Shown: in pieces, positions 1 to 64,000 of the stretch
Position numbering within the stretch: the stretch's first letter is position 1
How the letters are laid out: every line of letters starts with the position of its first letter
Source of the DNA: Patescibacteria group bacterium
GTDB taxonomy: Bacteria > Patescibacteriota > Patescibacteriia > JAHIZJ01
NCBI GenBank assembly: GCA_041650335.1
Contig: JBAZLK010000004.1
Location: 15,990 to 79,989, forward strand
Length of the DNA: 64,000 nt
Direction of reading: 5' to 3'
The notes under the pieces: model-generated
Databases searched by the model: none
What the model was told of the DNA's origin: nothing
Seen by the model: only the letters and a program-made list of their open reading frames with translations
Position numbers and translations under genes: made by a program

Positions 1-39
1 CGCCGCTGAGAAGGAAAAAGAAATAACCACCGTCTAACT

Positions 40-1149
40 ATGATTATAACCATCATCACATTTGTCGTTATCCTTGGGCTGATCGTTTTTGTCCATGAAC
101 TAGGTCATTTTTTAGCAGCGCGAAGAATGGGCGCGGCAGTTGAGGAATTTGGCTTTGGCTTGCCGCCGAAGATTATCGGCATAAAGAAAAAAGATACCTT
201 GTATTCACTGAACTGGATACCCGTCGGCGGCTTTGTGAAGATAAAAGGCGAGGACGGTGCCGATCCAAACGATCAGAAAAGCTTCGCCTCAAAAAAAGTC
301 TGGCAGCGCATATTTATGCTCTCCGCCGGCGTGGCTATGAACGTGGTGCTGGCGATGGTCCTATTTTCAATCGGTTTTGGCGTTGGTTTGCCCAGTACGC
401 TCGGCGATAATATGGGCTCAGCCAAGGTACGAGATCAGAAGGTTCAGATTATCGAAGTGGCCAAGAACACACCGGCCGAAAAAGCCGGGCTTGTTTCGGG
501 CGATCAGATTGTAAAAATTGACAACGTGTCGATTGCCACAGTCGACCAGGTCCAAAATTACAACCGCGATAAGGTTGGGCTAACCGAGACGCTGACCTAT
601 AAACACTTAAACAAGGAAAAAACCGTTACCTTAACGCTTGAAAACCTTGATGCCACCGGTGAAGGGAAAATGGGCGCCACGTTGGTTGAAACAGGCATTA
701 TCTCATATCCTTGGTATGACGCGATTTGGCGCGGCATAAAGACCACTTTTGAAATAATCTGGGTAATATTAGTAGCCTTCTACCAGTTGATTAATAATTG
801 GCTGACCGGACAACCGACCGGCGCGGATGTCTCTGGCCCGATCGGAATTGCGGTCTTAACCGGACAAGTCGCTCAGTTGGGCTTTGCCTATTTAATACAA
901 TTTACCGCCCTCTTATCGCTGAATCTCGCGATTATTAATTTTATCCCGTTCCCGGCACTTGACGGCGGCCGCGTCCTTTTCGTTGTGATCGAAAAAATAC
1001 GTGGCAAGCAGATTAATCGGCGGGTTGAAGCAATGATTCATAATGTCGGGTTTACCGTCCTGATGCTGCTGATCGTACTCATTACATTGCGTGATCTTAA
1101 TCGTTTTAAAGACAACATTTTCGGATTTATTAAGAATATCTTTGGCTGA
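40..1149 (+). CDS. rseP: RIP metalloprotease RseP (site-2 protease, M50 family) with PDZ domain
   Basis: HELGHF zinc-binding motif near N-terminus, multiple TM helices, internal PDZ-like segment, LDGG motif near C-terminus; 369 aa typical length. Confidence 0.85.
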   Translation: MIITIITFVVILGLIVFVHELGHFLAARRMGAAVEEFGFGLPPKIIGIKKKDTLYSLNWIPVGGFVKIKGEDGADPNDQKSFASKKVWQRIFMLSAGVAMNVVLAMVLFSIGFGVGLPSTLGDNMGSAKVRDQKVQIIEVAKNTPAEKAGLVSGDQIVKIDNVSIATVDQVQNYNRDKVGLTETLTYKHLNKEKTVTLTLENLDATGEGKMGATLVETGIISYPWYDAIWRGIKTTFEIIWVILVAFYQLINNWLTGQPTGADVSGPIGIAVLTGQVAQLGFAYLIQFTALLSLNLAIINFIPFPALDGGRVLFVVIEKIRGKQINRRVEAMIHNVGFTVLMLLIVLITLRDLNRFKDNIFGFIKNIFG

Positions 1150-1400
1150 AGCACCTTGGCATTTCTTTATTCCGACGAAAATTATCGATTGCTGGCCAAA
1201 AAAATGTATGACTTGCGCGAAAAAGGGCAATGAGATACTATTCGGTGACTGAAATATAGACCCGTGCGAGAAGCTGTAAGTTGCTGATTTGTAGGGAATT
1301 CCGCATCGGCTGGCAGTATTCCACAAAAACAGAAAATCAAATTGGGGTTAAAGACGATCAGCGCATCAGCCCAGAATGAAGTAATGAATTTACTGGATCC

Positions 1401-2453
1401 ATGATCAATATCTTCAATCGTTTTTTCGGGCGCTTCTCAAAAGACATGGGAATTGATTTGGGTACCTCAAATACGCTTGTCTATATAAAGGACAAGGGGA
1501 TTGTGATCAATGAACCGTCAATTGTCGCGATAAACACGCGCACCGATCAAATCGTTGCCGTCGGCGAAGAAGCACGCCGGATGGTCGGAAAAACGCCCGC
1601 CCATATCGTGGCTAGCAAAGCCTTGATTCATGGCGTAATTTCTGACTTTGAAATTACCGAACGGATGCTCCGTCATTTTATCGAAAAGGTCCATCGAGAA
1701 ACCTATACCGTGGTGCCTCGGCCGAGAATAGTGATTGGAGTGCCGCAAGGGATAACCGAAGTGGAACTAAAAGCCGTTGAAGACGCGACGCTGAACGCTG
1801 GCGCGCGCCAGGTTTTCTTGATTGAGGAACCGATGGCGGCGGCGATCGGGGCGCGGTTACCGATTCAAGACGCTTCCGGGAACATGATTGTCGATATCGG
1901 TGGGGGAACGACGGAAATAGCCGTAATTTCACTGGGCGGCATCATCACCTGGCGCTCGCTCAGGATTGCCGGGGACGAGCTGGACCAAAACATCATTCAG
2001 TACGCCCGCGAAAACTTCAATCTACTCCTGGGTGAACAAACGGCTGAAAACGTAAAAATAAAGGTTGCCATGGTTGGCGATATCTCCGAACCGCTCGAAA
2101 CGAAGATGCGCGGCCGCGATCTCTTATCGGGTTTACCCCGAGAGGTTACAATCAATAGTTATCATGTTCAGGAAGCGATCCAGCGCTCAATTCGGATGAT
2201 AATCGAAAATATTAAAGACACCATTGAATCAACGCCGCCAGAATTAGTAGCCGATATCTTCGAGCGTGGCTTAGTATTGACCGGCGGCGGCGCATTGCTG
2301 CGGGGGCTCGACCGTGTCATCCAACATGAAACACAAATACCGGTTCATATTGCCGACGATCCCTTGACCTGCCTTGTCCGGGGCACCGGCATCGTGCTTG
2401 AGGATCTTGATAATCTCAAAGGCATTCTTTCGTTGTCTACTCACGAGGAATAG
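1401..2453 (+). CDS. mreB: Rod shape-determining actin homolog MreB
   Basis: DMGIDLGTSNTLVY phosphate-1 motif, DIGGGTTE phosphate-2, LTGGGALLRGLD; 350 aa; followed by mreC/mreD. Confidence 0.9.
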   Translation: MINIFNRFFGRFSKDMGIDLGTSNTLVYIKDKGIVINEPSIVAINTRTDQIVAVGEEARRMVGKTPAHIVASKALIHGVISDFEITERMLRHFIEKVHRETYTVVPRPRIVIGVPQGITEVELKAVEDATLNAGARQVFLIEEPMAAAIGARLPIQDASGNMIVDIGGGTTEIAVISLGGIITWRSLRIAGDELDQNIIQYARENFNLLLGEQTAENVKIKVAMVGDISEPLETKMRGRDLLSGLPREVTINSYHVQEAIQRSIRMIIENIKDTIESTPPELVADIFERGLVLTGGGALLRGLDRVIQHETQIPVHIADDPLTCLVRGTGIVLEDLDNLKGILSLSTHEE

Positions 2454-2459
2454 ATTCCT

Positions 2460-3275
2460 ATGAAAAAAAGATATACCCTTATCGGCGGTATTATTATTCT
2501 GGCTCTGATTGTCGTTTTTTTATTTCGAACAAGCGGCATCTTTAATCCGCTGACCGATCTTGTGACGGTTATCTTGAAACCGATCCAGGGCAATACGTTT
2601 ATCTTTTCGAGCACGATTCACAAATATCTGGAAAAGAGGCAGTCGTACGAAGACCTCCGGAAAGAAAACGAAAGTCTGCGCGCTGAGCGAGACAAATTGA
2701 TCCAAGATAAGAGTCTTTTGGACTCAGAAATACGAGAACTCACAATCACGCGTCAAGAAGAAGAGTTTCTAAAAAATAAAGGGTATCATGGAGTTGTTTC
2801 GCGAATCATCGGACGTACCAGCGACTCGATGACGGAGGAGATACTGATAAACATCGGAAAGAATAATGGTATCAACGAGGGGTATGCCGTTATTTCACAA
2901 AACGGCTATTTAATCGGCAAGGTCATAGAATCACGCGATTCAATCTCAAAAGTGCGTCTCATCATCGACCGGCAAAGTGAGGTTGCCGCAACCGTTCAGA
3001 ATGATACGAGCGCGCCCGGCATCGTCATTGGACAACACGGTCTCTCGCTCGAAATGCAACTTATTCCGCAAAATGAAGTAATCACGCGCGATCAGGTTGT
3101 TATTACCTCCGGACTAGAGTCCAATATACCGCAGGGGATCGTGATTGGAACGATCAGTTCCACGGCCATTAATCCAGGCGATATCTTTCAGAGTGCGGTT
3201 GTGACATCGCCAATCAGGTTTGACCACCTCCAGATTACCTCAGTTATTATTCCGCAAACGATAATCAATGATTAA
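2460..3275 (+). CDS. mreC: Rod shape-determining protein MreC
   Basis: N-terminal TM, coiled-coil (LRKENESLRAERDKL), C-terminal beta domain; position between mreB and mreD. Confidence 0.7.
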   Translation: MKKRYTLIGGIIILALIVVFLFRTSGIFNPLTDLVTVILKPIQGNTFIFSSTIHKYLEKRQSYEDLRKENESLRAERDKLIQDKSLLDSEIRELTITRQEEEFLKNKGYHGVVSRIIGRTSDSMTEEILINIGKNNGINEGYAVISQNGYLIGKVIESRDSISKVRLIIDRQSEVAATVQNDTSAPGIVIGQHGLSLEMQLIPQNEVITRDQVVITSGLESNIPQGIVIGTISSTAINPGDIFQSAVVTSPIRFDHLQITSVIIPQTIIND

Positions 3276-3789
3276 ACAACTCGGGATATTATTACTCGTT
3301 TTGTTTTTCGTAATTGCGCAAACATCGATTGTGCCAATATTTTTTCCGCTTCCCTCGGGCATCAATGTGTTGATTATTGCCATCCTGTATTTTCTCATCA
3401 CGTTGAAAACGAGGAATTATTTTATTTGGACGGCGATACTCGGCTTACTGGCAGACATATTTTCAAGCCTACCGGTCGGTGTCATTACCATTTCGTTGCT
3501 TGGCACGGCCTTGGTAGCGTATCTTCTCTATTTGAATTATTTTTCACATCGCACCGGACTGACGCTTATCTTATTGGTAGTTCTGATGTGCGCTGTCTAT
3601 GCCCTTTTATTATATGGCATTTCGCAAGCCTGGATCTTTATCGCCTCGAACCCGACGCATCTCGTATTCAACCCGTTGGCGATACTGAGTCAGACGTTTG
3701 CCACGACGGTGACATGTGTTTTGTGTTACCTGGTTTTCAACCAGGCCGTAAAGCGTTTTCGTGATCGATTCCTTATTCAGAAATCATAA
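3268..3789 (+). CDS. mreD: Rod shape-determining protein MreD (polytopic membrane protein)
   Basis: 173 aa, about 5 TM helices, 8-nt overlap with mreC, followed by PBP2. Confidence 0.55.
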   Translation: MIKQLGILLLVLFFVIAQTSIVPIFFPLPSGINVLIIAILYFLITLKTRNYFIWTAILGLLADIFSSLPVGVITISLLGTALVAYLLYLNYFSHRTGLTLILLVVLMCAVYALLLYGISQAWIFIASNPTHLVFNPLAILSQTFATTVTCVLCYLVFNQAVKRFRDRFLIQKS

Positions 3790-3795
3790 TTCCTT

Positions 3796-5748
3796 ATGTC
3801 ATCAAACCCGTTTGAAATATACGGTCAAACTGACGATATAAAGAAACGTCTGGTCAGAGACTATAATTTTAATCATTCGCAAGGCGACGAATACCGGCCC
3901 GAGGACGCGGAACGGGAATCACTACGCCTTCATGTTCCCTTTGGAAAGCTGAATATTATCATTTACATCATCATTGCTTGTTTTGTTACCCTTGGAGTGC
4001 GCACGATCGAATTGCAGATGGCTCAGGGCGCCCAGTACCGTGAAATTGCCGAAGGCAATCGCGTCCGCATTCAGTGGATTAAACCGCCCCGGGGATTAAT
4101 CCTTGATCGAAACGAAAAGCCGCTAGTTGAAAACGTCCCAAACTTTACCCTTTTTGTCGTTCCGGGCGATTTGCCCAAGGATATTACTGAACGCGTCCAC
4201 GTGCTCACCAGCGTCTCAAAAACTCTGGATTTAGATGAAAAGGCCATCCAGGAGAAGGTTGAAAGCTATTTAACCGAGGTGAGCAAAAACGATCAGAAGA
4301 AAATGACTGTTTATCAGCCGCTCATGGTCGCGGAGCATATTGATATCAATCATGCGATCAAGCTGAAAATCGAAAGTAATCAACTGCCGGGTATTGCGAT
4401 CTCGGCTGAATCAGGCAGAAAATATCTCGGCGGAAACATATTTTCAAATATTCTTGGGTATACCGGAAAAATAAACGAAGCGGAACAAACGAACTATCTC
4501 GATAAAAATTATCAAGCGGATGACGTTATCGGCAAGGTTGGGGTAGAAAAATATTATGAAGATGTGCTGCGAGGCACCTATGGACGTAATCACGTTGAGG
4601 TCGACTCAATGGGCAAAGTAAAAAAAGTGATCGCCTCAGAACAGCCGCAGCCAGGCCAGAACCTTATTTTGTCGATTGACAAAGATTACCAAGGCAAGCT
4701 TCAACAATTACTCGATGATCAGGTGAATCGTCTCCAAAAAACTGGCGGGGCCGCGATTGCCCTCGATCCGCGCAATGGTGAGATTCTCGCCCTCGTTACC
4801 TCGCCCACCTATGATAACAATATTTTTTCGGGTGGCCTGACGAATGAAAAGTATCAGCAATTAATTTCCGATCCGAGGCAACCCTTGTTTAATCGGCCGC
4901 TCAGCGGCGAATATCCATCCGGCTCGACGATCAAGCCTCTCATTGCAAGTGCAGCGTTAAACGAGGGAAATATCACGTCGAGCACGACGGTCACGAGCAC
5001 TGGCGGTATTAAGGTCGACAAATGGTTCTTCCCCGATTGGAAGGCTGGCGGCCACGGTGTCACGAACCTGTCAAAGGCATTATCAGAATCAGTCAACACA
5101 TTCTTCTATGCGATCGGTGGCGGCTACGAAGATATTAAGGGCTTAGGCGTGGAGAAGATAAAAGAATATGCCGATACGTTTGGTTTCGGGAAGACGCTCG
5201 GCATCGATGTCAGCGGTGAGGCGACTGGATTTCTACCGGATAAAGAATGGAAAGAAAGAGTCAAGAATGAAAGCTGGTACATCGGCGATACCTACCACCT
5301 CGCCATCGGCCAAGGCGATCTGCTCGTGACGCCGCTCCAAATTGCAAATCTGACGGCGATCATGGCAAATGGCGGCACTTTTTACCAGCCGCACGTGGTT
5401 CGATCAACCGTCGATCCGATAACTCATGCTGTTACGTATCAAAATCCTCGGGTTATTGAAGAACAAATATTGCCAAAATCATCGATCCAGCCGGTCCGGC
5501 AGGGATTACGTGAAGGCGTGCTGACAGGCAGTTCCCGCTCACTTCAGGATTTGCCAGTAACGTCAGCTGGAAAAACAGGCACGGCTCAGTATTCTGACGA
5601 TAAAACGCACGCTTGGTTTACTGGTTTTGCGCCGTATGATAATCCAGAGATTGTCATAACTGTTTTGGTTGAGGGGGGCGGTGAAGGAAATGCCGTTGCC
5701 CTGCCTGTTGCCAAGGATTTTCTTACTTGGTATTATGGTAAACGATAG
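3796..5748 (+). CDS. mrdA: Penicillin-binding protein 2 (peptidoglycan D,D-transpeptidase)
   Basis: N-terminal TM anchor, SxxK (GSTIKP), SxN (SESVN), KTG(T) (AGKTGTA) transpeptidase motifs; 650 aa; mreBCD context. Confidence 0.85.
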   Translation: MSSNPFEIYGQTDDIKKRLVRDYNFNHSQGDEYRPEDAERESLRLHVPFGKLNIIIYIIIACFVTLGVRTIELQMAQGAQYREIAEGNRVRIQWIKPPRGLILDRNEKPLVENVPNFTLFVVPGDLPKDITERVHVLTSVSKTLDLDEKAIQEKVESYLTEVSKNDQKKMTVYQPLMVAEHIDINHAIKLKIESNQLPGIAISAESGRKYLGGNIFSNILGYTGKINEAEQTNYLDKNYQADDVIGKVGVEKYYEDVLRGTYGRNHVEVDSMGKVKKVIASEQPQPGQNLILSIDKDYQGKLQQLLDDQVNRLQKTGGAAIALDPRNGEILALVTSPTYDNNIFSGGLTNEKYQQLISDPRQPLFNRPLSGEYPSGSTIKPLIASAALNEGNITSSTTVTSTGGIKVDKWFFPDWKAGGHGVTNLSKALSESVNTFFYAIGGGYEDIKGLGVEKIKEYADTFGFGKTLGIDVSGEATGFLPDKEWKERVKNESWYIGDTYHLAIGQGDLLVTPLQIANLTAIMANGGTFYQPHVVRSTVDPITHAVTYQNPRVIEEQILPKSSIQPVRQGLREGVLTGSSRSLQDLPVTSAGKTGTAQYSDDKTHAWFTGFAPYDNPEIVITVLVEGGGEGNAVALPVAKDFLTWYYGKR

Positions 5749-5764
5749 TTATGTGGATAAGTCT

Positions 5765-5793
5765 ATTGACAAAAGACGGTATTTGTTTTAAAT
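5765..5793 (+). promoter_or_regulatory. Candidate sigma70-type promoter for greA (TTGACA-17 nt-TAAATT)
   Basis: TTGACA at 5765-5770, 17-nt spacer, TAAATT at 5788-5793, about 70 nt upstream of greA start. Confidence 0.35.
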
Positions 5794-5864
5794 TATCTTC
5801 TGCTTAAATTTCCGAATAAAATATTTTAGTTGCATGAAGGGCTTTTTTTAAAAAACGAAATATC

Positions 5865-6341
5865 ATGGCTGACAAAAAAACATATATAACGAGCGAAGGC
5901 TTTATTAAGTTGAAGAAGGAGCTCGATGATTTAAAGAACATCAAGCGGAAAGAAATTGCCGATCGTATTCAGGATGCGAAAGAGTTGGGGGATCTATCGG
6001 AAAATGCGGAATATGCCGAGGCAAAAAACGAACAGTCGTTTGTTGAAGGAAGAATCGCTCAATTAGAGAATCTCTTGAAAAACGTGACTATTATCGATAA
6101 TAGCAGCGTCGTTCAAGGCAAGGACAATACTGTCCATGTTGGCTGTCACGTCGAACTGGAGGCTCACAACAAAAAGCTTTCCTATACAATCGTCGGATCA
6201 AATGAGGCTGATCCGGAAAAGGGCTTAATTTCAAACGAATCACCCCTTGGTCAGGCTTTTCTGGGACACAAGATCGGCGAACAAATAGAGATAGAGGTAC
6301 CGTCCGGAAAGGTTATCTATAAAATTCTCGGGATCAAATAG
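5865..6341 (+). CDS. greA: Transcription elongation factor GreA
   Basis: 158 aa; N-terminal coiled coil with conserved acidic tip (LSENAEYAEAK), C-terminal FKBP-like domain. Confidence 0.85.
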   Translation: MADKKTYITSEGFIKLKKELDDLKNIKRKEIADRIQDAKELGDLSENAEYAEAKNEQSFVEGRIAQLENLLKNVTIIDNSSVVQGKDNTVHVGCHVELEAHNKKLSYTIVGSNEADPEKGLISNESPLGQAFLGHKIGEQIEIEVPSGKVIYKILGIK

Positions 6342-6404
6342 ACAGACAACAAAAAAAGTCATCCAAATCGGGTGATTTTTTTTGATTTCATAGCCCAAAA
6401 TAGG

Positions 6405-6433
6405 TACGTTTTTCTTGAAAAAATTCGACAAAT
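6405..6433 (+). promoter_or_regulatory. Candidate promoter (TTGAAA-17 nt-TAAAAT) for downstream sensor-like gene
   Basis: TTGAAA 6405-6410, 17-nt spacer, TAAAAT 6428-6433, about 35 nt upstream of ATG 6469. Confidence 0.35.
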
Positions 6434-6468
6434 GAAGTAAAATATGGGTATTATCCTAAACCAAAAAA

Positions 6469-7371
6469 ATGGCACAATCGTTCCACGCCGATTCCAGCGA
6501 GACCGCCTATCGTTTTTATAATCGTCACACATTTTATCGACTAATACTGCTTTTTATCGGAATTACGATTATTGTTGATTTTGCGATCTACATTGCCCAA
6601 ACAAAGAACCTCATGAATGAAACGCAAGAGGACCTGAGGAATATCGCCGTCGTCGTGGCGAAAAATATTCCAGTCGAACAGCACGAGCGGCTTAGGCAAT
6701 CATCCCAGCAAGATTCAACCGATTACAAAACCATCGAATTTTATTTCAAATCCGTCATTGACGGAAATCCGAAGATCGACGACGTCTACACCCTCCGGCC
6801 GACGAGCAAAAATCATGTCATGACTTTTGTCGTCAGCGGCATGACCACGCATGATAAAAACGGGGATGGCACGATTGACGAATCCGAGCAAAAACCAGTC
6901 TTAGGGGAAGCATACAACACCGCTGATTATCCTGATTTGGAAAAGGGCCTTACAGAGCCGAGCGTCGATAAAGAAGTGACCTATGATAAATGGGGGACGT
7001 GGCTTTCCGGCTATGCTCCGATACGGAATACAGCTGGCAATTCGGTCGGCCTGGTTGGGGTTGATATGTCGGCCCAATATCTATCCGAACAACGGATGTC
7101 TATGTTGATGTCCATCGTCTGGTCAAACTGTGCGATCCTTCCTTTGTTACTTGTGGCTGGCTACTTTATGAGCCGGCGGATCAGCCGCCCGTTTTCACTC
7201 CTGGCTGACGGCATGGAAAAAGTTTCGCATGGCAATTATGATTATCAATTGCCCATAAAAGGGAAAGGGGATGCGAACGTTTTTGCTCATCTCTTTAACA
7301 ATATTGTTAACATGTGCAATGATATAAAGCGCGTTGACCCGTCTGCACCTAAGAATAAAATGTCCAAATAA
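6469..7371 (+). CDS. Membrane sensor-like protein: TM - Cache-like periplasmic domain - TM - HAMP, no output domain
   Basis: two hydrophobic segments flanking a segment with Cache-like signature (YAPIRNTAGNSVGLVGVDMS); HAMP-like helix after second TM (SRRISRPFSLLADGMEKVSHGNYDY); ORF ends right after HAMP. Confidence 0.4.
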   Translation: MAQSFHADSSETAYRFYNRHTFYRLILLFIGITIIVDFAIYIAQTKNLMNETQEDLRNIAVVVAKNIPVEQHERLRQSSQQDSTDYKTIEFYFKSVIDGNPKIDDVYTLRPTSKNHVMTFVVSGMTTHDKNGDGTIDESEQKPVLGEAYNTADYPDLEKGLTEPSVDKEVTYDKWGTWLSGYAPIRNTAGNSVGLVGVDMSAQYLSEQRMSMLMSIVWSNCAILPLLLVAGYFMSRRISRPFSLLADGMEKVSHGNYDYQLPIKGKGDANVFAHLFNNIVNMCNDIKRVDPSAPKNKMSK

Positions 7372-7373
7372 AT

Positions 7374-8855
7374 ATGAGCCGTTTAGATGAAAGCCGCGTT
7401 CTCCGGCTAGAAAAATTACACTCGCTTGAAAAAGCCGGCGTCCAGCCCTATCCGGCGAAGAGTGAACGGACGACAACGATTGTTCAAGCAATCAATAATT
7501 TTCAGGCATACGAGGACAGTAAAAAAATGATTACCGTGTCGGGACGCATCAGATCGGTTCGTCGACACGGCGGTTCGTCTTTTTATGATCTCGAAGACGG
7601 GACGGGCAGCTTCCAAATATTTTGTAAACTTGACCGTCTCGGCAAAGAGAAGTATGAACAGCTACGCGATTGTATTGATACGGGTGACATCGTTGAATTT
7701 ACCGGCACCGTATTTAAGACGAAGCAGGGGCAACCGACACTCGACGCGACGACGTACCATTTGTTAGCCAAGGCGTTGCGCGCAATGCCCGAGGCCCATT
7801 TCGGGCTCAAAGATGTCGAAACACGTCTCCGGAAGCGGTATCTCGATCTGGCGGTAAACCCAAAAACACGTGACCTTTTTGTTAAGAAATCCATCTTTTG
7901 GCAAGCGATCCGTTCGTTCATGATAAAGAATGGTTTTCTAGAAGTTGAAACACCAGTGCTGGAAAACGTACCGGGTGGCGCCGAGGCCGAGCCGTTTATC
8001 ACGCATCACAATACGTTGCATCGCGATCTCTTTTTACGCATTTCACTTGAACTGCCGTTAAAAAGACTCCTGGTTGGCGGCTATGAAAAAGTGTTTGAGA
8101 TCGGCCGCATTTTCCGGAACGAAGGCATTTCGACGGAACACCTCCAAGACTATACGCAACTGGAATTTTATTGGTCGTATGCCGACTATCATCAATTGAT
8201 GGAGTTTGTTCAGCGTTTGTATCGAGAGGTGATAAAGAAAGTGACGGGCTCGCTGGTCGTGGTGAACAACAATCAAACCATTGATTGGAAAAAGGCCTGG
8301 GTAAAATACGACTACTACAACGAATTTAAGAAGTATACCGGATGTAATCTCGAGAAGGCCACTGACGAAGAACTACGTCAATTTGCCAAAAAGCAAGGCA
8401 TTACCCTTGAAACGTATGTTGGCCGTGGCCGATTGATCGACGCAATTTACAAAAAATGCGTCCGGCCAAAACTGGTCCAGCCCGGTTTTCTCATGGATCC
8501 GCCGGCGGTCGTCGAACCATTGGCGAAACGACGCGTTGACGCGCCTGATCGCGTTCAACGGTTTCAGGTTGTCGCCTGGGGCACGGAGCTTGGCAAAGGA
8601 TTTTCCGAATTAAATGATCCGCTTGATCAGCGGAAACGTTTTGAAGAGCAGATGTCGCTCCGCGCGGCCGGTGATAAGGAGGCGCAACGCCTCGATGAAG
8701 ACTATTTAGAGGCGTTGGAATATGGAATGCCGCCAGCGGCCGGCTTTGGTCTATCGGAACGCCTTTTCGCCGTCATCATGGATAAGCCGGTTCGCGAAAC
8801 TGTTCTTTTTCCGCCGATGAAAGAATACGAAAAAGAAACACATGAATCGAACTGA
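7374..8855 (+). CDS. lysS: Lysyl-tRNA synthetase, class II
   Basis: N-terminal OB anticodon-binding domain, class II motifs (FRNEG, GGGLGIDRL-like GFGLSERLFAV), 493 aa. Confidence 0.9.
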   Translation: MSRLDESRVLRLEKLHSLEKAGVQPYPAKSERTTTIVQAINNFQAYEDSKKMITVSGRIRSVRRHGGSSFYDLEDGTGSFQIFCKLDRLGKEKYEQLRDCIDTGDIVEFTGTVFKTKQGQPTLDATTYHLLAKALRAMPEAHFGLKDVETRLRKRYLDLAVNPKTRDLFVKKSIFWQAIRSFMIKNGFLEVETPVLENVPGGAEAEPFITHHNTLHRDLFLRISLELPLKRLLVGGYEKVFEIGRIFRNEGISTEHLQDYTQLEFYWSYADYHQLMEFVQRLYREVIKKVTGSLVVVNNNQTIDWKKAWVKYDYYNEFKKYTGCNLEKATDEELRQFAKKQGITLETYVGRGRLIDAIYKKCVRPKLVQPGFLMDPPAVVEPLAKRRVDAPDRVQRFQVVAWGTELGKGFSELNDPLDQRKRFEEQMSLRAAGDKEAQRLDEDYLEALEYGMPPAAGFGLSERLFAVIMDKPVRETVLFPPMKEYEKETHESN

Positions 8856-9393
8856 GTCATATACATTACTTCAGGAGTACACAAAAACGCCAAACCTGCT
8901 GAAGCATGGTTTGGCGGTTGAGGCAGCAATGCGCTGGTATGCAATAAAAAACAATGCGAACGAAGAGCTTTGGAGTATTACCGGACTGTTGCATGATTTT
9001 GACTATGAAATGTTTCCGCTGGCGCCGGATCACCCGCTCAGAGGGGCGGAAATTCTCCGGGCGCGCGGATATCCGGACGAAATCATTGATGCTATCCTCG
9101 GCCATGCTGATTATTCCGGCGTTCCGCGTTTAACCAAAATGGCGAAAACGTTATTTGCCTGTGACGAATTGTGCGGCTTGATTGTCGCCGTCGCCCTGGT
9201 TCGGCCTTCGAAAAAACTCGCCGACGTTACCTTTGAATCGGTCAAGAAAAAGATGAAGGACAAGGCGTTCGCGCGCCAAATACGGCGCGAGGATATTATT
9301 CAGGGCGCGAACGAAATAGACGTTCCGCTCGATGAGCATATCAATAATTGCCTGACCGCCCTCCAATCAGTCTCCCAAGAATTAGAGTTATAA
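8842..9393 (+). CDS. HD/HDIG-domain phosphohydrolase
   Basis: 183 aa; H..LLHDFD metal-binding HD motif, GHAD motif. Confidence 0.55.
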   Translation: MNRTESYTLLQEYTKTPNLLKHGLAVEAAMRWYAIKNNANEELWSITGLLHDFDYEMFPLAPDHPLRGAEILRARGYPDEIIDAILGHADYSGVPRLTKMAKTLFACDELCGLIVAVALVRPSKKLADVTFESVKKKMKDKAFARQIRREDIIQGANEIDVPLDEHINNCLTALQSVSQELEL

Positions 9394-9399
9394 AATACT

Positions 9400-10695
9400 A
9401 TGCTCGACATAAAAAAAATTCGTTTAGAGCCTGACCGCTATGCTGACGGTTTAAAAAATCGTGGCTGTACCGTTGCAATACCGAAATTGCTAAAAATTGA
9501 CGATGAGCGAAAACTCCTTATCGCCAAGGTAGACGATTTGCGCGCGGCCATGAATAAATCGGCTCGGGAAATCAGCGCGGCGAATGCATCGGAAAAACAA
9601 GCCAAGATTTTGACTGCCCAGAAACTCAAGGAGTCTTTAAAGTCTTCTGAGAAAGCCCTAGAGCTCGCCAGCGAAGAGTTTACAGCCATTATGTATAAAT
9701 TGCCGAACCTCCCCTTTGGTGATGTGCCGGTGGGCAAAAATGAGGCCGATAATAAGGTTTTACGTAACGTTGGCCAAAAAAAGACATTTTCGTATAAACC
9801 AAAGGATTATTTTGAAATAGCGACCAATCTTGATCTGATCGATACTGATCGCGCTGCCCGCGTTTCGGGAACGCGTTTTGGCTACCTCAAAGGACAGCTT
9901 GTCATGGCACAGTTCGCCCTGATCCAATTCACGCTGTCTCGATTAACAAACGAAGCGTGGCTGTCAAAGGTTATCAAGAAGGCAAAATTGTCCGTGCCAT
10001 CACAGGCATTTGTTCCGGTTCTGCCGCCTGACATGATTCGCATGGAAGTGTTCAGAGCCATGGGCAAACTCGATCCCGGACAAGAAGAAGAACGCTATCA
10101 TCTCCCAAAGGACAACCTCTATCTCATCGGCAGCGCGGAACATACACTCGGTCCATACTTTCTAAACGAAACCCTCAAAGCAGAACAACTGCCGGTACGG
10201 TTCATTGGGTACTCGACAAATTTCCGGCGTGAAGCGGGTAGCTACGGTAAGGACACCAAGGGCATATTGCGCGTTCATCAATTCGACAAGCTGGAAATGT
10301 TTTCATTCTCCCGACCTGATTTATCGAGAGAGGAACATCGCTTTTTCCTCGCCATCCAGGAAACGCTGATGCAGGAGTTGAAACTACCATATCGCGTTGT
10401 TCATGTCTGCACCGGCGACATGGTTTCAACGGACGCGGAACAATTTGACATTGAGAGCTGGCTGCCTGGTCAAAACAACGGAACAGGGGAGTACCGAGAA
10501 ACCCATTCAACGTCAAACTCAACTGACTTTCAAGCCCGGCGTTTGAATACCAAATATTCAGACGGTAAGCATTCCGAACTGGTCCACACCATCAACGGGA
10601 CGGCTTTTGCCATGGGACGGACGCTGGTCGCCCTTATCGAAAACTATCAAACGGAGAAGGGCGGCCTGGCGTTGCCAAAGATATTAATGAAATAA
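9400..10695 (+). CDS. serS: Seryl-tRNA synthetase
   Basis: N-terminal long coiled-coil arm, class II core (FRREAGS, GSAEHTLG-like), 431 aa. Confidence 0.9.
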   Translation: MLDIKKIRLEPDRYADGLKNRGCTVAIPKLLKIDDERKLLIAKVDDLRAAMNKSAREISAANASEKQAKILTAQKLKESLKSSEKALELASEEFTAIMYKLPNLPFGDVPVGKNEADNKVLRNVGQKKTFSYKPKDYFEIATNLDLIDTDRAARVSGTRFGYLKGQLVMAQFALIQFTLSRLTNEAWLSKVIKKAKLSVPSQAFVPVLPPDMIRMEVFRAMGKLDPGQEEERYHLPKDNLYLIGSAEHTLGPYFLNETLKAEQLPVRFIGYSTNFRREAGSYGKDTKGILRVHQFDKLEMFSFSRPDLSREEHRFFLAIQETLMQELKLPYRVVHVCTGDMVSTDAEQFDIESWLPGQNNGTGEYRETHSTSNSTDFQARRLNTKYSDGKHSELVHTINGTAFAMGRTLVALIENYQTEKGGLALPKILMK

Positions 10696-10696
10696 C

Positions 10697-11701
10697 ATGC
10701 GAATACCCGGAGAAAGCGAACCCTCGTCGATAGAATCCGGGGATGAAACCTTCGCCATCCAATTGCGTGAATTGGGCCTTGAGGCGAATCGTGAAAATAT
10801 CGCCGCCGCACAAGAAATGCAGCGTGTTCCAAACCTGCCTCGCGGCTATGCTGACATCGAAGACTCGCTTGACGATCTGGAACGATTGAGGATTGCCATG
10901 GAAAAGGCGGGGATAACGTCCATCACGCATTCCGAGGGAAAAACCGTCTGGGACCATACGCGACGGTGTATACATGAATTGGAAAAACTCGGCTTGCCGG
11001 CTGATCAGAACGAAGAGCTTCGGCTGATACTTTTATACCATGACCTCGGAAAAACCGAGGCGATTCGTTTTCCCTGGAATATAAGCAGAACGCGGGAGCG
11101 CGCCGAGAAAGGGAAGCTCCAAGTGGCGATGATGGGACACCCGGAGGCGCGGCTCGATGATATCAATCGTTCATTGGCGTCGAACGGCCTGGCGGGTGAA
11201 CGGCTTGATCGGGCCATGACGGTCATTCAAAACCATATGCGGACGGATCTGTTGATCATGAATCCTGTTAAGATTGTGCCGATTATAGAGTCGTTCGGTG
11301 CTGACGATGGCCAACGCCGCGAAACGCTCAACCTCTTGGCTTTAGTGATAAAAATCGACGGTTTGGGGACCCAGTACACGACATTGGCAGAGGGCAAGCT
11401 CTCTGTTGTCCATGATGTTGAAAAAGAGCATTTTGAACCTGAAGCGGTCTGGAAACGATACGAGGAAGGGAAAATATTAGCTGAACAGGCCAAGGTTGAG
11501 GCTGAACTTTGTGCGGCTCGTGCCAAGCGCGAAGGTGAAATTTTCGGATCTTCGCTTTACGACTATTTGATTACTCGCGGATTTGAAAAAGGACCAGGAA
11601 TGGGACTGGTGATGAAGCGGGTCAGAGATATCATTTCCAAAAACCCCGACGCTGAGCCAGCCGACATAAAAAAGAAAATCGATAAAACCGAACTGCCATA
11701 A
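10697..11701 (+). CDS. Hypothetical HD-domain-containing protein
   Basis: LILLYHDLGK motif; 2-nt gap after serS and ATGA-type overlap with next gene; no other recognisable domain. Confidence 0.4.
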   Translation: MRIPGESEPSSIESGDETFAIQLRELGLEANRENIAAAQEMQRVPNLPRGYADIEDSLDDLERLRIAMEKAGITSITHSEGKTVWDHTRRCIHELEKLGLPADQNEELRLILLYHDLGKTEAIRFPWNISRTRERAEKGKLQVAMMGHPEARLDDINRSLASNGLAGERLDRAMTVIQNHMRTDLLIMNPVKIVPIIESFGADDGQRRETLNLLALVIKIDGLGTQYTTLAEGKLSVVHDVEKEHFEPEAVWKRYEEGKILAEQAKVEAELCAARAKREGEIFGSSLYDYLITRGFEKGPGMGLVMKRVRDIISKNPDAEPADIKKKIDKTELP

Positions 11702-12696
11702 TGTCACGACATATTACAGATCGGATATACGGAAATATTGAAATCACTGAGCCGGTGCTGCTGGAACTGGTCCAGAGTCCGGCCCTTAAACGTCTGGAGG
11801 GAGTAGATTCGGCCGGATATTTTGAGCCTCATTTTCCGGGTACATCTCGCACGCGGTTCGAACACTCGATCGGCGTCATGCACCTTCTAAAAATGTACGG
11901 TGCCTCGATTGAGGAACAGGTCGCCGGCCTCATTCATGATGTATCGCACTCCGTTTTTTCGCACGCCATTGATTACGTGCTGTTTGAAGGTTCCGGGGCA
12001 AAGCAGCATCATCAAGATAACTCGCACGTTCAATACGTGAAGTCATCAGGCATACCTGCGATCATTGAAAAATACGCTCTGTCAATTGACTACATCCTTG
12101 ACGACACAAACTTTCCGTTAAAAGAGCGCGAGCTTCCCGACCTTTGCGTCGACCGGATCGATTATTCGTTCCGTGAAGGCGTTCTCTTTGGAGAAATATC
12201 CAACTCTGAAGCCCTGGAATTTCTCAATGCCTTGCGCGTTCATGATCGCCAGTGGGTATTTACCGACCAAGAAGTTGCGCGCCGATACGCCGATGTTTTT
12301 TATGCCATGAACAGCAAATATTATTCCAATGTGCAATCGGCCGTCATGTTTTACTCGGTTGGTAGTTACCTCAAACATGGCTTGAAGCAACGTTATATAA
12401 CCCTCGATGACCTCTATACAACGGATGATGAAGTGCTGAAAAAAATAAATTCGCATCTATCGACTGACACCCAGCTGCAAAAACTCTGGACGAGAATGAA
12501 TAATAAAATACCGTATGCAAATGACCCACATGATTATGAAGCGGAAGTACACGTAAAATCACGCATCGTCGATCCACTCTATCAGGCTGATGGCGCCCTG
12601 CAGCGATTGTCAGACAGCGATCCTATCTGGAAAACGGTCGTCCACAACGAACTCAGGCCAAAAACATATTATCTAAAATTTAGCGATACAGAATGA
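11701..12696 (+). CDS. HD superfamily phosphohydrolase (dNTP triphosphohydrolase-like)
   Basis: RFEHSIGV ... LIHDVSHSVFSH motifs resembling dGTPase/SAMHD1-type HD domain; 331 aa. Confidence 0.6.
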   Translation: MSRHITDRIYGNIEITEPVLLELVQSPALKRLEGVDSAGYFEPHFPGTSRTRFEHSIGVMHLLKMYGASIEEQVAGLIHDVSHSVFSHAIDYVLFEGSGAKQHHQDNSHVQYVKSSGIPAIIEKYALSIDYILDDTNFPLKERELPDLCVDRIDYSFREGVLFGEISNSEALEFLNALRVHDRQWVFTDQEVARRYADVFYAMNSKYYSNVQSAVMFYSVGSYLKHGLKQRYITLDDLYTTDDEVLKKINSHLSTDTQLQKLWTRMNNKIPYANDPHDYEAEVHVKSRIVDPLYQADGALQRLSDSDPIWKTVVHNELRPKTYYLKFSDTE

Positions 12697-13136
12697 AAGA
12701 CAATTCTGCAATTATGAACGGCGCGATCGCCATAATATATCGCGAGACCCCGCGCGGACGACTTTACTTAGTTACCCATAACGTATTTAGCGGCAATCAC
12801 ACGTTTCCCGGGGGCGCCAGTGCCAGCGGCGAAGAGATGCGTGACACCATAAAACGCGAATTGCAGGAGGAAATTAATTTACAGCCGGCCGACGAACAAA
12901 TAGAGGAACTTCCTCTGACCAATTCATTCGTTTTTTCGATCCAAGGATCAGCACGGTACAAGCAGCCGGCGAAATACAACGTGTTTCTTATTAAAACCGA
13001 GGTGGAAGAAATAAGGCCGAATACCCAACAGGTGAGTCACGCCTATTGGCTTCCGTATGAACAAGCCCGGGAAATGGTAAAACACGAGATCCTGAAGATA
13101 AACCTCGACTGGGTGGAGCGAAAGTTAAACAAGTAA
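12693..13136 (+). CDS. NUDIX hydrolase
   Basis: Nudix box GGASASGEEMRDTIKRELQEEINL (GX5EX7REUXEEXGU pattern); 147 aa. Confidence 0.6.
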   Translation: MKDNSAIMNGAIAIIYRETPRGRLYLVTHNVFSGNHTFPGGASASGEEMRDTIKRELQEEINLQPADEQIEELPLTNSFVFSIQGSARYKQPAKYNVFLIKTEVEEIRPNTQQVSHAYWLPYEQAREMVKHEILKINLDWVERKLNK

Positions 13137-13200
13137 CAAGCATATTTCACAAAATGTTGGGAATCCATTATAATTCATTGGAAGCCTTTTTTATTTTTCT

Positions 13201-14337
13201 ATGGCAAACAACCATCTGACATGGCTGGAAATCAGCAAATCAGCCTTATTAAACAACCTCGCCGCCTTTCATGAACTGCTTGGAGCAGGCGTTTCAATAA
13301 TGCCGATTGTGAAAAGCAATGCCTACGGACATGGCGTTCTTGAGGTAGCAAAGATTGTCGCGCCGACGTCTGATTGGCTCGGCGTCGTGAGTTTGGATGA
13401 GGCGCTGGTAATACGAAAGTCTGGAATTAAAACGCCCATACTCGTCCTGAGTTTTTTTAACGAGAAGAATATTTCCCTAGCAGCAGGCAAAAATATTGTT
13501 CTCCCAGTTTTTGACCTTGAAGGAGCCAAGACGATTTCTCGGGTAATGAAAAATCTTCACAAAACCATTTCGGTGCATTTGAAAGTTGACGTCGGCACAA
13601 CGCGCCTCGGAATTTTACCAAAAGACGTATTCAGGGTTGCGAAAGCCGTACAGAAGCTCCCTGGTCTAAAAATTACAGGCATTTTTTCCCACCTGGCTGA
13701 TTCGGAAAACTTTAACCAAGAGTATACCAATAAACAAATCAAGACTTTTAACAGCATTTGCCAAGCACTAGAAAAGAATGGTTACGATACTAAAGTCCGA
13801 CATCTCGCGTGTTCAGCCGCGACGATCATAAATCCAAGCTCTCGAAACAACCTTGTTCGAATCGGCATAAGTCTGTATGGTCTATGGCCGTCAAAAGATA
13901 CAAAAGCCCTGTATGAACGGCATTTTAATGGTTTCAAACTTCGGCCGGCCCTGAGTTGGCATACGTCAATAATCCAGCTAAAAAATGTTCCGATAAATAC
14001 CTACGTGGGCTATGGCTGTACCTACAAAACCAAGCGCCGCACCAAGATTGCTGTTTTGCCGATCGGGTATTGGGACGGATATGATCGAAAATTATCGAAT
14101 CACGGGGAAGTGCTGATACGCTCGCGCCGGGCACGCGTGCTGGGCAGAATTTGCATGAATATGACCATGGTTGACGTTACCGATATTCCTGGCGTCAGAA
14201 TAGGGGAGCGGGCGACGCTCATCGGCGTGCAGGGGAAAGAAATGATCAGCGCTGAAGAACTTGCCGAAAAAGCCGGAACGATAAATTATGAAATTGTGAC
14301 AAGAATAAATCCATTATTGAAGAGAAGGGTAGTCTAA
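13201..14337 (+). CDS. alr: Alanine racemase
   Basis: PLP-lysine motif VKSNAYGHG, 378 aa, adjacent to ddl. Confidence 0.85.
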   Translation: MANNHLTWLEISKSALLNNLAAFHELLGAGVSIMPIVKSNAYGHGVLEVAKIVAPTSDWLGVVSLDEALVIRKSGIKTPILVLSFFNEKNISLAAGKNIVLPVFDLEGAKTISRVMKNLHKTISVHLKVDVGTTRLGILPKDVFRVAKAVQKLPGLKITGIFSHLADSENFNQEYTNKQIKTFNSICQALEKNGYDTKVRHLACSAATIINPSSRNNLVRIGISLYGLWPSKDTKALYERHFNGFKLRPALSWHTSIIQLKNVPINTYVGYGCTYKTKRRTKIAVLPIGYWDGYDRKLSNHGEVLIRSRRARVLGRICMNMTMVDVTDIPGVRIGERATLIGVQGKEMISAEELAEKAGTINYEIVTRINPLLKRRVV

Positions 14338-14352
14338 CATTTTACGACACAT

Positions 14353-15456
14353 ATGAGACAACCGGATAAATTAACGGTCGGCGTCATATTCGGTGGACAA
14401 TCGGGCGAACACGAGGTTTCGCTTGTTTCCGCGCAGGCTGTCATGGCCGGACTTGATCGAAAAAAATACCGTGTTGTACCGATTGGGATAACGAAGACTG
14501 GTCATTGGTTGATTGGTACTGACGCGATGAAGTATCTAAAAACCGGAAAAGGTTCGCGATATAAGGAAGAAGCGATTTTGCCGGAAGTGGTAAAAAAACG
14601 ACGCCAGCTACCGCAATCAACAATTGACGTGATTTTTCCGGTTTTACACGGTCCCTACGGCGAGGACGGCACAATCCAGGGCTTGCTCGAACTGGCCCAT
14701 CTGCCATATGTTGGGGCGGGCGTTCTTGGTTCGGCCTGTGGTATGGATAAAGTAATCATGAAAGCGCTTTTCCAGAATGCCAAACTGCCTGGCCCAAAAT
14801 ATGTCCCGCTGACAAAATCGGAATGGAGCAAGAAACGCAAGGATATTATTTCAAAGATACGTTCACAGATAGGTTTTCCAAACTTTACAAAACCGGCTAA
14901 TCTCGGCTCAAGCGTTGGGATAATGAAATGCCGGAGTCTTAATGAAACTGTCCGCGGGCTCAATACCGCTTTTACCTATGATCGAAAAGCCCTGGTCGAA
15001 GAGGCGATTGACGGCCGCGAAGTCGAGTGTTCAGTCTTGGGTAATAATAATCCTATCGCTTCGGTCCCCGGAGAAATCGTGCCGAATCGCGAGTTTTACG
15101 ATTATGAGGCGAAATATATTGACGGCGATTCAGAATTGCTGCTTCCGGCGCCGATCACGCCAACCCAAAAGAAAATCGTCCGGCAGCTTGCTGTGAAGGC
15201 CTTTTTGGCGATTGATTGTGCTGGACTGGCTCGTGTCGACTTTTTTATCGAAAAGGGAACCAACCGGGTTTTGGTCAATGAAATTAACACGTTACCCGGA
15301 TTCACAAGCATCAGCATGTATCCAAAGTTATGGTCCGCCTCCGGCCTGGCGTATCCGAAATTGCTCGATCGACTCATTACGCTCGCACTTGAACGCCATC
15401 GTGAGCGCGAACGGATTATTTCATCGTACCAGCCTTCAAAAAATTGGTATTTATAA
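14353..15456 (+). CDS. ddl: D-alanine--D-alanine ligase
   Basis: ATP-grasp fold signatures (FPVLHGPYGEDGTIQGLLE, ARVDFF, EINTLPGFT); 367 aa. Confidence 0.85.
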   Translation: MRQPDKLTVGVIFGGQSGEHEVSLVSAQAVMAGLDRKKYRVVPIGITKTGHWLIGTDAMKYLKTGKGSRYKEEAILPEVVKKRRQLPQSTIDVIFPVLHGPYGEDGTIQGLLELAHLPYVGAGVLGSACGMDKVIMKALFQNAKLPGPKYVPLTKSEWSKKRKDIISKIRSQIGFPNFTKPANLGSSVGIMKCRSLNETVRGLNTAFTYDRKALVEEAIDGREVECSVLGNNNPIASVPGEIVPNREFYDYEAKYIDGDSELLLPAPITPTQKKIVRQLAVKAFLAIDCAGLARVDFFIEKGTNRVLVNEINTLPGFTSISMYPKLWSASGLAYPKLLDRLITLALERHRERERIISSYQPSKNWYL

Positions 15457-15459
15457 GAC

Positions 15460-16506
15460 ATGGCAGACTATCACGATTGGACGTCATCACGAAGATTCGT
15501 CACGAAACAATTGAATTACCGGAATCCGTATTTTCCGAGAGAATCGTTTTCTGAGAAAAGAAAGCGCCGCCAGCGATTTATTGTTATCGGCATAATCATT
15601 GTCTGTCTGGCAATTCTGTATTTCCTGTTTATTTCGCCGGTGTTCCAAATACGGGAAATAACGGTTGAAGGCGGAACAACTGATCGGATCTCATTTATTG
15701 AGGGCCGGGTAGACGAGTACTTACGGGGAAAAATGCTGGGCGTCATAAAAAACGACAACTGGTTTCTCGTGTCGTCAAGCCGCCTGAAAAACTGGCTTGA
15801 TTCCGATCTCATGAATAAAATATCGTTAGAAACATTGACAATAGAGAAGACTTTTCCTCGCACGATCCACATTACGTTTCGTGAACGGACCGCCCAGCTC
15901 ATCTATCAAGCAAATAATCAGTCATATCTTTTAGATCGCCAGGGATATGTGATAAGCGAGCAATACCTTAATCCCGTTGTGGAAACACAAGAAGGCGATC
16001 AAGCTGCGGAAGAACCGCCGAAAACTGTTTATCCGATATTGCGTGATGAGACAAAATCAACCGTCTCAATCGGTCAACAAATTATACCGGCGGCCTTAGC
16101 GCAATCCATACTTGAGACAAACCGCATGTTTCTCGAAAAATACCAGGAGATATCAATTGATCATTTTGAAACGATTGTCCGAGACTGCCCGGATTTACCG
16201 AAAACAGATGAGACGGAGACAGCAACAAACGAAAATACCAATTCTGATGATGCGGAAAACGTAAATAGTGAGACAAACGTCAACGAGGAGGTAATCGAAA
16301 GAGAAATTGTGCCGTGTACGGAGCAACCAATGGTCGAATATGCCTTGGTTGTACCATCGGGTGTAAAGTTGTACTTTTCATCAAAGTACTCACCAAACGA
16401 TCAAATCGGTGCATTTACCGTGTCATATAACGATAAAATTGGCGGCCTATTTGATAGATTGACGTATATTGACCTTCGATACCCGGGAAGGGTGTATTAC
16501 AAGTAA
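15460..16506 (+). CDS. ftsQ: Cell division protein FtsQ/DivIB-like (POTRA domain), with acidic low-complexity insert
   Basis: single N-terminal TM followed by POTRA-like IREITVEG segment; position after ddl; acidic insertion ETETATNENTNSDDAENVNSETNVNEE. Confidence 0.55.
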   Translation: MADYHDWTSSRRFVTKQLNYRNPYFPRESFSEKRKRRQRFIVIGIIIVCLAILYFLFISPVFQIREITVEGGTTDRISFIEGRVDEYLRGKMLGVIKNDNWFLVSSSRLKNWLDSDLMNKISLETLTIEKTFPRTIHITFRERTAQLIYQANNQSYLLDRQGYVISEQYLNPVVETQEGDQAAEEPPKTVYPILRDETKSTVSIGQQIIPAALAQSILETNRMFLEKYQEISIDHFETIVRDCPDLPKTDETETATNENTNSDDAENVNSETNVNEEVIEREIVPCTEQPMVEYALVVPSGVKLYFSSKYSPNDQIGAFTVSYNDKIGGLFDRLTYIDLRYPGRVYYK

Positions 16507-16566
16507 TAATGAGTATAGGGTCTTAAATTGTATATTGTGCGACGCATTAACAATCCTCCCCTATAA

Positions 16567-16593
16567 CAAAAAGGGCTTCATGCCCTTCTTTTG
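16567..16593. terminator. Rho-independent terminator (AAGGGC-TTCAT-GCCCTT + T-run) between convergent ftsQ and M23 peptidase genes
   Basis: perfect 6-bp GC-rich stem 16571-16587 followed by CTTTTG; preceded by A-run so usable bidirectionally. Confidence 0.55.
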
Positions 16594-16609
16594 ATACGGA
16601 ATTGTTTTT

Positions 16610-17893
16610 TTACGGTAGGTAGTCGATTGGATTTACCGGTATGCCGTCTTTGCGCACACCGAAATGCAAATGCGCACCAGTTGTCCATGGTCCTGCGCCT
16701 GATGTTCCGGGAATACCCCCGCTTAGTCCAATAACTTGACCTCGGTTTACATACGCCTCAACCTGTACATTTATCTTAGTAAGATGGCCATACAATGTCG
16801 AAACTCCGTCACCGTGTATTATCATTACATAACTATATCCAAGGCCAGCGTCTCTAGCTATTGCAACATAACCAGCGGCAGCTGCTTTAACAGGGGTCCC
16901 CTGCTTAGCGCGTATATCGATAGCATCATGAACAAAATAACGTTTAAAGATATACGACGGATCATGAAATGAAGCTGTTATTCCTCCCAGCGGACTAACT
17001 GGCCACGAGAGAACGTCTGTATTATCCGTCAGTGTGTCATCACCGGCCAGCTTTCTTTTAAGTAAGTCTTCGGCCGAAGTAATTTCATAGCTAACAGACG
17101 CCTGCTCCCTTTTTATGGAGTCAATTAATTCTTGGTATTGTGCTTCGCTTGAACGTGTTTCTTCAAGAAGATTTGATTTATATATTTTTTGGCTTTCTGC
17201 CTCGGCCTGTTCAGCTTCCAGCTTATCCTTTGTCTGCTGGAGCTCATCCTCTTTTCCGTTCAGTTCGGTGTTCACCGTCTCCAGCTCGGTTTTGAGCTTT
17301 TTCACGTCATCCAGAGATTTTTTCAACTTATGCTCCAGCTCCTCGAGATAATTCATTTGCGAGAAAAAGTCCGAGAAGGTGTTTTCCTTAAAGAAAATAA
17401 CGAGCGGGCTGACGTTTTTTGATTTATTCAGAACCCGGATCAATTCCGATAAACGAGTTTTTTGATCATTAATCTGGTTTTCACGATCGGCAATCTTTGA
17501 TTCAACCTCGCGTATTTGAAGTTTTAAGGTATCAATTTCAGTTTCGGCAATCTGTATTTCGAGTTCAGTTTTTGCAATCTGATCGTCGATAACCTCTACT
17601 TGGTTTGAGAGGGTCAGTGTTTCCTGCTGCTTCAGGGCAAGCGCCTGCTGGTACGCCTTATTTTGCTCGTTTAATTGGTCCAGGGCCTGCCGGCGTTCTT
17701 GAATCTGCCGATTAAGCTCAATTATTTCGTCATCAGTAAGCTTACTTTTCTCAGTGTTCGTATTCTGATTCGAATTTTGGGTCGGATCGTCAATCGCCCA
17801 GACGGTATATTTTCCAGATATGAAAACGCCCACTCCAAGAAGAAGCAGGATGACGAGAGAAAATAGGAGTTTTCTTTTATTTCGTGTAGGCAA
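16610..17893 (-). CDS. M23 family metallopeptidase with long N-terminal coiled coil (EnvC-like)
   Basis: N-terminal TM/signal, ~250 aa coiled coil, C-terminal M23 motifs HxxxD (HDAID) and HLHFGV. Confidence 0.75.
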   Translation of the reverse strand: MPTRNKRKLLFSLVILLLLGVGVFISGKYTVWAIDDPTQNSNQNTNTEKSKLTDDEIIELNRQIQERRQALDQLNEQNKAYQQALALKQQETLTLSNQVEVIDDQIAKTELEIQIAETEIDTLKLQIREVESKIADRENQINDQKTRLSELIRVLNKSKNVSPLVIFFKENTFSDFFSQMNYLEELEHKLKKSLDDVKKLKTELETVNTELNGKEDELQQTKDKLEAEQAEAESQKIYKSNLLEETRSSEAQYQELIDSIKREQASVSYEITSAEDLLKRKLAGDDTLTDNTDVLSWPVSPLGGITASFHDPSYIFKRYFVHDAIDIRAKQGTPVKAAAAGYVAIARDAGLGYSYVMIIHGDGVSTLYGHLTKINVQVEAYVNRGQVIGLSGGIPGTSGAGPWTTGAHLHFGVRKDGIPVNPIDYLP

Positions 17894-17950
17894 AGCGAAA
17901 TATTTTATATTACAATAGTATACTACAAATTTAAAAAATAAGCAAATATT

Positions 17951-19417
17951 CTATTCCATTTTCCGTATCGCCAGATCAAGACGCCGGAGCGACTCTTGCT
18001 TGCCCAATACCTCACTAATTTCAAAGACGTCGGGTGAAGCTTTTAGGCCAGACAAAGCAACCCGGATCGGCCACAAGAGATCGCCTGTCTTTATCGCCAA
18101 TGCTTTGATTTTATTGATGCAGAGTTCTTTAAGTTCTGAAGCCACGAAGTTGTCCTCCCCTGCTCCGGCATACATTTCCTTTGCCAGCAATAGATTTTTT
18201 AGCGTATCAGCTTGGTTACTTTTTTTTGGAATTAATATTGCCGGATCATAGTCGCCGAGTTCAACAATAAATTTTGTCAGCGGGACAGCCTCGGCCAGAG
18301 TTACCATGCGATCCTGGGCGAGCCTGACTATTTTTTCGAGAGGCGCTTTTTCCAATGACGGCCAATTTGATTTTTCAAAATACGGCCGACAGCGCCGGGC
18401 TAATTCCGTCGCGTCCAACAAACGGATCTGACGGCCATTGATGAAATTCAGCTTATCGAGATTAAAAATCCCGCCGGATTTATTTGTTTTGTCGAGCGAA
18501 AATTGTTCAATCAACTCTGACATGGTAAATATTTCCTGCTCGGTTTTCGGATTCCAGCCCAATAAGGCAATGAAGTTTACGATCGCCTCTGGCAGATATC
18601 CCATGTCACGGTACTCAAGGGTTGAAACTGCTCCGTCGCGCTTGCTTAATTTTCCTCCCTGAGGGCTCAGGATCAAAGGCAGATGCGCAAATTGCGGCAG
18701 TTCCCAACCAAACGCTTGATAGAGAAAAACATGCTTCGGCGTGCTTGGCAACCACTCCTCTGCCCTGATTACGTGACTGATGCGCATGAGATGGTCATCA
18801 ATAACGTTGGCTAGCTGATAGGTTGGAAAACCGTCCGTCTTCATAATGACCGCGTCATCGAGATAGCGATATGAAAATTCTACCTGGCCGCGAACAAGAT
18901 CATCGACAACAATTGTCCCTTCGTTCGGCAGTTTCATCCGAATAACGTGCGGCTCGCCGGCCTGAACCCGTTTTTCGGCCTCGACCGAATCGAGCGAACG
19001 GCAGTGCTGATCATACCGTGGCGCTAATTTTTGTGCCGCTTGCTGCGCCTTCAGTTCAGACAGACGCTCAGTCGTGCAAAAACAATAATATGCCTTATCG
19101 TTTTGAACCAATTCTTTGGCATATTTTCTGTATATTTCCAGGCGTTGCGATTGAATATACGGACCGCAATCCCCTTCCTTGCCTGGACCTTCGTCATAAT
19201 GCAAGCCGCACCAAGCTAACGATTCGGTGATGGCTTCAACGCTTTTTTCAACATAGCGCTGCTGGTCGGTGTCTTCGATTCGCAAGATAAATGTACCCTT
19301 GTGTTTTTTGGCAAAAAGCCAATTAAACAGGGCGGTTCGCAAACCCCCGATATGGAGAAAACCGGTCGGGCTCGGGGCAAATCGAACGCGGACATTTTCG
19401 GTCGTTGTTTTTGGCAT
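17951..19417 (-). CDS. gltX: Glutamyl-tRNA synthetase
   Basis: class I HIGH motif (PTGFLHIGGLRTALFNW) and KMSKS (KLSKR); 488 aa. Confidence 0.9.
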   Translation of the reverse strand: MPKTTTENVRVRFAPSPTGFLHIGGLRTALFNWLFAKKHKGTFILRIEDTDQQRYVEKSVEAITESLAWCGLHYDEGPGKEGDCGPYIQSQRLEIYRKYAKELVQNDKAYYCFCTTERLSELKAQQAAQKLAPRYDQHCRSLDSVEAEKRVQAGEPHVIRMKLPNEGTIVVDDLVRGQVEFSYRYLDDAVIMKTDGFPTYQLANVIDDHLMRISHVIRAEEWLPSTPKHVFLYQAFGWELPQFAHLPLILSPQGGKLSKRDGAVSTLEYRDMGYLPEAIVNFIALLGWNPKTEQEIFTMSELIEQFSLDKTNKSGGIFNLDKLNFINGRQIRLLDATELARRCRPYFEKSNWPSLEKAPLEKIVRLAQDRMVTLAEAVPLTKFIVELGDYDPAILIPKKSNQADTLKNLLLAKEMYAGAGEDNFVASELKELCINKIKALAIKTGDLLWPIRVALSGLKASPDVFEISEVLGKQESLRRLDLAIRKME

Positions 19418-20160
19418 TATTGAAAAAATTTAGAAATAATTACTTTCATCGGGAACACGATTACGGCACGGTAGATGCGGCGGATGCGCCAGGGCTGTTT
19501 CATGAGCCGGTAGAGCCATTCTAATCCCAGCGAACGCATCACTACCGGTGCGCGACGCACCTGACCTGATAAATAGTCGAATGAACCGCCGACGCCGACA
19601 GCGATCTTTACCGTTTCAAAGTATTGAAGATTCCGCGCCAGCCATTTTTCTTGGGCGGGCGCGCCGAACGCGAGAAACAGGATGGCGGGTTTTTTTCTGT
19701 TTATCCTCGCGACCAGAGCGTTGTCAGACCGTTTCCGGCCGAGAAAATCGTATTCGTTTTCCGCGCCGACTACGTGAAGTCCGGGATATTTTTCCATCAT
19801 GTTAACCGCCGTGCGATGCGCGATATTGTTAAGCGCGCCCAGGAAAAAGACGCTGAGATTCTTATCGCGCGCCTGGCGGCATAATTCTTCAACCAGCGAA
19901 ACCCCGGTTACCCGCCGCGCGATCGGCTGGCCGAGATACCAGCCGGCAAATTTTAAGCCGACGCCGTCCGGGATGGCCAGGCTGGCGGAATTAAGGATAT
20001 CACGAAATTCATGATCGCGGGTAGCTTGGATGCAGAATTCCGGATTTGGCGTAACGATTAAATGAGGCTTTTGATCAAACAAATACTGCTCGAGTTTTTG
20101 TTTTAATTCCTCGTTCGTAAAGCTGTCGATCTGAACGCCTAGTATCGTTACTTTATGCAT
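19417..20160 (-). CDS. WecB/TagA/CpsF family glycosyltransferase
   Basis: 247 aa, family-typical GT26 pattern (FFLGA, ILFLAFGAPAQEKW); 1-nt overlap with gltX. Confidence 0.7.
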   Translation of the reverse strand: MHKVTILGVQIDSFTNEELKQKLEQYLFDQKPHLIVTPNPEFCIQATRDHEFRDILNSASLAIPDGVGLKFAGWYLGQPIARRVTGVSLVEELCRQARDKNLSVFFLGALNNIAHRTAVNMMEKYPGLHVVGAENEYDFLGRKRSDNALVARINRKKPAILFLAFGAPAQEKWLARNLQYFETVKIAVGVGGSFDYLSGQVRRAPVVMRSLGLEWLYRLMKQPWRIRRIYRAVIVFPMKVIISKFFQ

Positions 20161-20695
20161 GAGAAAAATTACAGCGACCTAAAATATCATATGTCGAACC
20201 CGTTGATGACAGCGCGCTCCGCATGAGGTCAATGGTGGTGGCGAAAAACGATTTTTGTTCCAACACGGGCAGGGTATTCTTTATCTCGCGTTGCTTTTTT
20301 ATTTTCCCAAGCGTTATATGCGGATAATACTCTCTTTCTCCGATTAGTCCAATCGCCGCGGCTCGTAATCTGTGATGAAGATCCTTTTGTATATTCATGA
20401 GCTGTTTTGTTTTCTCAATTGACAACACAAGTCTATTGAAATTTCTATTTTGTAATATTGTAACGTTATTTATTGTTATCATGGGTGACTGATGATTTTT
20501 TGAAACTATTTGTAATATTTCAATCGCCCTCTTCGATTGCTCCTCAGTAATATTCCCGAGAAACACCAGCGTACAATGGACTTTTTCTTCGGATTGTAGG
20601 TAGAAATCATTGTTACTGAAACTTCCTCGGATAATTTTTCCATATTCCGTCAAAAAGTTTTTCGGAACAGGTATAGAAACGAATGCCCGTATCAT
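20153..20695 (-). CDS. thpR: RNA 2',3'-cyclic phosphodiesterase / 2'-5' RNA ligase (2H phosphoesterase)
   Basis: two H-x-T/S-x motifs (HCTLVFLG and HITLGK), 180 aa. Confidence 0.6.
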   Translation of the reverse strand: MIRAFVSIPVPKNFLTEYGKIIRGSFSNNDFYLQSEEKVHCTLVFLGNITEEQSKRAIEILQIVSKNHQSPMITINNVTILQNRNFNRLVLSIEKTKQLMNIQKDLHHRLRAAAIGLIGEREYYPHITLGKIKKQREIKNTLPVLEQKSFFATTIDLMRSALSSTGSTYDILGRCNFSHA

Positions 20696-20770
20696 GAATA
20701 GTAACTTGACATATTAATAAAAAACTGTCCTTTTCATCTTGAATTATAGCATATAATCAGGTATACTTTA

Positions 20771-21793
20771 ATGCGAATGAAAGAAGCACTTTTGTATTCA
20801 AAGCTAGAAAATAATAGTGTCCGATGTCATGTTTGCGCACACAACTGCCGAATAAACACTGGTCGTCGCGGTATTTGTGCGGTCAGAGAAAACATTGACG
20901 GTACGCTTTTTGCGCTAAATTACCGAAAAGCCATCGCTGAGGCTGTCGATCCAATTGAGAAAAAGCCTTTTTTTCATTTTTTTCCGGGAACGGCCGCACT
21001 TTCCATCGCAACGTTAGGCTGTAATCTTCGGTGCGATAATTGCCAAAATTGGGATATTTCACAGGGTTCCAAGGGCGGGAAAACCATTTCTGGGCACGAC
21101 CTCTCCCCTGAAGCGATCGTTGACCACGCGGTTGCGCGCAATTGCCAAAGCATCGCTTATACCTACACCGAGCCGACTATTTTTCTCGAGTACGCGCTTG
21201 AGACGATGAAATTGGCTCGCTCGGCCGGCCTGAAAAATGTCTGGGTTTCAAATGGCTACATGAGCGAACAAACGGTTGAACTGATCCAGCCGTATCTCGA
21301 CGCGATAAACATCGATCTGAAGTTCTTTGACGATAAAACATATTTGAAAAATTGCGGTTGTCATCTCCAGCCGGTTCTCGATAACATTGTCCGTTTCAAA
21401 AAGATCGGTTGCTGGGTAGAAGTAACGACACTGGTCATACCGGGCTTAAGCGACAGCCTGAGTACCTTTGACGGTATCTCAAAATTCCTTGCAAAAAAAG
21501 CCGGACCGGAAACACCCTGGCATCTGTCGCGCTTTGATCCCGATATCTCCTATCGTCTGACTGATGGCGTTGAGACTCCGGTTGAGACGCTTGAGCGCGC
21601 GATTGATGTCGGACAAAGGAACGGACTACGCTACGTCTATATCGGAAATATCCCGGGCCATAAAAGTGAGCACACCTATTGCCCGAAGTGTGGCGACATT
21701 GCCATCCAGCGCGACGGCTACCGCGTTACCCGACATGACAAAAACGGCCTCTGTCCAAAATGTAAGATGAACATAAATATTATTCAACAATAA
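20771..21793 (+). CDS. amrS: AmmeMemoRadiSam system radical SAM enzyme
   Basis: N-terminal Cys cluster (CHVCAHNCRI ... RGICAVR) plus CX3CX2C radical SAM motif (CNLRCDNC); C-terminal CPKC...CPKC; 340 aa. Confidence 0.7.
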   Translation: MRMKEALLYSKLENNSVRCHVCAHNCRINTGRRGICAVRENIDGTLFALNYRKAIAEAVDPIEKKPFFHFFPGTAALSIATLGCNLRCDNCQNWDISQGSKGGKTISGHDLSPEAIVDHAVARNCQSIAYTYTEPTIFLEYALETMKLARSAGLKNVWVSNGYMSEQTVELIQPYLDAINIDLKFFDDKTYLKNCGCHLQPVLDNIVRFKKIGCWVEVTTLVIPGLSDSLSTFDGISKFLAKKAGPETPWHLSRFDPDISYRLTDGVETPVETLERAIDVGQRNGLRYVYIGNIPGHKSEHTYCPKCGDIAIQRDGYRVTRHDKNGLCPKCKMNINIIQQ

Positions 21794-23215
21794 ATGACCA
21801 TTATAAAACGAATCGTTGTCTCACTCATCATCCTGAATTTTATTATGCCGGCTCCGTTGCTGGCCGCCGTTTGTCATCCAAACAACCTCCTGTCCGATGA
21901 GGACCTCTTGAATTATCAATCAATGTCAAAGGACAGGATTCAAAAGTTCCTCGAGTCAAAAACTGGCGTTCTCGATACCTATACAACATCGGTTTTTGGC
22001 ACGAATATGTCCGCGGCTCAAATTATCTACGACGTTGCGCAGAAGTATAAGATTAATCCGAAGTATCTGCTCGTGCGCCTCGAAGTTGAGCAAGGATTAA
22101 TTTCTGATTCAAGCCCGACTCAAAACCAAATTGATTACGCGGCCGGATTTGGCTGCCCGGACGGCACCGGGTGTTCAAGCACCTATAAGGGTTTTTCCAC
22201 CCAAGTGATGTGGGCCGCAAAAATATTTCTCAATACGGAACTGGACAGCTATGGAAATCCCAAAGGCTATATTACCCGGATACGAAAGCTTGGCAGAACG
22301 GTCAGCGGCTGGGGTCCGTTCATCACCAAAAATACGTTGGATGGCATCGCGGTTACACCCGAGAATGCTGCCACCGCAGCACTCTACACCTATACACCCT
22401 GGGTTGGAAAATACGGCGGTGGCGACCTGCGTTGGGGCGGCAGTTCGCTCGTCTGGAAGAAATGGACCGATTGGTTTGGCAAGATTTACCCAGACGGCAG
22501 TTTGCTCCAGGTCATCGGCCAGCCAGCCGTCTATTTGATTAAAAACGGGCGTAAGCGGGCTTTTTGGTCCAAATCCGCGTTCCTGGCCAACTATAACCCA
22601 AAGAACATCCTGACGGTCTCTCAGAACGATATTGACGCGTACGAAGACGGACCGCCAATCAAGTTTCCTGAGTATAGCCTCCTCCAGGGTCCGGACGAAA
22701 AAACGTATCTCATAGCAGACAACGAAAAACATCTGATCGAATCTGATTCGGTCTTTCGCAAGATTGGCTATAATCCGGAAGAAGTTATCCCGGTCGAGTC
22801 CAGCGACATAAAAAGTTATCCGACCGGATACGCCATCACGATGGATAGCGTCTATCCAACCGGCGTGCTCTTGCAGTCAAAACAATCCGGCGCCGTTACG
22901 TATGTGAAGAACGGCACCCGATACGGCATCGTTTCGAGAGAGATACTGCTCTCTAACTTTCCGAAACCCCACCTCATCCAGGTAGACGAGTCCGAGATTC
23001 AGCAATACCGAGCCGGTCCGCCGCTAAAATTCAAAGATGGTACCTTAATTACTTCAAAAGAATCACATGCCGTTTTTGTCATCTCGAACGGCAAGCGGAA
23101 GCGCATTGCCTCGGCCGAGGCGTTTAACCAGCTTGGCTACAAATGGGAAAATATCGTCACCACGACGGATTTCGCTGTCCGCATCCATCCGAGCAGTCGG
23201 GTCTTAAACCCTTAG
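21794..23215 (+). CDS. Secreted hypothetical protein with four ~65-aa tandem repeats
   Basis: signal peptide (IILNFIMPAPLLAAV), repeated Y-[LV]-I/K-NG-x-[KR]-[RY]-x-I pattern four times in the C-terminal half. Confidence 0.4.
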   Translation: MTIIKRIVVSLIILNFIMPAPLLAAVCHPNNLLSDEDLLNYQSMSKDRIQKFLESKTGVLDTYTTSVFGTNMSAAQIIYDVAQKYKINPKYLLVRLEVEQGLISDSSPTQNQIDYAAGFGCPDGTGCSSTYKGFSTQVMWAAKIFLNTELDSYGNPKGYITRIRKLGRTVSGWGPFITKNTLDGIAVTPENAATAALYTYTPWVGKYGGGDLRWGGSSLVWKKWTDWFGKIYPDGSLLQVIGQPAVYLIKNGRKRAFWSKSAFLANYNPKNILTVSQNDIDAYEDGPPIKFPEYSLLQGPDEKTYLIADNEKHLIESDSVFRKIGYNPEEVIPVESSDIKSYPTGYAITMDSVYPTGVLLQSKQSGAVTYVKNGTRYGIVSREILLSNFPKPHLIQVDESEIQQYRAGPPLKFKDGTLITSKESHAVFVISNGKRKRIASAEAFNQLGYKWENIVTTTDFAVRIHPSSRVLNP

Positions 23216-23219
23216 GCTC

Positions 23220-24017
23220 ATGGCACTCGTTGTTGCCGGTTTTGTCCCGCATCCGCCGATTATTGTTGCCGGTATCGGTCAGCCAAACGATCTCACGCTG
23301 GTTACGAAAACGCGCCAGGCAATGTCACGCTTGGCCGTTTTATATCGCGAGGCGAAACCAGACATCACGATCATTGTCTCACCTCACAGCCAGCTTCGGC
23401 CGGATTTTTTTCTGATCAATACAGCGAATAATTTTTACGGTTCTTTTGCGCCATTCGGTCATGACGAAATCCACCAGGAATACGCTGGTTCGCCGAAGGA
23501 AGGCGCTGAATTATATACTTTGGTAGTAGCTAAGAATATCCCCGTTAATCTCTATAAAGAGCCAGAGCTTGATCACGGCATTCTCGTACCATTATCGTTT
23601 CTTGAAAGTGGTTCAAAGCCGGCGCAACTTATGCCGCTCAGTTATTCATTTTGCTCGATTGAACAACATCTCGAGCTTGGCCGCTGCCTGGGTGAATATT
23701 GTCGGACGTCACAGCAACGAATTGCGCTCATCGCGTCAGGTGATTTATCGCACCGTCTTTTCAAAGGCGCACCAGCCGGTTTCTCTCCGCGCGGAAAAGA
23801 ATTCGACCAAGAAATCATTGAGCTTATCGGACAGCGTAAGTATGAGGCAATCGCGTCGCTTGATCCGGACTTTGTTGAAGACGCCGGTGAATGCGGATAC
23901 CGATCGCTGTGCATCCTGATGGGAGCGCTTGAGTCTGAGTTAGCCCAGCCGAACATTTTATCATATGAAGGCCCGTTCGGCGTCGGGTATGCGGTTATTC
24001 ACTTTCCAATCTCATGA
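23220..24017 (+). CDS. amrB: AmmeMemoRadiSam system protein B candidate (Memo-like / class III extradiol dioxygenase subunit B superfamily)
   Basis: N-terminal VAGFVPHPPIIV and SPHS motifs typical of LigB/Memo superfamily; 4-nt overlap with AMMECR1 gene. Confidence 0.5.
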   Translation: MALVVAGFVPHPPIIVAGIGQPNDLTLVTKTRQAMSRLAVLYREAKPDITIIVSPHSQLRPDFFLINTANNFYGSFAPFGHDEIHQEYAGSPKEGAELYTLVVAKNIPVNLYKEPELDHGILVPLSFLESGSKPAQLMPLSYSFCSIEQHLELGRCLGEYCRTSQQRIALIASGDLSHRLFKGAPAGFSPRGKEFDQEIIELIGQRKYEAIASLDPDFVEDAGECGYRSLCILMGALESELAQPNILSYEGPFGVGYAVIHFPIS

Positions 24018-24526
24018 ACTATTACGTTTCTCTCGCCCGCCAAGCGATACGATCATTCTTGCAATCAGGGATGATCCTGGCTGTCCCCGACGACACGCCT
24101 GAAGCGTTACGCCACGATCGAGCAGCGGTTTTTGTTTCGCTCCATAAAAACGGTGAATTGCGCGGCTGTATCGGTACGCTCGAACCGACGACGGATTGCG
24201 TGGCTGAAGAAGTAATCGCGAATGCCATCGCCGCGGCAACCCGCGATCCTCGGTTTGAACCAATGAAACTGTCCGAATTGTCACAGACAGATATAAAAGT
24301 TGATCGTTTGAATACCCCTGAGCCGGCGACACGTGGATCCCTGAATCCACAAAAATACGGAGTCATCGTCCAATCGCGTCAGCAACGAGGTGTTTTGTTG
24401 CCGGATATAGAGGGCGTTAACACGGTTGCTGAACAGGTTTCCATTGCCGCTTCGAAAGCCGGCATCGATGTAACAAAGGACAAATATTCCCTCCAACGCT
24501 TCACCATTACAAGATTTTCTGAATAA
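24014..24526 (+). CDS. amrA: AMMECR1-domain protein (AmmeMemoRadiSam system protein A)
   Basis: AMMECR1 signature AVFVSLHKNGELRGCIGT; 170 aa. Confidence 0.75.
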   Translation: MNYYVSLARQAIRSFLQSGMILAVPDDTPEALRHDRAAVFVSLHKNGELRGCIGTLEPTTDCVAEEVIANAIAAATRDPRFEPMKLSELSQTDIKVDRLNTPEPATRGSLNPQKYGVIVQSRQQRGVLLPDIEGVNTVAEQVSIAASKAGIDVTKDKYSLQRFTITRFSE

Positions 24527-24527
24527 T

Positions 24528-26408
24528 ATGTACGCCTACGTCATACCGAGTCTACGAATGCCCAGAACACTGTCGAGTTTTGATTATCGTGTTCCTGACA
24601 CCTTGCGATGCCAGCCTGGCGACATTGTTTTCATCCCCTTTCGTAACCGAAAAGTATTTGGTGTGATCGATGAAATATCACAATCTCCTCGGAAAAAAAC
24701 TGGCGCCATAAAGACGATAACAAGCGTCTATCCCGGTATTTCATTGCAACAGCAGCAATTAGAGCTTATCCATGAATTCGCACGAAAATTCTTCGTCTCT
24801 CCGGCGACCGTCGTGAATTCAATCCTGCAAACGCTCCCCCGCCGGACTTTTTCTCAAATCACTCCTGATCGAAAACCGCCGGCGAGCCCTGGCCACGATT
24901 TCCAACCAGCCCTAAAAAATGACTGTTTACTTTTGTATAATACCGATCAAGGAAAATTTGACTACATTCATTCCATAGTGAAAACGTATCTAGAAAGCAA
25001 TCAAGGCGTTTTAATTGTCGCGCCGGAAATATCACGGGTGCGCGATTGGGAACGGCGCCTGAAACAATATCAACCGATCATTTTTCATCGGCAGCTCCCG
25101 CCAGCTCTGTACTGGACGCAGTACAAAGACCAGGCCAGACGTCCGCACGGTCTAACCATCGGGACCCGGTCCGCTTTATTTACACCCCTCGCGTCTGTCC
25201 GCTTGATTATCATCGACGAGGAGGATAATCAAAATCACCGTCAGGCCGAAATGAATCCCCGCTATCATACCGAGGACGTCGCCCGGATGATCGTGCGATC
25301 CACCAGGGCCACCATCCTCATGACAAGCCGCGCTCCGCGAACGACGACTATGTATCAGATTGAAAACCATTCGCTTGACCTGATCGATGTACGAATGAAA
25401 TTGCCTACGGTGACACCGGTGATCATTGATTTGAATGAAGAAAAGCGGCTTGGCAATTACACCTTAATCAGCGCGAAAATGCGCGCCTATATATTTCAAG
25501 CGCTTCAGAAGAAGCAGCGCGTCTTGCTATTTCATAACAAACTCGGCGAAGCGCGCTCCTTCCAATGCCTTGATTGTCACAATCCGTTCCCCTGCCCGCG
25601 CTGTCAGAAGAACCTCATCATCGAAAAGGTTTCAAAAAGTCATCAGCAGCTGCATTGCACCCTGTGCGGCTATACCAGCGATCTGCCGCTCGCCTGCCCG
25701 GTTTGTCATGGCGTCCGGCTAAAACAGCGCGGGGCTGGTTTGCAAAAGATTGCTGCTGAAATAAGCGCCTCATTTCCGTCAGCAAAAACTCACGTGATTA
25801 CGGATGCGGGCTCGCGTTCGGTCCCGGCGAAGACTGATATTATTATCGGCGCCCAGCGTGCACTCGGTTCGGCGATTCTCCGGTCCGTTCAAGGCATTAT
25901 CGTTATTTCAGCGGACACGATCTTGCGTTTGCCTGATTTTTCAGCACCGGAATCAACCTATCGACAACTCTCGTTTATCACTCAGTTCGCGGCTGAGCAT
26001 GGAACCAATATGATGGTCCAAACGTCATTTCCCGATCATTATGCTATTCGCTCAGCCGTTACACAAAATTCGGATCTTTTTTATCAAAGTGAGTTCCAGC
26101 AGCGGGCTGAATATCACTATCCACCGGCGACGGAGTTAGTTCGCCTGTTTATCAAGGGGGGAAAAAAGCAAACGATTTCCGACCAGGCGGACCGGCTTTA
26201 CCAACAAATTTTAGAAAAACACAATTTGCCTTCGTCAATTGAGATTGTCCAGCCGGGACCATCATTTATCGAAAAAATCCGCGGCCAGTTTTCCTGGCAG
26301 CTAATCATTAAATTTCACAAAAAAGATTGGCCAACGGTCAAATCTTTGATATCATTAACAACTGACGACTGGCTCGTCGATATTAATCCATTAAATCTCT
26401 TATCATAG
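24528..26408 (+). CDS. priA: Primosomal protein N' (PriA) homolog with degenerate Walker A/B motifs
   Basis: Cys4-Cys4 zinc-binding region (CLDCHNPFPCPRCQ...CTLCGY...CPVCHG) diagnostic of PriA; helicase core present, but Walker A position reads YNTDQGKFDYI instead of GVTGSGKTEVY and Walker B reads DEED instead of DEEH. Confidence 0.75.
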   Translation: MYAYVIPSLRMPRTLSSFDYRVPDTLRCQPGDIVFIPFRNRKVFGVIDEISQSPRKKTGAIKTITSVYPGISLQQQQLELIHEFARKFFVSPATVVNSILQTLPRRTFSQITPDRKPPASPGHDFQPALKNDCLLLYNTDQGKFDYIHSIVKTYLESNQGVLIVAPEISRVRDWERRLKQYQPIIFHRQLPPALYWTQYKDQARRPHGLTIGTRSALFTPLASVRLIIIDEEDNQNHRQAEMNPRYHTEDVARMIVRSTRATILMTSRAPRTTTMYQIENHSLDLIDVRMKLPTVTPVIIDLNEEKRLGNYTLISAKMRAYIFQALQKKQRVLLFHNKLGEARSFQCLDCHNPFPCPRCQKNLIIEKVSKSHQQLHCTLCGYTSDLPLACPVCHGVRLKQRGAGLQKIAAEISASFPSAKTHVITDAGSRSVPAKTDIIIGAQRALGSAILRSVQGIIVISADTILRLPDFSAPESTYRQLSFITQFAAEHGTNMMVQTSFPDHYAIRSAVTQNSDLFYQSEFQQRAEYHYPPATELVRLFIKGGKKQTISDQADRLYQQILEKHNLPSSIEIVQPGPSFIEKIRGQFSWQLIIKFHKKDWPTVKSLISLTTDDWLVDINPLNLLS

Positions 26409-26409
26409 T

Positions 26410-26886
26410 ATGAAGCTGAAAGTAATCACGCTCGGCGATAAACGCCTCCGTCAAAAATCCGTTCCAATTGCTGATCCGAGTGATCCAAAAATACGCGAGT
26501 TTACTAAAGATCTGGCTAACACGATGTACCAATCAGACGGGGTCGGTATTGCCGCCCCTCAGGTTGGTAAAAATATCCGCGTCGTTGTTATTGGCGTAAA
26601 AAGCGGCCCACTGGTGATGATCAATCCATCCATATCACGGAAATCATGGCGACAAGTCGAGGCTGAAGAGGGCTGTTTGAGCGTGCCCGGAGTTTTCGGA
26701 TTAGTCCGACGGAGTCGATCATTATTGGTTTCATTTTATGATGCGCATGGTACAAAGCAAAAATTGAAGGCTGAAGGAATGTTCGCCCGTGTGATCCAGC
26801 ACGAGGTGGACCATTTAAACGGCGTGTTATTCATCGACCGGACAAAAAAATACACCAAAACGGTAAACAATCGTAAAAAAATATGA
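26410..26886 (+). CDS. def: Peptide deformylase
   Basis: motifs GIGIAAPQVG, EGCLSVPG, HEVDHLNG; 158 aa. Confidence 0.9.
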   Translation: MKLKVITLGDKRLRQKSVPIADPSDPKIREFTKDLANTMYQSDGVGIAAPQVGKNIRVVVIGVKSGPLVMINPSISRKSWRQVEAEEGCLSVPGVFGLVRRSRSLLVSFYDAHGTKQKLKAEGMFARVIQHEVDHLNGVLFIDRTKKYTKTVNNRKKI

Positions 26887-27839
26887 CGCTAGAGAATAGC
26901 CGATGCGTATTTTTCGGTACTCCGGAATTAGCAGTTCCTTTTTTAAAATTCCTGGAAGAAAAAAATATTCACATCGTCGGGGTTGTCACGCAACCCGACA
27001 AACCGCACGGACGACACCGGGCGCTCCAACCGACGCCGGTCAAAGTCGCCGCCCGGAAGTCATCGTTAACAGTTTTTACATTTGACTCATTACGAAAGGC
27101 TGAATCGGTTACCGCGTTATCGGAACTGAAGCCGGATCTATTTATCGTTGTCGCGTATGGTCTGATCATTCCGAAAAAAATACTTGGCCTGCCACGACTT
27201 GGCTCGATCAACGTTCACCCTTCCCTTCTGCCAAAATATCGCGGCCCCACTCCTATTCCAGCGCCAATCTTGGAGGGCGACACTGAAACCGGCATCACGA
27301 TCATGAAAATGGATACCGGTATGGACACTGGCCCGATATTGCGGTCAATCAAAATTGCGCTTGATAAAAATGAGACCGCCTCGTCCCTGACGCAGAAAAT
27401 CATGAACCGCGGTCCAGAATTTTTATTTCGAGTTTTGAATGATTATGTTGCTGGATCGATAAAACCAATCCCACAACAGGCGTCTGGCGCGTCATATACG
27501 AAGATGCTATCGAAAGCAGACGGCTTGATCGACTGGCATCAATCAGCGTCCGTCATTGAACGGAAGATCCGCGCCTACCAGCCGTGGCCAGTCGCCTTTA
27601 CCTATTGGAACGGCAGAAAACTGGACATTTTAGAGGCTGAGCATTCCCCGCTGGTGACTTCGTTATACCCGGGCGCGCTGACTGACCAAGACGGCCGGGC
27701 CGGGATTGTGACCGGCGGCGGGCAAGAAGGAAATGTTCTGGTATTGAAGAAAGTGCGGCTGGAATCAAAAAAAGAAATGTCAATTGAGTCATTTCTTCGC
27801 GGTTACCCGGATTTTTTGAAAGGCTCGATCGGAAAATAA
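26883..27839 (+). CDS. fmt: Methionyl-tRNA formyltransferase
   Basis: N-terminal formyltransferase domain (FFGTPELAVPFL, SLLPKYRG), C-terminal domain; overlaps def by 4 nt. Confidence 0.85.
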   Translation: MTLENSRCVFFGTPELAVPFLKFLEEKNIHIVGVVTQPDKPHGRHRALQPTPVKVAARKSSLTVFTFDSLRKAESVTALSELKPDLFIVVAYGLIIPKKILGLPRLGSINVHPSLLPKYRGPTPIPAPILEGDTETGITIMKMDTGMDTGPILRSIKIALDKNETASSLTQKIMNRGPEFLFRVLNDYVAGSIKPIPQQASGASYTKMLSKADGLIDWHQSASVIERKIRAYQPWPVAFTYWNGRKLDILEAEHSPLVTSLYPGALTDQDGRAGIVTGGGQEGNVLVLKKVRLESKKEMSIESFLRGYPDFLKGSIGK

Positions 27840-29330
27840 TTACTCTTTCTTCCTCATTTTTTCCGTTACCCGAAAACCGAGGTATTTGCCGAGCATGAGA
27901 CGCGTTTGCGCCTCGGTCGCCGGGGCAGATCCAAACGCAATCATGCAGATTGGAAACAATGCCCACTGCAGCAGCATGATTAAGACCCGCGGACCCCGGA
28001 AGCGTTTGGTTTTATCAGGCAGAAAATAGACGCTCATCATTGCGCTGACGAGCAAACCGATCATGGCGGCCGACATTAATATCTGTAAGACGTGGGGCGC
28101 ATTCTGGCTGATGACGCTGTTCCGCACCTCCCAATCAGGCATCCGAAACGGGAAATTACCTAAAATAAAGATAATGATCGGGGCAGTGGCCCACGAATAC
28201 ATCCCCTCGGTCAAATTCCAGAGATAGCGCAGCTTCGTCACGAAGGCTATTTTTTTATTCTTTGAGAAATTCCAGACTAAGTACGGAAAATGTTCAACGC
28301 CCCAGGCCCAGCGCCGCTGTTGTTTGTACAGATTGACGAACCCATGCCAGATATTTTTGCCCGCGACCGCATCCATCGAAATTGGAATGTGCATTGATTT
28401 TACGCGGTAATCACCGTCATAAAACAAAAGGCACTGCAAAAAAATCCGCGAGTCTTCGGTCACGATATCATTCTGCCAAAAACCGACGTCGGCCAGCGCC
28501 TTGAAGCTCATGCTGTGCGAAGAAAACGTGAAGAGCCGTTCGGGGCGCAGCTGTTCGCTCATCAGCCAAAAGGTCGTACTATTCGAGACGACGCGCATGA
28601 TCGCCGGCACTTCCCAAATGTTGTTATTAAACAAGGGCACCGGCTGGTAGCTTTGGCGGGTCGGATTCTCCGACGTTAAATAATGATAGGTAACATAACT
28701 GAAGTATTGGGGGTGGGCGCACGAATCGACGTCAAACGAGGAAACGATAATATTTTCGTATGGTATTTTTTCCTGGTCAATCGCTTTCTTCGCTTCCTGC
28801 GCCGCCCAGGCAGTGTTTGACCCCTTGCCAGGCACTTCCCCAGGCAAGCCCTTTGGATGGAGAGTCACGATGAATTTATGGAAGGCATCGCCAAATTCCT
28901 GGCGAAGCACTTCCGCATTTCTCAAGGCGTTTTCCTTATCCCCTTCTTCCAGGCAGAAAACAACAATCATCCGTTCTTTCGGAAAGTTAACGTTTACGAG
29001 GCTAGAAAAACTCATGCGCAAAACATCAAGCGGCTCTTTGTACGTCGGCATGAAAATGCAATGATAAATTTTCTCCCAGCCCGGTATTTTCTGACAACGC
29101 TCGCGCCAGTCAATCTTTGAATCCTTGTGATATTGTTTAAACGATAAAACAATATAGATAATGAGATAGACCACGCGGATCAGCCAATACAGATCAAAAA
29201 TGACAATAAAATAGACAGCGATGATCGGTCGCACTAATGTCAGGACAATAATGCCAACAAATGTTCCCCAGGTAAGTGCCCCGGGGATCATTTCTAAGAA
29301 TCTGTATTTTGTGTAATCAGAAAGCGCCAT
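27840..29330 (-). CDS. Membrane-embedded family 2 glycosyltransferase (processive type, QxxRW motif)
   Basis: N- and C-terminal TM clusters, central cytoplasmic GT-A domain, QQRRW motif (LYKQQRRWAWG) typical of cellulose/chitin/hyaluronan-synthase-like GT2. Confidence 0.55.
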   Translation of the reverse strand: MALSDYTKYRFLEMIPGALTWGTFVGIIVLTLVRPIIAVYFIVIFDLYWLIRVVYLIIYIVLSFKQYHKDSKIDWRERCQKIPGWEKIYHCIFMPTYKEPLDVLRMSFSSLVNVNFPKERMIVVFCLEEGDKENALRNAEVLRQEFGDAFHKFIVTLHPKGLPGEVPGKGSNTAWAAQEAKKAIDQEKIPYENIIVSSFDVDSCAHPQYFSYVTYHYLTSENPTRQSYQPVPLFNNNIWEVPAIMRVVSNSTTFWLMSEQLRPERLFTFSSHSMSFKALADVGFWQNDIVTEDSRIFLQCLLFYDGDYRVKSMHIPISMDAVAGKNIWHGFVNLYKQQRRWAWGVEHFPYLVWNFSKNKKIAFVTKLRYLWNLTEGMYSWATAPIIIFILGNFPFRMPDWEVRNSVISQNAPHVLQILMSAAMIGLLVSAMMSVYFLPDKTKRFRGPRVLIMLLQWALFPICMIAFGSAPATEAQTRLMLGKYLGFRVTEKMRKKE

Positions 29331-29340
29331 ACACTGTCAA

Positions 29341-30567
29341 TTATTCGTACCGGAGAGCTTCGATCGGATTTTTTAGCGCGGCCTTTGCCGCTGGGGCTAA
29401 ACCGAAGATGACCCCAACGGCCAGCGCAAATCCCATGGCAATAATGACTGATTGCGTGTCTACGATGATCGTTAAATCAAATTGCTTTTTCACGACAACG
29501 CTCGCAACCGTGGCGAGGCCAACGCCGATTGCCCCGCCGAACAGCGAGAGGACGATGGACTCCGTTAAAAACTGAAGCATGATATTCCCGCCGGTCGCGC
29601 CGACCGCTTTTCGCAGGCCGATCTCCCGCGTCCGTTCCATGACCGCAACCAGCATGATATTCATGATGCCAATCCCACCAACCAGCAAGGAGATCGAGGC
29701 CAAACCGACAATTGCCTTGGTAATGAGGCCGAGAATATTATCAACGACTTTTAACAGATCCTCCTGCGTAAATACGCTGGTATCGTTCGTGCCATGAAGC
29801 TCGTTTAATTTTTCCTGAACAACGCGCGATACAACCTTAACATCGGCGCTATCGTTCGCTTTCAGACCGATACGGAATATTTGTGTGTTTGGATTTACGC
29901 TTTTTGCCGTGGAATATGGGACAATGACCACCCCGATTTGCGTGCTGCTATTCCCAAAAAATGACGATTGTTGGGCCATTTCAAAAACACCGACGATCGT
30001 AAAGTTTTGTTTGCTTATCATTACCGTCCGACCGATGACAGCGGCCGGGTCGACGCCCGGAAAAAGCAGTTCTCGCGTGTAGTTTCCGATCACGATGACT
30101 TTTTCGTTTTGCTGGCTCTCGGTCTCGTTAAAAAATCGCCCAGTCACAATTTGATAGGTGTTTGTATATTGGAAAAAACTCGGATCCACCGCCATAATCA
30201 TGGCCCCATCCGCCTGTTTTCCATCAGCTGTTGGCACAGCGGAAAGCAATCCGATCCTGGTGGCATCGATTATGTCGGGCAGTTTTTTTAATTCCGAAAA
30301 ATCACTTTCGGTCAAGGTCGAGGCGCCGACCGAGGCACCGGGATTGAAACCGCCTTGGCTGGTCTGCACCTTGCCCGACAAGACAATGAGAACATTTGAG
30401 CCCAGCTGCGTGATCTCGCTAGTAATGTCTTTCTTTATCCCCTGCCCGAGTCCGATTAAAACGATTATCTGCGCCACGCCGATGATAATCCCGAGCATCG
30501 TTAAAAACGACCGTAACTTGCTTGAACGAAGGCTCAGAAAGGCATTTGAAATATTTTCACCGATCAT
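29341..30567 (-). CDS. ABC transporter permease, FtsX/MacB family
   Basis: N-terminal TM, large extracytoplasmic domain, C-terminal 3-TM FtsX-like module; overlaps ATPase gene by 4 nt. Confidence 0.75.
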   Translation of the reverse strand: MIGENISNAFLSLRSSKLRSFLTMLGIIIGVAQIIVLIGLGQGIKKDITSEITQLGSNVLIVLSGKVQTSQGGFNPGASVGASTLTESDFSELKKLPDIIDATRIGLLSAVPTADGKQADGAMIMAVDPSFFQYTNTYQIVTGRFFNETESQQNEKVIVIGNYTRELLFPGVDPAAVIGRTVMISKQNFTIVGVFEMAQQSSFFGNSSTQIGVVIVPYSTAKSVNPNTQIFRIGLKANDSADVKVVSRVVQEKLNELHGTNDTSVFTQEDLLKVVDNILGLITKAIVGLASISLLVGGIGIMNIMLVAVMERTREIGLRKAVGATGGNIMLQFLTESIVLSLFGGAIGVGLATVASVVVKKQFDLTIIVDTQSVIIAMGFALAVGVIFGLAPAAKAALKNPIEALRYE

Positions 30568-31280
30568 TTGGTAATCGTTATTTCCGTTAATTCTCCGTCC
30601 GACATCCGAAAATGTCGCTGGGCATATGCGTCAATAGTGGCGTCATGGGTAACAACAATTATTGTCCGTCCCTGCTGATTGAGCCATTGAAGGGCTGCCA
30701 TAATGTCCTTGCCGGATTTACTGTCCAGGTTTCCCGTCGGTTCGTCAGCCAGTATTATCGAGGGATCGTTTACCAGGGCTCGGGCGATAGCGACGCGCTG
30801 CTTCTCGCCGCCGGAGAGAAGCGCCGGTTTATAATTTCTCCTATTTTCCAATTTTACGGTGCGGAGCATCTCGTTAATACGATCAACCTGCTTCTTTCTC
30901 GGGTAACGACTGTAAATAAGAGGCAATTGAATGTTTTGAGCAACCGTCAGCCTAGCCAGCAGGTTAAATGTTTGAAAAATAAAGCCAATTTCCTTCCGGC
31001 GCAGGAATGGCAATTGTTTTTTCGGCACTTTACTGATCTCAATATTATTCAAAATATACCCTCCCGAATCGGGCACGTCGAGTAAACCGAGAACATTGAG
31101 CAAGGTGCTTTTCCCCGAGCCGGACGGCCCCATGATCGATATGAACTCTCCCCGCTCAATCGTAAAATGAACCCCTTTCAGGGCTGTGACCGGATTTGGC
31201 AAATCGGGTGAAAACGTTTTATTGATATTTTGGAGTGTGATCAACGGCATAGAATAATGGTCATAGTGTAGCAGAAACAA
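30564..31280 (-). CDS. ABC transporter ATP-binding protein (MacB/LolD-like)
   Basis: Walker [10 protein letters not shown], signature [15 protein letters not shown], Walker [13 protein letters not shown]-loop VTHD. Confidence 0.85.
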
Positions 31281-31339
31281 GCGTATTTATCAATAAATAC
31301 ACCGGAAAACCTTATTTCCGGCGTATTTTGCTATCTTTA

Positions 31340-31465
31340 TTAAATTGTTTCTTCGTCTGTGTCAGTATCTTCAGAATCATCTTTTTCATCGTCAGTCATT
31401 TCTTCATCATCCGGCTCTTCGGTATCATTCATATTTTGGTCGTCGTCATCCATTAATCGAAGCAT
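31340..31465 (-). CDS. Putative 41-aa extremely acidic small protein (MLRLMDDDDQNMNDTEEPDDEEMTDDEKDDSEDTDTDEETI)
   Basis: not in ORF track (<60 aa); strong SD AAGGAGGTG 6 nt upstream of ATG (plus-strand 31466-31480); lies between membrane protein gene and ABC ATPase gene on same strand; 22/41 residues Asp/Glu. Confidence 0.3.
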   Translation of the reverse strand: MLRLMDDDDQNMNDTEEPDDEEMTDDEKDDSEDTDTDEETI

Positions 31466-31490
31466 TCTCTTCACCTCCTTTTCTCAGCGA

Positions 31491-31994
31491 TTATTGTTTA
31501 TTACCCCGTAATATTTCACGTACATGCTGAGGCGACTGCGTTGAGAAAACATAAATTGCCCGGCTGTTTTTCATGCCGATCCGCAGACCTGAACCATTGA
31601 AAGCGGCGTAAATAGTCAGACTTTTTCTCGGTTGCCGGAAAAAACCATAATTAAAAAATCGTTTTGACGTGATTGTAACTATGTCGATTTCGGCGATTTC
31701 CTTGATATCTATTTTTTTCTTAAACAGACCAAAACCAAAATGCAGATATCCGTCTCGGATAATAACACTAAACTTCCAAAATGAGTGCGTGATAAGTAAA
31801 ACCGCTAGCCATTCAACAATCAAGAGGATCCGAAACCATGCCAGCTGGCCGTGATTTAACAACGTTATCCAGAATGCGATCACCAGCAGAATCGTCATGA
31901 CGCTGAAAAAGACCGTCAGAACACCACGATAGAATGGCTTCGCTTCGTAATAATTCATACTCGTATTGTACCAAAGACGCAAATGTCGGCGCAA
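31491..31994 (-). CDS. Hypothetical membrane protein (2 TM + bacterial PH-like C-terminal domain)
   Basis: two hydrophobic helices, followed by soluble ~80 aa domain; start codon uncertain (alternative ATG at 31958). Confidence 0.35.
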   Translation of the reverse strand: MRRHLRLWYNTSMNYYEAKPFYRGVLTVFFSVMTILLVIAFWITLLNHGQLAWFRILLIVEWLAVLLITHSFWKFSVIIRDGYLHFGFGLFKKKIDIKEIAEIDIVTITSKRFFNYGFFRQPRKSLTIYAAFNGSGLRIGMKNSRAIYVFSTQSPQHVREILRGNKQ

Positions 31995-32003
31995 GCCGTC
32001 GTT

Positions 32004-34637
32004 TTACTGAGCTTTCACGACTATTTTTGCCCCCTGGGCGTCAATCGTTATTTTTTCACCCGTCTTCACGCGGCCGCTAATCATGTCCATGGCCAACGGA
32101 TCCAATATTTGTTGCTGGATGACGCGCTTCAGCGGCCGGGCGCCAAATTGCGGATCATAGCCCTTTTCGATCAATAGTTTTTTCGCCTTTTCCGTAATCG
32201 ATAACGAGATATTTTTCTCTTTCAGACGAAGGACGGTGCGCTGCAATTGTAGCTCAACGATACTCATAAGCTGCTTTTTGTCGAGACTGTGAAATGTTAT
32301 GATTTCATCGACGCGATTAAGGAATTCCGGCTTGAAGTGGTTGCGCAACAAGACCATGACTTTCTCTTTTATCAGGTCGTCCAGGCTCTTGTGTTTTTGG
32401 GACTCCGCCTCAAAGCCGAGATCGCCTTTTGTCGACAGATCGAGAATGACATCTGAACCGATATTTGAGGTCATGACGATAATGGTATTCTTGAAATTCA
32501 CCACCCGCCCCTTTGCGTCCGTCAGTCGCCCGTCGTCGAGAATTTGCAAGAGCATATTAAAGACGTCGGGATGTGCCTTTTCAATCTCATCAAATAGAAT
32601 GACTGAATATGGGCGCCGTCTGACTAATTCCGTCAACTGGCCTCCCTCATCATAGCCGACATACCCGGGCGGTGAGCCGATCATTTTTGAAGCGGCGTGC
32701 CGTTCCATGTATTCAGACATGTCTAAACGGATCATCGCGTTTTCATCATTGAACATAAATTCAGCAATGGCGCGGGCTAATTCGGTTTTTCCCACACCGG
32801 TCGGACCGAGAAAGATAAACGAACCAATCGGGCGATTTTCTTCGGATATGCCGGCACGCGATCGGCGGACCGCATTCGAGACTGCGATAATCGATTCCTC
32901 CTGGCCAATAACGCGTTTTTTTAAGGCGCCTTCCATGTGGGCCAGTTTTTCGATCTCGCTTTCGAGCATTTTTGACACAGGAATGCCCGTCCAGCGCGAA
33001 ACAACGCCGGCGATATCTTCCTCGGTCACCTCCTCCTTCAAGATCGGGCTGTTCTTCTGTATCTTCTGTAATTTTTCTTGATTGCGTTTGATCTTTTTCT
33101 CAAGCAATGGGATCTTGCCATAGCGTATCTCAGCCACGCGCTCCAGTTCCGCTTTTCGCTCGGCCACCTCGGCCTCTGACCGCAAGGCCTCAATTTCTGA
33201 TTTCCCCTTCCGAATATCAACAATGATATCTTTTTCCGTTTTCCATTTAATTTCCAATATGCCCGCTTCTTCTTGAAGGGCGGCGATCTGCCTTTTCAGT
33301 TGCTGAAGCTGTCCTTTCGACTGGGCGTCATTTTCCTTTTGGAGGACGCGTTTTTCAATTTCGAGCTGGCGAAGCCGGCGTTTCATTTTATCAAGTTCCG
33401 AGGGCATTGAATCAATTTCCAATCTGAGAGCGGAGGTTGCCTCGTCAATGAGATCTACGGCTTTATCCGGCAAAAACCGGTCCGTGATGTACCGCTGCGA
33501 CAATTCGGCCGCCGCAACGATGGCCGGGTCTGTTATCCGTACGCCATGATGAACCTCGTACTTTTCTTTGATCCCGCGAAGAATCGCGATCGTGTCTTCG
33601 AGTGACGGTTCAGTTACATAGATTGGCTGAAAGCGACGTTCCAGGGCGGCGTCCCGTTCGATGTATTTCTGATATTCTTTCAAGGTTGTCGCGCCGATCG
33701 CATGAAGCTCGCCTCGGGCCAGCATCGGCTTTAACATATTGGCCGCGTCAATCGCCCCCTCTGCTCCGCCGGCGCCGACGATCGTATGAAGCTCGTCGAG
33801 AAAAAGCACGATTTGCCCCTCAGATGCTTTTACCTCTTTCAGTACCGCTTTTAAGCGGTCTTCAAACTCGCCCCGAAATTTTGAGCCCGCCACCAGGGAT
33901 CCCATGTCGAGCGCGACGACTTCCTTTTTCTTTAAACTTTCAGGTACATCACCGGCTACGATCCGTTGCGCCAGTCCCTCAACGATCGCGGTTTTACCGG
34001 TTCCCGGCTCACCGATCAAAACGGGATTATTTTTCGTCCGACGTGACAATACTTGCATAACGCGTCGCACCTCGTCATCGCGTCCGATCACCGGATCGAG
34101 CTTTTTCGCTCGGGCAAACTGCGTCAGATTCGTTCCATATTTTTCTAGGGCTTGATATTTACTTTCCGGTTCCTGATCGGTGATGCGCTGCGTGCCCCGG
34201 ACGTCTTTCAAAACCTTCAAGACTGACTCAGTCGTTATGCCCTGTGCATTGAGTAGTTGTTTTACGCGTTTGTCTGCCTCCAACATCGCCAAAAACATGT
34301 GCTCAGTGCTGATGTATTCATCTTTCAGCTTTTCCGCTTCCTTGATCGACTGGTCAAGGACGTCCTTCAAATTTTTTGTAATGAATATTTGGGCAATACC
34401 GCCGGTCGGCAATTGGACGTTTGGTATTTTTTCTATCTCGCCAAACACATTTGTTTCCAGCTTGGCCGGCTCAATACCTATTTTCTGAAGGATTGACGGC
34501 ACAACCCCGTCAGTCTGGGTAATTAAGGCGGCCAGCAGATGATAGGTATCGATTTGCTGCTGCTTTTTTTCTGAAGCGATTCGCTCGGCACGCTGGATCG
34601 CCTCTTGGGCGCGAAGAGTGAAATTATTTGGATTCAT
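32004..34637 (-). CDS. clpB: ATP-dependent chaperone ClpB
   Basis: 877 aa; Clp N domain, two AAA+ modules ([16 protein letters not shown]; [13 protein letters not shown]) separated by long coiled-coil M-domain, characteristic of ClpB rather than ClpA/C. Confidence 0.9.
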
Positions 34638-34680
34638 CGGTTTGATTGATAATGCTTATAAAGACAGTGTAAAAGCTAAA

Positions 34681-34707
34681 TTAGCACTTGTCAAGTGAGA
34701 GTGCTAA
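34681..34707. promoter_or_regulatory. CIRCE operator (HrcA binding site) upstream of clpB
   Basis: TTAGCACTT-N9-GAGTGCTAA matches CIRCE consensus TTAGCACTC-N9-GAGTGCTAA at 17/18 positions; on clpB strand a TTGACA -35 hexamer lies inside the element with a TACACT -10 17 nt downstream, ~45 nt before the clpB ATG. Confidence 0.6.
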
Positions 34708-34818
34708 TTTGAGTACATCACCAGGCTTCGCGCGATGATTTACAAGCCTGTCTTGATTATGATAACCTGTTAGTACGCGCGGCTTCAGATATCAGCGCGC
34801 TGTGCAGTATTTATTCCG

Positions 34819-35589
34819 ATGAACCAACCAGCGACAATGAAAAAATCACGAGACAATGCCGACGAACGAATCTTCGCGCCTCCCTGGGGGCCGAGTAACA
34901 ATATCTTTCGGGAACACAAGGCTCGCTACGCATTCGTTAAACCGCACGTGAAGGGTTGCGACGTCTTGGACGTGGCGTGCGGCACCGGTTATGGAAGTCA
35001 TGCCCTTTCGCGGCTGGCAAAAAGTGTTATCGGGCTGGACATATCATCGGCGTCCATTCAATTTGCAAATCAGCACTATCACTCGCCGAACCTCAAATAC
35101 GTAGTCGGTGACGCTCTGGCATTGCCGTTTCCTGATCAATGCTTTGATGCGGTTGTATCATTTGAAACCATTGAACACTTGTCTGATCAGAATACGTTTC
35201 TGAATGAGATCCGTCGGGTTTTGAAAAACAATGGTACCCTTTTCATGTCAACGCCGGATCGTGAAGTGATACCGCTTTTTATGATCAACCCTAGTGAATA
35301 CAAAAATCCTTTTCACGTCCGCGAGTTGTCCAGAAAAGAATTTGCCGATCTATTATCGAAATACTTCACGATTACCTCGTGGCATGGCCAGGGCCGCTAT
35401 CTGGGCCAACCGAATCGAAATAAACCCGCGCTTTCCCCGGTCAAAAAGTTTTTTCGCTGGGTGCCGGAGCGAATCCGACTGAAATTAATATCCTGGATCA
35501 TCCGAACCGGACCAGCGGACGTTATCTTTGAACTCGGCGACAATAAGTCGAAATACCTCATCGCCCATTGTCAGAAATACATGAAATAA
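34819..35589 (+). CDS. Class I SAM-dependent methyltransferase
   Basis: motif I VLDVACGTGYGS, motif post-I/II; 256 aa. Confidence 0.7.
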   Translation: MNQPATMKKSRDNADERIFAPPWGPSNNIFREHKARYAFVKPHVKGCDVLDVACGTGYGSHALSRLAKSVIGLDISSASIQFANQHYHSPNLKYVVGDALALPFPDQCFDAVVSFETIEHLSDQNTFLNEIRRVLKNNGTLFMSTPDREVIPLFMINPSEYKNPFHVRELSRKEFADLLSKYFTITSWHGQGRYLGQPNRNKPALSPVKKFFRWVPERIRLKLISWIIRTGPADVIFELGDNKSKYLIAHCQKYMK

Positions 35590-35630
35590 GGACGTCGAGC
35601 GACGCCATGGCACGATTCGTGAATTAAAAA

Positions 35631-35662
35631 TAAAACAACCCCTCTACGCAGGGGCCGTTTTA
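35631..35662. terminator. Bidirectional intrinsic terminator between convergent methyltransferase and GT4 genes
   Basis: AAAACAA-CCCC-tctacgca-GGGG-CCGTTTTA: GC stem flanked by A-run and T-run. Confidence 0.5.
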
Positions 35663-35679
35663 TTATAAACTGATTGTTT

Positions 35680-36807
35680 TTATGAAACGCTATACAGTTT
35701 TTCGGTCTCGTAGGCGATTGACTGCCAGTTGAAATGCTGAAGGACAACCTTCCGGGCGCGCTGGCCGACTTTCTTTGTCGCCTCGGGCCGTTTTAAAAGC
35801 TCAGCCAGTTTTATCTGTAAATCCTTTACGTTCTTGTTTTTAAAGACATAGCCGATGACTTCATTATTGGCTCGTAAAACTTCAAGGTTTTCTGGAATAT
35901 TACTCGCCAACGAGCAACGGCCGAAGCCAGCCGCCTCAAGCAGCGCCAGTGGCAGACCCTCGATCTCCGATGGAAAGACGAAGAGATAGGCGTTTGAATA
36001 TAGCTCAGCCAATGTTTTTCCTTTTTGAAAACCAGTAAAGATAATGCGAGGATCGCCGGCTGCCAGTTCTTTCAACTTTTTTACATAGCTATCAGTATAG
36101 GCGGAATCGCCGGCAATCACCAATCGCTTCTTCGTGTTGAGGCGTTTATACGCGGCGATCAAATAATGGATGCCCTTTGGCGGTATCAGCCGAGCAACTG
36201 TCAGAATATATTGATCAGCAATTAAGCCGAATTGTTTTGTAATTACCTTGGCCTTTTGCGACCGCGTAAATTCGCTCGAAACGCCGTTCGGTATATAGAT
36301 CGTTTTCTTACGATACGTTTTTTCGCAGTATTTCTGCAGCGGCCGTGAAATCGCGATTGTTTGATGGGGAAAAGTGACGCACGCCCACTCTCCCAGCCTG
36401 AGCACGAAACGAGCGAATAGACCCCATTTTTGGTGTTTCCGCTCAATGCTATGAAAGGTAGCGATAACCTTTATGCCTGGGCGGAAGAGACGCGGAATAA
36501 ATGAGAGCAAAGACGGTCCCCCGCTATGGTAATGGATAACGTCATAATCCTGAAACAACGCATGGATAGTCGCCAAAAACGTATGGCTGATCGCGTCAAA
36601 GTGCTTGGTCGGCAGGCTGGGCAAAGAAACTAAACGTACCCCATGATAGTTCTTCCGGTTTGGGTTCGTATGATTGGGCCGTGTGTATACTGTTACAGTA
36701 TGTCCGCGTTTAGCCAATCGAACAGACAGCTCTTCGACGTGTCGTTCCACCCCGCCGAAAAGTGCTGGAATCCCTTTTTGGCCAATCATCGCTATTTTCA
36801 TTGTCAT
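35680..36807 (-). CDS. Glycosyltransferase family 4 (GT-B)
   Basis: C-terminal EGLPLALLEAAGFGRCSLASN motif (E-X7-E region) typical of GT4; 375 aa. Confidence 0.75.
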   Translation of the reverse strand: MTMKIAMIGQKGIPALFGGVERHVEELSVRLAKRGHTVTVYTRPNHTNPNRKNYHGVRLVSLPSLPTKHFDAISHTFLATIHALFQDYDVIHYHSGGPSLLSFIPRLFRPGIKVIATFHSIERKHQKWGLFARFVLRLGEWACVTFPHQTIAISRPLQKYCEKTYRKKTIYIPNGVSSEFTRSQKAKVITKQFGLIADQYILTVARLIPPKGIHYLIAAYKRLNTKKRLVIAGDSAYTDSYVKKLKELAAGDPRIIFTGFQKGKTLAELYSNAYLFVFPSEIEGLPLALLEAAGFGRCSLASNIPENLEVLRANNEVIGYVFKNKNVKDLQIKLAELLKRPEATKKVGQRARKVVLQHFNWQSIAYETEKLYSVS

Positions 36808-36928
36808 ATGCGTGGGAATAGTAGATAACGGGAAAGCATAGCAAGTTCTTTTGTTTATGTCAATAGCGTCTCAGTGCAAACACAACAGTACCAAAAAACA
36901 AGCGTCGTCTGATGGTATAGTACCGTTT

Positions 36929-38383
36929 TTATTTTTGCACAATCCCCTGTCCGGCGACCTGACTGTCGCGTACCTGGGTTGTAGTGATATTCGGAAATGT
37001 TGAAATTGATTTTACCGCTGTCCCGGCATGCTCCAATACTCTGGCTGTCTGGCAGAGCGTCATGAATTTTTCCAGGTCGTTCACGGTCGGGGTAATCGTG
37101 ACTTCATAGCTGGCAGTGATATCCGGCTGGTCTCCTGTGAATTTACCAACTGGCCATGTTACTGTGCGGGTTTTTTCATCGTAGGTAAGCGGCTGCCCAA
37201 AAGAGACGCTGCTGTTTCCAGCCCACGTGGCTGTTTCTGGCAGGCTCGCTTCAACCGTGAGATTTTCATATGATTCCGTGCCCTTTTTTATTCTCCAAAA
37301 AACGCGATAACCGGTTGTCTCTCCAACCCTCGGCGGGAGCGGACCGTAACCGAATTGCACGCCGGAATCACTGTAATAGATCGCCTCGGCCACGAATTGG
37401 CTTTTTGTGGTGGGAGTTCCGGGCTCAGTATTTGTATTAGTGGACCCACTTGAGCCAAGTATAGTAACCGTTTCTTTGGCGGGTGTCTGTGAAAATTCAA
37501 GACTGTTATTGAGCATTACTGCCGTAATTTCAAACACGCTTGTTTGATTATTTGCGGCCGTCGTGTAGCCACTCACCCGGACGTTCCATTCTGAGTGTGG
37601 CTTCAGGTTGTTAATCGCCCACCGCGTAATGTCTTTTTCAAATGGCCATGTAACATTGGTTTGGATAAACTCTCTGGGCATTTTTATTTCAATGGCCGCA
37701 GTCGATAATTCATATTCGCTGTTATTTACCGCTTGTATTGTCAATGAGTATTCCTGGCCGCTCCGGACTGTTTCTGGCGCCGAAATCGTAAGTGATACGA
37801 GCTCGCCTGAAATAGTAAATGTCCTGGATAAAGACTGGCTCATCGATTGATCGCCGCTTAGATATTGGACCAGCGCCTTAATATTTGGTTGTGAATTTGG
37901 AACACCAATGATATGGCCGATTATTACTAGGTGGGTGACTTGTCCGCCGTTAAGCTCTGGTATCTCCCAAAGTAGGCTATCGGACTGGCTTGGTTCAAGG
38001 CTGGCGGATTCGTAAACAAACTCAGCCGGAAAATTCATGTGCACCTCAATACTTCGGACGTTCAGAGTGCCATTATTGCTCAAGCGAATATCTATTTCCG
38101 AACGCCCGCCGTTTGTCGCTACTTCGGATGTTGACATTGTTGCTTCTACCACGGGCGCGGGCAGTAGTTGCTTGCTCGTCAGAAAATAGAGAACGGTCGC
38201 GATCAAAAAAAACAAGATCAGCGTAAAAAGCGTGTCGATAAACAAGAGCCAGCGGCGTTGATCGTAGCGCCGGTGGTATTTGCCGGCAATCGGTGGCGCC
38301 ACAATGTTAAACGTGGCCAGCGTTAGGCTTTTCCATCCCCGGAGAAACCAGTGCTTCTTTTGGTGTAATTCTTCTTTCATCAA
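36929..38383 (-). CDS. Hypothetical membrane-anchored protein with large extracytoplasmic beta-rich region
   Basis: N-terminal TM helix (LFTLILFFLIATVLYFL), rest hydrophilic, Thr/Ser-rich linker; no catalytic motif recognised. Confidence 0.35.
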   Translation of the reverse strand: MMKEELHQKKHWFLRGWKSLTLATFNIVAPPIAGKYHRRYDQRRWLLFIDTLFTLILFFLIATVLYFLTSKQLLPAPVVEATMSTSEVATNGGRSEIDIRLSNNGTLNVRSIEVHMNFPAEFVYESASLEPSQSDSLLWEIPELNGGQVTHLVIIGHIIGVPNSQPNIKALVQYLSGDQSMSQSLSRTFTISGELVSLTISAPETVRSGQEYSLTIQAVNNSEYELSTAAIEIKMPREFIQTNVTWPFEKDITRWAINNLKPHSEWNVRVSGYTTAANNQTSVFEITAVMLNNSLEFSQTPAKETVTILGSSGSTNTNTEPGTPTTKSQFVAEAIYYSDSGVQFGYGPLPPRVGETTGYRVFWRIKKGTESYENLTVEASLPETATWAGNSSVSFGQPLTYDEKTRTVTWPVGKFTGDQPDITASYEVTITPTVNDLEKFMTLCQTARVLEHAGTAVKSISTFPNITTTQVRDSQVAGQGIVQK

Positions 38384-38385
38384 CG

Positions 38386-40443
38386 TTAATATAGCGTTTG
38401 ACTTGAGACTATTATTTCAGGCTTATTGTCTCGGTTGATATCAGCGGTTGTGACCGTAATTCCTGACCGCCAGCTCTCTTTATAGGCAAAGAAACCAGCC
38501 ATCACCGCCTTGCCAAACTGGTTGAAAATACGGACATGCGGGCCGCCACCTGGCCCGGCCCCTGTAATAATTTCATCTTTTCCATCATTATTCAAATCAT
38601 CCGAGGCGACCGATACCCCGCCGCGGAAGTTTTTGTCGTAGGCAAAAAAGCCAGACAACGGACGGCCAAAACGACTGAAGACCCTGACGTGCGGCCCGCC
38701 ACCAAAGCCCGCGCCGGTGATTATCTCATCCTTTCCGTCGCCATTCATATCGCCGACGGCTACGTGGACGCCGCCGCGGAAGTTTTTGTCGTAGGCAAAA
38801 AAGCCAACATTTACTAACCCGCCGCGGGCGTTAAATATCCTGACATGCGGACCGCCACCGGGCCCAGTGCCGGTTACAATCTCCTTTTTTTTGTCGCCAT
38901 CCAAGTCGCCAACGGCCAGATTGATGCCGCGATTGTACGACGTTCCGTAGGGATAAAACTCACGAATTAAAAAGCCAGCCTGATTGTAAACTTGAACTTT
39001 ATTATTCCACGCAACAACAGTTTCAATTGTTCCGTTGTCTGTTAAATCGGTCTTAATAATATTTACGCCGCCGGCATATTCGGTCGTATAGGTAAAAAAG
39101 CCTTGGCGGACTTTCCGACCGGTGGCGGAGAAGGCTTCGGCTAACCACCCGTTCGTGTACTGACCTTCGGCTATTTCAAACTGGCGTTTATAGACGATGA
39201 GTCCGTCGCGTGCCGGCAGCGTTACCGAACTGACGATTTCACCAGTGTTGATTGTCGGCGCTTGCTTGCCTTTTATTTTTTCATAACCAGCGCCTAAATT
39301 CACCCGCTGGCTCGTATTGGTAGAATTAATCAAGACTACCCCGTTCGTGAAATCGCGGCGCCAGACGCCAGCCGTTGTAATCGGAGCGGCGGCGTTCTGA
39401 ACGTTGTAGGCGGAGCCGTTCGGCCGTCCGAGCGAAACGTCGTATTCATCATACCACCAGAGATCAGCGTGCCGATACATCCCAAAGTCAAAGCTGGCAA
39501 AGCCGTTTCCCAGCAGTACGCTCGCCAAGGAATAGCGTAACGAGCGATAATCGTCCGATGTGCCCGTGGTTGTGCTGCTATTGATAATTATTACCGACGG
39601 CGCCTGGGCTCGATCCTGAGCGTCAAGATATTTTTCCATTGAGCCGCCCCAGCCGCCGTCGAGATTTGTCGGAAATCCTTCAAATAGCCGCCCGTTGATC
39701 GAATCAAAATATTGACCACCACCACCACCGACAATAATTTTTTCGTCGCCTTCTAATTGCCGAGAGTAGCGAAGCATGGCGCTCATTCCGTCGCGCCAAG
39801 CCCGGTCGAGCACAGCAGCGCTCTCTTTCTGACCGTCACGGTTGAGATCAAGGTTGCCGCTATGTAACCAGGAAACGTCGTTCCACATATTGTCGTAGTA
39901 GATGCCGTCCCATAAGCCGGTCGACATGACGTTTTCGTGCACAAACTCCGGCAGATACGTATTCCAGCGCAAGCCATTAACGCGCGCTGCGGCATTCGTT
40001 ACGTTCATCATCCTCGTGCCCGGCCAAAAGACAACCTGTCCACCCTGGGCATCACGCAAAAACCACTTACTTGATAGGCCGTGCGTTAATTTGTAGTTTG
40101 GGTGGTTTTTGTCTGTTATTTCAAACATGCTGTCTGGCAATTCCTGCGATGACATGTAGGCTAAAATGATGATATCCGGATTTATCAGGCGCATCAGCCG
40201 AATGGCATCAGGGCTCGTGTACTGATTCTCCATGCTGATAATGACCGCATCCCACCGCGCCAGGCCTTGCGCTTCGCTGATTGTCAACTTCGGAGTGTAA
40301 AATATGTTGGCCAGTCTCGGGTAGGGATTATCTAGCGTTCGCGCGTCAACGCTTTTTGGCAAACCAAATAAAAACGCAGTTATCGCAATGAGGGCGATCA
40401 CGCAATGATAGCCGAGTCTATTTTTTGCCAACCAGCGATTCAT
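38386..40443 (-). CDS. Secreted protein: N-terminal glycoside-hydrolase-like domain + C-terminal FG-GAP/VCBS-type repeats
   Basis: signal peptide; C-terminal half contains at least 4 repeats GD[LMI][ND][GN]DGK[DK]EI[IV]TG[AT]G[PF]GGGPHVR[IV]F; same DNA repeat (gccgccgcggaagtttttgtcgtaggcaaaaaagcc) appears twice in 38600-38810. Confidence 0.55.
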   Translation of the reverse strand: MNRWLAKNRLGYHCVIALIAITAFLFGLPKSVDARTLDNPYPRLANIFYTPKLTISEAQGLARWDAVIISMENQYTSPDAIRLMRLINPDIIILAYMSSQELPDSMFEITDKNHPNYKLTHGLSSKWFLRDAQGGQVVFWPGTRMMNVTNAAARVNGLRWNTYLPEFVHENVMSTGLWDGIYYDNMWNDVSWLHSGNLDLNRDGQKESAAVLDRAWRDGMSAMLRYSRQLEGDEKIIVGGGGGQYFDSINGRLFEGFPTNLDGGWGGSMEKYLDAQDRAQAPSVIIINSSTTTGTSDDYRSLRYSLASVLLGNGFASFDFGMYRHADLWWYDEYDVSLGRPNGSAYNVQNAAAPITTAGVWRRDFTNGVVLINSTNTSQRVNLGAGYEKIKGKQAPTINTGEIVSSVTLPARDGLIVYKRQFEIAEGQYTNGWLAEAFSATGRKVRQGFFTYTTEYAGGVNIIKTDLTDNGTIETVVAWNNKVQVYNQAGFLIREFYPYGTSYNRGINLAVGDLDGDKKKEIVTGTGPGGGPHVRIFNARGGLVNVGFFAYDKNFRGGVHVAVGDMNGDGKDEIITGAGFGGGPHVRVFSRFGRPLSGFFAYDKNFRGGVSVASDDLNNDGKDEIITGAGPGGGPHVRIFNQFGKAVMAGFFAYKESWRSGITVTTADINRDNKPEIIVSSQTLY

Positions 40444-41635
40444 ATATTGTAATGAGTTTCTGATAATATTTTTCGGCTAGGAATTGATCAGAAAACGCCG
40501 TTGCGTTCTGTCCCATTTCATCGACCCGGCTGATATTTTCTGTCACGAGTTGAATTTTCTTTCTCAGGTCGTTTGGCGAGCCGAGCTTGAAAGTATACCC
40601 CGTTTGGCCCTCGTGAACAAGCTCGGGAATACCGCCGATTTCAGTGGCGATAACGGGCTTGCCATGCTGATAAGCTTCTAATATTACGAGTGGGCAATTT
40701 TCATACCATTGCGACGGCACAATAACCGCCAATGATTTACTAACCAAATCTGATAATTCGTCGCCTTCGCGATAACCAAGGAACGCAACATTCTCCATCT
40801 TTTCGGTTTCAACGCGATGCTTCAGTTCTTTTTCTAATGGGCCGGTACCGACAATTTTTAGTTTTGACGGCAATCCCGCAAATGCCTCGAGTAATAGCGG
40901 CAGCCCCTTTTCTTCAGACAGTCGCCCGACGTATAAGAAGTAGTCGCCGGTGACTTTTTTCGTTGGCGCGGTCTCCGTTACAAAATTGTATATTTGCTCA
41001 ATCCGCTTGGCGCGTATCCCCCAGCGTTTCAGCTGTTCCGCCATGAACATACTCGGACAAATGAAAACATCGACATTTTTTTCGTACAGTTGTAGTGACT
41101 TATGAAGGTACATCTCAAGCGCAGACAAGGTCGAGGCGACGGTTGAATCTTTTATACATCGGTGCCGGATACACTTATAGTATGCACCACCAAACGCGCA
41201 TTCGCAGATCTTACCGTGGCAGAACAGGGCATAATTCGGCGACAGTAATTTATAATCATGAAGCGTCTGTACGATCGGAATATTTCGTTTCTTTATCGCT
41301 GATAATATTGAGGGGGATATTTGGTGGTAAATATTGTGGACGTGCACAAGGTCCGGTTTCTCAGCGTCCAGCAACCGACTGATTTTCCGGCGCGCCTCGA
41401 ACGAATACAGCATCCTACCGGCCGTGCGTAATCCTTGCCAATTCAAGGTGACGTTTTCGAAGTTAACGTTTGAAACAAAATACTTCGAATAGGCTGACGG
41501 GATGTTTTTCTCGTCGCGCATAGAAAAAACGACAACCTCGTGGCCATGCCGTTCGAGCATTTCTTTCAGCTCAAAGAAGTGTTTTTCGGCCCCACCCTTC
41601 AGGTAGTAAAACTTGTTGATCAGCAATATTTTCAT
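40418..41635 (-). CDS. Glycosyltransferase family 4
   Basis: GT-B fold signatures (LLYVGRLSEEKG, EGFGLV-like LVILEAYQHGKPVIAT); 405 aa. Confidence 0.75.
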   Translation of the reverse strand: MKILLINKFYYLKGGAEKHFFELKEMLERHGHEVVVFSMRDEKNIPSAYSKYFVSNVNFENVTLNWQGLRTAGRMLYSFEARRKISRLLDAEKPDLVHVHNIYHQISPSILSAIKKRNIPIVQTLHDYKLLSPNYALFCHGKICECAFGGAYYKCIRHRCIKDSTVASTLSALEMYLHKSLQLYEKNVDVFICPSMFMAEQLKRWGIRAKRIEQIYNFVTETAPTKKVTGDYFLYVGRLSEEKGLPLLLEAFAGLPSKLKIVGTGPLEKELKHRVETEKMENVAFLGYREGDELSDLVSKSLAVIVPSQWYENCPLVILEAYQHGKPVIATEIGGIPELVHEGQTGYTFKLGSPNDLRKKIQLVTENISRVDEMGQNATAFSDQFLAEKYYQKLITIYESLVGKK

Positions 41636-41794
41636 ATTGATATCATACCATTAGTAAAACAACACAGTATAGCAATTATTATACTTCTTGTCAATGCCTC
41701 CTGGCCATACGGATTGACAAAAAATCATTTCAGTGTATATTTATACGTCCGGTTACTGATAGCTTTTCGACAACCTTTGCCATGGGGGTATCCA

Positions 41795-43141
41795 ATGAGA
41801 GGAACCTGGGTATTTGTAGCTGCCTTTCTCATGCTTGCTGGAGTCTGCTGCGCGCCGACATCGCCGCCGCTGACTTCTCAGCAGCCCGCGACCGTGTCGA
41901 CCCAGTCAGTTACTCCTCTCAAGCTGGACTTTGGTTCGGTTTCACCAGGTTGCTCGAACTCGTTGAGCCTCAGGGTGAACAACCTGACGGCCAACCCGAT
42001 CGAGAGCTCGGTGAAGTCGTCGAACAAACACTTCTCGGTCAATCCGTCGGTTATCACTCTCCAGCCGTTCGAGTCTCGGCTGCTCACCGTTACGTACTCG
42101 CCTCTGAAGCACGGTCGGCACAAGTGCACGATCAGCTTCGGGGCGAGGAACCTGAAGACGGTGAAATGCCAAGGCCGCGGCGGCGAGAACAAACCGACCC
42201 GCGACAAGTACTACTGGCCGTTTTCGATCAGCAGCATCTGGAACACGCCGATCGGATCCGAGGCGCACTATGTCTCGGCCGGCCTGCGGCCCAGTCTCTG
42301 GATCGCGCCCGACAAGGAGTATCTGTACTTCGAAGGACGCGAGCGACTGCTCTACGGAAACGGGAAGTGGCCAGGAGAATGCAGCGGCAGCAACGAACTG
42401 GCCAAGATCATCGTGCCGGACGGTGCCTTGATCCCCGCGAACGACGGCAACACGACCTCGGCCTTTGTCTTGGCTGACGGAAACACCGTCTACCAGGCAA
42501 ATCCGACCGCCCGCTGTGATCCCACCGGCCCCGCCTATGCCGGCTGGAAAGCGCCCACCGTCAACTTGTATGGAGATGGGATCGGCGGCGGTCATGGCGG
42601 ATCGAGCCTGGCTACGCTCGGTGGTTCTATCCGCCTGGGCGAGCTATTTAGCCTCGCCCCGATTCGGCACGCGCTGAAGATCGACATCTGGATGGCCCGG
42701 CACGGATCGAAAACCCAGTCAGGCTTCCGCTGGCCGGCCGCGCGCGCCGATCATTACTACCTGCGGGAGTACGACAAGGAGGGCGTCGCCAAGCCGGCCG
42801 TACGCATGGGTTGTCTACTCGCCATTCCGTCCAACATGAACCTCGATTCGCTGGGGCTGAAAACCGACCCGGCAATGAAGATCGCCCAAGCGTTACGCGA
42901 TTACGGGGCCTACGTCGTCGACGACTCATACTGGGATGCCGTCAACCTGTGCGTTGAGAGCGGTGTCCCGGCCGAATTCGCGACTCGCTGCGGCTACGAC
43001 TTCAGCCAACAGTCCGGTGACTGGTACGACGACATGATGAAGCTCTTCCAGCTCCTTTGCGTCGTCGACAACAACACTCCGACAACCGTCGGTGGCGGCG
43101 GACTGCCGCTCGTACCGCCAGCACCGCCGATCGGCAACTGA
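41795..43141 (+). CDS. High-G+C secreted hypothetical protein (signal peptide + Ig-like N-domain + unknown C-domain)
   Basis: start refined to ATG 41795 (MRGTWVFVAAFLMLAGVCC signal/lipoprotein-like peptide) because the longer ORF-track start would overlap the upstream GT4 gene and the AT-rich promoter TTGACA(41725)-N16-TATATT; markedly higher G+C than flanks; spurious overlapping ORFs in all frames. Confidence 0.5.
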   Translation: MRGTWVFVAAFLMLAGVCCAPTSPPLTSQQPATVSTQSVTPLKLDFGSVSPGCSNSLSLRVNNLTANPIESSVKSSNKHFSVNPSVITLQPFESRLLTVTYSPLKHGRHKCTISFGARNLKTVKCQGRGGENKPTRDKYYWPFSISSIWNTPIGSEAHYVSAGLRPSLWIAPDKEYLYFEGRERLLYGNGKWPGECSGSNELAKIIVPDGALIPANDGNTTSAFVLADGNTVYQANPTARCDPTGPAYAGWKAPTVNLYGDGIGGGHGGSSLATLGGSIRLGELFSLAPIRHALKIDIWMARHGSKTQSGFRWPAARADHYYLREYDKEGVAKPAVRMGCLLAIPSNMNLDSLGLKTDPAMKIAQALRDYGAYVVDDSYWDAVNLCVESGVPAEFATRCGYDFSQQSGDWYDDMMKLFQLLCVVDNNTPTTVGGGGLPLVPPAPPIGN

Positions 43142-43166
43142 TCCCCTACTCGAACCTTCTGCCTAC

Positions 43167-43198
43167 GCCTGGCCACATTCGTGACCAGGCATTTTTTT
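43167..43198 (+). terminator. Intrinsic terminator after high-GC gene (GCCTGGCCAC-attc-GTGACCAGGC + T7)
   Basis: 10-bp stem with one bulge immediately followed by ATTTTTTT. Confidence 0.5.
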
Positions 43199-43238
43199 AT
43201 TAAAAAAGAGGCTTTGCCCTCTTACTATTTTATCATAA

Positions 43239-43898
43239 TTAAAACACAACCACGAAGTCCAACGGAATGAAGACCAATCGATTTTTTATTATCGTATAGT
43301 TTGTATACCCAGCCGCTTGCAATAATTTTCGCAGCGCACGTTCTGACAACAGATGCATATAGTCGCCGGCCGCCCATTTCCGATTTGTTCTTTTGATAAT
43401 CGCGTCGAACCACGGTTTTGGCAGATAGTGCAGTAATGGCAGACGCGTATGCACTTCAAACGGAAACATTCTATTAGGCGTGGTCAGATAACCATGCTTG
43501 GCCACGCGGCGTATTTCTTGTAAAAACACCAGTTGTTTCTGTGAATTACCAACGTGTTCGATTACCGCATTTGACCAACAAATATCGAACTGACGTTCGT
43601 CAAAAGGAAATTTTCCGCCACGATACGTTACGACGTTTACGGCCGGATAGCGATGCCTGAATTCGTCCGCCTGATCAACTCCGAGCGCGGTAATATTATG
43701 CTGATATGGAAAATGTTTTTCTAAATAATTATCGGTCTCGCTATACTCGCGTTCAGTGAAACCGACGTCGAGTATCTTTACATTCGGCGAAAGGGTGAAC
43801 GTTTTGATAAAAGCGCGCCACTTCCGGTTTCTATTGTATTCTGATATTTTGTAGGCTAGCGACATTTGATGATTTTCTAACTGCTTCTCAGTATACAC
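43239..43898 (-). CDS. Class I SAM-dependent methyltransferase
   Basis: KILDVGF motif I, ~219 aa, methyltransferase type 11-like. Confidence 0.65.
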   Translation of the reverse strand: MYTEKQLENHQMSLAYKISEYNRNRKWRAFIKTFTLSPNVKILDVGFTEREYSETDNYLEKHFPYQHNITALGVDQADEFRHRYPAVNVVTYRGGKFPFDERQFDICWSNAVIEHVGNSQKQLVFLQEIRRVAKHGYLTTPNRMFPFEVHTRLPLLHYLPKPWFDAIIKRTNRKWAAGDYMHLLSERALRKLLQAAGYTNYTIIKNRLVFIPLDFVVVF

Positions 43899-44011
43899 GC
43901 CACCGGTGGCGCTGACAATTATGTCGACACCCGCCTACCGTCCGATGATTGACAATAGCGTCAAAATTGTGTACCATATTCAGATTCCTATTTTTACGCT
44001 AAGATACATAC

Positions 44012-45211
44012 ATGCGCTTGGCATTTATCACGAACAGCCTTCCCTATCCGCCCGAAAAGGACGGGCAAGCCTTAATCGCCTATCATTTATTGACGCGCCT
44101 GTCTCAACGGCACCAGATCCGATTGCTTTGTTTTGGCGACAAACACGATCTCCCGAATATCAAGCGTTTTACCGACCTCGGCATCAGTGTGAAGCTTTTT
44201 GACCGCCCGAAGCGCCTGCTTCCCTTCTACTATCTCTCGCCGAAGTCGCGTTCAATGGCCTGGTTCCAATACCAGCTGTACACGCCCGAAATGATCTGGG
44301 AAATCGAAACGCTCGACGGTCGCCCCGATGTCGATCTCGTCTATTTCCACTCCCCGTTCATTTCGGCCTACCTGAAACATATCTCACACACACCCGTTGT
44401 TTTTGGTTATATTGACGCGTATTCCTCGTGGTATGAACAATTCCGGGCCATCACGAAAAATCCGTTAAAAAAAATCCATTATCGCTTCGAGCGTGAAAAA
44501 GCTATCGCTCTTGAGCAACACGTCCTGCCGACATTGTCGGAAACTATTGTTGTCTCAGCTGTTGACCGCAAAACCATCCAGCAGCTCGCCCCGACGGCCA
44601 ACGTATCCGTTATTGCCAACGGCGTGGATCTAAAATTCTTCCGTCCCTCGGAATCACAACCTGATAACGAAACGATTGTCTTCACCGGGACCATGAATTT
44701 TCCGCCGAACGTCCGGGCCGTCCTCGATTTCAATAAGAATGTCTGGCCGTTGCTCAAGCAAGCGCACCCGCGAGTCCAATGGTATATCGTCGGAAAGAAT
44801 CCGACCCTCGATATTTTCGAGCTTCAGTCGCTCGATCCACAAATCACCGTTACCGATTATGTAAAGGACATCCGCTGTTATTTATGGCGCTCGGCTGTGT
44901 ATGTCTCGGCCATAACGCTTGGTGCCGGCTTTAAAAACAAAATTGTCGAGGCGATGGCCTGCGGCAAGGCGATCGTCGCCACGCCAACCAGCATCGCTGG
45001 ATTACCGATCTCTGACGGCGAGAATATCTTCGTGGCAAATTCTTCCCATGAAATGTATGAAAAAATACACCGGCTCTTTGAGTCGTCCGATCTACGTCAG
45101 AAGGTTGAACGCCAAGCCCGGATCTTTGCCGAGCAGTATGATTGGAACATAGCTATTCAAAAATACGAATCAATTTTTATTAAACATGCCCGTCCCAATG
45201 CAGAGGTATAG
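44012..45211 (+). CDS. Glycosyltransferase family 4
   Basis: GT-B pattern, C-terminal VYVSAITLGAGFKNKIVEAMACGKAIVAT motif; 399 aa. Confidence 0.7.
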   Translation: MRLAFITNSLPYPPEKDGQALIAYHLLTRLSQRHQIRLLCFGDKHDLPNIKRFTDLGISVKLFDRPKRLLPFYYLSPKSRSMAWFQYQLYTPEMIWEIETLDGRPDVDLVYFHSPFISAYLKHISHTPVVFGYIDAYSSWYEQFRAITKNPLKKIHYRFEREKAIALEQHVLPTLSETIVVSAVDRKTIQQLAPTANVSVIANGVDLKFFRPSESQPDNETIVFTGTMNFPPNVRAVLDFNKNVWPLLKQAHPRVQWYIVGKNPTLDIFELQSLDPQITVTDYVKDIRCYLWRSAVYVSAITLGAGFKNKIVEAMACGKAIVATPTSIAGLPISDGENIFVANSSHEMYEKIHRLFESSDLRQKVERQARIFAEQYDWNIAIQKYESIFIKHARPNAEV

Positions 45212-46583
45212 CTTTCAACGAATCGGACAAACTCTTTTTCTGACGGTGTTGATCGCGGCGCCGCTCTTATATGCCATTACGCGGCATCCGACCTACGAAA
45301 ATATCTTACAAATTTTGATTTTAACGGTATTATTACCGATATTTTTAATTGACTATGAGCTGGGCTTTCTTGCTCTCATCGTCCTTCGCCCAGCCATGGA
45401 CACATTCAGCCAGATTGATTTTCTCAACGTCGGACAATTTTCCCTGAATCTGTCATCCGTGGTCGGTTTGCTGGTCATCGCCTGGATACTATTTTACCTT
45501 ATTCGCCGTCAAGAACGCGTTTGGAAACAGCCGTTGTTTTGGCCCTTTTTTGTCTTTGTCATTATCAGCGTCATCTCATTATTCTACACCCCGTCACTCT
45601 CCGCCACGATCCGGGAAGTCGTCAGGATCGCCAGCATATTCTTTATCTATTTAATGGCTGGCGCCATGGTCGTCAATAGAAAAGGCGCCGCTCGCTTTCT
45701 GAAGGCCATCGCGCTTTCTAGCATCATACCCATAACGGTTGCTTTGTATCAATTTTTCACGCAAACGGGATTGAGCTTTGCCGGATTGAATAACCGCGTC
45801 TACGGCACGCTGGTTCATCCCAATGCCTTTGCTACCTATTTACTCATTATTTTCATTCTCGGATTCGGTTATTTTTTATCCCATCGTCAAGAGGGAATAA
45901 AAAAACACGGTTGGCTCATCATCGGCCTACTTCTTACAATCGGTCTACTGATCTTGACTTATACGCGCGGCGCCTGGATTTGTTTCGGAATTATTGTTTT
46001 CATCATGGGCCTGAAATACTATAAGAAAGTGTTGGTGGCGCTTTTTGGCCTGGCTGTGTTCCTGTTGCTTTTTGGTCCAACGCTTAACCGTTTCATCTTT
46101 ACGAATTTTGACTATGATTTTTCCCGCAATCCTGTCATCCAGCGTCTGACGGAAAAGAATTCCGACGCCGAAAGCTCGATCGATTGGCGCTTCAAGGTCT
46201 GGACGGAAATGAGCCGTAAAATCGCCGACCGGCCGTATCTGGGTTATGGCTTTGGCGCGTTTCCGGTGATCCGCCAGCAATTCGTGAAGGGTATGTACGA
46301 GAGCACCGAGGCTCATAACGACTATCTCCGCCTGGTGATCGAGCTTGGCCTGGTGGGCATACTGGCGTACTTGGTAATTTTAGGTAAGCTTGTTTACAAT
46401 ATTTTCCAACATTTACGAGCCAAGCTTCCAGCGACGGATAAAGCCTGGCTGTATTCCGGCTTATCGCTGATCGCGGCCGTTCTGGTGATGAGCATTTCGG
46501 ACAATGTTCTGCAGGGAACGGCGAATATGTGGCTTTTCTGGGCGGGCATGGCCGTATTGCAAAAACTTCCGACATTAAAGTAG
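45186..46583 (+). CDS. O-antigen ligase / Wzy-like polymerase family polytopic membrane protein
   Basis: ~10-12 TM helices, periplasmic loop with YTRGAW...H motif region typical of Wzy_C/O-antigen ligase family. Confidence 0.6.
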   Translation: MPVPMQRYSFQRIGQTLFLTVLIAAPLLYAITRHPTYENILQILILTVLLPIFLIDYELGFLALIVLRPAMDTFSQIDFLNVGQFSLNLSSVVGLLVIAWILFYLIRRQERVWKQPLFWPFFVFVIISVISLFYTPSLSATIREVVRIASIFFIYLMAGAMVVNRKGAARFLKAIALSSIIPITVALYQFFTQTGLSFAGLNNRVYGTLVHPNAFATYLLIIFILGFGYFLSHRQEGIKKHGWLIIGLLLTIGLLILTYTRGAWICFGIIVFIMGLKYYKKVLVALFGLAVFLLLFGPTLNRFIFTNFDYDFSRNPVIQRLTEKNSDAESSIDWRFKVWTEMSRKIADRPYLGYGFGAFPVIRQQFVKGMYESTEAHNDYLRLVIELGLVGILAYLVILGKLVYNIFQHLRAKLPATDKAWLYSGLSLIAAVLVMSISDNVLQGTANMWLFWAGMAVLQKLPTLK

Positions 46584-46606
46584 TCTTCTTTTTACGCACT
46601 AAACGG

Positions 46607-46635
46607 TTGCCCGAACATTTGGGCAATATTTTATT
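46607..46635 (+). terminator. Intrinsic terminator after O-antigen-ligase-like gene (TTGCCC-gaacattt-GGGCAA + T-rich tail)
   Basis: 6-bp stem, 8-nt loop, followed by TATTTTATT. Confidence 0.45.
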
Positions 46636-46646
46636 ACAAAGAAAAA

Positions 46647-46683
46647 GAGCCCGTTCGTCTCGAGATGAGACTACTAGGGCTCT
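46647..46683 (-). terminator. GC-rich intrinsic terminator of the high-GC minus-strand operon
   Basis: AGAGCCC...GGGCTCT 7-bp outer stem with inner GTCTC/GAGAC stem; on minus strand followed by CUCUUUUUCUUU. Confidence 0.5.
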
Positions 46684-46714
46684 AAAGAGCTGCCGCTTGG
46701 TAGCGGCCTACTGA

Positions 46715-47275
46715 CTACTGCTTCCCGACCCAGGTCCAGGTGCCGTCGGCGTTCCAGATGGGCCGATACCCGCCGAACTGCTGGCCCTTGTCGTTCTTGG
46801 CCCGACTCGGGTGGTTCCAGGTCCACGGCCAGGCCGTGACGCCGTCGGCCGAGGGTCGGCACCAGAGGTAGCACCCCTCGTCCTGGCACTTGCATTCCTT
46901 CAGCGGGATGACGAACTCGACCGCCTGGCTGCCATTGCCCACGTTCGCCACCGTGGGATCGGTTTCGACGCAGAGCAGGCCGCTCAGTCCGACCGTGTAG
47001 GGGCCGGGAACGGGGGTCTGGCCCGACCATTCGATGGCCTTCGGAAAGCTGACGAAGATGCGGATGTGCCACCCGTCAGCAGCCAGATACGAGTCGATCG
47101 GGTTCTTGTCCGACAGGGTCGGACGCGCCGGAGCCGCGGGAGCCGGGGTGACCGCCGCCTTCGCGCTGTCAGCCGGCGGCGGAGCCACCTGGCTGTCCTT
47201 GATCTCGGCCAGCGCGGGCTGGACGAGCGCGAACGTGACAACCGCGACCATGAGCACGAGCATGAGCTTCTTCAT
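46715..47275 (-). CDS. High-G+C secreted hypothetical protein, Cys-containing (186 aa)
   Basis: start refined to ATG at 47275 (MKKLMLVLMVAVVTFALVQPALA signal peptide) with SD GGAGGAATGGAGAA upstream; Ala/Pro-rich linker then domain with CxC...C...C (KECKCQDEGCYLWC). Confidence 0.45.
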   Translation of the reverse strand: MKKLMLVLMVAVVTFALVQPALAEIKDSQVAPPPADSAKAAVTPAPAAPARPTLSDKNPIDSYLAADGWHIRIFVSFPKAIEWSGQTPVPGPYTVGLSGLLCVETDPTVANVGNGSQAVEFVIPLKECKCQDEGCYLWCRPSADGVTAWPWTWNHPSRAKNDKGQQFGGYRPIWNADGTWTWVGKQ

Positions 47276-47333
47276 TTCTCCATTCCTCCGTGGGTTTGAG
47301 TTTCCGAACTTGCTACTAGGTCGTGGCGGGAAC

Positions 47334-48221
47334 TCAGGGGTTCCCGCCGATGTGGATGCCGTAGAGCCGTTCATCTCCGTCCCTGGGGTTCTTGAACTCC
47401 CCGGAGCCGGTGATCGCGTACTCGAAGGCACAGTACCCATTACCCAGATCGTGGATACACTTCAGGAGCGTCGCCTGTTCGAAGTTGTCTTCCGGACCGA
47501 AGTAGACGCCGGCCCGGAGTTCTTCGCCGGTGAGCTTCTGAAGCCTCAGGTAGCCCTTGGACGCCTTCTTGACCATCACCTTCTCGTTCTCGGTGGTCCA
47601 TCGCCCGCTGACGAACTCCATTGCGTGAGCACGATCGCGGAAGCCGGTCCATGTCCCCAGCCATTCGACCGGCTGGGTAGGATCGGCGGGCCAGTTTCGC
47701 CCGTCCGGCAGTCCGGTACCGGTGTACCAGATCTGCGCCGAAATCAGGGAATCAGGTCCGTCTGGGGACACCGCGATCGCCCCGTTCTCGAGGTAGACCG
47801 AGAAGGAACGACAGGTCTCCCACTCATTGGAGCCCGCCGATCCCTGAATCCGAGTGCCGCCGACCGAGATGTCGACCATCCGGTAGTAGCGGCTGTCGGC
47901 CGGATTCTTGGCCCAGAACCAGACTGGGATGCCCTTCTCGTTGCCCCACGACCACCAGAGGTAGTCCCCCTCGACGTGGCCGTCGGCATAGGTGGCAAAC
48001 GGCATCCTGATGTTCCGATCCTGTTCGTATCCAGGCACGACCGGACCGCTGATATACACCGGCCAGCCGTCCTCGGCCACCGCGCACGTCGCGGAAAAGC
48101 CGAGCGTCATCTGTTCCTGCTCGGACAGCCCGGGCGCGGTCATCGTCCACTCGTCACGGCTGCAGCCCAGGGGCATGATCGCCACCAGGACCAGCAGTGC
48201 CACCAACACATACCTGCGCAT
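47334..48221 (-). CDS. High-G+C hypothetical lipoprotein/secreted protein (295 aa)
   Basis: start refined to ATG 48221 (MRRYVLVALLVLVAIMPLGC - signal peptide ending in Cys) with SD GGAGGAAACCGAAG upstream; Trp/Gly-rich beta-type sequence. Confidence 0.45.
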   Translation of the reverse strand: MRRYVLVALLVLVAIMPLGCSRDEWTMTAPGLSEQEQMTLGFSATCAVAEDGWPVYISGPVVPGYEQDRNIRMPFATYADGHVEGDYLWWSWGNEKGIPVWFWAKNPADSRYYRMVDISVGGTRIQGSAGSNEWETCRSFSVYLENGAIAVSPDGPDSLISAQIWYTGTGLPDGRNWPADPTQPVEWLGTWTGFRDRAHAMEFVSGRWTTENEKVMVKKASKGYLRLQKLTGEELRAGVYFGPEDNFEQATLLKCIHDLGNGYCAFEYAITGSGEFKNPRDGDERLYGIHIGGNP

Positions 48222-48244
48222 CTTCGGTTTCCTCCTTCTTCCTT

Positions 48245-50068
48245 CTACCAGCTGTGGTCGAGGCTGATCCCCGCCCACTGCCGGTCCGTGTGGTACACCT
48301 TGCCGTTGACCAGATCCCGGTCGACGGCATCATTCAGGTACTTGAAGTTCCCCTTCAGACGCCACCACCGGTTGATCCGATACTCAATTCCGATCCCGGG
48401 GCCACGCCAGTCGAATGACCAGCTCGGGTTGTCGTACGACCAGGAGTCGTACGAGGCGTAGACGATGATGTAGTGGTTGAACTTGTACCCGATCCGTCCC
48501 TCGAACACCTGCATGGTGTCGGCCGGGAAGGACAGGGTCTGGTTGTCGAAGTGCCGTGACTGTCCGCGGCGGTACTGGACGTCGTACGACGCCCGGAAAT
48601 ACAACGGGTGCGGTTCAATCGAGAAGCTCCCCCCGATCTCGCGATCAAGGTTTGTTCCGCGCTTGAACATCGCCTCGTAGTACCCCAGCTTCGGGGTAAT
48701 GCCGAGCACTCTCGCGTATCCTCCGTAACCATCGAAGTACCGTGCGTCCTCGCGCGCCTTGATGGTCGTGGGCGAAATCTGCCGGTAGTTGATGAACTCG
48801 CGCTGGCCGGCCAGATACCAGGCGCCGGCTTCAAAGCCCGTACGCCAGGCACCCGCCTCGTCGCCGAGGATCCACCCCCGGCCGCCGAGCCGGTAATCGC
48901 CGGACACGTGATTCTTGTCCAGCGACGCCTGCTCGATTCGGATGACAGTCGAGAGATCGCGTAGGCGACCCCAGCCGTCGTAGCCGGAAATCCGTGGCAG
49001 CCACTCCAGTCCTCCCAGGAACGAATGCTGTCGGTCAAGGTTACCCTTCCGGTCTTTCCCGCCCTGGGAATACCGGTAGTCGAGCCACCAGACGCCGCCC
49101 GAGACGAACTCGTGAGACACCTCAGGCTCTTGGGCGTAGAACGGCCCTTCCACCTTGGGCTGTCGAGCCGACTCAGGCGGCGACACCGTCACCTGGCTTT
49201 CGGCTTCGTCCACGAACGCTCGCCTGACATAGGCGGCGTTGCCGCAGACGACGAACCGATACAGGTGGTACCGGTAACCCTCGTAGTCCACAAAGGGATA
49301 TTCGAGGGCAACGGTCCGGTCGACCGACTGTCGCGACTTCGGGTCTTTCCAGAAGCAGGCCGTCCTGCCCCAGGAAATGTTCTTGCCAAAACACAGGCCG
49401 TCGACGATGAGCGGTGACGCCTCAGTTGAGTACATCCAGACACTGTCCGGCGTACTCGCTTCAACGAGGCTCACCCACTCCGCCCGAACCTGGTCCGGTA
49501 CCTTGAAGGACTTGATCTGGTCCTTGAGCGGCGTCCGAGCCGGATCACCGCCGAGGAATTCCCAGCGACGGATGACCTGTTCGGGCTTCTGCGTGAAGAG
49601 ATGCTCGCCCGGCAGGACATACCGTCGATCAAGACCATTCCAGGCTCGAAGAGTATCAGCCGGAACGCCCAGCTCCTTCGAGAGGGCTTTCCAGCCTTCA
49701 CCCGGCTTTACGACTCTGGTGGGTGGCAACCGGATGGGTTCCGGCTGCTTTTCCGAGCGTTTCAGTTCGAGCTTGGTATCCTGGACGGCGACCCAGTTGG
49801 TTGAGTCGCAGTAGGCCAAGACCCGGTACTTCACCCAGAAGGCGTCCTTCCCCGTCTGTTCGACGCAGAAGTCCGTGGCCTTGGGCACCTGTATCCTGAC
49901 CACGCGGTCGTTCACCAGAACGCCCACGTCAACCGTGTTCCTGCCATTCGGCAAGCTCACGGCCTTCAGGTTGATAACGGTGCCCACCGGGGGCTGCGTG
50001 CACTGAGCCAGTGCATTGGTCGAGAAGACCAGCGCGCAGACGAACAACAGAACCGTGAACTGCTTCAT
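48245..50068 (-). CDS. High-G+C secreted protein with LysM-like domain and C-terminal beta-barrel-like region (outer-membrane-protein-like)
   Basis: signal peptide MKQFTVLLFVCALVFSTNALA; LysM-like segment VKPGEGWKALSKELGVPADTLRAWNGLDRRYVLPGEHLF; C-terminal ~300 aa with alternating hydrophobic/aromatic pattern rich in Y/W/G/R ending in ...ISLDHSW (terminal aromatic); SD GGAGGATTCGGTC before ATG. Confidence 0.5.
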   Translation of the reverse strand: MKQFTVLLFVCALVFSTNALAQCTQPPVGTVINLKAVSLPNGRNTVDVGVLVNDRVVRIQVPKATDFCVEQTGKDAFWVKYRVLAYCDSTNWVAVQDTKLELKRSEKQPEPIRLPPTRVVKPGEGWKALSKELGVPADTLRAWNGLDRRYVLPGEHLFTQKPEQVIRRWEFLGGDPARTPLKDQIKSFKVPDQVRAEWVSLVEASTPDSVWMYSTEASPLIVDGLCFGKNISWGRTACFWKDPKSRQSVDRTVALEYPFVDYEGYRYHLYRFVVCGNAAYVRRAFVDEAESQVTVSPPESARQPKVEGPFYAQEPEVSHEFVSGGVWWLDYRYSQGGKDRKGNLDRQHSFLGGLEWLPRISGYDGWGRLRDLSTVIRIEQASLDKNHVSGDYRLGGRGWILGDEAGAWRTGFEAGAWYLAGQREFINYRQISPTTIKAREDARYFDGYGGYARVLGITPKLGYYEAMFKRGTNLDREIGGSFSIEPHPLYFRASYDVQYRRGQSRHFDNQTLSFPADTMQVFEGRIGYKFNHYIIVYASYDSWSYDNPSWSFDWRGPGIGIEYRINRWWRLKGNFKYLNDAVDRDLVNGKVYHTDRQWAGISLDHSW

Positions 50069-50278
50069 GACCGAATCCTCCCCTTTTCAAACCGTGTGAC
50101 TGTCTATGCCGTTTGGTTAGCCGTCTATCTGTAGAACCAGTGACTTGGATCCGTAGATGAAATGTCAATTTGCATCAGTGAGCTTGCGTTGTCGCTTCCT
50201 ACCGCGTGCAAGAGAGCTCACACGTCCAGTACGATTCGCATCGTCCTAAACGTGGCAAGACCTCTTGCGAGGTTTGCC

Positions 50279-51193
50279 TTATTCGAAATTTTGAAATTCC
50301 TCTTCCGGGCCATTCCAAAGCGGTCGGTTCGGGATCGTTTCCGGCGTATCCTTCAGATGGTCGTAGATCGTTCGAATTTTCGTATTGCCTGTATCTTTAT
50401 TCGGTGCAATCGGCTTGCCTTGCCGAACGGTTTCTGGAGTAATTTCGTTTATCGGTTCGAGCGGTTGTGCTTTTGGTATGTATTCTTGAAACATAAAATT
50501 GTTTTCGGCCGGCAACGGCTGTTCAAACGGCTGCTCAGGTACCGCTTCAGCAGGTGCCCTGTCGGCAGTCAACGGCACCGTTTCTTGATTTTTTGATCGC
50601 ATGGCGAGCAGTACCGAGTAGCCGATTGAGCCGCCCAAGCCGAGTAAGATACCGGCGGCCAGATTCAAGGCGATGTTCGGCCGGACCGGCTGATTGCTCG
50701 TGGTCGGATAATCAACGATTTTCAAGACGATTGAATTTCCGCCACCGAGATACTCCGTGCCATTCTCAGACAAGACCATGGCGATGGCATTGGACAGGCT
50801 TTCTGCTTGAGAACGGTTTTGATTATATACCGCCATCTTTATTACTCCGATATCCGGTGAAACGCGAGTTTCAATCTGTCGTTTCCATTGCTCGCGACGC
50901 TTAATTTCGTCTGACGGAAATTTTATATCGGAACTCAGGTAGCCTGAATTCACAACCTTATCGTAGAACGAGGTTGTGTAAATCATTTGGCCAAGCGAAA
51001 CGCTCAGACGTTCGGCTGATTTGGCCGCAGAATAGGCGTCGAGATTCGGATCCTTTTCAATGACAAGCAATGAAAAAGAAGACCGGTATTCGAACGGCTG
51101 TACAAACGTGAATATTACGGCCAAGGCCAGCGTCGTAACCGATACCAGCGTTATCATTAGCCAATTTTGCTTGATCTTCGCTAAATAGTTCAT
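50279..51193 (-). CDS. Wzz-like polysaccharide chain-length determinant / PCP family protein
   Basis: N-terminal TM (LMITLVSVTTLALAVIF), extracytoplasmic domain, second TM (LNLAAGILLGLGGSIGYSVLL), Pro/Glu-rich C-terminal tail. Confidence 0.45.
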   Translation of the reverse strand: MNYLAKIKQNWLMITLVSVTTLALAVIFTFVQPFEYRSSFSLLVIEKDPNLDAYSAAKSAERLSVSLGQMIYTTSFYDKVVNSGYLSSDIKFPSDEIKRREQWKRQIETRVSPDIGVIKMAVYNQNRSQAESLSNAIAMVLSENGTEYLGGGNSIVLKIVDYPTTSNQPVRPNIALNLAAGILLGLGGSIGYSVLLAMRSKNQETVPLTADRAPAEAVPEQPFEQPLPAENNFMFQEYIPKAQPLEPINEITPETVRQGKPIAPNKDTGNTKIRTIYDHLKDTPETIPNRPLWNGPEEEFQNFE

Positions 51194-51245
51194 AGTGTTT
51201 TAGTCACAAACAAATTTAGTAGCTAAGTTGTCGTAAAAACATAAT

Positions 51246-51274
51246 ATACTAGCATACTAGATTAATCTTGTCAA
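51246..51274 (-). promoter_or_regulatory. Candidate promoter for Wzz-like gene (minus strand TTGACA-17-TAGTAT)
   Basis: reverse complement reads cTTGACAagattaatctagtatgcTAGTATatt, ~50 nt upstream of the minus-strand ATG at 51193. Confidence 0.35.
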
Positions 51275-51290
51275 GGCTTTCATGACAATA

Positions 51291-51316
51291 AAAGAACAGA
51301 CTCCAGAGTCTGTTTA
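51291..51316. terminator. Perfect palindromic hairpin (AACAGACTC-cag-GAGTCTGTT) acting as terminator of GT2 gene
   Basis: 9-bp perfect stem, 3-nt loop; on minus strand followed by CUUUUAUUGU. Confidence 0.5.
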
Positions 51317-51393
51317 CTTTAGTTTATTTCTCCGTGAATTACAAGACGAATTCGAACAAATATATTGGCCAATCCACACACATTCTTGCTTTT

Positions 51394-52359
51394 TTACCCT
51401 TTCCTTTTTCTCAGTCCCGAAATGGCGAATATCGGGAAATAGCTGGCAATGTAATAGAGCAGCATTTTATTCATTAGTCCCTTTTTCCTAAAATATTTTC
51501 GGCAAAATTCCCTTACCCGGGGAAATCGGTTCAGCCGAAAGGCAGCTTGTATTTCTCCCCGCAGGATCGTTGGGTTATCTGTGTTTTCCGGATCCAGACT
51601 TAAGATGGCCTGGGGCTGGAACGATTCGTACGTATCCTGTCCGCCCTTTTGCCTTTCGTGGTAGAACTGACGGGCTTTTTCTGCAAACATTTCCACTTTT
51701 CCTAAATTTCGCAGCGTCTGCGTATTGGCTCCAGAGCGGTATTGGATAAGGGTCTGCGGCAGACATACAAACTTCTTCTTTTGTGTCAGCAGTCGCAACA
51801 GTAAATCGTAATCATCGACAAAGTGCATTTTCGGACGGTAAAAAATATTTCCCGGATCATTGCGGTACATTACGCTTGAGTGGATGAAAATGTTTCTTTG
51901 CAGCAATTGTTTCGCAATAGTTTCGTGATCGAACGGCGGTCTGACAGAATCAACAACGTGTCCAGAGTCATCAATCCGATCTGCAATCGAAGCAACAAGA
52001 AATATATCAGGATGACTTTCCAAATACGCCACCTGATCATGAAGTCGATCCGGCAGCGATATGTCGTCGTGATCGTTGATGGCGATATACTTTCCCGTAG
52101 CCGAACGCAAGGCTTCGTTACGGCTAACCACCTGGCCAGTGTTTTGTGAATGTTTGTAAACGATAATGCGCCGATCACGAGCCTGGTATTTTTCAATGAC
52201 CGCGACGGTTCGATCGGTTGAGGCGTCATCAATAATAAGCAGCTCAAAGTTTTGATAGGTTTGTTTTACGAGCGCCGATATCGTCTGGCTGATAAATCGT
52301 TCGGCGTTATAGGCCGGAATGATCACTGAGACTAACGGCGTCTTGGTAACATTTTCCAT
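51394..52359 (-). CDS. Glycosyltransferase family 2
   Basis: N-terminal VSVIIPAYNAERFISQTISALVKQTYQNFELLIIDDASTDRT (GT-A DxD region); 321 aa. Confidence 0.8.
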   Translation of the reverse strand: MENVTKTPLVSVIIPAYNAERFISQTISALVKQTYQNFELLIIDDASTDRTVAVIEKYQARDRRIIVYKHSQNTGQVVSRNEALRSATGKYIAINDHDDISLPDRLHDQVAYLESHPDIFLVASIADRIDDSGHVVDSVRPPFDHETIAKQLLQRNIFIHSSVMYRNDPGNIFYRPKMHFVDDYDLLLRLLTQKKKFVCLPQTLIQYRSGANTQTLRNLGKVEMFAEKARQFYHERQKGGQDTYESFQPQAILSLDPENTDNPTILRGEIQAAFRLNRFPRVREFCRKYFRKKGLMNKMLLYYIASYFPIFAISGLRKRKG

Positions 52360-52540
52360 GAACTCTGAATTTATCCTGTTATTTCGATAATACTTTGACG
52401 ATCAAGTTAAAAAATATCACCACGAGCCCCGCCAGAATCACGAGCAGCGCCAAACAGCCGATCCCGGCGATATACATCAAACGACTCCGGTGTTTCCGGC
52501 GTTCGAGCTCAAGAGACCGTGAGTCAAGCCTTTGGTCCAT

Positions 52541-54034
52541 TTATCGAATGGAAAATATTTTTATCTTACGCAGAGCCTGGATGGCCAGCTGGAGGCGCTC
52601 CGTGCTTTGCGCGTAAATCGTGTATGTCGGATCGCCTTTTTTGATTTTGTTCCCGATGCGCTGATGCAAATGCAAACCGGCAAGTTTTTCCTCAGGGGCA
52701 CCAAGAAAGCGCGCAACATCATCAATCACCGCGTCGTCGATATCTTCCAGCGTTCCGCTCCGGTTGGCATAATATCTCTTTTTATACGCGCCGAGGGTGA
52801 CACGGTCGGCTTTGATATTTGGGTTGCCGCCTTGAAGGGCGATGATTTTCTGCATCTTCTTCCAGGCGCGGCCAGAATCTAAAATTTGATAGGCGACCTC
52901 ACGGCCCTTCCCTTTCCGGCACTGACCGCACAGTTCCAGGAGTTCGCCGGCTAACGCAATCGACTTCCGTTCCAGGTCACGCGGCCGCAAGGGATGCCGT
53001 TGCAAAACGCGCAGGACATCGCGCGCTTCCAGGGCCGGACCGACGCCGCGGCCGACCGGTTCGCGCGCCTCACGCATTTGAACTTTTATTTTCATGCCGA
53101 ACCGTTTTCCAAGATAGAGGAATTTCCGCTCGACCTCCCAGGCCAGCTTAACATTCGGGATCTTCGTCGTCGGCCCAACCGGCATATCGATAATCAAATA
53201 CTTGATCCCCATGGCGACTTTCTTGGCCATGATGCTGACAATCATCTTGTTGTAGGGCTCGATACCGAGCGGATGCGAAGCCCGGATAATCCGGTCGTCC
53301 GCCGGCGCGACGTTCAACTCGCCACCCCAAACCAAGCAGCAATTATTCTTCTTCACAAAGTTCGTTATTCGCCGAACCGTATGCTCAACAGGCGCCAGGA
53401 CTTCCATCGTATCGGCTGTGCCGGCGGCTGAGGTGACCGCACGCGACGATGTTTTTGGTATGACCAGGCCGGTCGAGGCGACAATCGGCACGACGATCAT
53501 TGAGGTGCGGTTGCCCGCTAATCCGCCGACGGAATGTTTATCTACTACCTTGCCCCGAAAATTCAAGCGTTCACCCGTTTCAGCCATAGCCTTTGTAAGG
53601 TAATACAGTTCCTCGTCTGAATAGTGGCGGGCAAAACTGCTGGCGATAAAATAGCTGATTTCGCTTTGCCCGAGCCGGCGATCAACAATGTCTTTTATAA
53701 TCGAGTATATTTCTTTGTATGACAGCCTTTTCCCGAGCAGCTTTTTAATAATGGCCTGGATCGAGGCGGGCCGCGCCAGCACCTTTACCTGGACGATTTC
53801 ACGCTGGCGCAATGGGTATTCCTCCCAGATCTCGCGAAACAACCCGATTTCCCCCGGCCGCACTTTTGAGTTCGTAAAGTCGGCTTCGGCAATGACCCGA
53901 CGCTTGCCCCAGCGTATCTCTAAATCATCGCCTGGTTGAACGCCAAAATTTCGCGCTTCTGATTCGCGCAACACCGCGACAAGCGCTCCCTCTGCTTTAA
54001 AGTCAAGTTTCTTGCTTTTTAAGAAAAATGGCAT
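52541..54034 (-). CDS. AMP phosphorylase (thymidine phosphorylase family, archaeal-type)
   Basis: 497 aa with N-terminal extension relative to thymidine phosphorylase; DKHSVGGLAGNRTS phosphate-binding motif; immediately downstream of RuBisCO and R15P isomerase genes. Confidence 0.8.
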   Translation of the reverse strand: MPFFLKSKKLDFKAEGALVAVLRESEARNFGVQPGDDLEIRWGKRRVIAEADFTNSKVRPGEIGLFREIWEEYPLRQREIVQVKVLARPASIQAIIKKLLGKRLSYKEIYSIIKDIVDRRLGQSEISYFIASSFARHYSDEELYYLTKAMAETGERLNFRGKVVDKHSVGGLAGNRTSMIVVPIVASTGLVIPKTSSRAVTSAAGTADTMEVLAPVEHTVRRITNFVKKNNCCLVWGGELNVAPADDRIIRASHPLGIEPYNKMIVSIMAKKVAMGIKYLIIDMPVGPTTKIPNVKLAWEVERKFLYLGKRFGMKIKVQMREAREPVGRGVGPALEARDVLRVLQRHPLRPRDLERKSIALAGELLELCGQCRKGKGREVAYQILDSGRAWKKMQKIIALQGGNPNIKADRVTLGAYKKRYYANRSGTLEDIDDAVIDDVARFLGAPEEKLAGLHLHQRIGNKIKKGDPTYTIYAQSTERLQLAIQALRKIKIFSIR

Positions 54035-54042
54035 CGGTTATA

Positions 54043-55284
54043 TTATCTCCAATAATGTAATGCGGTCTGTAATTCTGGATGCGTTTTCGCGTAATCCGAC
54101 AATCGTTGATGCGACGTGACGGCCTCAACGGCCTGTTTCGCCGCCCGAGCGCCAGCCAATGTCCCGCCGGGGTGGCCGTGAATGCCGCCGCCAAAGTTAA
54201 TGATCACGTCCGGTCCAATAATTTTGAGCAATTTCGGCACCAGCCGAGGATGGAGTCCGCCGGAAGCGATCGGCATGACCGGTTTTATATTTCCCCAGGG
54301 TGACTTCAAAAAGGTATTGATAGCGACTGTCTCCCGCGCCGAACCTTCCATTTTTCCAACGACTGTGCCGCTATGGAGTTGATCAACGCCAGCCAAACGG
54401 GCGAGTTTTGCGATCACGAGCATGGAAATACCGTGCTTCGGATCGCGGGTCATGACCGAATGCATGGCTCGATGAGCATGGATGATCAGTCCGGTCTTCG
54501 CCTGCCGGACCGCCTGAACACCGGCGAAACCCGCTGTCATAATATCTATCATCGCGCAGTTGCCGCCAGATTGCTTAATGAAACGCGCCCGTCGGATCAT
54601 TTCGCTGGCCGGAGCAGTAATATTAAACACACACATTTTTCGCTCACCGGTTTTCTTTTCAATTTCCTTTGCTAATCGTAGTGTTTCGCGAACCCTTTTT
54701 TGAAACGGATTAAATCGTTGATCGGTTAAATTCTCGTCGTCCTTCACGAGATCGGCCCCGCCCAGAAAACAGTCAGCGGCAAATTTCGCATGTTCGCGCC
54801 ACGACAAACCCATTTTCGGTTTCATGATCGCGCCGATGAGCGGCCGTCTTGGTACACCGAGCAGGCGCCGAATGCCAACGATACCGTGCGCCGGTCCCAG
54901 GAACGAATGAAGGAACGCCGCCGGCATTTTTAAGTCCTCAAGACGAAGCTTGGTAATGAGTTTCATCGAAAATACGTTCCCAGCGACACTCGATAAGAGT
55001 TGCGGGATATTACCAGGCTCGAAGAGTTCGAGCGGATAGGCGATCCGGACAAGCTTGTCGTTCGGCGATACGGAAATAACTTTTGCTGAGAGTCGACGAA
55101 ACATTGCCGCCTTCATCGTCTTGGTTGTCGTCCACGTGCCGACTGACGATTCGGCGGCCACGATTTGGGCACTGTCTCGCAATGGAACGGGTGATTCAAT
55201 TCGAAATGTGACGATAATATGAGTCGCCGTGTTTATGCGTTTTCCGAGGGCGAGATAATTTTGTTTGAGGTAACCGCTCTTCAT
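54043..55284 (-). CDS. rbcL: Ribulose-1,5-bisphosphate carboxylase/oxygenase large subunit, form III-like
   Basis: 413 aa; GTWTT, KPKMGLS, GGADLVKDDEN (carbamylated Lys region), RAMH, SGGLHP...FGGGIHGHP motifs; no small subunit gene; AMP-pathway neighbours. Confidence 0.9.
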   Translation of the reverse strand: MKSGYLKQNYLALGKRINTATHIIVTFRIESPVPLRDSAQIVAAESSVGTWTTTKTMKAAMFRRLSAKVISVSPNDKLVRIAYPLELFEPGNIPQLLSSVAGNVFSMKLITKLRLEDLKMPAAFLHSFLGPAHGIVGIRRLLGVPRRPLIGAIMKPKMGLSWREHAKFAADCFLGGADLVKDDENLTDQRFNPFQKRVRETLRLAKEIEKKTGERKMCVFNITAPASEMIRRARFIKQSGGNCAMIDIMTAGFAGVQAVRQAKTGLIIHAHRAMHSVMTRDPKHGISMLVIAKLARLAGVDQLHSGTVVGKMEGSARETVAINTFLKSPWGNIKPVMPIASGGLHPRLVPKLLKIIGPDVIINFGGGIHGHPGGTLAGARAAKQAVEAVTSHQRLSDYAKTHPELQTALHYWR

Positions 55285-56195
55285 TTCAGTAACCAGGGGT
55301 AATGCTTATTTACATACGCCCGCACCCGGCTCGGCTCAATCAAGCCGAATTCAGTAACAAGTCGGGTAATATTCTTCGCTGGTACGCGGTCAAATGCGAA
55401 ATTAATGATATTGACACCGACCGGCGCATCGGCCCAGACTTCTTTTGCCGACCGACGCTCAATAGGGGTGGCGGCCGATCGGCTGTATTTTAATAAACTG
55501 CAAACGATATAGACCGGGACCCCTTGTTCGGACGCCGCCAGTGTCAGGCCATAACTCCCAATTTTGTTTATTATTGATCCATCGGCGGAAATGACGTCAG
55601 CGCCGATGACAACCGAATCCATCATGAGCTCTTTGCCGGAAGCCTCGCTGACCAAAAACGGACCGGCACCGTCGACGACAATCGTAACCGGTATTCTTTT
55701 TGCCTGTAACTTCTTCGCAGTAATATGCCCCTGATACAGCGGCCGTGTTTCGGACGCGAAGACGTGAAATTTCTTTTTTTCGTGCGTTTTAACGAGAAGC
55801 TGTTCGACGGTTGACGAATGACAATGGGTGTAGACTTTGTCACCTGTTTGAATGAGGGCCCGGCCAAGGAGACTGATGCGTTCTTGGGTTTGCACCAGCA
55901 AGAGAAGGAATTCAGCGGTTGATCTTTTGAGAATGAATTTTGTCGGTTGGCGCCGGACGCGGTCCCAAACGAACCGCAGGCCGTTCTGAGCCAGTGGTTC
56001 GGTCGGCCGGTTGTTCCGCCAGAGATAGTTCCGAGCGGCCTTCATTTGAGACAGCCAGTTCGTGGTCCGTCTCAGTTGCAACCGAACGCCAAAGTCGCAA
56101 TAGGCGTTGAGCGTTGCCCGGGCAACCTCGGTGGCGCCTTGATATTTGAACGTTTGGATATCTCGCAAAACTCGATCAAGCTGTCCGTATGACAT
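55281..56195 (-). CDS. Ribose-1,5-bisphosphate isomerase (eIF-2B alpha/beta/delta-like, e2b2 family)
   Basis: 304 aa; eIF2B-like fold signature (VYTHCHSSTV, VIGADVISADGSIINKIGS); 4-nt overlap with rbcL. Confidence 0.75.
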   Translation of the reverse strand: MSYGQLDRVLRDIQTFKYQGATEVARATLNAYCDFGVRLQLRRTTNWLSQMKAARNYLWRNNRPTEPLAQNGLRFVWDRVRRQPTKFILKRSTAEFLLLLVQTQERISLLGRALIQTGDKVYTHCHSSTVEQLLVKTHEKKKFHVFASETRPLYQGHITAKKLQAKRIPVTIVVDGAGPFLVSEASGKELMMDSVVIGADVISADGSIINKIGSYGLTLAASEQGVPVYIVCSLLKYSRSAATPIERRSAKEVWADAPVGVNIINFAFDRVPAKNITRLVTEFGLIEPSRVRAYVNKHYPWLLK

Positions 56196-56222
56196 TGGCG
56201 ATACCGCAACAATTATTATGTA

Positions 56223-56588
56223 TTAGCCGAGCAGATTCTTAATCTTTTCGCACAGGTCGGCGAGTTTAAGGTTTGCCTTGACGAAATAATCCTGGGCGCC
56301 AAGCGCCTTTGCTTTCGTCACCTCGTTTGCCTCGCCAAAATTCGAAAGCATAATAACGGGAATATCCTTCGTGGCTGGGGCGCTCTTTAATTCCCGGATC
56401 ACTGAAAAACCGTCTTTTTTCGGCATCCGAATATCAAGCAGGATGAGTTCGGGCTTAAACGGCCCAACCTTTGCTAAAGCTTGGACGCCGTCCATCGCCG
56501 TTTCAACGGTATGTTTCGTTTTCCGAAGCTTATTTGTTAAGGCTTCAGATAAAAATATCTCGTCCTCAACCACGAGTATTTTCGCCAT
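56223..56588 (-). CDS. Single-domain response regulator (CheY-like receiver)
   Basis: 121 aa; acidic pocket DE...D (VVEDE, LLDIRMP), conserved K (KPF... S/T) pattern. Confidence 0.8.
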   Translation of the reverse strand: MAKILVVEDEIFLSEALTNKLRKTKHTVETAMDGVQALAKVGPFKPELILLDIRMPKKDGFSVIRELKSAPATKDIPVIMLSNFGEANEVTKAKALGAQDYFVKANLKLADLCEKIKNLLG

Positions 56589-56592
56589 CGTT

Positions 56593-56973
56593 TTAGCGTT
56601 TAGCGTATTCGTGAATCTTGTTCTTCAGTTCGTCCAGATTGGTGCGGGTTTTCACGAGATATTCAGCCGCGCCTAGATCCATGGCTTTTTTTTGGTAGCT
56701 TGTGTCGTCAAGATTCGTTAAGACGATCGCCGGGATACTCTTTAGCTCGCTGTTTTCTTTCAACCGTCGCAAAAACTCAAAACCGCTTACCCTCGGCATC
56801 AAGAGATCAACGAGAATAACATCCGGCTTCGCTGAGGCCGCCATGGCCAAACCCGCCTCACCTTCTCGAGCGACGTGAATGCTAAAGTTGTTCTTTTCTA
56901 GTTTCGTTTGCAGCGCTTTGCTGATAATCTCCTCATCCTCGACCACCAGTACGGTAATGGGTTGAGTAGACAT
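56593..56973 (-). CDS. Single-domain response regulator (CheY-like receiver)
   Basis: 126 aa; VVEDEE, ILVDLLMP phospho-acceptor Asp context. Confidence 0.8.
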   Translation of the reverse strand: MSTQPITVLVVEDEEIISKALQTKLEKNNFSIHVAREGEAGLAMAASAKPDVILVDLLMPRVSGFEFLRRLKENSELKSIPAIVLTNLDDTSYQKKAMDLGAAEYLVKTRTNLDELKNKIHEYAKR

Positions 56974-56980
56974 AGTATTG

Positions 56981-59413
56981 TTAGATTAATGTTTTTTCGC
57001 CTTCGCGTCGCTTACTGCCGGCCAAGGGGAGCGTAAAGAAAAAGCTTGTCCCCTGCCCTTCGACAGATGTAAACCAGATTTTGCCGCCAGACGCGTCAAC
57101 GACTGATTTCGCCACATAGAGGCCAAGTCCCGTGCCTTCCGTTTGGAGCGTGATCACATTGTCGGCCCGGAAAAACTTCTTAAATACTTTTGACTGCTGG
57201 GCTTTTGGTATACCGACGCCGGAATCAAATATTTCAAATTGGAGATACTTACCGGCTTTCGTGATCCGCACGCCGGTCGTACCGCCTTCCGGCGTATATT
57301 TTACGGCATTAGAAAGGAGGTTTTGAAAGACCTGACGAATAAGCTTTGAGTCGATTTTAATCTTCGGCGTGCCGCCCGGCAGTGTCTTGAAAACCGTTTT
57401 GATATTCTTCTGTTTGATGAGCGGAGTCAATTCGAAGAGAACGCTTTTGACCATGCCGTCCATATCGCTGCTGACCGGCTCGATGGCGATCGTGCCGGAC
57501 TCGATCCGAGAAACATTGAGCAGGTCATTGACCAACGCGATCATCCGCTCGTTCGATTTATAGGTATGGTCAAGATACTCGTGCTGCTCGTCGTTGAGCT
57601 TGCCGGCGTCGCCATCGAGCAACATCTCCAAAAACCACTTTGAGGCCGATAACGGCGTCCGTAATTGGTGCGAGGCGACGGAGACAAATTCTGACTTCAT
57701 TTTATCAATTTCCTGTTCTTTTGTCACATCCCGGAGCACGACAACGCCTCCTTTAATGACGCCGTGCGCGTCGATCAGCGGCGCGGCCGTAATGGTGACC
57801 GGAATTTCTTTCTTTGCTTTGTTTATGATGGCGTAGTCACCGGTTCCCGTCACGATGATCTGGCCGGTTTTAATCGACTCCATGATCGGCGAATATTCTT
57901 TATTGGCATCGATGAGTTTCAGACTCTTTAAGACAATAATATTATCAAGCTGCGAACCGATGACCTCGGTATTTGCATAGCCGAGCAGTTCACTGGCCGC
58001 TTCGTTGCAGGCGATAAAGGAGAGATTTTCGTCCAATGCCAAGACGCCATCGCCGACATTCGCCAAAATTGATTCCGATTTATTTTTTTCCCGTTCAATC
58101 GAATGTTGGGCGCGTTCAAGATCTTTCACTTTTTGGCGCAACTCCTGCGTCCGCTTCGCCACCAGATCCTCCAGTTTCGTGTAATATTCCAAGAGCTTAT
58201 CTTTCATGATAATAAAGCTGTGGGTAAGATCGCCGATTTCATCGTCCCGTTCGGGCGCCTTGATGTCGATATCCAGGTTGCCACGGCTGATCCGATAGGC
58301 ATTCGCAGCCAGCTTCTTTAATGAATTTACAATCTGCCGCGTGATGATGCTCGTGACAATAAAAACGATGATCAAGGCTATTCCGCCAACAATAATATAC
58401 CGCCACTGGAGTCCCGAAATATTTTTTTGTATTTCTGATTCAACGATGCCCCGGGCAATGCTTCCAACAACCTCATTGTTGCTGTCGCGTAAAGGAATAT
58501 ACGACATTAAATACCAATCGTTCACCTCAAATGCCCGGCCTGAAAAATTATTTTGCGAGACGTAAACGGTATTGACGACGTCTTCCGAGGCGAGAGTGCC
58601 TTCGGCCGATTCGTTCCGGTCGCGATACGTTTGGGTAGTCGCAACCCGGGCGTCGTATAAATAGATGGTGGCGATGCCGCCGCTTTTTTGGGTAACGTCC
58701 TCGAGAAGCGTTACGTCATTGTTCATAAGGATGCCGCTGACGACCGCGCCAATCACCGCGTTGTCTTTCTTTATCACCGATACCGCCGTCATGAATAACC
58801 CGTCCGTTTCCGCCTTTTTATCACGCCAGCCGGTTTTCTGAAGTTCAGTCGTCCGACGAGTTACCTTCGCTTGTTCTAATAATTCTGGGCTCAGAACAGC
58901 CAGTTCGGCGCTGGGAATGACTTCAATTGATTTAACCGGGAGACCGCTCTTTATAACACCATCTACGAATCCCCTGATCGATAATTTTTTCCCTGTTTGG
59001 GCGTTCGTGCTTGCAGCCAGTATTTGCGCTTTGGTATTGACGATGGCGATGAAACTTGCGTCTCGCGCGCTCTGTTCATCGATAAGCGCTTCCTTCAGCG
59101 ACGCATACTCCGCCAGGTTACCGATGGTTGCCAGGTCAGGCTGATTGCTTAATGTTTGACTTCCATTTTTGATGGCTGTTCGCTGGGCAAAAGAATCAGT
59201 ATCAAAATAGAGTCTCTCAAGGCTATTATTAAAAATAAGGGACAATGCTTCCCCCTGCTGATTGACCCGCAGTTGTATTTCTTTTTTTAAACTCGCCGAG
59301 GTGTTTGATAGTGAAACGTAAATCAATGCTCCAAGCATAATAGTCGCTAACAGCGACACTTGGAATATCACCCGACGCGTTAAACTACTGCTAAACGGTT
59401 TCCACATATTCAT
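56981..59413 (-). CDS. Sensor histidine kinase (TM - Cache-like - TM - HAMP - PAS - HisKA - HATPase_c)
   Basis: 810 aa; two TM segments flanking ~280-aa periplasmic domain; H-box SHQLRTPL; N, G1 (DSGVGIP), G2 (GTGLGL) boxes. Confidence 0.85.
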   Translation of the reverse strand: MNMWKPFSSSLTRRVIFQVSLLATIMLGALIYVSLSNTSASLKKEIQLRVNQQGEALSLIFNNSLERLYFDTDSFAQRTAIKNGSQTLSNQPDLATIGNLAEYASLKEALIDEQSARDASFIAIVNTKAQILAASTNAQTGKKLSIRGFVDGVIKSGLPVKSIEVIPSAELAVLSPELLEQAKVTRRTTELQKTGWRDKKAETDGLFMTAVSVIKKDNAVIGAVVSGILMNNDVTLLEDVTQKSGGIATIYLYDARVATTQTYRDRNESAEGTLASEDVVNTVYVSQNNFSGRAFEVNDWYLMSYIPLRDSNNEVVGSIARGIVESEIQKNISGLQWRYIIVGGIALIIVFIVTSIITRQIVNSLKKLAANAYRISRGNLDIDIKAPERDDEIGDLTHSFIIMKDKLLEYYTKLEDLVAKRTQELRQKVKDLERAQHSIEREKNKSESILANVGDGVLALDENLSFIACNEAASELLGYANTEVIGSQLDNIIVLKSLKLIDANKEYSPIMESIKTGQIIVTGTGDYAIINKAKKEIPVTITAAPLIDAHGVIKGGVVVLRDVTKEQEIDKMKSEFVSVASHQLRTPLSASKWFLEMLLDGDAGKLNDEQHEYLDHTYKSNERMIALVNDLLNVSRIESGTIAIEPVSSDMDGMVKSVLFELTPLIKQKNIKTVFKTLPGGTPKIKIDSKLIRQVFQNLLSNAVKYTPEGGTTGVRITKAGKYLQFEIFDSGVGIPKAQQSKVFKKFFRADNVITLQTEGTGLGLYVAKSVVDASGGKIWFTSVEGQGTSFFFTLPLAGSKRREGEKTLI

Positions 59414-59709
59414 TAGGCATGAATGCCAAACCGCATGATGATCTTTTCATACCAGCGCTGCTGTTTCGACAGATTATCTTCCGAATGTAGCGTTGGCATA
59501 ATAAAAACCCACTCAGCTCGCTGGGCGGGATTACATACTCTAAACCGTTGTGAATTTCTTTTTATATTTATTTTCATATTATAATTATAGCATATCTACT
59601 GATTTTTGTCTAGCAAAAATTCGATATTCACATATTCCTGTATCTAGCCAAAAAATAATAAACCCTGTAGGATACCGATGGAGTACGACTTGCCCAAGAG
59701 GAGGTGTCC

Positions 59710-60060
59710 ATGAAACGTCTTGTCGGTCACGCGATCGCGTTCTGGACCTGTAACGCCATCGCTCTGATACTCGCTGTTTTGACTCTCTGGCACTTCATTT
59801 ACCGCTCTGACACATCCCCCACGCCCTGGCTTCTGCTGTTCGGCTGGATGGCGTTCACGGTCGTGGCAACGTTTGTTCTGCAGGAAACAGCGCAATCAAT
59901 GATCATGGGGCTTTCGTCCTCCCTCGGGTCACAGACCTTTGCGCCGCTGCTCATCTGCCTCCTCGTGCTCTTTCTCCCTGGCCTGGTCTTCTTCGGCCTG
60001 TACCATTGGGCGCGGCACGCCTACCAACAACGCACCCTGGAACATCACTCTCACGGGTAA
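59710..60060 (+). CDS. Small hypothetical membrane protein (3 TM)
   Basis: start set to ATG 59710, 7 nt after AGGAGG (59697-59702); three hydrophobic helices. Confidence 0.4.
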   Translation: MKRLVGHAIAFWTCNAIALILAVLTLWHFIYRSDTSPTPWLLLFGWMAFTVVATFVLQETAQSMIMGLSSSLGSQTFAPLLICLLVLFLPGLVFFGLYHWARHAYQQRTLEHHSHG

Positions 60061-60094
60061 ACGCGTCCCAACTATCGCTCGCGCCCTTCATCGT

Positions 60095-60122
60095 AAGCAC
60101 CCCTCTCGGTGCTTTTTGTTTT
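60095..60122 (+). terminator. Rho-independent terminator (AAGCACC-cctctc-GGTGCTT + TTTGTTTT)
   Basis: 7-bp stem, 6-nt loop, T-run; 35 nt after stop of upstream gene. Confidence 0.6.
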
Positions 60123-60171
60123 AAAAACTTCCATAATTAGGGGTTTTTCGCTTTTGTGGATAACTACCCCT

Positions 60172-60199
60172 TGACGTTCGGTTTTTGTTCGGTATAATG
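60172..60199 (+). promoter_or_regulatory. Strong sigma70-like promoter (TTGACG-16 nt-TATAAT)
   Basis: TTGACG 60172-60177, TATAAT 60194-60199; ~70 nt upstream of four-helix-bundle gene. Confidence 0.5.
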
Positions 60200-60268
60200 A
60201 AAATAGCCCGAAATTAAAAATGTAAAATTCAAAAGGAAGGAAGACGGCAAGGAACAGAAAAGCCTTTT

Positions 60269-60616
60269 ATGGCTACTGTTACTATTCATCAACGGACACT
60301 GAAATTTAGTATCACCCTTGCCCATTTTCTTCAATCGGTCACTCTGACACCGGAATCAAGAGTCGTCAGAAGCCAAGTTATGCGTTCAGGGTGTTCAATC
60401 GGGGCAAATATTGTTGAGGCGCAACACGGTGCAACAAAGAAAGAGTTCCGGCGTTATATGAGCATTGCCTTGCGCTCTGCCAGAGAAACTGAATATTGGT
60501 TGACGATATTGAGATCACTATTTCCTATCAACTATTCCCAAATAGAGAACATTAATAGAGAAAACAATGAACTTTCAAAAATTATCGCAACGATCATACT
60601 CAAGTCAAAAAGGTGA
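60269..60616 (+). CDS. Four-helix-bundle protein (23S rRNA intervening-sequence protein family)
   Basis: 115 aa; family pattern QVMRSGCSIGANIVEAQ...KKEF..YMSIALRSARETEYWL; no SD near ATG so start uncertain. Confidence 0.65.
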   Translation: MATVTIHQRTLKFSITLAHFLQSVTLTPESRVVRSQVMRSGCSIGANIVEAQHGATKKEFRRYMSIALRSARETEYWLTILRSLFPINYSQIENINRENNELSKIIATIILKSKR

Positions 60617-60655
60617 ACTGCTGTCCTTTAATTCCGTATTTTATAATTTTACATT

Positions 60656-60683
60656 TTAAATTTTGAATTATTAATTCTAAATT
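60656..60683. promoter_or_regulatory. 28-bp imperfect palindrome overlapping lexA promoter (candidate operator)
   Basis: AAATTTTGAATTAT|TTAATTCTAAATTT, 12/14 arms match; directly downstream of TATAAT (60640-60645); 13-mer TAAATTTTGAATT recurs exactly at 61431-61443. Confidence 0.3.
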
Positions 60684-60692
60684 TCCAACCAT

Positions 60693-61349
60693 ATGACCGA
60701 ACGCCTTACTAAAAAACAAAAAGAAATCCTCGACTTCGTCGTCGAGTTTATTAAGGTTAATGATTTTTCTCCTAGCTACCGAGAGATCGCCGACCACCTT
60801 GGCCTCTCCTCCCCCGCTACTATTGCCGAGCATATCCGCGGCCTGGAGGACAAAGGGTTTCTCAAGGCCGACGCCGGCAAGGCCCGTTCGCTCGAACCGA
60901 CCCGCGTGGCCCGTTTCAAAAAAGCGATTGAGTTACCCCTGGCCGGCTTGATTACGGCTGGCGCGCCGATTGAGGCGATCGAAGAGCGGGAAACGATCAC
61001 CGTCCCGGCTGAGATCGTACGCGACGAGAACTCCTACGTTTTGAAGGTTAAGGGCGAATCAATGATTGATGATGGCATTCTCGATGGCGACTTTGTGATC
61101 GTTGAGCGGAGCTTCTACCCGCGGAATGGTGACGTCGTCGTGGCCCTGCTCGACAATACGTATGCCACCTTAAAACGCTACTACCGCGAACGCGACCGCA
61201 TTCGGCTCCAGCCAGCCAACGCGAAGATGAAACCGATTTACGCGAAGAACCCGGCCATCCAGGGTATTGTCCGGGCGATTTTCCGGACGTTCGAACACAA
61301 CTGGCAGAATTATAAGACGTACACCAGAAACTTTCAGCCGGCAAAATAG
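60693..61349 (+). CDS. lexA: LexA repressor (S24 peptidase)
   Basis: N-terminal wHTH (FSPSYREIADHLGLSSPATIAEHIRGLEDKGFL), cleavage-site region (LAGLITAGAPIEA), catalytic Ser in KVKGESM and Lys in TLKR; 218 aa. Confidence 0.85.
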   Translation: MTERLTKKQKEILDFVVEFIKVNDFSPSYREIADHLGLSSPATIAEHIRGLEDKGFLKADAGKARSLEPTRVARFKKAIELPLAGLITAGAPIEAIEERETITVPAEIVRDENSYVLKVKGESMIDDGILDGDFVIVERSFYPRNGDVVVALLDNTYATLKRYYRERDRIRLQPANAKMKPIYAKNPAIQGIVRAIFRTFEHNWQNYKTYTRNFQPAK

Positions 61350-61447
61350 AACACTGAAATTAAAAATTAAGGATTCAAAATTAAAAATAAAAGAATTTTA
61401 TTTCCGGCAGATACCATAATTTTGCATTCTAAATTTTGAATTCTTTT

Positions 61448-61702
61448 ATGTACGAAAAGATAAACGAACCGGTTCACGTTCTGGCTTCCTTTGTCGGGCG
61501 GAAAATCACGCCTCATGCCTTCACCTGGGGACGGAAGCGATACACCGTGAAAAGGCTGAACCTCGTTCATACGAACCGGGTCGGCCGCGAGCTTGTTTTT
61601 TTCTTTTCCGTATCAGACAGTTCAAACACGTTCGTTCTGTCGTTTTCCCCTTCCGCGCTTGCCTGGAAATTAGAGGATCTCTACACGGACGGGTCAAATT
61701 AA
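61448..61702 (+). CDS. Hypothetical small protein downstream of lexA (84 aa)
   Basis: ORF-track start is a TTG; first ATG is 61448; moderately higher G+C than neighbours; no recognised motif. Confidence 0.3.
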   Translation: MYEKINEPVHVLASFVGRKITPHAFTWGRKRYTVKRLNLVHTNRVGRELVFFFSVSDSSNTFVLSFSPSALAWKLEDLYTDGSN

Positions 61703-62129
61703 AAGCCCGCACTCCGAAGAGCCGGGCAAGGACAGAAACGAGAGAAACAATGGAGGAGGGGGCGTCAGACGGACGGCGAAGGACAACCAGCCGAAAGGCT
61801 TTGGTCGTCAGGTGGCTTCTGACACGGTCAGTCTCCGGAAAGACTCGGGAACGGTCAGTTTCCGGAAAACGCCGCCGCGGACGGGCTGCGGGTGCGCGTC
61901 TCAGCGATGGTCCCCTATAGAACCGGAATGTAGCGTCGGTTCTCTCGGCGACGCCCTCCCTCCTCGCTCTCAGTTTTTATCCTTTCGTGGTACAGACCTT
62001 TAGAATATCATTCTCTATTAAAGTGTCAAGAAAATGTGTGGATAAAAACGCAGCCAGCGAAGGCGAGATGGGTGGCTAAAGAAAGTAAAAACCAAAAACC
62101 CACCTCCGCTGTCTCGATTCAGAATACTG

Positions 62130-62520
62130 GGACGGCTCTTTGTAAAGAAAAAGAGCCCGCTCCCAGATGGGATTGGGCCCTGCGCCTGTAACCGGTGAAG
62201 GCCGGGCGCTTGGAGTTCGGACTGAACATAGGCCATGCGCGTAAGCGCTGAACGTCCAACGGAAGGCCGTTGCGTATGAAGCTCCTGGTGGAGCCGTCCA
62301 ACACTCAGCCATGCAGCCACCTCGACCAGCAGTCCGGTCCGGCCGAGGATTTCCTCCCCCACGGAGGTGGCGGAGACGAAAGAGAGCGATGGTGTGAGAG
62401 AGAAGCGAACGTACTTACAGGGTGGAAGCGTGGATGGCGCGGTGCAGACATGAATGACGACGCGATCGGTGGCGCAGGTTCTCCCCGCTTACGAACCACT
62501 GACGGCCGTCTCCCGCGACC
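62130..62520 (+). ncRNA. rnpB: Candidate RNase P RNA (bacterial type A-like, possibly reduced)
   Basis: plus-strand motifs resembling conserved RNase P regions: GGTGAAGGCCGGGCGCTT (cf. GGAAAGUCCGGGCUCC, P4 5' strand), AGGGTGGAAGCGTGGATGGCGCGGTGC (cf. AGGGUGAAAGGGUGCGGUAAGAGCGCACC), GATGAATGAC (exact E. coli-like), CAGGTTCTCCCCGCTTACGA (cf. ACAGAACCCGGCUUAUCG, P4 3' strand); GNRA hairpin GCGC-GTAA-GCGC; boundaries approximate. Confidence 0.45.
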
Positions 62521-63027
62521 CGAGAAAAGCGCTTCCAATCCGACCAGTGTTGGCCAAGAGGTGTCGGATCAGCCTTTGGATAGACCGGCCGGAAGGCAAC
62601 AGATGTCGCACTTCCCCGGAGGCTTACCCTGACGCAAGATCTCGCTTTGGTATCAGAACCAGCTGCAGCCTTTGATGATGCGCGACAGGATCCGCCTAGA
62701 CCTCTTGCGAGATCACCCGGAGAAATCGCCATCACCTGTTCTGAATTTGGAAGGCACTTGAGAATGCCCGTCTCGGCCTTCCTGCGCACCGTAGCGAAGT
62801 TCTTCTTGAGCGCGTGGCCCAGTGCCAAGTACACCGGAGCCCGTCCTGCCGACATTCGCCGGCGTAGACAGGAGTCCGGGCTTTTACGCCTGGGCAGAAC
62901 ACGGCGCCCTCCCCGCTCCTCTCTCACACACGTGTTATCAAAAACGCAGACTTTCATACTACCACGCCCTGTTTGCCTGTCAAGAAAAGAGATTGCATAA
63001 GGTGTGGAAAGATTATTTAAATGGCTT

Positions 63028-64000
63028 ATGTTAGAACAAAATACGGATAAAATCATCCTCCATATCGACATGAACAGCTATTTCGCCTCGGTTGAGCAGC
63101 AGGCAAATCCGTTTTTGCGCGGCAAGCCGGTCGGCGTCTGCGCCTATCTGAGCGAGAATGGCTGTATTATTGCCTCGTCAATCGAAGCAAAAAAGGTCGG
63201 CATCAAAACCGGCTGCCGCGTCCGCGACGCCCGCCAGCTTTATCCAAAGGTCGTTCTGATCCAGAATGAACCGGCCAAGTATCGCTCGACGACCGAAAAG
63301 ATATTCACGATTTTAAAACGGCATACGAATGACGTTGAGCCGTACAGCATCGACGAAGCCTTCCTCGATCTGACCGGCCACGTCCCGAGCTTGTTTGAAG
63401 CCGGCCGTTTGGCGTCTCGTATTCAACACGAAATTACTACCGAGGTCGGCGAATGGTTACGTTCATCAATCGGCCTCTCCTTCACCCGCTTTCTGGCCAA
63501 GCTGGCCTCTGATTACACCGGTCCACAGAGCGTTTTATCGCTTCCAAAGGATAATCTGGTTGATTTTTACGAACGTATTTCGCTGACTGACATCTGGGGC
63601 ATTAACCATCGCCTCGAAGCGCGGCTGAACGCCCTCGGCATCTTCACGCCCGGCCAGCTGTATCGCTATCCGGTTGCTAACCTCCTGCAATCCCTAGGCA
63701 AACCCGGCTATTATCTCTGGGCCAATCTCCACGGTCTCGAACTGGGCGGCGTTCAGCGGCCCGCCGAGCCAAAATCGATCGGCCACTCATACTGTGTTCC
63801 GATCAAAACTGCCGATCCCGCCTATCACCGTAAAATTTTTATGAAGCTGTGCGAAAAAGTCGGCCGTCGCCTGCGCCAGCAAAAACGCGTCGCCCGCGGC
63901 ATTAGCGTCTATTGGAGCTACAGCACGGGCGGAGGGTTCAGCGGCCACCAAACTCTGCCGCATCCAATCGCCGACACCACTGACATCTTTCACCAGGCGG
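63028..64000 (+). CDS. dinB: DNA polymerase IV (Y-family, DinB), 5' partial - runs off window end
   Basis: MLEQNTDKIILHIDMNSYFASVEQQANPFLRGKPVGVC (cf. HIDMDAFFASVE...LRGKPVAV), SIDEAFLDLTG catalytic motif; no stop before 64000. Confidence 0.85.
   Translation, partial: MLEQNTDKIILHIDMNSYFASVEQQANPFLRGKPVGVCAYLSENGCIIASSIEAKKVGIKTGCRVRDARQLYPKVVLIQNEPAKYRSTTEKIFTILKRHTNDVEPYSIDEAFLDLTGHVPSLFEAGRLASRIQHEITTEVGEWLRSSIGLSFTRFLAKLASDYTGPQSVLSLPKDNLVDFYERISLTDIWGINHRLEARLNALGIFTPGQLYRYPVANLLQSLGKPGYYLWANLHGLELGGVQRPAEPKSIGHSYCVPIKTADPAYHRKIFMKLCEKVGRRLRQQKRVARGISVYWSYSTGGGFSGHQTLPHPIADTTDIFHQA

Follow-up and report, generated by a model that had tools for sequence, protein, structure and literature searches.

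Within the 64,000 nucleotides of Patescibacteria DNA analysed here (the window), the genes of an AmmeMemoRadiSam triad are divided by a gene for a repeat-containing protein, here called REP, and this raises the question of whether REP takes part in the system or is simply located inside it. The earlier note proposed that REP is possibly a substrate or partner of the three proteins. The comparisons described below point the other way: REP is probably an ordinary exported wall hydrolase that occupies a fixed slot, stands outside the AmmeMemoRadiSam system and is found between amrS and amrB by happenstance. Literature searches on 'AmmeMemoRadiSam' gave incidental mentions only. A neighbourhood of a radical SAM gene, a 'ring-opening dioxygenase' gene and an AMMECR1 gene, with the LigB type of the second component noted, was described by Balaji and Aravind (2007; PMC2034487). 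The features of the locus are as follows.

20153 to 20695, minus strand: LigT/2H-phosphoesterase gene, divergent from amrS (Pfam LigT_PEase and AKAP7_NLS)
20739 to 20767, plus strand: sigma-70-like promoter candidate, TTGAAT-17-TATACT, 9/12 consensus matches
20771 to 21793, plus strand: amrS, radical SAM enzyme of AmmeMemoRadiSam, 340 aa
21794 to 23215, plus strand: REP, predicted to be an exported peptidoglycan hydrolase (GH73-like) carrying four wall-binding repeats, 473 aa
23220 to 24017, plus strand: amrB, LigB/Memo-superfamily protein, 265 aa
24014 to 24526, plus strand: amrA, AMMECR1 protein, 170 aa
24528 to 27839, plus strand: priA-def-fmt, co-directional housekeeping genes, with synteny kept across the 80 REP loci surveyed

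The ORF listing gives four open reading frames from amrS to amrA, all on the plus strand, and they lie as close together as the earlier note had described, with 0-4 nt among the first three and a 4-nt overlap of the last two. Read from the sequence, the amrS stop codon (TAA, 21791-21793) directly abuts the ATG of REP at 21794, the REP stop codon (TAG, 23213-23215) is followed after 4 nt by the ATG of the LigB-like gene at 23220, and the stop codon of the latter (TGA, 24015-24017) overlaps the AMMECR1 ATG at 24014 in the tetranucleotide ATGA. On this spacing it is plausible that REP is co-transcribed with the triad genes. The close packing goes on 3' of the AMMECR1 gene, with 1 nt between it and priA, 1 nt between priA and def, and a 4-nt overlap of def and fmt. 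Since the tight spacing also runs through priA-def-fmt, it is not peculiar to amrS, REP, amrB and amrA. The seven genes amrS-REP-amrB-amrA-priA-def-fmt all run in one direction as a single string, and the Patescibacteria genome that carries them is streamlined. The string is itself set in a conserved block of genes for housekeeping and the cell envelope, with an M23 peptidase gene, gltX, wecG/tagA and ligT on the amrS side and a GT2 gene after fmt. The locus is a concrete case of 0-4 nt spacing being no sign of a shared pathway in streamlined CPR genomes.

The promoter candidate was found by a consensus scan in the 75-nt divergent intergenic region 5' of amrS, where a perfect TATAAT can also be read at 20752-20757; the matches are weak, and it was the sigma-70 consensus that was scored, promoters of Patescibacteria being uncharacterised. 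The same scan, in which consensus matches were weak throughout, gave no convincing terminator candidate between the genes, and searches for Rfam families and tRNAs over all 64,000 nt of the window found nothing.

All three proteins of the triad score above the curated TIGR cut-offs, so that the assignment made in the earlier note holds, marginally in the case of AmrB. AmrS matches TIGR04337 (AmmeMemoSam_rS) with 337 bits, well over the cut-off of 220, and also the Pfam Radical_SAM family. The CX3CX2C motif (C84, C88 and C91) and the N-terminal cysteine cluster (C19, C22, C26 and C36), both pointed out earlier, are accompanied by two CxxC pairs in the C-terminal part, and all these cysteines are invariant among 15 orthologues. 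AmrA reaches 133.4 bits with TIGR04335 (AmmeMemoSam_A, cut-off 99) and 144.6 bits with Pfam AMMECR1, and the motifs RGCIG and DPRF in its translation fit the signatures RGChG and DxRa given for AMMECR1 proteins (PMC2034487). For AmrB the match to TIGR04336 (AmmeMemoSam_B) is marginal, 33.4 bits with a cut-off of 26, and its Pfam score is far higher for LigB (112.9 bits) than for Memo (28.4 bits), which makes it the LigB or 'dioxygenase' type of B component also found in the published neighbourhood (PMC2034487). Residues H11, H56, H119, D175, H178, E224 and C225 are all intact, and a protein 100% identical to AmrB is named 'AmmeMemoRadiSam system protein B' at NCBI. Judged by these scores, by the signature residues that are kept and by the common orientation of the genes, the three are a bona fide AmmeMemoRadiSam set. 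The arrangement differs from the known system in that the genes are not contiguous: the predicted hydrolase gene parts S from B, and in relatives further unrelated genes part B from A.

An independent indication comes from the LigB-like protein. At loci that also contain AmrS or AMMECR1 the core residues H11, H56, H178 and E224 are intact in 15 of 16 cases, as compared to 19 of 54 at loci without them (Fisher p = 3e-5, uncorrected for phylogeny). The LigB-like protein thus frequently loses metal and catalytic residues where AmrS and AMMECR1 are missing at the locus, and this pattern gives independent evolutionary support for the three proteins working together. Even after loss of the canonical metal ligands the open reading frame is under purifying selection (dN/dS 0.07-0.28, with dS saturated in many pairs).

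The ORF and an alignment of homologues bear out that a 473-aa protein with a signal-peptide-like N-terminus is encoded between the radical SAM and the Memo-like gene. Its parts, all on the plus strand, are given below.

21794 to 21871: signal peptide, about residues 1-26, conserved in the alignment, with an inferred cleavage site
21881 to 22483: predicted catalytic domain with a lysozyme-like GH73-type fold, about residues 30-230
22484 to 23212: repeats R1-R4, in an A-B-A-B pattern
22484 to 22666: R1, residues 231-291
22667 to 22849: R2, residues 292-352
22850 to 23032: R3, residues 353-413
23033 to 23212: R4, residues 414-473

The N-terminal segment has a basic n-region (K5 and R6), a hydrophobic helix (residues 2-17) and an AxA-like end, and a signal-peptide-like N-terminus is retained across 39 homologues. 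The earlier count of four repeats stands; their length is 60-61 aa each and not about 65. They are homologous by profile-profile comparison (hhalign probability 97-99.5%), and BLASTP of REP against itself detected no repeats. In the AlphaFold2 model (pLDDT 89.5) Glu99, encoded at 22088-22090, ends a helix formed by residues 89-100. A Foldseek search with the model gave its strongest matches to EccB of type VII secretion systems (E about 1e-6) and matched the GH73 enzyme AtlE with probability 1.00.

The predicted fold of about residues 30-230 is the same as that of the catalytic domains of the GH73 enzymes LytB (7PJ3), AtlE (4PI7), Acp (5WQW), the glucosaminidase domain of Atl (6FXO) and FlgJ. 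The invariant glutamic acid at a helix end in REP is a candidate for the catalytic one of these enzymes. REP further has an aromatic Y-x-Y-x-P motif (Y198-T-Y200-T-P202), which resembles the YATDP motif of GH73, and, like these enzymes, a modular, predicted exported architecture of catalytic domain and wall-binding repeats. It differs from them in its binding module, which is of the EccB/PlyCB type and not choline-binding, SH3b, LysM or GW, and in sequence: the Pfam Glucosaminidase family (PF01832) matched none of the 39 homologues at E <= 1, and neither single-sequence nor profile searches of PDB sequences gave a match to REP. The GH73 assignment depends on the predicted structure. In Pfam and NCBIfam searches the only family matched was EccB, weakly, and no Pfam family reached its cut-off. 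The 60-aa repeat fold is common to REP, EccB and the phage wall-binding protein PlyCB, and the likeness includes the four-repeat A-B-A-B organisation, sequence similarity to EccB repeats and an envelope localisation, predicted in the case of REP; wall binding by EccB1 has been put forward as an untested suggestion (PMC4769845). The N-terminal transmembrane helix and the central domain of EccB are absent from REP, in which the repeats are instead fused to a hydrolase domain. REP is most likely a peptidoglycan hydrolase of GH73-like type whose wall-binding repeats resemble those of EccB and PlyCB, and its function is likely to be self-sufficient and extracytoplasmic.

Activity, export and physiological role, as read from the modelled fold and the residue patterns, would then be as follows. 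The signal peptide would be removed after Sec export, and the lysozyme-like domain would cleave the glycan strand of peptidoglycan, with Glu99 as the probable acid catalyst and the YTYTP motif lining the groove, while the four C-terminal repeats would keep the enzyme attached to the wall. The role would likely be daughter-cell separation or wall remodelling. AmrS, AmrB and AmrA would act together in the cytoplasm on a common substrate, as an accessory system at this locus.

More than 476 full-length REP homologues were found, from Patescibacteria in every case where the source names the organism. The family is 'hypothetical' in every source naming it, and the modelled fold would give it a function at that level. 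The neighbourhood was surveyed at 80 loci over about 8 kb on either side of REP, and presence and absence refer to this distance. According to HMM searches a LigB-like gene is present at 77 of these loci, AmrS at 15 and AMMECR1 at 14. The whole block is syntenic across the 80 loci, and the slot just 5' of the LigB-like gene is fixed for REP in Kerfeld-, Komeili-, Uhr-, Magasanik- and Veblenbacteria-type lineages. The arrangement seen in the window is not an isolated one: amrS lies at most 300 nt 5' of REP in 14 of the 15 related loci having both.

This adjacency, together with the amrS stop codon abutting the REP start in the window, favours REP as a substrate or dedicated partner, which AmrS would modify prior to its export and on which AmrB and AmrA would carry out the remaining chemistry. 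AmrS, a relative of the glycyl-radical-enzyme activases that work on proteins, is also weakly similar to enzymes of the PFL-activase type, whose substrates are likewise proteins. However, at about 80% of the REP loci (about 65 of 80) AmrS and AMMECR1 are missing locally, and REP is found unchanged in the same slot. Conversely, AmrS, LigB-like and AMMECR1 genes are contiguous without REP in two loci of other Patescibacteria (L083 and L088), an arrangement that the earlier note had itself named as a sign of incidental insertion. Among loci found through AmrS, the 12 closest ones in metagenomes also have no REP, and in 8 of these relatives the LigB-like match begins less than 100 nt from AmrS. 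Relatives in which the triad is split also contain unrelated genes in between, encoding a 227-aa membrane protein, an F420-ligase-like protein, an AIR-synthase-like protein or ClpB. Nor do the residues point to modification by a radical SAM enzyme. Conserved cysteines or tyrosines had been suggested as possible targets, but C127, the sole cysteine universal among the homologues, is equally conserved without AmrS, and the invariant tyrosine and glycine residues are conserved alike with and without it; no column reaches 93% conservation in the 16 AmrS-linked sequences while staying below 40% in the 65 unlinked ones. With its predicted export and its complete hydrolase and binding-module architecture taken into account, a role for REP as substrate or dedicated partner is very improbable. 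The adjacency and the abutting codons count to some degree against happenstance as well, and co-expression or indirect coupling of amrS and REP is possible. In a neighbour-joining tree of AmrS the REP-linked sequences fall in two places, a topology compatible with insertion of REP and with its later loss.

A close association is also seen with the LigB-like gene, which lies within 300 nt of REP in 68 of 73 loci, among the most conserved adjacencies of the block. The two could form a functional pair in cell-envelope biogenesis, independent of AmrS and AMMECR1, with the LigB-like protein possibly sensing, or acting on, a precursor of the wall or an isoprenoid carrier in the cytoplasm, and REP processing the product later. 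The purifying selection on LigB-like copies without metal ligands and the envelope-rich neighbourhood (M23, WecG/TagA and GT2) fit such a pair. At the same distance, though, Def-Fmt is kept in 59 of 60 loci, M23-GltX in 37 of 41 and PriA-Def in 46 of 59, and as M23-GltX and PriA-Def are functionally unrelated and conserved similarly, block synteny would explain the REP-LigB-like adjacency, although its place among the most conserved ones counts to some degree against the favoured reading of REP. Furthermore, the LigB-like protein lacks a signal peptide while REP is predicted to be extracytoplasmic, REP directly adjoins priA without a LigB-like gene at three loci (L006, L011 and L040), and the loci L081-L092 have LigB-like orthologues but no REP. 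A pair of this kind is unlikely. It is very unlikely that such a pair goes further and ties AmmeMemoRadiSam chemistry to envelope biogenesis, for instance by modifying an isoprenoid carrier or a precursor of the wall, with degenerate LigB-like copies as pseudoenzyme regulators left after loss of AmrS and AMMECR1; if true, the locus would be the first to place the system in a physiological setting. About as improbable is a REP that is not an enzyme at all but an EccB-like wall-anchored structural or secretion-associated protein, whose N-terminal domain merely binds glycan. The ranking of the Foldseek matches and the missing Glucosaminidase match would agree with this, but E99, Y198, Y200 and P202 vary neither among the 39 homologues nor among a set of 81 at 36-92% identity, the N-terminal domain matches catalytic domains, the anchor and central domain of EccB are lacking, and none of the genes near REP was recognised as belonging to type VII secretion. 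An exported wall hydrolase in a fixed slot thus remains the probable reading. The 'fourth partner' fails as a clue to what the AmmeMemoRadiSam system does, REP being an autolysin-type enzyme by its predicted fold and its position being probably explained by block synteny.

LigT, the 2H phosphoesterase, was considered as a better 'fourth partner', as its gene flanks that of AmrS with and without REP. It is found beside AmrS in each of the 14 AmrS loci that could be evaluated, but the HMM search also places it in 17 loci without AmrS, and the association is accordingly unspecific.

The four co-directional ORFs that the earlier note had described as an AmmeMemoRadiSam triad split by the gene of an exported repeat protein (REP) are all found in the window, at the positions given there:

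20771-21793, plus strand, radical SAM protein AmrS, 340 aa
21794-23215, plus strand, REP, 473 aa
23220-24017, plus strand, LigB/Memo-like protein AmrB, 265 aa
24014-24526, plus strand, AMMECR1 protein AmrA, 170 aa

Read directly in the sequence, the spacing is 0 nt between amrS and the REP gene and 4 nt between the latter and amrB, and amrB and amrA overlap by 4 nt (ATGA). The identity of the triad is supported, as all three proteins exceed the curated NCBIfam cut-offs: AmrS scores 337 bits against TIGR04337 (cut-off 220), the AMMECR1 protein 133.4 bits against TIGR04335 (cut-off 99), and the LigB-like protein 33.4 bits against TIGR04336 (cut-off 26). The CX3CX2C motif, the N-terminal Cys cluster and the two C-terminal CxxC pairs of AmrS are invariant in 15 orthologues, the AMMECR1 protein retains the RGCIG and DPRF motifs, and a protein identical to the LigB-like one is already called "AmmeMemoRadiSam system protein B" by NCBI. 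The window belongs to a public Patescibacteria MAG contig of 368,560 bp (ENA ERZ27247363). AmrB scores far better on Pfam LigB (112.9 bits) than on Memo (28.4 bits), which agrees with the 2007 description of the neighbourhood as a radical SAM protein, a "ring-opening dioxygenase" and AMMECR1 (PMC2034487).

Downstream of amrA the genes remain just as tightly packed: priA follows after 1 nt, def after another 1 nt, and fmt overlaps def by 4 nt. The close spacing is a property of the genome, not peculiar to the four genes. Upstream of amrS is a divergent region of 75 nt, in which positions 20739-20767 give a weak sigma-70-like match and 20752-20757 read a perfect TATAAT, and a scan for terminators between the genes gave none that was convincing. 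This region probably drives transcription of all seven genes, amrS through fmt, as one unit.

Eighty genomic loci (such as L006) were fetched through REP, and the neighbours within about 7-8 kb on each side were located with tblastn and with HMMs made from the matches. The whole block M23-gltX-wecG-(ligT)-...-REP-LigB-like-priA-def-fmt-GT2 is syntenic in these loci. Of the 80, 77 have a LigB-like gene, 15 have AmrS and 14 have AMMECR1. AmrS, where present, lies just upstream of REP (within 300 nt in 14/15 loci), so the gene order of the window is typical of the clade and not a private insertion. An alignment of 16 AmrS-linked and 65 unlinked REPs contained no columns conserved only in the linked set, and C127, the sole universal cysteine of REP, is conserved in both. 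The REP gene is independent of a nearby AmrS or AMMECR1, and the proposal that REP is a substrate or partner of the system is not borne out by these counts.

The converse search covered 80 metagenomic loci fetched through an AmrS alignment (such as L083). The 12 closest AmrS relatives (49-61% identity) share this Patescibacteria gene order, ligT lying upstream, and in all of them REP is absent within about 7 kb of AmrS. The LigB-like match begins within 100 nt of AmrS in eight. L083 and L088 have AmrS, LigB-like and AMMECR1 genes contiguous, followed by priA and/or fmt; relatives with an unbroken triad and no REP, which the earlier note had named as what would refute its proposal (incidental insertion), do exist. 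A LigT/2H-phosphoesterase gene at 20153-20695 (minus strand, divergent) adjoins amrS in the window; it does so in 14/14 evaluable AmrS-bearing REP loci, and is near AmrS in most REP-lacking ones (L082-L092). The association is not exclusive, since LigT is also found at 17 loci without AmrS.

The triad is often interrupted, and in no regular way. L138 has ClpB inside it. In L081, AmrS and the LigB-like gene are separated by an AIR-synthase-like gene, and the LigB-like gene and AMMECR1 by another radical-SAM gene, one resembling glutamine synthetase and others (read from translations). In other relatives the LigB-like gene and AMMECR1 have between them a multi-pass membrane protein of 227 aa with no Pfam match, in some cases together with an F420-ligase-like protein:

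L013:10183-10866, L014:10204-10887, L015:10214-10918, L018:10189-10872, L021:10190-10873, L031:10596-11279, L004:10964-11644, L047:10961-11653, L042:2729-3424, L005:3287-3973, membrane protein of about 227 aa
L004:10189-10938, L047:10175-10933, F420-0:gamma-glutamyl-ligase-like (CofE/PF01996), between the LigB-like and membrane-protein genes

The membrane protein is conserved in most relatives with a full triad, and the window lacks it; as an accessory component of the system it may be more promising than REP.

When it comes to the LigB-like protein, H11, H56, H178 and E224 are intact in 15/16 loci with AmrS or AMMECR1, and in only 19/54 loci with neither (Fisher p = 3e-5, shared ancestry of the loci ignored). 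Where both are present, every full-length copy has the complete H-H-H-D-H-E-C set. This pattern supports that the three proteins work together. The canonical His/His/His/Glu are often lost where AmrS and AMMECR1 are missing:

L009, L016, L022, L024, L026, L028-L033, L035, L039, L041, L044, L046, L048, L052-L054, L059, L063-L064, L067-L068, L070 and others, LigB-like ORF directly downstream of a REP homologue, residues often lost

The degenerate copies are still about 250-265 aa long, and their dN/dS of 0.07-0.28, where dS is measurable, indicates purifying selection and not decaying pseudogenes. They resemble a pseudoenzyme that has been retained or a protein put to a new use. Over all the REP loci, the LigB-like gene lies within 300 nt of REP in 68/73, the figures for Def to Fmt, M23 to GltX and PriA to Def being 59/60, 37/41 and 46/59. 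A functional pair of REP and the LigB-like protein that would tie the system to the cell envelope is considered very improbable, because neighbours in this block with no functional relation keep their adjacency equally well, and each gene occurs without the other (REP alone in L006, L011 and L040, the LigB-like gene alone in L081-L092). A co-transcribed gene string in which the triad and REP, as a wall hydrolase, are two independent parts is the reading we hold to be likely.

The REP family has more than 476 full-length homologues, all from Patescibacteria where the organism is named (including Kerfeldbacteria and Komeilibacteria), and labelled hypothetical in every source giving a name. Apart from one weak EccB match no Pfam domains were found on them, and REP has no sequence-level membership in PF01832. 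An AlphaFold2 model built from 39 homologues is confident (mean pLDDT 89.5). Fold matches to its N-terminal domain (residues ~30-230) include the GH73 enzymes Acp, Atl, AtlA and FlgJ as well as phage lysins and lytic transglycosylases, and Foldseek independently matched the GH73 autolysin AtlE (probability 1.00). Glu99, Tyr198, Tyr200 and Pro202 are invariant in 81 homologues with identity down to 36%, and the Y-T-Y-T-P motif bears an apparent resemblance to the YATDP signature of the GH73 Pfam model. Residues 231-473 form four homologous repeats of 60-61 aa in the order A-B-A-B (hhalign probability 97-99.5%). The two-repeat unit matches the phage family phrog_9616 in 39/39 homologues, so the pair circulates in phage proteins too, and it is plausibly a wall-binding module. 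The last two repeats (window 22850-23212, residues 354-466) match this 118-position profile, to which no function is assigned, with E = 2.9e-20. A resemblance of EccB1 repeats to PlyCB was noted earlier, peptidoglycan binding being suggested there without experimental test (PMC4769845).

From its modelled structure REP is predicted to be an exported modular peptidoglycan glycosidase, and would be a new, divergent autolysin that joins a GH73-like domain to EccB/PlyCB-type repeats. It would be exported via its signal peptide, bind the wall through the four repeats and cleave glycan strands with Glu99 as candidate acid catalyst, probably in cell separation or wall remodelling. The bearers are likely episymbionts, and REP might conceivably act on the host wall. 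Cys27 (window 21872-21874) directly follows the hydrophobic core of the signal peptide (LLAAVC) and is found only here and in a 92%-identical relative, the remaining homologues having AxA and then F/I-N; it may reflect a change to lipoprotein anchoring in this lineage, but the lipobox is atypical.

REP is a poor lead to the function of AmmeMemoRadiSam, for which Balaji and Aravind proposed RNA base modification (PMC2034487). AmrS, AmrB and AmrA would act in the cytoplasm on a common substrate. Isoprenoid modification is reportedly added as a proposed role in a later review.

Elsewhere in the window, a compositional island at about 46700-50100 (minus strand) has a GC content of 0.59-0.62 against about 0.47 in the rest. 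Its three ORFs, all on the minus strand, encode proteins of 241, 314 and 607 aa; the 241-aa and 607-aa ones have signal-peptide-like N-termini, and the 607-aa one also has a LysM-like stretch. O-antigen-ligase-like and glycosyltransferase-type genes flank the island, which could be a horizontal acquisition or an assembly chimera.

Follow-up and report, generated by a model that had tools for sequence, protein, structure and literature searches.

Our results suggest that the PriA ortholog of this Patescibacteria organism has very probably turned into a pseudohelicase, which would serve as an ATP-independent scaffold for fork recognition and helicase loading. This reading draws on the protein sequence, on a structural model and on analogy with PriA proteins of other bacteria. 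The priA gene is located at positions 24528..26408 (+ strand, including the stop codon) of the window, the 64-kb stretch of DNA analysed here, and encodes a protein of 626 aa, as indicated by its open reading frame, its TIGR00595 score and a check of its start against the ortholog L002. Since the family tests recognised the protein while the SF2 helicase motifs are absent, its sequence marks it as an ortholog of PriA, though not as a PriA helicase. We infer that the ATPase activity is absent and that fork binding and helicase loading are retained; because the motor motifs were lost and the fork-recognition parts were kept, the protein probably acts only as a fork sensor and a loading platform.

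Gene call and genomic context

The public NCBI call (616 aa) begins at 24558, 10 codons after the true start at 24528. This public start is too late because codons 1-10 differ from those of L002 by synonymous changes only. The same 626-aa PriA was found in an independent JGI/Logan/ENA record (P0264) on a contig of 368,560 bp, and other samples yielded an ortholog, 86% identical, whose motifs are degenerate in the same way. Translation of both other frames across the priA region gave stop-rich sequences, so that no frameshift conceals a P-loop. With the 86%-identical ortholog as the reference, the dN/dS was 0.10 for priA and 0.12 for both def and fmt. By region of priA, it was 0.04 in the 3'-DNA-binding domain (3'BD), 0.025 in the Cys-rich region and 0.09-0.13 in the two helicase lobes. 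The gene is under purifying selection and is not decaying.

All the features described here are on the + strand. The AMMECR1 gene (24014..24526; Pfam and synteny), whose position next to priA is conserved in Patescibacteria, lies upstream with a gap of 1 nt. The def gene (26410-26886) is directly downstream and is followed by fmt (26883-27839), both identified by Pfam. This AMMECR1-priA-def-fmt arrangement is common to the canonical Patescibacteria priA loci, and def was found within 400 nt downstream of priA in 36 of 64 degenerate vs 16 of 18 canonical loci. Scanning the window for Rfam families and tRNAs gave no matches.

Family identity and domain architecture

The original prediction had identified the protein as PriA from its Cys-rich insertion. 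This identification was borne out by the presence of all eight Cys residues and by the agreement of TIGR00595, PF17764 and PF18074. The whole-protein score against TIGR00595 (PriA / primosomal protein N') was 265.6 bits, above the equivalog cut-off of 230.35, and the HMMER alignment with the E. coli/Klebsiella PriA structures had an E-value of ~1e-33.

The 3'BD occupies residues 1-104 (24528..24839; PF17764, E=3.6e-13). Its F18-D19-Y20 pocket, the site of the nascent leading-strand 3' end, aligns with F16-D17-Y18 of E. coli PriA and is retained in the degenerate group described below (F 87%, D 66%, Y 99%). A short disordered linker follows at residues 105-132 (24840..24923), taking the position of the winged-helix domain and of the helix of the Q motif; it has no secondary structure and a pLDDT of 50-76 in the AlphaFold2 (AF2) model. 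E. coli PriA has 123 aa between the end of the 3'BD (P101) and Walker A (G224), and the corresponding stretch measures 33 aa in the present protein. Neither the alignment nor the AF2 model showed a winged-helix domain there. This domain is present in E. coli PriA but is not universal among PriA proteins.

The Cys-rich zinc-binding region at residues 344-400 (25557..25727) is an insertion in helicase lobe 2 and contains four CxxC pairs, in keeping with the two zinc sites of four Cys each that characterise PriA. The eight zinc Cys (residues 347, 350, 356, 359, 377, 380, 390 and 393) align with C436-C479 of E. coli PriA and are 99-100% conserved in both the degenerate and the canonical group. The C-terminal domain (CTD) covers residues 531-626 (26118..26405; PF18074, E=2.1e-8; 35.3 bits, above the cut-off of 26.9), with conserved positions at Y531-P532-P533, P576, D618 and P621. 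No match to the Pfam DEAD, Helicase_C or ResIII domains was obtained in the protein.

E. coli PriA is a 732-aa active 3'-5' helicase with a winged-helix domain and the partners PriB, DnaT and DnaC, and its Cys-rich region, CTD and helicase lobe 2 form a pore for the lagging-strand ssDNA. The family, the fold, the 3'BD, the aromatic-rich loop (ARL), the Cys-rich region and the CTD are common to the E. coli protein (4NL4, 6DCR, 6DGD, 8FAK) and the present one, which differs in its length of 626 aa, in lacking the winged-helix domain and in lacking the motor motifs.

Loss of the helicase motifs

A degenerate Walker A had been proposed from the sequence, and the HMMER alignment agreed: the motif I remnant LLLYNTDQGKFDYI (residues 134-147; 24927..24968) stands opposite LLAGVTGSGKTEVY of the E. 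coli/Klebsiella PriA. The substitutions were seen against both model-organism PriA and relatives. The Walker A Lys survives as K143, while the Mg-binding Thr position is Phe. A regular-expression search of the whole 626-aa protein found no [GA]xxxxGK[ST], GK[ST] or GRxGR, so that a canonical P-loop is not located elsewhere in the protein.

Motif II (LIIIDEEDN) and the equivalent of the ARL (HRQAEMNPRY) are at residues 226-246 (25203..25265). The claim that Walker B is degenerate was right as to the change of H to D in IIIDEEDN, opposite VIDEEHD, but was overstated, as D230-E231-E232 are retained and DEED for DEEH is the sole change. The extent of the loss, on the other hand, had been underestimated. 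Besides the ATP-binding motif I that the original prediction reported, the loss takes in motifs Q, Ia, III, IV and V, with L199 and Q203 (E. coli numbering) of the Q motif, as well as both arginine fingers of motif VI. The motif V remnant IIIGAQRALGSAILR (residues 438-452; 25839..25883) has lost K544, G545 and D547. In the motif VI remnant YRQLSFITQFAAEHGTN (residues 478-494; 25959..26009), the arginine fingers are gone and the loop is deleted.

In the AF2 model (pLDDT 92.1, pTM 0.90), the chain takes up the PriA fold as a whole, including both RecA-like lobes. Foldseek matched it to the fork-bound E. coli PriA (8FAK chain H, TM 0.84, E=4.7e-43), and the next non-PriA match had a TM of 0.34. 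The loops were compared through the DSSP strings of this model and of P0023, a canonical PriA modelled as a matched control, and the outcome favours the original prediction. The P-loop has 3 residues vs 5 in the control, with the helix beginning 3 residues ahead of the Lys; the arginine-finger loop has 2 residues vs 10, with motif VI modelled as a continuous helix. The Q-motif region is a helix in the control and has none in the present model.

Conservation pattern among the homologs

The relatives share the substitutions. Among the 328 homologs collected, 131 were canonical and 197 were degenerate; the latter are mostly from Patescibacteria and about 600-660 aa long. Of the 104 columns conserved at 90% or more in the canonical PriAs, 27 fell below 30% in the degenerate ones, and all 27 belong to motifs Q, I, Ia, II (catalytic Glu), III, IV, V and VI. 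The Walker A positions G224, G227, S228, G229 and T231 are 95-100% conserved in the canonical vs 2-7% in the degenerate group, and the corresponding values are 90-98% vs 2-30% for K544, G545 and D547 of motif V and 100% vs 2-6% for Q580, G583, R584 and R587 of motif VI. Even the residues that survive here vary within the degenerate group, where the Walker A Lys is K in 51% and R in 24%, and the catalytic Glu position of motif II is E in 23%.

Still conserved at 80% or more in the degenerate group were 41 of the 104 columns, among them positions in the 3'BD, the ARL (K328 and W333 in E. coli PriA), the eight Cys and the CTD. The ARL touches the fork junction in E. coli PriA (PMC5175346, PMC10175261). 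Its positions K/R238, Q239, P244, R245 and Y246 are 77-100% conserved in the degenerate group, with R245 (E. coli R334) being R in 92% and Y246 (E. coli Y335) being Y in 77% and F in 22%. At D349, equivalent to D438 of E. coli PriA, constraint was gained (89% in the degenerate vs 28% in the canonical group). It is the only one of the four PriB-contact residues of the E. coli protein that is present here, and by sequence equivalence a partner may dock on the Cys-rich-region surface at this position.

Alternative explanations

An active ATPase/helicase could be imagined if K143, D230, E231 and E232, which are all present, formed a non-canonical nucleotide site, and for E. coli PriA, PMC5778457 mentions reports of an additional nucleotide site that is weaker. 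We consider this very improbable. The protein lacks the Gly-rich loop, the Mg-binding Thr, both arginine fingers and the Q motif, its P-loop and the loop of motif VI are shorter in the AF2 model than in the control, and the surviving residues are poorly conserved in the relatives; moreover, K230R by itself abolishes the activity of E. coli PriA (PMC5778457). A decaying pseudogene or a sequencing or assembly artefact has nothing in its favour beyond the motif loss itself, and is effectively refuted by a dN/dS on par with those of def and fmt, by the 197 homologs that share the degenerate state and by the closed alternative frames. The ORF intact over 626 codons, the identical protein in independent collections and the confident AF2 model are also against it.

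A neofunctionalised copy that does something other than restart, with the usual task left to a canonical PriA or another restart system encoded elsewhere in the genome, is also unlikely, though somewhat less so than residual motor activity. The view of the genome is 64 kb, the degenerate group evolves faster than the canonical one (mean root-to-tip depth 1.78 vs 1.37), and a few positions such as D349 gained constraint. Against this, the locus is AMMECR1-priA-def-fmt, as it is for canonical priA genes of Patescibacteria, and the fork-recognition elements are all still constrained. Furthermore, no two of the best 80 genome loci came from one assembly, near-complete chromosomes included, with a search pattern that fits the canonical forms too.

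Proposed mechanism and known ATPase-deficient PriA proteins

The pseudohelicase is not a new idea in principle, since one has already been described in Deinococcus. The PriA of D. radiodurans has no ATPase/helicase activity, yet it binds ssDNA and forks and interacts with DnaB, and the PriA proteins of Deinococcus-Thermus match motifs I and II poorly, with Lys replaced by Arg in GKT (PMC4504706). As here, non-consensus Walker A/B motifs are found in an otherwise conserved PriA, although the lack of activity was shown by experiment there and is predicted here. The two also differ in that the present protein has no winged-helix domain, has lost two loops and is eroded in motifs Q, I, Ia, III, IV, V and VI. 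In E. coli, the ATPase-dead priA300 (K230R) still supports primosome assembly and restart via the PriA-PriB pathway (PMC5778457). Together with these precedents (PMC4504706, PMC5778457), the loss of constraint only in the motor motifs and its maintenance in the fork-recognition elements are consistent with the scaffold function that had been suggested from the sequence.

As a scaffold, the protein would bind forks and D-loops without ATP. The 3'BD pocket would hold the nascent leading-strand 3' end and the ARL would wedge into the fork junction, while the zinc-bound Cys-rich region and the CTD would also serve in recognising the abandoned fork. The replicative helicase DnaB would then be reloaded on the PriA platform, either directly or via SSB or a loader, and a duplex lagging arm would not be unwound by PriA itself.

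Origin and distribution of the motor loss

In the tree, which was built without a Deinococcus sequence, the degenerate PriAs nest among the canonical Patescibacteria PriAs, with Moranbacteria-type sequences as the sister. This position suggests an independent origin, and the motor loss in Patescibacteria looks separate from that of Deinococcus-Thermus, more extreme and much larger. A single loss was considered and set aside. Strict monophyly of the degenerate group had an NJ bootstrap of 42%, and two degenerate sequences were placed apart: P0202 groups with Chloroflexota-type canonical PriAs, and P0120 is from an Eisenbacteria MAG, with a long branch and a non-CPR gene context. These placements and the bootstrap value point to one or a few losses rather than one, and P0202 and P0120 at least look like separate losses.

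On balance, we lean slightly towards a large, ancient radiation of Patescibacteria that restarts replication with a minimal, ATP-independent PriA, the SF2 motor having been lost in one or a few events. The radiation comprises at least about 190 clusters at 50% identity and includes Falkowbacteria, Kuenenbacteria, Buchananbacteria, Kerfeldbacteria, Magasanikbacteria and many Paceibacteria/Parcubacteria. The literature covered on PriA in Patescibacteria / Candidate Phyla Radiation, which lay mostly outside the subscription journals, did not describe a motor-less form. If this reading is true, a considerable share of bacterial diversity beyond Deinococcus-Thermus would do without PriA helicase activity, and hundreds of Patescibacteria lineages that keep a motor-less PriA under strong purifying selection would form a second, apparently independent exception. 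It would support the view that structure-specific fork recognition and helicase loading are the core job of PriA and that unwinding is accessory. A naturally minimal PriA of this kind, devoid of both winged helix and motor, would also lend itself to structural and biochemical work. Its existence prompts one to ask how cells with very small genomes handle forks with a duplex lagging arm.

The canonical short PriAs of Patescibacteria (P0023 and the Moranbacteria- and Doudnabacteria-labelled loci) resemble the present protein in their ~650 aa class, in the def-fmt synteny and in lacking the winged-helix domain, with a linker of 45-60 aa, but unlike it they keep GxTGSGKT, DEEH and QxxGRxGR. Since these proteins retain the motor motifs without a winged helix, the loss of this domain was not coupled to that of the motor, and it probably came first.

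Results and Discussion

The open reading frame at 24528..26408 on the forward strand encodes a 626-aa protein that is an ortholog of PriA on every sequence and fold criterion, as the original prediction had proposed. It scored 265.6 bits against the NCBIfam model TIGR00595 "replication restart helicase PriA" (cut-off 230.35), and it carries both the PriA_3primeBD and the PriA_C Pfam domains as well as the eight cysteines (residues 347, 350, 356, 359, 377, 380, 390 and 393). HMMER aligned it to the PriA chains of known structure from E. coli and Klebsiella at E~1e-33, and the Pfam search detected no DEAD, Helicase_C or ResIII domain. The AlphaFold2 model, for which a 75-sequence alignment was the input, had a pLDDT of 92.1 and a pTM of 0.90, and chain H of 8FAK, an E. 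coli PriA bound to a fork, was its top PDB match (E=4.7e-43, TM 0.84, rmsd 4.2 Å). The remaining PriA structures matched at TM 0.64–0.73 and the first non-PriA structure at TM 0.34. Databases label the protein merely "primosomal protein N'", which is also the name of its top match, a 100%-identical entry from a Patescibacteria group MAG.

The public call (NCBI MFA5107403.1, 616 aa) puts the priA start at the internal Met11, ten codons too late. The omitted codons (24528-24557, MYAYVIPSLR) align with the initial strand of the 3'-DNA-binding domain (3'BD) in E. coli PriA and differ only synonymously from those of an 86%-identical ortholog (locus L002), so the 626-aa start is correct.

Regarding the ATP-binding motifs, HMMER set LLLYNTDQGKFDYI of the query against LLAGVTGSGKTEVY of E. 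coli, in agreement with the predicted loss of Walker A. The alignment of IIIDEEDN opposite VIDEEHD was likewise right, but the degeneracy claimed for Walker B is slight, since Asp230, Glu231 and Glu232 are retained and only a His to Asp change is seen. The whole protein contains no [GA]xxxxGK[ST], GK[ST] or GRxGR, so that no canonical P-loop lies elsewhere.

A frameshift or a sequencing error could in principle produce such motifs. Both alternative reading frames in this stretch are interrupted by stops, and JGI/Logan/ENA independently contain an identical 626-aa protein (P0264), encoded on a 368-kb contig. The 86%-identical ortholog, which comes from other samples, has the same gene order and the same degenerate motifs (YNTDHSKSDYI). 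Sequencing error is excluded because of these two records. Decay of the gene is contradicted by the Nei-Gojobori dN/dS between the window and L002, which was 0.10 for the whole of priA, against 0.12 for both def and fmt and 0.15 for the AMMECR1 gene. Within priA the ratio was 0.04 for the 3'BD, 0.025 for the Cys-rich region, 0.12 for helicase lobe 1, 0.09 for lobe 2 (after the Cys-rich region) and 0.13 for the C-terminal domain (CTD). The degenerate lobes are thus still constrained, as expected of a DNA-binding scaffold.

The loss of the motor extends far beyond the Walker A motif named originally. E. coli PriA and the query were aligned with 329 non-redundant homologs, which were drawn from a word-indexed search, an HMMER search run exhaustively against 1.84 billion representatives (15,128 matches at E<=1e-3) and 80 GTDB genome loci. 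The P-loop and motif VI were both absent in 197 sequences including the query (degenerate), and both were present in 131 including E. coli PriA (canonical), which confirmed the substitutions and showed the degenerate state to be common among relatives. An unbiased column scan started from the 104 columns that are at least 90% conserved in the canonical set; in the degenerate set, conservation of 27 of them was under 30%. These 27 all belong to helicase motifs, with none in the 3'BD, Cys-rich region or CTD. In E. coli numbering they are L199 and Q203 (motif Q), G224, T226, G227, S228, G229 and T231 (I), L257, T258 and Q260 (Ia), the catalytic E321 (II), G355, A357 and T358 (III), Q420 (IV), M541, K544, G545, D547 and V554 (V), and Q580, G583, R584, G586, R587 and G592 (VI). 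The Walker A lysine is present in the query, but the degenerate group has only 51% Lys and 24% Arg at this position.

Another 41 of the 104 columns are still at least 80% conserved in the degenerate set. Among them are Y20 in the 3'-end pocket (where F18 is 87% Phe and D19 66% Asp), the equivalents of K328 and W333 in the aromatic-rich loop (ARL), the eight cysteines (99–100%) and residues of the CTD. For the ARL, the R334 equivalent is 92% Arg, the Y335 equivalent 77% Tyr or 22% Phe, and P244 100%. What is retained is exactly the recognition elements, and what is lost is exactly the motor elements. Asp349 in the CxDC of the Cys-rich region (25572-25574) is found in 89% of degenerate versus 28% of canonical PriAs. 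Its E. coli counterpart, Asp438, is one of four residues that contact PriB (PMC10175261), of which the remaining three show no conservation. This pattern may point to a docking surface for a partner, whether retained or new.

The predicted structure was compared by DSSP strings with a modelled canonical short Patescibacteria-type PriA, P0023 (pLDDT 93.0). In P0023 the P-loop is the 5-residue loop VTGSG with the helix beginning at the Lys, whereas the query has the 3-residue loop YNT and its helix begins three residues before K143. The 10-residue motif VI loop RTGRGEEPGK with the arginine fingers is replaced in the query by a continuing helix and a 2-residue loop, and the Q motif helix (residues 127-138 of P0023) has no counterpart. 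These contrasts predict that the query has physically lost, rather than only substituted, its phosphate cradle, arginine-finger loop and adenine-recognition element. The query model lacks the winged-helix domain and has a low-confidence linker at residues 105-132, and the end of the 3'BD is separated from the Walker A position by only 33 aa, against 123 aa in the E. coli protein. The winged helix is likewise missing from canonical short Patescibacteria PriAs (linker of 45-60 aa), so its loss was not coupled to that of the motor and was probably earlier. The model was closer to fork-bound 8FAK than to the apo/ADP structures 6DCR and 4NL4 (TM 0.73, rmsd >8 Å). This resemblance to the pore-forming conformation, as if the Cys-rich region had pivoted, is only suggestive, as AlphaFold2 conformations are not state assignments.

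Relatives matched by a single peptide pattern are encoded in more than 576 GTDB species representatives. When the 80 best genome loci were taken together with three from the close ortholog P0002, 64 were degenerate and 13 fully canonical. Degenerate forms were labelled Falkowbacteria, Kuenenbacteria, Buchananbacteria, Kerfeldbacteria (on the complete chromosome CP181398.1), Magasanikiibacteriota, Paceibacterota, Parcubacteria and unclassified Patescibacteria, and canonical ones Moranbacteria, Doudnabacteria and mostly Saccharibacteria. A def gene lies within 400 nt downstream in 36/64 degenerate and 16/18 canonical loci, and AMMECR1 is often immediately upstream in both kinds. As both forms occupy one locus, the degenerate genes are orthologs and not paralogs elsewhere.

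In a neighbour-joining tree (553 columns, motif columns masked), one clade held 196 of the 197 degenerate sequences and no canonical one, with Moranbacteria-type canonical PriAs as its sister. The root state was canonical, with a parsimony minimum of two changes. Bootstrap support on a 60+60 subsample was moderate, with strict monophyly in 42% of replicates and one to two changes in 94%. The homolog P0202 grouped with Chloroflexota-type canonical PriAs, and P0120 (L085 6001-8124) comes from an Eisenbacteria MAG with a non-CPR gene context, no def-fmt downstream and a terminal branch of 0.74; at least these two probably represent separate losses or else long-branch artefacts. An Omnitrophota-labelled PriA with this loss (P0057) lies on a 3.8-kb contig and may be misbinned. 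Because motifs I and VI are missing in such PriAs outside Patescibacteria as well, the motor may have been lost several times. We conclude that the motor was lost anciently, once or a few times, within Patescibacteria, and sporadically elsewhere.

Many TPA metagenome bins titled "uncultured Gammaproteobacteria bacterium" (L006, L008, L010, L014-L016, L019, L028, L031, L038, L041, L042, L047, L049 and L081) carry a Patescibacteria-type PriA in AMMECR1-priA-def-fmt order on contigs of up to 886 kb, and these titles look like taxonomic mislabels. Several "Saccharibacteria"-titled bins look doubtful for the same reason.

It is reported that E. coli PriA contacts all three fork arms, with the nascent leading-strand 3' end held by the 3'BD and the HD1 loop (ARL) wedged at the fork junction, while the Cys-rich region, HD2 and the CTD enclose a lagging-strand ssDNA pore and present the PriB-docking surface; the PriA-PriB pathway is independent of ATPase/helicase activity (PMC10175261, PMC5175346). 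The E. coli K230R mutant, in which ATPase is abolished, still supports restart (PMC5778457). The PriA of D. radiodurans is devoid of ATPase and helicase activity, but its affinity for ssDNA and forks is close to that of E. coli PriA, and it also interacts with DnaB (PMC4504706). Since the recognition elements are kept and the motor elements are lost, the query would most likely recognise forks and D-loops without ATP and nucleate DnaB reloading. It would be unable to clear a duplex lagging arm, so that another helicase would do so or such substrates would be avoided.

This mechanism is already anticipated in the literature, as the pseudohelicase concept has been published for the Deinococcus-Thermus PriA. 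The two cases differ in lineage, as the present proteins are nested among canonical Patescibacteria PriAs, and in extent, with eight motifs eroded and two loop deletions here versus poor motif I/II matches with a Lys to Arg change there. They also differ in architecture, as the winged helix is absent here, and in scale. A literature search of limited coverage found no work tying PriA to Patescibacteria or CPR. The single exception noted in the field's review is enlarged to a major bacterial radiation, and the query represents a natural minimal PriA.

The AMMECR1 gene (24014-24526) directly adjoins priA with a 1-nt gap, as in many Patescibacteria loci, degenerate and canonical alike, and def (26410-26886) and fmt (26883-27839) follow downstream. 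Together with a radical SAM gene (20771-21793) and a LigB/Memo-like gene (23220-24017), AMMECR1 forms an AmmeMemoRadiSam-type trio (20771-24526). The trio is split by a 473-aa ORF (21794-23215) with no Pfam match and a dN/dS of 0.044 versus L002, indicating very strong purifying selection.

No tRNA gene or Rfam family was found at threshold in the whole 64-kb window (1-64000). Otherwise the window encodes unremarkable housekeeping and envelope functions, namely an RseP-like M50 protease, MreBCD, PBP2, GreA, class II (D/K/N-type) and seryl-tRNA synthetases, Alr, Ddl, ClpB and many glycosyltransferases. A GC-rich island (46700-50100; GC 0.59-0.62 versus about 0.47 in the background), which may be horizontally acquired or a binning/assembly chimera, separates Wzy_C (45186-46583) from Wzz (50279-51193) in a cluster of polysaccharide genes. 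Its three minus-strand ORFs (46715-47440, 47334-48278 and 48245-50068) have signal-peptide-like N-termini and no Pfam match. By eye, the 607-aa ORF shows a LysM-like stretch and a Tyr/Trp-rich C-terminal region resembling a beta-barrel, which would be odd for a monoderm Patescibacterium.

Follow-up and report, generated by a model that had tools for sequence, protein, structure and literature searches.

A conserved candidate gene for a hyper-acidic microprotein downstream of clpB in uncultured Patescibacteria

We describe a small open reading frame (sORF) for a hyper-acidic microprotein that lies downstream of clpB in the window, by which we mean the whole 64-kb stretch of DNA that was analysed. 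Comparison with related loci strongly supports the view that the sORF is a real, conserved and translated small gene in a lineage of uncultured Patescibacteria (CPR). In most of the relatives, the layout likewise gives strong support to a unit that would consist of a leaderless-type membrane-protein gene, a gap of 25 nt, a Shine-Dalgarno (SD) site with the sORF, and an intrinsic terminator. As for its role, we tentatively propose, with confidence a little short of even, that the sORF is the last cistron of a clpB-downstream unit and that its product would serve as a cytoplasmic polyanionic ligand of the PH-like membrane protein encoded just before it.

Results

The small gene and its Shine-Dalgarno site

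The sORF runs from an ATG at 31465 to a TAA at 31342-31340, directly followed by a second TAA, and its 41-aa product reads MLRLMDDDDQNMNDTEEPDDEEMTDDEKDDSEDTDTDEETI. The first-pass annotation had described a 41-residue peptide with 54 % Asp and Glu, a single Arg and a single Lys, and re-reading the sequence bore out each of these values (22 of the 41 residues are acidic), the net charge being -20. The window holds 965 ORFs that are 20 aa or longer, and of these the sORF alone has an Asp+Glu fraction above 0.31, its own being 0.50-0.54. The peptide has no signal sequence and no double-glycine leader, and is devoid of Gly, Cys and Trp. The distance of 25 nt from the stop of the preceding membrane-protein gene (31491) to the sORF had also been given correctly, and no hairpin lies in this gap. 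The description of the gene as unannotated held only in part, as the frame is called in the window, L002-L011, L015 and L021, and left uncalled in L013, L016 and L017. The antisense frames of this low-complexity region are open as well. The coordinates of the features are collected in Table 1.

Table 1 Features of the sORF locus in the window.
Feature	Position	Strand	Basis or remark
ABC ATPase (31250-30564) and MacB_PCD/FtsX permease (30567-29341)	29341..31250	-	Pfam matches
Promoter-like TTGATA-17-(TG)TACACT	31265..31293	-	between terminator and ABC ATPase gene
Intrinsic-terminator-like hairpin, 14-bp stem AAAUACGCCGGAAA/UUUCCGGUGUAUUU, U-rich tail	31295..31328	-	folding
Hyper-acidic microprotein sORF, 41 codons and TAA	31340..31465	-	called by the gene caller of the contig collection
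Shine-Dalgarno site AAAGGAGGTGA	31471..31481	-	5 nt before sORF ATG
Basic membrane protein, 155 aa, two N-terminal helices and beta-rich PH-like domain	31491..31958	-	upstream cistron
Extended -10-like element TGGTACAAT	31965..31973	-	ends 6 nt before membrane-protein ATG; no SD
clpB, 877 aa	32004..34637	-	domains and homologues; immediately upstream of membrane-protein gene
CIRCE operator TTAGCACTC-N9-AAGTGCTAA	34681..34707	-	upstream of clpB, overlaps TTGACA -35

The core of the SD site, AAGGAGGTGA, occupies 31480-31471, and the near-perfect SD with a 6-nt spacer that had been reported is right for the 9-mer, the spacer being 5 nt if the 10-mer is counted. This exact core occurs once in the 64-kb window. 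Its match to the anti-SD (10 nt) is the longest among 50 gene starts, the others reaching 5 nt at most, and GGAGG is found upstream of only one other of the 50. The genome is otherwise almost without SD sites, and the 64 kb contain no long one apart from that of the sORF. Every sORF copy has the ribosome-binding site AAGGAGGTG in common, and each related locus holds a single GGAGGTG, always at the SD position of the sORF. The idea that the SD might instead be the ribosome-binding site of the ATPase gene fails on distance, the ATPase start lying more than 200 nt downstream.

Conservation and selection

Positional homologues of the sORF are present in six further genomes, whose ClpB proteins are 67-97 % identical. 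The sORF-bearing set (n = 7) thus comprises the window, L002/L012, L013, L016, L017, L015 and L021, all of them metagenome assemblies; seven genomes were examined because peptides so short are absent from searchable protein collections. The sORF, its SD and a hairpin after the stop are kept in all of them. Failure of homologous regions to preserve the frame had been named at first pass as evidence against the gene; frame, SD and acidity are retained in the six other genomes, which favours a true small gene whose ribosome-binding site is strong. The family peptides are 27-48 aa long, signal-less and of low complexity, with net charges of -8 to -23. For L015 and L021, homology of the peptide is based on position, on the SD-terminator layout and on a short motif within a sequence of low complexity.

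When the window is compared with L002, every gene has nearly saturated synonymous sites (dS 0.6-1.1). For the sORF, this pair gave pN of 0.198 and pS of 0.595 (omega 0.19; Fisher p = 2e-4, with counts rounded from totals). The differences are distributed 7/7/18 over the codon positions. The last 12 codons contain five synonymous changes and one non-synonymous change, the 6-nt indel between the two copies is in frame, and length differences among the sORF copies preserve the frame. In L013, L016 and L017, peptide identity is 71-80 %, against no more than 37-42 % for the neighbouring membrane protein. In these three loci, the first 10 sORF codons vary at positions 0/1/7, and the terminal T-P-A-E codons differ at third positions only. 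The middle of the peptide is fast-evolving and retains its charge. At the N-terminus, the conserved pattern is M, hydrophobic-x-hydrophobic(-hydrophobic), D-D-[DE]-[DG]-Q-[NST]; the conserved short C-terminus is DEETI/DDETV in one branch and (E)TPAE in the other. Judged by these alignments, the sORF behaves as a gene under purifying selection, with mainly third-position substitutions and both peptide ends conserved.

It is therefore extremely unlikely that the sORF is merely a chance frame in a purine-rich spacer beside a fortuitous SD-like sequence. The low-complexity sequence does leave antisense frames open too, and in three NCBI assemblies the homologues were missed by gene callers. However, frame, SD and spacing are kept across genomes with saturated synonymous sites, the differences are mostly third-position with an in-frame indel between the window and L002, and L013, L016 and L017 are not purine-rich, yet keep the motif at the protein level.

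Database searches covered proteins, contigs and RNA families. A two-peptide alignment, run as a word-indexed query against 5.8 billion proteins, gave no candidates, and a phmmer search of 1.84 billion representatives with the peptide gave 0 matches. Even the exact sORF peptides are absent from the collection of 15 billion sequences, which makes both outcomes uninformative. The scan of genome contigs found only the 92 % relative, and a metagenome contig scan with a 5-sequence profile found only one already-known contig. Neither Pfam, NCBIfam nor PADLOC holds a family for any peptide variant, and no account of a peptide of this kind turned up in the literature searches. Rfam gave nothing at the gathering threshold over the 64 kb, and no tRNAs were found in the window. 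Around the sORF, Rfam returned sub-threshold chance matches only, for instance C/D-box snoRNA models on the GAUGA-rich frame.

The upstream membrane protein and the clpB context

The membrane protein encoded before the sORF is strongly basic (pI 10.2, net charge +12). Its soluble domain is basic as well, the PH-like domain having a charge of +6 to +12. The AF2 model, of low confidence (pLDDT 49), has two helices, seven strands and a C-terminal helix. Homologues of 37-42 % identity occupy the same position in L013, L016 and L017. Sub-threshold Pfam matches to bPH_4 appear in three of five homologues and to bPH_5 in two of five; at threshold, Pfam, NCBIfam and PADLOC hold no family for the protein, and a word-indexed search recovered one homologue cluster only. 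On these searches, the membrane protein is lineage-restricted, with no family above threshold. A profile search against PDB sequences gave matches to designed repeat proteins, which we rejected as spurious.

The geometry of a -10-like hexamer, 6 nt and an ATG is repeated in L002, L013, L016 and L017. Such an element 6 nt from the ATG, with no SD, suggests a leaderless bicistronic mRNA for the membrane protein and the sORF; we infer that the membrane-protein gene is apparently leaderless and that the sORF would be its second cistron. The membrane protein is immediately upstream of the sORF in five of the seven genomes. In a sixth, L021, it is elsewhere in the locus, with clpB separating it from the peptide gene, and in L015 the peptide is found without the membrane protein within 14.6 kb.

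The CIRCE site of the window departs from the consensus TTAGCACTC-N9-GAGTGCTAA by one mismatch, and the window contains no other. CIRCE, the promoter operator of the HrcA/CIRCE heat-shock regulon, is directly upstream of clpB in every relative as well, and transcription from there probably extends into the sORF. The hairpin in the spacer between clpB and the membrane-protein gene is weak (-8 kcal/mol). Because no strong terminator lies there, heat-shock read-through probably adds to the expression of the unit. In L015, the sORF starts 33 nt after clpB with nothing between, and in L021 the candidate homologue is upstream of CIRCE, behind a terminator of its own. These two arrangements suggest that pairing with either the membrane protein or clpB is not obligatory. 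A search for ClpB fused to an acidic tail found no acidic C-terminus among 120 ClpB relatives.

Separation from the ABC transporter genes

The hairpin at 31328-31295 begins 12 nt past the sORF stop. The 91-nt segment that contains it folds at -22.4 kcal/mol (z = -3.4), and the hairpin alone at -18.8 kcal/mol. In each of the six relatives, the sORF is followed, within 12-30 nt of the stop, by a hairpin that is not the same but is equivalent and likewise has a U run. These hairpins were called by folding; a simple terminator scan misses most of them, because the A-tract pairs with the U-tract or the loops exceed 8 nt. Besides the folding, a further analysis picked up the core of the window hairpin. 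Promoter-like sites after the terminator are also present in L015 and L016 and, by eye, in L002, L013 and L017. The gene that follows differs among genomes, being the ATPase, a GT2 gene or clpB.

The first-pass annotation had placed the sORF inside an ABC-exporter operon. This placement is not supported, since the hairpin (-19 to -22 kcal/mol) and a promoter-like site intervene, in a layout that is repeated in relatives, and the presence of the peptide is uncoupled from that of the ABC pair: L015 and L021 have the acidic ORF without the pair, and L014 and L018 have the pair without the acidic ORF. The stated 60 nt to the ATPase applies to a TTG start at 31280; to the ATG at 31250, which is the start chosen by the gene caller and common to all homologues, the distance is 89 nt. 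The suggestion of a cargo or leader peptide for the exporter fared no better, as the peptide has neither a signal nor a double-glycine motif and the transporter is of the MacB/FtsX type, its pair of genes matching only ABC_tran and MacB_PCD+FtsX, with no peptidase domain. The arrangement strongly supports placing the sORF outside the ABC exporter operon, with the promoter-like site probably marking the start of a separate unit.

Discussion

In the reading that we tentatively favour, the sORF peptide would remain in the cytoplasm, dock through its N-terminal motif and contact a basic partner by charge. The likeliest partner would be the membrane protein made from the same transcript, through its cytoplasmic PH-like domain (+6 to +12), and the peptide might mask or tune the interaction of this domain with anionic ligands or lipids. 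It would be produced in excess over the membrane protein, as a strong SD in an SD-poor genome suggests. A related mechanism is known from Phafin2, in which the C-terminal polyD motif, an Asp/Glu run interspersed with Ser/Thr, is thought to bind the basic PH domain and to block the binding of anionic lipids, so that the protein inhibits itself (PMC9324892). In the locus described here, the gene for an acidic peptide likewise adjoins that for a membrane-anchored, PH-like domain of basic charge. In Phafin2, a eukaryotic protein, the motif acts in cis on its own polypeptide, whereas two separate gene products would be involved here, and the likeness is an analogy of mechanism only, the fold of the bacterial domain being predicted. 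No charge co-variation was found between the peptide and the partner domain.

The clpB context could also speak for a general stress polyanion, co-induced with ClpB, that would act in trans on basic or aggregation-prone proteins, which it would keep soluble, as a disordered shield or nucleic-acid-like decoy with no specific partner, which we regard as unlikely. Such a role resembles that of the Hero proteins, which are highly charged and disordered and protect clients from aggregation (PMC7067378). The peptide shares with them its extreme charge, its low complexity, the conservation of charge in a fast-evolving sequence (here the middle of the peptide) and a stress-related context, with CIRCE before clpB in all loci, no strong terminator before the sORF unit and certain co-transcription of the sORF with clpB in L015. 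Hero proteins are, however, considerably longer than 27-48 aa, and the sORF peptide is bacterial, lies in this short range and has terminal motifs that suggest a specific partner. The sequence-specific constraint at both peptide ends points to defined contacts, which a general polyanion would not explain; the L021 homologue upstream of CIRCE behind its own terminator, the promoter-like element of the sORF unit itself and the lack of a fused acidic tail in 120 ClpB relatives also argue against it. Export offers another account, in which the unprocessed peptide would be moved out by the PH-like membrane protein, with or without the ABC transporter, and would capture cations or positively charged molecules at the cell or host surface. 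This is the closest defensible form of the earlier cargo idea, and we hold it to be quite unlikely. Its model is the leaderless bacteriocin cluster, which combines unprocessed peptides of 40-50 aa with an ABC transporter, the larger PH protein DdF and DdE, a 141-aa protein that has two transmembrane helices and a single bacterial PH domain on the cytosolic side; DdE and DdF are both required for bacteriocin export (PMC8657885). As in the clusters of enterocin DD14, L50, aureocin A53 and lacticin Q, the window has such gene types in a row: a leaderless peptide of 41 aa (the range being about 30-55 aa) beside a two-helix PH-type protein (about 140-155 aa), with an ABC transporter nearby. Leaderless bacteriocin peptides are, however, cationic, amphipathic and helical, whereas the sORF peptide is hyper-acidic (-20), of low complexity and looks disordered. 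The single small PH-like protein has no YdbT/DdF-like partner, no YdbT-like gene that could complete a YdbS/YdbT-type PHb2 pair occurs in any locus, and its sub-threshold matches are to bPH_4 and bPH_5, not to bPH_2. The MacB/FtsX-type pair lies beyond the terminator and the promoter-like site and is not co-inherited with the peptide as a dedicated transporter would be (L014, L015, L018, L021). With respect to RiPP or peptidase-ABC export, there is no C39 peptidase domain, and no ATP-grasp, LanM, radical-SAM or similar gene is adjacent.

Translation itself might also be the function, the sORF acting as an MgtL-like sensor based on intrinsic ribosome destabilisation (IRD), in which abort at low Mg2+ or low ribosome stability would alter termination at the hairpin or mRNA stability; we think this rather improbable. 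Put in terms of the cassette of a perfect SD, a very short ORF that enters Asp/Glu(/Pro) after 4-5 bulky residues, and a terminator, the proposal of a ribosome-state or Mg2+ sensor in a largely SD-free lineage, with IRD abort setting read-through or clpB-linked mRNA stability, seems doubtful to us; a variant would be a functional peptide whose yield is gated by IRD. IRD arises at stretches of negative charge interrupted here and there by prolines; it is strongest close to the N-terminus, and bulky residues ahead of the stretch weaken it (bioRxiv 10.1101/2021.02.02.429294). Like MgtL-type leaders, the sORF is very short and carries Asp/Glu(/Pro) within the first 5-6 residues after bulky ones, and an Asp/Glu/Pro-rich run lies in the first ~10 residues: DDDD at residues 6-9 after LRLM in the window fits the composition class, as do DDEG and then TPE repeats after IYI in L013, L016 and L017. 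With a perfect SD in a genome poor in such sites, ribosomes would be sure to load, and the hairpin always follows 12-30 nt past the stop. However, MgtL-type peptides are encoded in the 5' leader of the regulated gene, with mutually exclusive RNA structures, whereas the sORF is at the 3' end of its unit and its C-terminus is constrained as protein, with residues conserved through synonymous change that a pure abort sensor would not need. At least ~19 nt separate the hairpin core from the first stop-codon base, a distance that, by ribosome footprints, places the core outside the terminating ribosome. The downstream gene varies (ATPase, GT2, clpB), and promoter-like sites follow the terminator. 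When an attenuator was considered, a crude script, which mislocated the hairpin in three loci, found neither a strong nor a conserved pairing that would compete with the terminator. The first-pass annotation had also proposed a DNA mimic, a cation-binding or an anti-sigma-like factor. As a nucleic-acid mimic, or a regulator of a DNA- or RNA-binding protein such as RNA polymerase, HU or a sigma factor, the peptide would have a suitable charge density, comparable to that of nucleic acid (-20 in 41 residues), and the acidic disordered tail of the Firmicute RNA polymerase delta subunit acts likewise. Against this very unlikely role stand the neighbouring genes, among which no nucleic-acid-binding protein is encoded, and the known DNA mimics, which are larger, folded proteins. 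Mimics of the Ocr, ArdA and DMP type bind a DNA-binding protein through a folded surface whose carboxylates are arrayed as in DNA; for the sORF peptide, Pfam, NCBIfam and PADLOC gave no family match.

Significance

Small ORFs are mostly missing from annotation and protein databases, and since the exact peptides are absent from the collections, families such as this one are unreachable by ordinary homology search. The present case indicates that a family of microproteins no longer than 48 aa can be recovered by synteny alone in uncultured CPR bacteria, and that selection on it can be demonstrated. If the peptide does prove to be a regulator of the PH-like protein or an IRD sensor, this would be the first function for two uncharacterised gene families beside the core disaggregase gene of the clade; otherwise, the sORF is a clade-restricted gene with its function unassigned. 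The occurrence of one perfect SD in an SD-poor, partly leaderless genome could, in addition, tell how reduced organisms grade expression within an operon.

An acidic microprotein gene under selection

The 41-codon hyper-acidic frame (the sORF) begins 25 nt after the stop of the preceding gene, which encodes a 155-aa basic membrane protein. Its peptide consists of 54% Asp and Glu with a single Arg and a single Lys, for a net charge of -20. Rereading the sequence bore out the first-pass annotation on the position, Shine-Dalgarno (SD) site, gap and composition of this frame. It had also placed the frame 60 nt before the ATPase gene, but the distance is 89 nt with the ATG at 31250, which is the gene caller's choice and is common to all homologues. 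Among the 965 window ORFs of at least 20 aa, only the sORF exceeds 31% Asp+Glu, and its SD is the sole exact 10-mer of its kind within the 64 kb. Because both properties are unique in the window, the sORF is not a chance feature.

Direct searches of protein collections with the peptide gave no relatives, peptides so short being absent from these collections. Therefore, we sought relatives through the neighbouring genes, anchoring on the membrane protein and on ClpB. The membrane protein led to a single close relative (92% identity), found on at least 16 contigs and in one GTDB species representative, and ClpB gave a graded series of related loci (handles beginning with L). Among ClpB sequences with a named source, the nearest belong to metagenome-assembled genomes of Patescibacteria (CPR), Magasanikbacteria included. 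The representative with the 92% locus, L012 (CAYJKP010000001.1, 454460-466921), is titled 'uncultured Gammaproteobacteria bacterium', a label that looks wrong because all named close ClpB relatives are Patescibacteria. The sample carrying the sORF is small, at seven genomes. Neither an acidic ORF nor the membrane protein was found at L014 and L018, and the loci L020 and L022 (ClpB 67-68%) are not syntenic and showed no acidic ORF. The frame had been described as unannotated, which is true of the copies in L013, L016 and L017, left uncalled by annotators, but not of the window, where the contig collection's gene caller does call it.

Features of the sORF neighbourhood in the window and at related loci
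Feature	Position	Strand	Description
GT4 glycosyltransferase gene			first in minus-strand order, with a methyltransferase on the opposite strand
CIRCE	34681-34707	minus	TTAGCACTC-N9-AAGTGCTAA; one mismatch; overlaps TTGACA -35 upstream of clpB
clpB	34637-32004	minus
Extended -10-like element	within 31956-31973	minus	TGGTACAAT (TGnTACAAT); ends exactly 6 nt before membrane-protein ATG
Membrane-protein gene	31958-31491	minus	155 aa
SD of sORF	31480-31471	minus	AAGGAGGTGA; 5 nt ahead of ATG
sORF	ATG 31465 to TAA 31342-31340	minus	41 codons; second TAA directly after; MLRLMDDDDQNMNDTEEPDDEEMTDDEKDDSEDTDTDEETI
Hairpin 3' of sORF	31328-31295	minus
Promoter-like site	31293-31265	minus
ABC ATPase gene	31250-30564	minus	MacB/FtsX permease next, then GT2
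fmt, def, priA			convergent, past GT2
L002/L012 (ClpB 97%)			order downstream of clpB as in window; acidic ORF 43 aa, MLRLNDDDDQSMNEEEEKEQKDEETETDKDEDSEDTDADEETI
L013, L016, L017 (ClpB 75-77%)			order downstream of clpB as in window; acidic ORFs 27-32 aa, behind membrane-protein gene, (M)IYIDDEGQNTEATPETPATPETPETPETPAE, (M)IYIDDEGQNPEGDQQPTEETPATPAE, (M)INYIDDEGQTMPEGGAETPTPTEETPAE
L015 (ClpB 76%)			without membrane protein and ABC pair; acidic ORF 41 aa, 33 nt after clpB, VVNEMLLADDAADEKDDQLDEELDENDEENDEDEDEDDETV
L021 (ClpB 67%)			clpB, membrane protein, GT2; without ABC pair; acidic ORF 48 aa, between GT4 and clpB promoter, MIMLIDGDGDNDSDVEVTTEVTTEVETDGGSESNNDDAESGTDDSTVA
L014/L018 (ClpB 76%)			flavodoxin, ydhR-like and DUF5655 genes inserted; ABC pair present
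82-94-aa ORF	L013 5623-5907; L014 5656-5910; L015 5651-5899; L017 3434-3700

Between the window and L002, synonymous sites are near saturation in all genes (dS 0.6-1.1). For the sORF this comparison gave pN 0.198, pS 0.595 and omega 0.19 (Fisher p = 2e-4, with counts rounded from totals), and 7, 7 and 18 differences at codon positions 1, 2 and 3. The last 12 codons hold five synonymous changes and one replacement, and the sole indel, of 6 nt, is in frame. Across L013, L016 and L017 the peptide is 71-80% identical, compared with 37-42% for the adjacent membrane protein; within the first ten codons, 0, 1 and 7 sites vary at codon positions 1, 2 and 3, and the final four (T-P-A-E) differ at third positions only. 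Since these three relatives are not purine-rich, it is protein sequence and charge that are kept, not RNA composition. An N-terminal motif of M, hydrophobic-x-hydrophobic(-hydrophobic) and D-D-[DE]-[DG]-Q-[NST] aligns all seven peptides, those of L015 and L021 fitting it more poorly. Taken together, the sORF is very probably a real gene, and its reading as a conserved, selected, SD-led microprotein gene is strongly supported. As a separate observation, the sORF tail in L013 (9210-9275) is a 9-nt tandem repeat, ACYCCAGAR (Thr-Pro-Glu), expanded relative to L016 and L017; therefore, peptide length changes by in-frame repeat slippage.

A terminal cistron next to clpB

The minus-strand order is GT4, CIRCE, clpB, membrane protein, sORF, hairpin, promoter-like site, ABC ATPase, MacB/FtsX permease and GT2. 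The hairpin downstream of the sORF stop combines a 14-bp stem with a U-rich tail. Its folding energy is -18.8 kcal/mol in isolation, and that of the 91-nt segment around it is -22.4 kcal/mol (z = -3.4). In the relatives, non-homologous hairpins with U runs (-21 to -26 kcal/mol) occupy the corresponding position, a different one in each. Promoter-like hexamers lie between the hairpin and the next gene, and we found no separating element between the membrane-protein gene and the sORF. These features strongly support the sORF as the terminal cistron of a membrane-protein and sORF unit next to clpB. The first-pass annotation had instead put the sORF inside an ABC-exporter operon. However, the hairpin and promoter-like site intervene, and the distributions of sORF and ABC pair are uncoupled at L014, L015, L018 and L021. 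We consider that exporter-centred interpretation wrong and the sORF independent of the exporter; most probably the sORF does not belong to the ABC system.

The membrane-protein gene has no SD, and the geometry of its -10-like element, 6 nt and ATG recurs in L002, L013, L016 and L017, making five lineages with the window, from which we infer the signature of a leaderless mRNA. An SD is likewise missing at the ABC ATPase ATG (31250), which lies only 14 nt past a -10-like TACACT (window 31250-31293, minus), so that its mRNA, too, may be leaderless or nearly so. The heat-shock operator CIRCE occurs once in the window, and each of the 11 related loci examined also has one ahead of clpB. Any hairpins between clpB and the membrane-protein -10 element are weak, and CIRCE sits on the clpB promoter; heat-shock transcription running on from clpB therefore probably reaches the unit as well. 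Directly upstream of the clpB promoter, several relatives have a conserved 82-94-aa ORF with no Pfam match, whose place in the window is taken by the opposite-strand methyltransferase.

A lone strong Shine-Dalgarno site

At 34 of 50 window gene starts there is no anti-SD-complement match of at least 4 nt within 22 nt, a soft fraction, as starts were taken as the longest ORF and are sometimes wrong. clpB, whose start is fixed by homology, is clearly without an SD. GGAGG precedes one window gene start besides the sORF, and the long 10-nt match is found at the sORF only (n = 50 starts). In every sORF-bearing relative locus (10-14.6 kb; L002, L012, L013, L015, L016, L017 and L021), scanned on both strands, the lone GGAGGTG precedes the sORF. 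The lineage rule thus seems to be SD-independent and leaderless initiation, with one perfect SD kept for the peptide. In an SD-poor lineage, we take this lone site to reflect selection for an internal cistron on which ribosomes initiate efficiently and independently, which would likely yield peptide in excess over the membrane protein.

At L022, a more distant patescibacterial locus, a lone GGAGGTG again precedes a small ORF (7714-7890, minus; 52 aa, hydrophobic/basic, convergent with clpB), a hint that such genomes may keep their strong SDs for small ORFs. Elsewhere in the window, at about 41500-50100, G+C is 0.53-0.54 against 0.46-0.49 elsewhere, long ORFs overlap on both strands, and three minus-strand ORFs preceded by an SD (GGAGG at 47289, 48235 and 50081) have N-termini resembling those of lipoproteins or signal peptides; the stretch may be of foreign origin or mark an assembly join.

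Possible modes of action

The membrane protein is basic in the four lineages with an adjacent sORF (pI 9.5-10.2; soluble part +6 to +12). Its low-confidence model has two N-terminal helices, seven strands and a C-terminal helix, and its sub-threshold Pfam matches are bacterial PH families, all compatible with a membrane-anchored bacterial PH-like domain. The sORF product would be a disordered polyanion that stays in the cytoplasm and makes specific contacts through its conserved termini; the most parsimonious partner would be this basic domain, encoded by the preceding gene. Phafin2, in which an acidic run masks the PH domain, provides a precedent (PMC9324892), though action through this particular partner is a tentative proposal, held with low confidence. 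A peptide that acts like the Hero proteins (PMC7067378), as a general polyanion of the heat-shock response, is retained as a rival.

We also retain export of the peptide, as in leaderless enterocin DD14, which needs the PH-domain proteins DdE and DdF for export (PMC8657885). The window resembles that system in that genes for a peptide, a candidate PH-like membrane protein and an ABC transporter follow one another, but the peptide's charge is contrary to membership of the leaderless bacteriocins, there is a single PH-like protein, and the transporter is MacB-type and uncoupled from the peptide. Another retained rival makes the sORF a sensor of ribosome destabilisation: ribosomes abort on Asp/Glu runs with intermittent Pro near the N-terminus, and MgtL senses Mg2+ in this way (bioRxiv 10.1101/2021.02.02.429294). 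Both branches of the peptide family fall exactly in this N-terminal Asp/Glu(-Pro) composition class, and by analogy peptide yield could be gated by ribosome destabilisation; a pure sensor is nevertheless at odds with the C-terminus, conserved at the protein level, and with the outcome of a crude scan that found no conserved competing RNA structure.

No curated family matches the peptide or the membrane protein, and we found no literature description of such a peptide. Neither small, acidic, disordered proteins nor short ORFs closing an operon are unprecedented. What is new is a clade-restricted family defined by synteny, the pairing of the sORF with a putatively leaderless PH-like membrane-protein gene beside CIRCE-clpB, and a lone strong-SD gene in an SD-poor genome.
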